Part shown: in pieces, positions 1-12,043 of the stretch
Layout of the letters: every line of letters begins with the position of its first letter
Position numbering within the stretch: position 1 is the stretch's first letter
Source: Gemmatimonadota bacterium
GTDB lineage: Bacteria > Gemmatimonadota > Gemmatimonadetes > Gemmatimonadales > GWC2-71-9
Length of the DNA: 12,043 bases
Direction: 5' to 3'
Assembly (NCBI GenBank): GCA_036679645.1
Contig: JAZDCY010000021.1
Location: 1-12,043 of the forward strand
Position numbers and translations under genes: made by a program
Notes under the pieces: generated by a model
Seen by the model: the letters and a program-made list of their open reading frames with translations, nothing else
What the model was told of the DNA's origin: nothing
Databases searched by the model: none

Positions 1-107
1 CCACGCGGCGTCTCCTGGGCGGCGGCAAGGAAGTCCTCGGGGTCCGCTTCGTGGGCGTCCTGGATTGTGGTGACGTACCGGGTGTTGGTGCGCGCGGCGT
101 CGCTCAT
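1..107 (-). CDS. Partial CDS (N-terminus) running off the left edge, hypothetical protein
   Basis: ATG at 107-105 opens a frame (MSDAARTNTRYVTTIQDAHEADPEDFLAAAQETPR...) with GC-rich third positions and no stop before the edge. It is divergent from the hydrolase. Too short to assign a function, and the start is uncertain. Confidence 0.35.
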   Translation of the reverse strand, partial: MSDAARTNTRYVTTIQDAHEADPEDFLAAAQETPR

Positions 108-266
108 CGGGGGCTCGTCGGGGCGTCGGGACCGGCGCTGTGCTGCCACTCGGAATGCATTGGCATTGCAGAATATACACGCGTGTTCGGGAGACGTCTT
201 GTGACCGCCGAAGGTGGCGATTCAGACATGTGTTAGCTTGGTCGGACTGATATACGAAGGGGATCG

Positions 267-1109
267 ATGACAGCACCGCGACTGACGTTTCCCGGAGCGA
301 TGGGCCAACCGCTGGCCGCCCGGCTCGAGATGCCACCCGACACCCGTCCCCGCGCCTATGCGCTCTTTGCGCACTGCTTTACGTGCTCGAAAGACATCAA
401 GGCCGCGGTGCACATTGCGCGGGAACTCACGCGGTACGGAATCGCGGTCCTGCGCTTCGACTTCACCGGACTGGGAGAGAGTGCGGGTGATTTTGCCGAT
501 ACCAGCTTCTCTTCGAACATCGACGATCTGGTCGCGGCCTGCGGATTCCTCACCAAGGAGTACGCACCTCCCAGCGTGCTCATTGGCCACTCGCTGGGTG
601 GGGCTGCCGTACTACACGCGGCCGCCCAACTCCCGGAGGTGCGGGCGGTGGCGACGATCGGTGCGCCCTTCGACCCGGCGCATGTGAAGCACCTGTTCGT
701 CCACTCGGAGGAGGAGATCCGTGAAGCCGGACACGCGACCGTCTCGATCGGCGGTCGGCCATTCATGGTGCGGAGTGCGTTTCTCGACGATCTCGAAGGA
801 GCGCGTTCCGAGCGGGTGATTGCCGATCTCAAGCGGGCCCTTCTCGTCATGCACTCTCCCGTCGATACGACGGTCGGGATAGAGAACGCCGCTCGCATCT
901 ACGAGGCCGCAAAGCATCCCAAGAGTTTCATCTCCTTGGACACTGCCGATCATCTTCTCACGCGGGAACGGGACGCGTGCTACGCGGCGGTGGTCCTTGG
1001 TGCATGGGTCAGTCGTTACGTCCCGCCCGTTCCGTCCCCGAGCGTCGAGTCGCTGCGTGGAGAACATCGTGCGGCGGCGGACCAGGAAAAACGTCAGGGG
1101 GCACGGTGA
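267..1109 (+). CDS. Alpha/beta hydrolase (N-terminal-domain type of the bifunctional hydrolase/OsmC family), lacking the OsmC domain
   Basis: Family motifs YALFAHCFTCSKD and GIAVLRFDFTGLGESAGDF. Nucleophile elbow GHSLGG, acid in LLVMHSPVD, His in HPKSFISLDTADHLL. SD-like GAAGGGG just upstream of the ATG. Confidence 0.9.
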   Translation: MTAPRLTFPGAMGQPLAARLEMPPDTRPRAYALFAHCFTCSKDIKAAVHIARELTRYGIAVLRFDFTGLGESAGDFADTSFSSNIDDLVAACGFLTKEYAPPSVLIGHSLGGAAVLHAAAQLPEVRAVATIGAPFDPAHVKHLFVHSEEEIREAGHATVSIGGRPFMVRSAFLDDLEGARSERVIADLKRALLVMHSPVDTTVGIENAARIYEAAKHPKSFISLDTADHLLTRERDACYAAVVLGAWVSRYVPPVPSPSVESLRGEHRAAADQEKRQGAR

Positions 1110-1387
1110 AGCGTCGCGGCATCACGTGGATCGTCGTCATAGGAATCGTCGTCATGCTGGCGTACCTCGTGTACGGCAGCACTCGGCTGGTACAGGCTGA
1201 ATGCGAGTTGTGCGTCGAATTCCGTGGGCAGACGCAATGCCGTCGCGGAACGGGGACGAACGACGCGGAGGCGCGACGGGCAGCCCACCGCTCGGCGTGC
1301 GCCGTGATGGCACCGGGCATGGATGCATCGATCGCCTGTCAGAACACACAACCGCGCTCGGTTCAGTGCCCGGCCCCTGCGCGGTAG
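1106..1387 (+). CDS. Small (93 aa) membrane-anchored, six-cysteine hypothetical protein
   Basis: GTG start at 1106 overlaps the hydrolase TGA (GTGA), so the ORF-track start at 977 is unlikely. MKRR is followed by hydrophobic ITWIVVIGIVVMLAYLVYG, then CELC...C...C...C...C. Confidence 0.75.
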   Translation: MKRRGITWIVVIGIVVMLAYLVYGSTRLVQAECELCVEFRGQTQCRRGTGTNDAEARRAAHRSACAVMAPGMDASIACQNTQPRSVQCPAPAR

Positions 1388-1395
1388 CAACAACG

Positions 1396-1447
1396 AGCGA
1401 GCGGTGTGCGGAAGGTCCGAATCATGACCCCCCACGCACCGCTCGCT
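1396..1447. terminator. GC-rich stem-loop between convergent genes (possible bidirectional terminator or RNA-stabilising element)
   Basis: AGCGAGCGGTG (1396-1406) is the exact reverse complement of CACCGCTCGCT (1437-1447). The stem extends imperfectly inward, with an inner GGTC/GACC pair. No U-tract on either side. Confidence 0.5.
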
Positions 1448-1461
1448 GTCCTGCCTCTTCT

Positions 1462-1496
1462 ACCGCTTACTGCTCACCGCTCACTGCTCACCTACT
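1462..1496. repeat. Heptamer tandem repeat (ACYGCTY x4 plus one degenerate copy)
   Basis: accgctt-actgctc-accgctc-actgctc-acctact, abutting the SusD stop codon. Confidence 0.7.
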
Positions 1497-2898
1497 AGCA
1501 TCCGGTAGCCGGCGCGTTCGCCACCCGAGCATCACACTCCGATACCGGAAACGGGAACCTCACGTGTACGGCGTGACTGGGCAGGTCCACCGGTAGCTGA
1601 TCCAGCCGGCCGTAGTGCCGGGCGTCCAGCCACGAGAAGCCACCCTCCCACAGCAGTGAGTAGCGCTTGTTGTAGAGCAACTCGTCGAGCTGCTCGGTGG
1701 GAGTAAGCGCCGCCCACGCAGCCACCGTGATCGGATCCAATCCTCCAGCGGTCGTACGGATGAGGTTGATGTCGGCGAGCGCGGCGGCGGGCGTGCCGTT
1801 TCCGATATTCGCTTCCGCCCGCAGAAGGATCAGCTCCTCGTTCCGGATGATGGGAACGGGCGCAGACAGGCTCGAGTAGACCGTGAAACCGTAGATCGTG
1901 TTGATATCCTGCACGGTCACCGTGTCGTCGAGCACCTTCACTTTCGACGTGAACCGATCGTCGAGTTCACCGTCGCCCCTGAGTTGCGCGTTGTCCGCAA
2001 GATCTGGGTGTCCGAAGAGGTCCGACGGATTCGGGTCGAACAACCGGTTGGGCTGATCGCCGGATCCGGTGCTGAACGAATGGAAGACCCCCATGGTGAG
2101 CGAACCCGCGGGGTCGATGAACGACCCGCCCAGCGCGGTGAGCGCGTCTCCCCACTTGTCCTGATAGACCGACACTCGCGCCCGTAGGGCCCGGTTAAAG
2201 GTGAGGAAGCTTGCTGGATCGTCGAATCCGGCAAAGCCGCTCGTGAGGGCAAATCCGCTAGCGAAGGTCGCTCCGGCAGCTCCCAAGTCCGTCGCCGCAT
2301 CGTCCAGCAAAGTCTCGATATGCGTGAAGACTTCCGCCTTCGAGGCAATTGCGGCCGGCGGATCCAGCGCATCGAGACCTACGTCTACTTCGATTGGCGC
2401 ACCGTTGTCATCCCGCGTGTTGATCACGATCAGGAAGTCCAGTGCCTGGATCGTCCTGGCAAAGCCGTTCAATCCGGCCACTTCCTCCGCGGTGAACCCG
2501 ATATCGGTGCCGTTTTCCAGCGCGTTCAGTACGATGTTCGCGTTCCGGATATTGCGGTACGGATTGGTCCACAGGTTGCCGCCAAACGCCGGGCTTCCGC
2601 CGTCGAGCGGACCGATCAGCATCTCGGTAACGAACCGCGGATCGGCCGCGTCGAAGTTGTAGCCCTCACGCCCGATGATACCGAGCAGCGCAACATAGTC
2701 GTTACGGTTGGCGATATCGTCTCGCGTGCCGAACAGGAGACCCTGCGCCGCGGTGATGACCGCTCCGCGGCTCGGGTTGGTCTGCAACTCGTTCAGATCG
2801 CCGTTGTTGAAGTCGCCGACGTCGAGCGTCGTGCACCCGGCGAAGAGAAGGGCTCCCGCGAGCAGCGAGAGGGCCTTCCGTGTCATGCCTTTCGTCAT
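1495..2898 (-). CDS. RagB/SusD family nutrient-uptake outer-membrane lipoprotein
   Basis: Signal peptide with lipobox (MTKGMTRKALSLLAGALLFAG-C). SusD C-terminal motifs PIIRNEELILLRAEA and ELLYNKRYSLLWEGGFSWLDAR. Lies directly downstream of SusC. Start placed at ATG 2898 after GAGGGA; ATG 2886 is an alternative. Confidence 0.92.
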   Translation of the reverse strand: MTKGMTRKALSLLAGALLFAGCTTLDVGDFNNGDLNELQTNPSRGAVITAAQGLLFGTRDDIANRNDYVALLGIIGREGYNFDAADPRFVTEMLIGPLDGGSPAFGGNLWTNPYRNIRNANIVLNALENGTDIGFTAEEVAGLNGFARTIQALDFLIVINTRDDNGAPIEVDVGLDALDPPAAIASKAEVFTHIETLLDDAATDLGAAGATFASGFALTSGFAGFDDPASFLTFNRALRARVSVYQDKWGDALTALGGSFIDPAGSLTMGVFHSFSTGSGDQPNRLFDPNPSDLFGHPDLADNAQLRGDGELDDRFTSKVKVLDDTVTVQDINTIYGFTVYSSLSAPVPIIRNEELILLRAEANIGNGTPAAALADINLIRTTAGGLDPITVAAWAALTPTEQLDELLYNKRYSLLWEGGFSWLDARHYGRLDQLPVDLPSHAVHVRFPFPVSECDARVANAPATGC

Positions 2899-2927
2899 GA
2901 TTTCATCCCTCGTGTGCCACAGCACGG

Positions 2928-5867
2928 TTAGAGCCCCAAATCGATTGAGAACCACCAGCTTCGACTCGGCGGGAACGGCGCCACATCGATGTTTCGGGCA
3001 ATGTTCTGATTGCCGAAATTACTGACCTCGGGATCGTGCCCCGAATAGCCACTCGCCGTGAACAGGTTCCGCCCGCTGATCGAGACCCGCGCGAATCGCG
3101 CCCCGCCAAACAGGCCCTGGGTGATACTCTGCGGTAGATCGTAGGAGATGGTGAGCTCGCGCAGCTTCAGGAAGGTGGCATCCTCGATGTAGAGACCCGC
3201 CTGGCTTCCAAAGCCGGCCAAACGGCGCTCCCCGCGCAGCTGCCCATCCGCTTCGACCACATCGTAGTCAAACGTATTCGCGCCGAAATCGTAGAGCAGT
3301 TTCGTCAGGTTGATGATGTCTCCACCCTGCTGCCAATCGAAATGAGTGAAAAAATGGAACGAGCCGAACTGGATGTCGTTGATGAACCCGACCTTGAAGT
3401 CGGGATTCGCGTCACCCAACGGCACGACGACCACATCTCCTGCGGCGGTCGTGTCGTTACCCACAATCTGCGATGCGGATTTGCCCGGCTCGACGCGGAA
3501 CGCGCCCAGCGACGTGCCGAATCCGCCGGTGAGGAATGGCGGAACGTCCGGCGGCAGCGAAGTGATCTGACTGCGGTTCAACCCGAAAGTGGTGCGGAAC
3601 ACCCAGCTGAAGTCCGCCCGCTGCACCGGCACGATGGCCAGGGCGACCTCGAGACCGTTCACCCGCATGCTGCCGCCGTTGAAGATGTTTGTCGCAAACC
3701 CGGTCGACGGCGCTACCGCGCGCTGGAGCAGCAGGTCCGAAATGCTCTTGTGGTAGGCCGTCAACTCGAGCGTCGCACGGTTGTTGGCGAACGTCACATC
3801 GACACCGCCCTCAATCTCGCTCTGCCGCTCGGGCTGGAGATCTTCCGCTCCGACCGTGCCCTGCACCACCAGCGTCGGCAGACCCTCGATGTTCTGGCGC
3901 GGCGAGACCGGTGTGAATTTCTGCCCGTACAGCGGCTGGTTACCCGACTGGCCGTAGGCTATGCGGACCTTCAGGCCATCGCCGAGCCGATAGGACGAAG
4001 CGAGCTTGGGGTAGAAGAACAGCTCATCCGGATCGCCGTTGTTGGAACTCTGGTCACCGCGGATTCCGGCCGTGAGGAGCAGCCGGTCCTGCATGGTGAG
4101 CACCTCTTCCTGGACGTAGAAGCCGAGATCCTCAACCCGCAGCCGCAGCTCCGTGACGCCAATGTTGGTTCCGGCATTCACGATTCCCAGGCCGCCCGAG
4201 AGGTTGTTACTGACGATACGGGCGGTCCGCAGGTCACGCGTCTCGTACTGGAGACCGGCGGATGTCGTTGCCGAAAACGCGCCATCCTCGGGCGTGAATT
4301 GGTAGACGATATTCCCGCTCAGGTTGATGTTCAGGTTATTGGAGTTACTCAGGAGTGATGTCCCGGGCTGCCCACCAATACGCTCGAACTGCAGCTCGGG
4401 CGGGAAAAGCAGCGAGTTCTCCTGTGTGAAATAGTCCGCACCGGCCACCCCGATCACCCGGAGCCAATGGCGGGCATTACGCACCGCATCGTACTCGAGA
4501 CGCGCACTCCCGAACAGGCGGTAGACGTCCTCATCGTTCGTCATGAGCGCCGCCGTCTGGAGCGGGTTGCTCTCGATAAAAGGATTGTCCGGGAAGAAGC
4601 CCTGCGCGTCGGGGCGGAGATCGACAAAATTGGGCGTGAACGGGTACACCATGAACCAGCTCACACCGGCATTGTCGTTGTTGCTGAGCCCGCGGTTTGC
4701 CAACGTATGCGTGATGTTCGTCCCGAGTGAGAGGTTCCACCGGTCGCCGAACCGCTGGTCGAGGTTCACGCGCAGGCTCTGCCGCTCGAAGCCGGTATTC
4801 TCGACGATGCCCGCGTCGTCCTTCCATACTCCCGACACGAAATACCGCGTGTTCTCTGAACCGCCACTGATGCTGGCAGCCGTCTCGAACGACAGGTCAC
4901 TCTGACCGGCGAGCAGATCTTCCAGATCGAAGGAAACGCCAGGCGTATAGGAGTCGGCCGCGGAGGGCCCAAAGGCGTCGATCGCCTCCTGCTCGGTCTC
5001 GAACACGCGTGAGCCGATCTTGTTCGACAGACTGTAGAAGCCAAACCGCTGCGAGAAGTTGATCTGAGGCCGGCCCACGCTCCCGCGGCGCGTGTTGATG
5101 ATGACCACGCCGTTCGAGGCCTTGGAGCCATAGATTGCCGATGCCGCCGCACCCTTGAGGACCTCGATGCTCTCTATGTCGTAGGGATTGAGGTCGGCGA
5201 TCCGGTTGACCTGCGCGTCCTGGGTGAGCGCCGGGTTCGACCCGCCGCTCGCCCGCGTGACCGCGTTCTGGTTGGACGGAATCGCCACGTCACTGATGAT
5301 GATCCCGTCTACGACATAAAGCGGTGTCGAGGCACCGATGATCGATGTCACACCCCGCAGTTGGATCTGTGCCCCGCCGCCAGGAGCGCCCGAGTTGGTT
5401 TGGATATCAGCGCCCGGCACCTTGCCCTGGAGAGCGTGCTCGATGCTCTGCGCCGGCACCCGCTCGATGTCAGCGCGGCGCACCGTCGAGACCGCGTTGG
5501 CCAGATTGCGCCGCCGAATGCCGGTCGCCTGGCCGGTTACCACGATCTCCTCGAGCCTGAACACGTCCCGCCGGAGCCGAACCTGTACCACGTTCTGCCC
5601 AACACCGACGCGCACCTCGTGGCGTTGGAAGCCTATGCTCGTGATGACGAGCACGACATCGCGGGCCGGAGCGCCGATAGAGAACGTCCCATCGCGAATG
5701 ATGGGGGCCTCGAGCGTCGTGCCCTGCACCACGACGCGGCCGCCCGCGATCGGAGCGCCCGAGAGGCTATCCGTCACCTGGCCCGTAATGATCCGGGCCT
5801 GGGCGGATGCCTCGCCGACGCCCGCTGCGAAGAGCAGCACGGCGATAAACAGAAAACCTCGCTTCAT
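2928..5867 (-). CDS. SusC/RagA family TonB-dependent outer-membrane transporter
   Basis: Signal peptide ending ASA-Q, then an N-terminal CarboxypepD_reg-like domain and TonB box-like EEIVVTG. Plug motifs PLYVVDG and DLNPYDIESIEVLKGAAASAIYGSKASNGVVIINTRRG, later LQPE motif, terminal beta-strand WWFSIDLGL. Strong SD GAGGAGG. Confidence 0.96.
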   Translation of the reverse strand: MKRGFLFIAVLLFAAGVGEASAQARIITGQVTDSLSGAPIAGGRVVVQGTTLEAPIIRDGTFSIGAPARDVVLVITSIGFQRHEVRVGVGQNVVQVRLRRDVFRLEEIVVTGQATGIRRRNLANAVSTVRRADIERVPAQSIEHALQGKVPGADIQTNSGAPGGGAQIQLRGVTSIIGASTPLYVVDGIIISDVAIPSNQNAVTRASGGSNPALTQDAQVNRIADLNPYDIESIEVLKGAAASAIYGSKASNGVVIINTRRGSVGRPQINFSQRFGFYSLSNKIGSRVFETEQEAIDAFGPSAADSYTPGVSFDLEDLLAGQSDLSFETAASISGGSENTRYFVSGVWKDDAGIVENTGFERQSLRVNLDQRFGDRWNLSLGTNITHTLANRGLSNNDNAGVSWFMVYPFTPNFVDLRPDAQGFFPDNPFIESNPLQTAALMTNDEDVYRLFGSARLEYDAVRNARHWLRVIGVAGADYFTQENSLLFPPELQFERIGGQPGTSLLSNSNNLNINLSGNIVYQFTPEDGAFSATTSAGLQYETRDLRTARIVSNNLSGGLGIVNAGTNIGVTELRLRVEDLGFYVQEEVLTMQDRLLLTAGIRGDQSSNNGDPDELFFYPKLASSYRLGDGLKVRIAYGQSGNQPLYGQKFTPVSPRQNIEGLPTLVVQGTVGAEDLQPERQSEIEGGVDVTFANNRATLELTAYHKSISDLLLQRAVAPSTGFATNIFNGGSMRVNGLEVALAIVPVQRADFSWVFRTTFGLNRSQITSLPPDVPPFLTGGFGTSLGAFRVEPGKSASQIVGNDTTAAGDVVVVPLGDANPDFKVGFINDIQFGSFHFFTHFDWQQGGDIINLTKLLYDFGANTFDYDVVEADGQLRGERRLAGFGSQAGLYIEDATFLKLRELTISYDLPQSITQGLFGGARFARVSISGRNLFTASGYSGHDPEVSNFGNQNIARNIDVAPFPPSRSWWFSIDLGL

Positions 5868-6127
5868 GGTCCCTCCTCAGGTCGAGCGAAAGTGCGAGTC
5901 CGGAGGCGGGGAACGCCGGTGGCGATTGCATCAATTGCATATGGCGTCCCTGACACCGCACGCACCGACTGCTAGCGGAGCAACGTCGAAGGACGCACCT
6001 AAAGAGACGATGAAGTAAAGATGAACTTTGAGGAGTAATCCGCTCGTGTATTGCCTATGTGAACAACAATGTCGCCGTTTCGAGGATTACAGTTGAAAAA
6101 CGCGAGGGGGTCGGCGGAACGGTTGGG

Positions 6128-6769
6128 TCAGCGGCCTAATCTGATGCCGAGCGCTATTTGCTCGACGGTTTCGCGGCGGGTCCCACCGCCAAGCTCCGCG
6201 TGTTCTGTTCGGTAGCGGAGGAGGAAGCCCACGGGTGCGCCCGAGAGGCGGATCTCCAGGCCGCCGTCGAGTCCGTATCCACTGTCGAGTGCTTCTGCCA
6301 CATTGAGATCGGCGCCGAGTACGCGCCACCCCTCCAGATATCCGGTCACGGCCGGCAACAGCGCGGCGCCCAAACGGAGACGCCCCTCCCACATCAACCA
6401 ACGCTCCGTGCCGCTCGGCTCCACGTACGCTCGCACGTGCGGCCCCACGCCGAAGGAGATCCATCGAGCGGGTTGCACGACGACAAACGCCTCTCCTTCT
6501 ACGAAATCCTGATCGATGAGAGGGCTGTCGCCGGTGAGGTGTCCCTGGTGATACCGCAGGATCAGCGATACGGACTGAACCCGTACCCGGCCCTCGATTC
6601 CAAATGCGGCCCCGGTCGCCGTGGCTGTCGTCCCGGACTCACGCGTCAGGCGCAGCGACATCGCGGTGGCGCCGACTTCGAAGGTCTGGGTTGTCGCGGA
6701 CCGCGGCGTCAGCAGCGCGATTACCCCAACCAGTGCGACGATGCATGCGGTCCGGCCGCTAGCGATCAC
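6128..6769 (-). CDS. Hypothetical secreted protein, probable small outer-membrane beta-barrel
   Basis: N-terminal signal peptide followed by many alternating amphipathic strands (FGIEGRVRV, ISFGVGPHVRAY, VTGYLEGWR, GYGLDGGLEIRL, QIALGIRLGR). GTG start overlaps the upstream stop by 11 nt. Confidence 0.7.
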   Translation of the reverse strand: MIASGRTACIVALVGVIALLTPRSATTQTFEVGATAMSLRLTRESGTTATATGAAFGIEGRVRVQSVSLILRYHQGHLTGDSPLIDQDFVEGEAFVVVQPARWISFGVGPHVRAYVEPSGTERWLMWEGRLRLGAALLPAVTGYLEGWRVLGADLNVAEALDSGYGLDGGLEIRLSGAPVGFLLRYRTEHAELGGGTRRETVEQIALGIRLGR

Positions 6770-7808
6770 GATCGATGATCTGCACTGGTTCGCTCTGGAT
6801 GGTCACGCTCGCCTGCTCGCGACGGAGCCGATTCTCCTCCATCACAGCCTGAACCCGCAGGCGCCACGCGGAGCGCACGGCCTCATTGGCCACAACGTTG
6901 TCGGGAATTGATTTGCCGGGGCGCTGCTGCAGGAATCCGACGAACCCGACAATTGCGACCGCTCCACCCACGCCAAACCGTGCGGCGGTCAACTCTGCCC
7001 CGCTTGCCAAACTGGACGAGAGTCCGACGACCGCGGCGCCGATGCCGATGCCCCCGATGAGCGCCTCGAGGCCGGCGCCGCTCCCTAGTCGCTCGGGGAG
7101 GAGGGCCCCGGGGTCAGGTCCCGGAGGATGGGGTAACGTATCTTGCGGAATGACGACGACGTCGAGTGGGACCCGGACGAGCCGTACTACAGCGCCCGAG
7201 GCACCGGTTGTCTGCACGGCCAGAACGTACCGCCCGCTCGGTACCAGAGTCCCGTCGGGGCGGCGGGCGTCCCATTCGAGCCGCAGACTGTCGCTGATTG
7301 GGCCGTCGTACACTGTGCGCACGACCGTTCCACCTGGCTGCTGGATACTCGCCATCACCTGTGAGAACGAACTCACGATCACCCAGGGCCGAAATCCCGA
7401 AGCACCGGGGGTAAACTCAGATATTCCCGGTACGTCAACGAGCGCGACCTTGGTCGTGAGACGAACGGATTCAAAGACGTCGGCGACCTCGGGCGGGAAA
7501 ACCAGCGGGTCGAGCCGTCGGCGCGGGTCGTGGCGTACCAATTGGCGGAACGCAGCGCGGGATGAATCCGAGTTACCGCGGATGACTTCGGTGGCCCCGA
7601 GATACGTCAGGGCTCGTGCATAGTCGCGGAACCCGAGGGAATCGGCGCCCGCGGCTAGTCCTCGGCGGAGCAGACCGGCGGCAGCGGAGAGTTCCAGGTT
7701 CTCGTAGGCGCTGACGCCAGAGGCAACGAGATCTGAGGCGCTCTGTGCGTGGGCCGGTGCCCCCGCGACGCCGAGCGCGACCGCGGCGAGCAGGCCGCGT
7801 CGCGTCAC
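6759..7808 (-). CDS. Secreted/membrane protein: TPR-like helices + FlgD-type Ig-like domain + Gly-rich hydrophobic hairpin
   Basis: Signal peptide (MTRRGLLAAVALGVAGAPAHA-Q). TPR-like ARALTYLGA...SRAAFRQLVRHDP...LDPLVFPPEV. FlgD_ig-like signature VVRTV...LEWDARRPDGTLVPSGRYVLAV. Two Gly-rich hydrophobic segments near the C-terminus. GTGA overlap with the kinase stop. Confidence 0.8.
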   Translation of the reverse strand: MTRRGLLAAVALGVAGAPAHAQSASDLVASGVSAYENLELSAAAGLLRRGLAAGADSLGFRDYARALTYLGATEVIRGNSDSSRAAFRQLVRHDPRRRLDPLVFPPEVADVFESVRLTTKVALVDVPGISEFTPGASGFRPWVIVSSFSQVMASIQQPGGTVVRTVYDGPISDSLRLEWDARRPDGTLVPSGRYVLAVQTTGASGAVVRLVRVPLDVVVIPQDTLPHPPGPDPGALLPERLGSGAGLEALIGGIGIGAAVVGLSSSLASGAELTAARFGVGGAVAIVGFVGFLQQRPGKSIPDNVVANEAVRSAWRLRVQAVMEENRLRREQASVTIQSEPVQIIDRDR

Positions 7809-9313
7809 GGCGCTATCGGTTCCAACACGATGTTGGTGAGTCGCAGCTCCTCGCCCGACGTCACCTGTACCGTCCGCTCGAACGCGACGAACCCATCGCG
7901 TTCGATCCGAATCACGTGCCTACCGGGCGGGACCGCGATATTCGCGCGCGGTGTGTTTCCGATCTGGCGGCCGTCGACGAACAGGACGCCCCACGGACGC
8001 GAACTCACGAAGAGTGTTGCGGGACTGCTGCTAACCGGCCGTGACTCCCGGGCCGGTGCTCGCTCTGGAGTTGGAGTAACCGGTCGCCGCGTTAGCGAGT
8101 CTGCTACCGCCGGTGTGACGATGGCGGGCGGAGGCGTGGGTTCGTCGAGCGTGGGCCGTGCGAACCGGGGCATTGGTGCCGGTGCGGGGTCGGCGTCGGC
8201 GAACAGCCTCGCAATGCGCGGGTCGCGCAGCCCGGTAACCACGGTGGCTGCGGCGGCAGCGACGAGCAGGACGACCGTCAACACCTTCCATGGGACTCGT
8301 GATCGAGATCTCGGGACGGTGACCACTGACGGGGACCGGCTGGGCCGCTCGCCTGCCAGGAGACCGGAATTCGCCACGTCTCCTCCCGAGAGGACAGCGA
8401 CGAAATCCAGGACGCTCTTGTGGCGACCCGACGGTTCCCGCGAAAGGGCCCGCTCGACGGCGTCAGCCACTGCTGGGGCCATTCGATCACGGCGGATGGA
8501 GAGAGGTGGGGGCGTATCCGGCACGTCCGTCTGGAGATCTGGGTCTGGGTTCCACGACGGACGAACGGACGCGCCGGTCAGGAACATATGCGCCACGGCG
8601 GCGAGGGAGAATTGGTCGGCGACAGGGCCGACGTGGCGCCGGTCGAACTGCTCCGGTGCCATGAACCCCGGCGAAAGCAGGCGCCGCCACTCAGGTGCCG
8701 CGCCACCCGCGCGCGCCACACTATGAATGATCCCCACATCACTCAGCCGCGCCCATCCCTCAGCATCCACCAGGATATTCGAAGGCTTCACATCCCCGTG
8801 GACCACCCCGTGCCGATGGACGTATTCCAGTCCGCTGGCGAGCTGTTCGAGCAGCTCGAGGCACGGCTCGAGTTCCATGGCCCCCGCGTCCTGCAATACG
8901 GCAGTCAGGGTACGTCCCTTCATCGCATCCATGGAGTACCAGAGCAGCGAACGCGACAGGCCGTACTTCAACACCGGGACGATGTGCGGGTGGCGAAGAC
9001 CCATTGCCGCCACTGCCGATTGCTCGAATCGCTGCAGCACCTCCCCGTCCACCGGGCCGGGAAGTGGCAGGAGGCGGAGCGATACGAGCCGTTCCTCTTC
9101 CAGATCGCGGGCCAGGTAGAGGATCGAGCGCGCCTCCCGTCGCAGGAGTACCTGGAACTGGAAGCGGCCCTCCAGCTCGCTCTGAATTGTCTCCTGGATC
9201 TCGTCGGCGATTGGCTGTTGGACGATCACGCCGCCCGCCGCAGAGTATCCGCAGACCGGACACTTCTGAGACTCTTCGGAGATTTGCGCAACCGAACAAC
9301 GTGGACAGATCAT
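7805..9313 (-). CDS. Hanks-type Ser/Thr kinase-like membrane protein (zinc ribbon - kinase - TM - Pro-rich linker - PEGA), probably a pseudokinase
   Basis: CPRC-x11-CPVC at the N-terminus. Kinase subdomains LRHPHIVPV, HGDVKPSNILV, FMAPEQ, ADQFSLA, ALSREPSGR. TM WKVLTVVLLVAAAAATVVTGL. PEGA signature LFVSSRPWGVLFVDGRQIGNTP...VPPGRHVIRIERDGF. SD-like AAAGGT. Confidence 0.92.
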   Translation of the reverse strand: MICPRCSVAQISEESQKCPVCGYSAAGGVIVQQPIADEIQETIQSELEGRFQFQVLLRREARSILYLARDLEEERLVSLRLLPLPGPVDGEVLQRFEQSAVAAMGLRHPHIVPVLKYGLSRSLLWYSMDAMKGRTLTAVLQDAGAMELEPCLELLEQLASGLEYVHRHGVVHGDVKPSNILVDAEGWARLSDVGIIHSVARAGGAAPEWRRLLSPGFMAPEQFDRRHVGPVADQFSLAAVAHMFLTGASVRPSWNPDPDLQTDVPDTPPPLSIRRDRMAPAVADAVERALSREPSGRHKSVLDFVAVLSGGDVANSGLLAGERPSRSPSVVTVPRSRSRVPWKVLTVVLLVAAAAATVVTGLRDPRIARLFADADPAPAPMPRFARPTLDEPTPPPAIVTPAVADSLTRRPVTPTPERAPARESRPVSSSPATLFVSSRPWGVLFVDGRQIGNTPRANIAVPPGRHVIRIERDGFVAFERTVQVTSGEELRLTNIVLEPIAP

Positions 9314-9389
9314 GGTGACCTTTCAGCCGGCAAATCTAATACCGTTGCCCTGGAAGCGTGTGCCGGGTCACGGTCCACATCAAAGTAGC

Positions 9390-9464
9390 CTCTGCGCGCT
9401 CTACGGTAAGAGAACACCAGCTGCTCGTCGAGCGCGGTGATGTTTCGCCGCGGAGAGCGCAGAG
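9390..9464. repeat. Long imperfect intergenic inverted repeat (REP-like hairpin)
   Basis: CTCTGCGC (9390-9397) pairs with GCGCAGAG (9457-9464). The stem continues through CTCT/GGAG, CGG/CCG, CACC/GGTG and GCTC/GAGC. Confidence 0.6.
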
Positions 9465-9482
9465 ATGGGCTTCCTGAACTCA

Positions 9483-12043
9483 CTAGTTGTTTGGTGCACC
9501 GTTGCGAACCCAGGCGCGCACGATATCCCGCGTGCCGGCGCCGAGCACTCCCGCCGGAGGCATGTCACCGCTGCACGTGCCGAGTGTTCCACCGTCCATC
9601 CGAACGATCAGCACGCTACTCGCTTCGCTCGAGGCGACCACACGCACCTCGCCGGCATCGCACGATGCCGTAACCCCAACCAGAGCCGCGCGCGTGCTCG
9701 TGGGTGTTCCCTGGAGGTCGAGGCTGCCGTTCGCGATCACGTCTCCGTGGCAACTTGTGCAGTTCGCATCCCAGATGGGCTGCACGTGAGTAGCGTAGGA
9801 GTAGTTGGATGTTGCATTAAATGTGACTGCTCCGGCACCCGCTGTAGTTGCGTTCAGGGAATTGGCGAACGTGCCTGTACCCGACATAGTAGACCCGTCA
9901 CCCAGCGCCCAGGAGGTAGCGGTCGCGATCCCGCTCGCGTTGGTCGCCTGCACAGCATCCACCACCCCACCCCCGCCCGTGGCAACGGCGAAGGTGACCG
10001 ATTCACCGCTCACCGGGTTGCCGACTCCATCCTCGACGAGCACCGACGGTGCGGTGGCTACGTTCGCATCTACGAGAGCGGCCTGCCCGTCGCCGAGATC
10101 GATCGATATCGACGCCGCCGTTCCCGCCGAGAGCGTAATCGTGCCCGACGCGACGGTGCCTAGCCCCGTCGCGGCGAACGAGAGTGTGTAGCCACCCACC
10201 AAGCCCGTAATCGCAAACCCCGAGAACGTTGCGCTCCCATCGGTAAGGGTGGTGGCGGTCCCATTCGCGAGGGACGGTGTGCCACCGGGGTTCGTCAGAA
10301 TCGTCGCCGTGACCAACACACCCAGTTGGCTCACGGCGTTTCCTGTTCCGTCCTGCACCTGGATCACCGGCTGTTGGGTAAGCGCGATGCCACTCTGCCC
10401 CGCTGCCGATGGTGCCGTCGTGATACCCAACTGCGCCGCGGTACCCGCCGACAGGGTGATGGTCCCGGAGGTCGCCAATGTGAATCCGCCGCCAGCGAAG
10501 TTGAGCGTGTAGCCGCCGATCAACCCCGTTATGGCCAGCCCAGCGAAGGTCGCGCTGCCGTCAGCGAGAGTCGTGGCCGACGCACTGGTGAGACTCGGCG
10601 TGCCACCGGGATTGGTATTGATCGTCGCGGTGATGAGGGTGCCCAATTGGCTCACCGCATTCCCCGCGTTGTCCTGTACCTGGACGACCGGCTGTTGAGT
10701 CAGCGCGATCCCGCTTTGCCCAGCGGCCGATGGTGCCGTCGTGATGCCGAGCTGGGCCGCGGTCCCGGCTGACAACGTGATCGTACCCGACGTCGCAATC
10801 GTGAACCCGCCACCAGCGAAGTCGAGTGTGTAGCCACCGATCAAGCCCGTGATCGCCAGCCCCGCGAACGTGGCACTCCCATCCGCGATGGTGGTGGCCG
10901 TCGCACTCGCCAGGCTCGGCGTGCCACCCGGATTGGTATTGATCGTCGCGGTGATGAGGGTGCCCAATTGGCTCACCGCATTCCCCGCCCCATCCTGCAC
11001 CTGGACGACCGGCTGCTGCACGAGGGCGATGCCGCTCTGTCCGGCTGCCGATGGTGCCGTCGTGATACCCAACTGCGCCGCGGTCCCGGCCGACAGCGTG
11101 ATCGTCCCCGAGGTCGCCGTCGTGAGCACGCCGTCGTCGAAGTCGAGCGTGTAGCCGCCGATGAGACCCGTGATCGCGAGCCCCGCGAACGTCGCGCTAC
11201 CATCGGCTATCGTCGTGGCCGTGGCACTTGTTAGACTTGGGCTCCCACCCGGATTGGCGTTGATGGTCGCCGTAATCAGCGTCCCCAGCTGGGCTACAGC
11301 ATTCCCCGCCCCATCCTGTACCTGAATGACAGGCTGTGTGGTAAGCGCAATGCCGCTCTGGCCGGTACTCGAGGGGGCGGTCGTGATACCCAACTGCGCC
11401 GCGGTGCCAGCCGAGAGCGTGATCGTTCCCGACGTCGCCGTCGTGAGCACGCCGTCGTCGAAGTCGAGCGTGTAGCCGCCGATGAGACCTGTGATCGCGA
11501 GCCCCGCGAACGTCGCGCTACCATCGGCTATCGTGGTCGCCGTAGCACTCGTGAGACTTGGGCTCCCACCCGGATTGGCGTTGATAGTCGCCGTGATTAG
11601 CGTCCCTAGCTGGGCTACAGCATTCCCCGCCCCATCCTGTACCTGAATGACAGGCTGTGTGGTAAGCGCGATGCCGCTCTGGCTGGTACTCGAGGGGGCG
11701 GTCGTGATCCCTAACTGCGCCGCGGTGCCAGCCGAGAGCGTGATCGTTCCCGACGTCGCCGTCGTGAGCACGCCGTCGTCGAAGTCGAGCGTGTAGCCAC
11801 CGATCAAGCCCGTGATCGCCAGCCCCGCGAACGTGGCACTCCCATCCGCGATGGTGGTGGCGGTCGCACTCGCCAGGCTCGGCGTGCCACCCGGATTGGT
11901 ATTGATCGTCGCGGTGATGAGGGTGCCCAATTGGCTCACCGCATTCCCCGCATTGTCCTGTACCTGGACGACCGGCTGCTGAGTCAGCGCGATTCCGCTT
12001 TGGCCGGTACTCGAGGGGGCGGCTGTTATCCCTAACTGCGCCG
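9483..12043 (-). CDS. Large surface protein (5'-partial): tandem Ig-like repeats, Big_1-like domain and C-terminal monoheme c-type cytochrome domain
   Basis: The frame stays open past the ORF-track start at 11939 to the window edge (AQLGITAAPSSTGQSGIALTQQPVVQVQDNAGNAVSQ...). Repeats carry QPVxQVQDxxGNxV and GSATFxGLxITGxxGxYTLxF. C-terminal region has VQPIWDANCTSCH...MPP...IVRAWVRNGA. Confidence 0.92.
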   Translation of the reverse strand, partial: AQLGITAAPSSTGQSGIALTQQPVVQVQDNAGNAVSQLGTLITATINTNPGGTPSLASATATTIADGSATFAGLAITGLIGGYTLDFDDGVLTTATSGTITLSAGTAAQLGITTAPSSTSQSGIALTTQPVIQVQDGAGNAVAQLGTLITATINANPGGSPSLTSATATTIADGSATFAGLAITGLIGGYTLDFDDGVLTTATSGTITLSAGTAAQLGITTAPSSTGQSGIALTTQPVIQVQDGAGNAVAQLGTLITATINANPGGSPSLTSATATTIADGSATFAGLAITGLIGGYTLDFDDGVLTTATSGTITLSAGTAAQLGITTAPSAAGQSGIALVQQPVVQVQDGAGNAVSQLGTLITATINTNPGGTPSLASATATTIADGSATFAGLAITGLIGGYTLDFAGGGFTIATSGTITLSAGTAAQLGITTAPSAAGQSGIALTQQPVVQVQDNAGNAVSQLGTLITATINTNPGGTPSLTSASATTLADGSATFAGLAITGLIGGYTLNFAGGGFTLATSGTITLSAGTAAQLGITTAPSAAGQSGIALTQQPVIQVQDGTGNAVSQLGVLVTATILTNPGGTPSLANGTATTLTDGSATFSGFAITGLVGGYTLSFAATGLGTVASGTITLSAGTAASISIDLGDGQAALVDANVATAPSVLVEDGVGNPVSGESVTFAVATGGGGVVDAVQATNASGIATATSWALGDGSTMSGTGTFANSLNATTAGAGAVTFNATSNYSYATHVQPIWDANCTSCHGDVIANGSLDLQGTPTSTRAALVGVTASCDAGEVRVVASSEASSVLIVRMDGGTLGTCSGDMPPAGVLGAGTRDIVRAWVRNGAPNN
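10114..12043 (-). repeat. Intragenic tandem array of at least six 321-bp (107-aa) units
   Basis: The anchor encoding AQL recurs at 10429, 10750, 11071, 11392, 11713 and 12034, exactly 321 bp apart. Confidence 0.95.

Follow-up and report, generated by a model that had tools for sequence, protein, structure and literature searches.

The window, by which we mean the whole 12,043-nt stretch of DNA analyzed here, carries four ORFs on the minus strand, encoding a predicted outer-membrane barrel, a TPR-containing protein (hereafter the hub), a degenerate kinase ending in a PEGA domain, and the 3′ part of an Ig-repeat protein with a cytochrome tip (Table 1). An earlier note on this DNA had described the first three genes as coupled by overlaps and separated by a short gap from the Ig-repeat ORF; the four ORFs lie where that note had placed them, and a GTGA overlap at 7805-7808, an 11-nt overlap at 6759-6769, and a 169-nt gap are all present in the sequence. 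Overlaps of 1, 4 or 11 nt recur at the kinase-to-TPR junction in 49 of 54 collected copies and at the TPR-to-barrel junction in 46 of 55, and therefore are not a matter of chance. The counterpart of the spacer junction is abutting or overlapping in at least 28 other copies, and a low-power scan of 5800-9600 found no promoter or terminator, the count being about that in shuffled sequences. Judged from sequence, the module is probably co-transcribed. Three more kinase-TPR copies, missed in the earlier note, are present in the same genome.

Table 1. Features of the locus, with positions in the window
Feature	Position	Strand	Basis or remark
Barrel gene: signal peptide and predicted 10-stranded β-barrel, OmpT/OpcA fold	6128..6769	-	213 aa; structure model
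TPR/hub gene: signal peptide, five-helix TPR, FlgD-like Ig, helical hairpin, 30-residue return helix, C-terminal strands	6759..7808	-	349 aa; model and sequence
Gly/Ala-rich two-helix hydrophobic hairpin, putative outer-membrane anchor	6927..7082	-	hydropathy, model
Kinase gene: Zn ribbon, pseudokinase, TM helix, Pro-rich linker, PEGA	7805..9313	-	502 aa
PEGA domain, predicted periplasmic	7814..8023	-	PF08308, 2.2e-11
Predicted inner-membrane helix	8228..8290	-	insertion estimate
Degenerate kinase domain	8384..9166	-	motif comparison
Spacer between kinase gene and Ig-repeat ORF	9314..9482	none	169 nt; no terminator-like or sigma-70-like site
Ig-repeat/cytochrome ORF	9483..12043	-	852 codons; 3′ part, open at contig end
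Monohaem cytochrome c tip	9486..9800	-	CxxCH from 9761; candidate distal Met near 9563

The hub, the barrel and the lipoprotein

Fold matches to the hub span its TPR or its Ig part only, with none over the whole chain. The Pfam FlgD_ig match fell below the cut-off (1.4e-5; 21.7 bits versus a cut-off of 230), and identity with the flagellar hook cap FlgD was rejected given that the Ig domain alone matches and the whole-chain TM-score is at most 0.23. The earlier note treated the hub as an exported TPR/Ig protein and overlooked a two-helix hydrophobic hairpin, which is conserved in 54 of 62 hubs; the protein is probably membrane-anchored and not soluble. Both ends of the hairpin lie on the Ig side in the structure model, its hydropathy peaks average 1.9 and 1.65 (Kyte-Doolittle), and a basic residue opening its second helix is almost invariant; the basic residues around it clearly favor neither topology. 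By an approximate estimate of insertion energy, the medians of the two hairpin helices were about +1.8 and +2.2 kcal/mol versus +0.2 kcal/mol for the kinase transmembrane helix, and translocon insertion was favorable for 0 of 150 hairpin helices versus about half of 53 kinase helices. Sequence and model point to the hairpin as probably an anchor, in what we infer to be the outer membrane. The hub family with a predicted hairpin comprises at least 400 sequence clusters, and a pattern scan of GTDB contigs with a single hub protein as query returned one distant myxobacterial locus only.

The barrel was modeled with 10 strands (pLDDT 97) and superposed on OmpT (Z 20.6, rmsd 2.1, 182 aligned residues) and OpcA (Z 17.2, rmsd 2.8, 182 aligned). 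It shares their fold, differing in that the module barrel is only 6-7% identical, 60-80 residues shorter, and without a conserved His; a Pfam search of the window barrel gave no significant match, and the barrel profile gave no match among PDB sequences at E up to 10. Omptin catalysis depends on conserved Asp-Asp and Asp-His pairs, and we rejected an omptin protease on the grounds that His reaches at most 37% in any column of 51 barrels and at most 26% in any column of 160, and that there is no Pfam omptin match. The strands carry conserved charged residues. Since a 10-stranded barrel is likely too narrow, protein export through it is unlikely.

In the window the Ig ORF consists of about six 107-aa repeats, a Big_1-like domain and the cytochrome c tip. 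The lipoprotein head at its N-terminus, missed in the earlier note, is probably on another contig of the genome (G000:C54, Cys codon 19408), and with the head so placed the full lipoprotein, across a putative join of C54 to C15, would probably reach about 7,300 aa or more. A frameshift in the C54 head was considered as a lesion or phase switch and rejected, given a deep contig in which 34 additional bases bring the frame count back. A lipobox was recognized, by a simple pattern as opposed to a dedicated predictor, on the C54 head and on complete upstream genes. The six residues following the Cys, which are net-negative in the Bacteroidota surface-export signal, are so in 2 of the 11 clade-A heads listed (clade A being that of the window); the C54 head is net -1 and most clade-A heads are 0. 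Across copies the lipoprotein varies in length from about 100 to more than 6,000 aa; its head is fixed and its tips differ.

The cytochrome domain, which had been proposed as part of the conserved system, has no match in any other ORF of the module loci, and elsewhere it is found mostly beside a different barrel family. We therefore rejected it as a core part; by sequence comparison the tip is a mobile, swappable C-terminal module, and what is conserved as a partner is the head of the lipoprotein, of BACON-PPC-FN3 make-up.

Conservation of the gene set and decay of the kinase

The gene-neighborhood check suggested in the earlier note showed that many Gemmatimonadota keep the cluster as a unit. 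In a set of 42 relatives chosen through the TPR gene, the barrel lies directly downstream of that gene in 39 and a gene with a PEGA end directly upstream in 37, and among loci picked by the barrel the hub is upstream in 20/20. An Ig or lipoprotein gene precedes the assessable barrel-bearing copies in 46 of 56 cases by a fixed rule and 52 of 56 by hand, versus 0 of 5 barrel-less copies. Across 251 genomes, related to each other and scored with E-value thresholds chosen after the data had been seen, 34 had both the clade-A hub and the lipoprotein head, 6 the hub alone, 1 the head alone, and 210 neither. This co-occurrence of barrel and hub with the lipoprotein gene supports the proposed link of the module to the large Ig protein, and the predicted locations of the products do span every envelope compartment, as had been suggested. 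Four copies (L037, L061, L064, L066) have hub and barrel without an adjoining lipoprotein gene, and five keep lipoprotein, hub and barrel without the inner-membrane gene, which argues that a tether is not obligatory. Operon duplication alone would account for the matched partners.

The kinase protein is recognized by Pfam (Pkinase, 3.6e-24), but the window copy lacks the Gly-rich loop and has Arg for the β3 Lys, HGD for HRD, and DVG for DFG, so that by its motifs it falls outside the active Hanks-type Ser/Thr kinases. Given that the Asp residues of HRD and DFG are kept, as is the Asn, residual activity is possible; the catalytic Asp is missing from two same-genus orthologues. Of 36 clade-A kinases 26 lack a catalytic residue, as do 0 of 16 from other clades; canonical motifs persist in 7/36 of clade A, and the kinase is intact in 16/16 clade B/C copies. 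In the tree the degenerate kinases form one side of a branch with 100/100 support that spans two families, and by this sequence evidence the window kinase is a member of an old degenerate clade. Within clade A the kinase gene is gone in 5 copies, TM-PEGA alone is left in three, and a HisKA/HATPase is substituted in one, so that the kinase is dispensable there as far as gene content tells; the Zn ribbon and pseudokinase fold are nevertheless kept across long branches, and the genome has 100 kinase ORFs. The earlier call of a pseudokinase is thus borne out, and outside-in signaling by phosphorylation is unlikely for the window copy.

A proposed docking and tethering module

Starting from the observed gene order, overlaps, domains, kinase-motif loss and co-occurrence, and from the predicted folds of hub and barrel, we tentatively favor, at a little below an even chance, a module that docks and tethers a surface lipoprotein and that descends from a signaling module with an active kinase; the remainder of this reading we infer. 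The lipoprotein would be fitted with haem and disulphides while in the periplasm, and would then take the general LptD route to the surface (LptD is encoded in the genome, on another contig), where its head would bind the outer face of the barrel. The two helices of the hub would sit in the outer membrane next to the barrel, its periplasmic TPR/Ig part would bind the PEGA domain ending the Pro-rich linker, and the kinase without catalytic motifs would serve as the inner anchor of a chain running through both membranes. In the paralogous clades, given that the kinase is intact there, surface binding or load could be reported by phosphorylation; in the window's clade catalysis would have decayed, leaving the chain as a mechanical tether or non-catalytic relay.

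It is also conceivable, if unlikely, that the module is a dedicated exporter, with hub hairpins oligomerizing into a helical outer-membrane pore, or hub and barrel forming a cargo-specific LptD accessory, the pseudokinase organizing the assembly as YukC/EssB does in type VIIb, and the lipoprotein as cargo. Helical outer-membrane pores such as Wza and VirB10 do exist, and the lipoprotein, with its fixed head, its differing tips and the size range given above, varies as cargo would. Pseudokinase hubs are described in secretion in the source text covered (PMC9600267, PMC12599244), and export of some surface lipoproteins requires LptQ and LptR according to the part of the preprint covered (bioRxiv 10.64898/2026.10.03.756453). 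However, the module has no ATPase or periplasmic chaperone gene, its 10-stranded barrel carries conserved charged residues in the strands, five copies do without the inner-membrane gene, and the linkage of lipoprotein and barrel is that expected of an anchor. Signaling alone, without structural anchoring, is fairly unlikely as well: lipoprotein and barrel would be the sensor, the hub an adaptor, and the dead kinase an allosteric relay, paired for example with one of the ~100 active kinases. The 100 kinase ORFs, the intact clade B/C kinases and the few canonical ones in clade A, the retention of the Zn ribbon and pseudokinase fold, the histidine-kinase domain that can stand in for the Ser/Thr kinase, and five kinase-hub pairs that keep K/D/N/D without barrel or lipoprotein are all consistent with it, but clade A repeatedly loses the cytoplasmic domain or gene as lipoprotein, hub and barrel stay.

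We consider it quite improbable that the hub passes twice through the inner membrane as a partner of the kinase, with the barrel merely co-regulated and acting on its own as a small-molecule channel, adhesin or enzyme. The hairpin's hydropathy peaks and near-invariant basic residue would suit such a hub, and the folds nearest to that of the barrel belong to a protease and an adhesin; against this, the insertion estimates set the hairpin helices apart from those of the kinase, hub and barrel remain paired when the kinase gene is lost, and the barrel lacks the conserved His of omptin catalysis.

It is an open question how a giant lipoprotein is retained on a diderm surface, and another how events outside the cell are conveyed to Ser/Thr kinases through two membranes. 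To these the docking-and-tether module would bring its hub clusters with predicted hairpins and the small barrels cognate to them. It would also bring kinases that are active, dead, missing or swapped, a natural series that makes the choice between signaling and scaffold directly testable. Alpha-helical outer-membrane proteins are rare, with only a few known according to the part of the preprint covered (bioRxiv 10.64898/2026.10.03.756453). More speculatively, and with the chances rather against it, the module may be a trans-envelope machine of a new class, a modular apparatus that is phylum-wide and resembles a receptor kinase. Its alpha-helical outer-membrane hub, together with a 10-stranded barrel of its own, would carry a surface lipoprotein that can be exchanged (100 to over 7,000 aa, with a haem at the tip in this case). 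The lipoprotein would be coupled to a cytoplasmic output that can be exchanged as well, be it an active kinase, a pseudokinase, a histidine kinase or nothing. In the window lineage the sensor would have become a mount, or an aid to export, that works independently of energy and serves lipoproteins ranking among the largest of bacteria.

Relation to known systems

A four-gene chain docking a giant Ig lipoprotein through both membranes is likely undescribed; a search of the literature, mostly of listings and abstract openings, with few subscription journals and no bioRxiv supplements, found no paper on the module. The text covered of a pseudokinase review (PMC12599244) includes no Gemmatimonad or PEGA family, and the pseudokinase clade defined here is missing from it.

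The likeness to LptT-LptQ-LptR is one of layout and probably not of ancestry, and this subcomplex is a precedent for holding a surface lipoprotein in such a way. As described in the part of the preprint covered (bioRxiv 10.64898/2026.10.03.756453), LptT-LptQ-LptR of the Bacteroidota LPS translocon combines a two-helix outer-membrane protein with a small barrel whose outer loops hold a surface lipoprotein, and its barrel and lipoprotein genes adjoin, as in the module. LptQ, however, has 8 strands versus 10; LptT has two outer-membrane helices where those of the hub are predicted and their membrane putative, and no TPR or Ig domains are described for it; and there is no inner-membrane kinase. 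That system is LptD-bound and serves general export, whereas the module has a patchy distribution, occurs in multiple copies and goes with one lipoprotein.

YukC/EssB of type VIIb is likewise a pseudokinase that crosses the membrane once, has lost the integrity of its Gly loop and catalytic motifs, and acts as a scaffold across the membrane, in the sources as covered (PMC9600267, PMC12599244), but the module has a diderm host, a PEGA outer domain, and active-kinase paralogues. The EssC ATPase and WXG100 genes of type VIIb are neither among the window genes nor recognized by eye in the module loci. In Slam, or type XI secretion, a TPR and an outer-membrane barrel are similarly encoded beside a cognate surface lipoprotein, as in 46-52 of 56 copies here; Slam, though, is described as a single chain that is itself the translocon. 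Its barrel has 14 strands on the same chain as the TPR. The module has separate TPR and barrel genes, a 10-stranded model, a hairpin and a kinase, and PF04575 matches 0 of 51 barrel members.

The threonine phosphorylation pathway TagQ/R/S/T-PpkA-PppA-Fha1 of the P. aeruginosa H1-T6SS joins an outer-membrane lipoprotein, a periplasmic relay and an inner-membrane Hanks kinase. The module shares these three elements, but its conserved gene set includes no ABC transporter, phosphatase, FHA or T6SS gene, its kinase is degenerate, and the barrel and hairpin are extra. At the uncharacterized myxobacterial locus L098, a gene for a signal peptide, TPR, β-sandwich and Gly-rich hairpin lies directly upstream of a lipoprotein-like gene; PEGA takes the place of the FlgD-like Ig, no cognate barrel or kinase was seen in that single locus, and the TPR part alone aligns with the hub, weakly (probability 7.5%). 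The PEGA domain occurs also in unrelated conflict systems, as described in the part of the source covered (PMC7159879).

Arrangement and conservation of the module

The window is the complete contig C15 of a 4.05-Mb genome (G000), and inspection of its sequence bore out the four minus-strand ORFs, two overlaps and 169-nt gap described in an earlier note. In Pfam searches the 502-aa protein matched Pkinase and PEGA, the 349-aa TPR/FlgD-Ig protein (the hub) gave a sub-threshold match to FlgD_ig, and the 213-aa barrel protein gave no significant match. A susC/susD pair lies downstream of the module, and no such pair was seen as a conserved neighbour among the loci listed.

Database taxon labels placed the hub and barrel homologues in Gemmatimonadota. 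Of 61 related genomes, the window's own among them, 20 had the barrel and 26 the TPR protein. The TPR profile matched 59 of 251 genomes of the phylum (a tally that takes in one unpublished genome, G183, used nowhere else), including 52 of 113 in the window's family and 6 in three other families, with zero matches in eight families. In a wider sequence library the hub family comprised at least 400 clusters with E no higher than 1e-30.

The earlier note had proposed a gene-neighbourhood check, and synteny held. A TPR gene lay upstream of the barrel in all 20 barrel-picked loci (taken from the 24 found outside the window's genome). Among 42 TPR genes from 40 loci picked from the TPR match list (20 high and 20 lower scoring, long contigs favoured), the barrel was downstream in 39, a PEGA-ended gene upstream in 37, and both were present in 34, with a recognised kinase domain in the upstream ORF in 31. 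The four copies of the window's own genome brought the total to 67 TPR genes. Overlapping junctions were found at 49 of 54 kinase-to-TPR and 46 of 55 TPR-to-barrel boundaries in the collected copies. We divided the copies by TPR-profile score into groups A (at least 300 bits; the window's copy belongs here), B (150-300) and C (below), a threshold rather than a tree, in which the profile's seed rows score high.

The module is real and conserved, its composition read from the loci and its mechanism inferred. We found no description of it in the open-access literature searched, in keeping with the earlier note, which knew of no characterised system of this composition; the pseudokinase clade, the series of kinase losses and swaps, the dependence between barrel and lipoprotein, and the fold assignments are new here.

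Features observed alongside the module, by position
Location	Feature
Window 1495-5867	SusC/SusD pair of ordinary type, same strand, 260 nt past the barrel
Window 267-1387	alpha/beta hydrolase; overlaps a membrane-anchored, Cys-rich ORF of 93 aa without a family match
L091:11584-13389	TPR-PEGA-PEGA variant, bridging to the myxobacterial layout; fused to a second TPR-Ig-hairpin unit
L092:4349-6249	TPR-PEGA-PEGA variant, bridging likewise
G000:C61:91216-94668	TPR-PEGA-PEGA variant, bridging likewise
L098:5911-7113 + 9196-12047	Myxococcota contig: TPR + barrel-like fusion; also a TPR-PEGA-hairpin gene followed downstream by a lipoprotein-like gene rich in Cys (one locus)
G000:C37:17796-19466	fusion protein: three Ig-like domains, an Arg/Gly-rich linker, then a paralogous barrel
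L064:10637-15865	kinase-PEGA gene, HisKA/HATPase-TM-PEGA gene, hub, barrel, in that order; no lipoprotein gene beside them
L044:12072-18080	2,002-aa ORF: Zn ribbon, long Ig-like repeat run, second Zn ribbon, very degenerate kinase, TM, PEGA
L087:18506-18507 (G000:C54)	34 nt present in a depth-97 contig of the same run are missing from the assembly, giving a false frameshift
L119:1649-2932 (G000:C77)	second module kind: kinase-TM-Big_2 protein with an active kinase; Ig lipoproteins whose ends bear the same cytochrome c tip as the window's; conserved barrel-like protein of 427-444 aa (no Pfam match)
L120:661-6730 (G000:C52)	second module kind
L121:1098-4946 (G000:C7)	second module kind
L100-L103, L105, L117	second module kind

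The hub, the barrel and the upstream lipoprotein

The earlier description of the hub as an exported TPR/Ig protein was incomplete: its model (pLDDT 93.9) runs from five TPR helices through an Ig domain to a two-helix hydrophobic hairpin (mature residues 222-273), after which come a helix of 30 residues and C-terminal strands, and the hairpin supplies candidate outer-membrane helices. Because of the order of elements in the model, the strands are predicted to return to the Ig domain, which would put both hairpin ends on the same side. In 54 of 62 hub sequences the two strongest hydrophobic peaks fall within the hairpin. Structure searches gave matches confined to the TPR part or the Ig part, and the hub is not a FlgD.

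The barrel model has ten strands (pLDDT 97.4); known protein-conducting barrels have at least 12. Its best fold match was OmpT (Z 20.6, rmsd 2.1, 182 aligned), followed by a Dot/Icm-associated porin (Z 18.3, rmsd 2.6, 183 aligned) and OpcA (Z 17.2, rmsd 2.8, 182 aligned; Foldseek concurred on OpcA), at 6-10% sequence identity. It is not an omptin, no conserved His having been found in the family. Many of the best-conserved residues of group A barrels lie toward the inferred outer end, as they would for a binding face.

By a fixed rule, an Ig-stalk or lipoprotein gene precedes 46 of 56 assessable barrel-bearing copies (leaving out 6 more cut by contig ends) and none of five barrel-less copies; manual reading found an upstream lipoprotein gene in 6 of the 10 misses, the rest being L037, L061, L064 and L066. 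Complete upstream genes open with a lipobox. Group A lipoproteins mostly have a BACON-PPC-FN3 head, which a stalk and a variable tip follow; in group B the head is often one domain of ~100 aa, and the group C proteins in this position are ~530 aa. Across the 251 genomes, 34 carried both group-A TPR and head, 6 the TPR only, 1 the head only and 210 neither (E up to 1e-90 and 1e-40, respectively, cut-offs chosen after the data were seen, in genomes that are kin). With the genomes that had supplied seeds for either profile set aside, 17 bear the head, and 16 of these also carry the group-A TPR.

Degenerate kinases and readings of a proposed chain

In the window's kinase domain the Gly loop and beta3 Lys are missing, and HGD and DVG stand for HRD and DFG; the catalytic Asp is also absent from two same-genus orthologues. 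Scoring of 52 domains (2 of 54 were too short) showed that 26 of 36 group A kinases have lost one or more of Lys, Asp, Asn and Asp, 3 retain these in degraded motifs and 7 are canonical. All four residues are kept in 16 of 16 kinases of groups B and C, and in all five barrel-less copies. The 29 degenerate domains form one side of a 100/100 branch and span two families, in a midpoint-rooted tree with two long branches. One group-A copy, L064, carries HisKA/HATPase instead. The gene order of the active-kinase paralogue on contig C37 of the window's genome was confirmed as well. The genome itself has ~100 kinase ORFs in 4 Mb, many in runs at ~3 kb spacing (contigs C8, C7, C9, C68).

The hub is common to two overlapping units, kinase-PEGA with hub, and hub with barrel and lipoprotein; the former can stand alone with its kinase intact, and the latter can occur without a kinase gene. 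We propose a chain in which the lipoprotein head would sit on the barrel, the barrel beside the hub's hairpin, and the hub's TPR/Ig part on PEGA, which would connect to the cytoplasmic domain. Where the kinase is intact, such a chain would signal. In the window's clade its main role may be to hold and tether a surface rod of great length, a reading that we favour tentatively. Against it stand the four copies without an adjacent lipoprotein and five without an inner anchor, and a net-negative export signal appears to be absent from most group-A heads.

Of the earlier proposal of export/anchoring or outside-in signalling, anchoring leads, and the other parts remain as lesser-rated rivals. Signalling through the dead kinase is unlikely; five group-A copies have no kinase-PEGA gene, and L061, L068 and L070 have TM-PEGA without a kinase domain. 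Dedicated export, against which the barrel's strand count speaks, is similarly doubtful. Bacteroidota surface lipoproteins leave through LptD (bioRxiv 10.64898/2026.10.03.756453), and an LptD is encoded in the window's genome. The same paper describes the closest layout to the module, LptT-LptQ-LptR, a subcomplex of the Bacteroidota LPS translocon. A hub in the inner membrane beside an independent barrel is improbable. By a rough energy estimate, insertion was unfavourable for 150 of 150 hairpins, while roughly half of 53 kinase helices came out as favourable. This agrees with, but does not prove, passage of the hairpin helices through Sec to the outer membrane. On the features compared, the module belongs to none of Slam, type VIIb secretion or the TagQRST pathway.

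The window's probable lipoprotein and its cytochrome tip

The genome's sole full group-A head is on contig C54, where it opens a repeat ORF that leaves the contig end. The last C54 repeats share up to 84% DNA identity with the window's, and both contig ends carry a 107-nt unitig at depth 265 (~90 elsewhere), as expected of a collapsed repeat. The head shows an apparent frameshift at the place where the depth-97 contig has its 34 extra bases, which restore the frame count. From the head, similar repeats, common unitig and restored frame we therefore infer that C54 and C15 probably join to encode one protein of 6,480 + 852 residues or more.

The earlier note took the cytochrome-bearing Ig protein as the module's partner; this stands for an Ig or lipoprotein gene as such, and not for the cytochrome, whose tip matched 19 of 61 genomes and no other ORF of the module loci. 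A scan of 18 other cytochrome loci showed it next to a different, 427-aa barrel-like family in 7, and the window's cytochrome is a shuffled tip.
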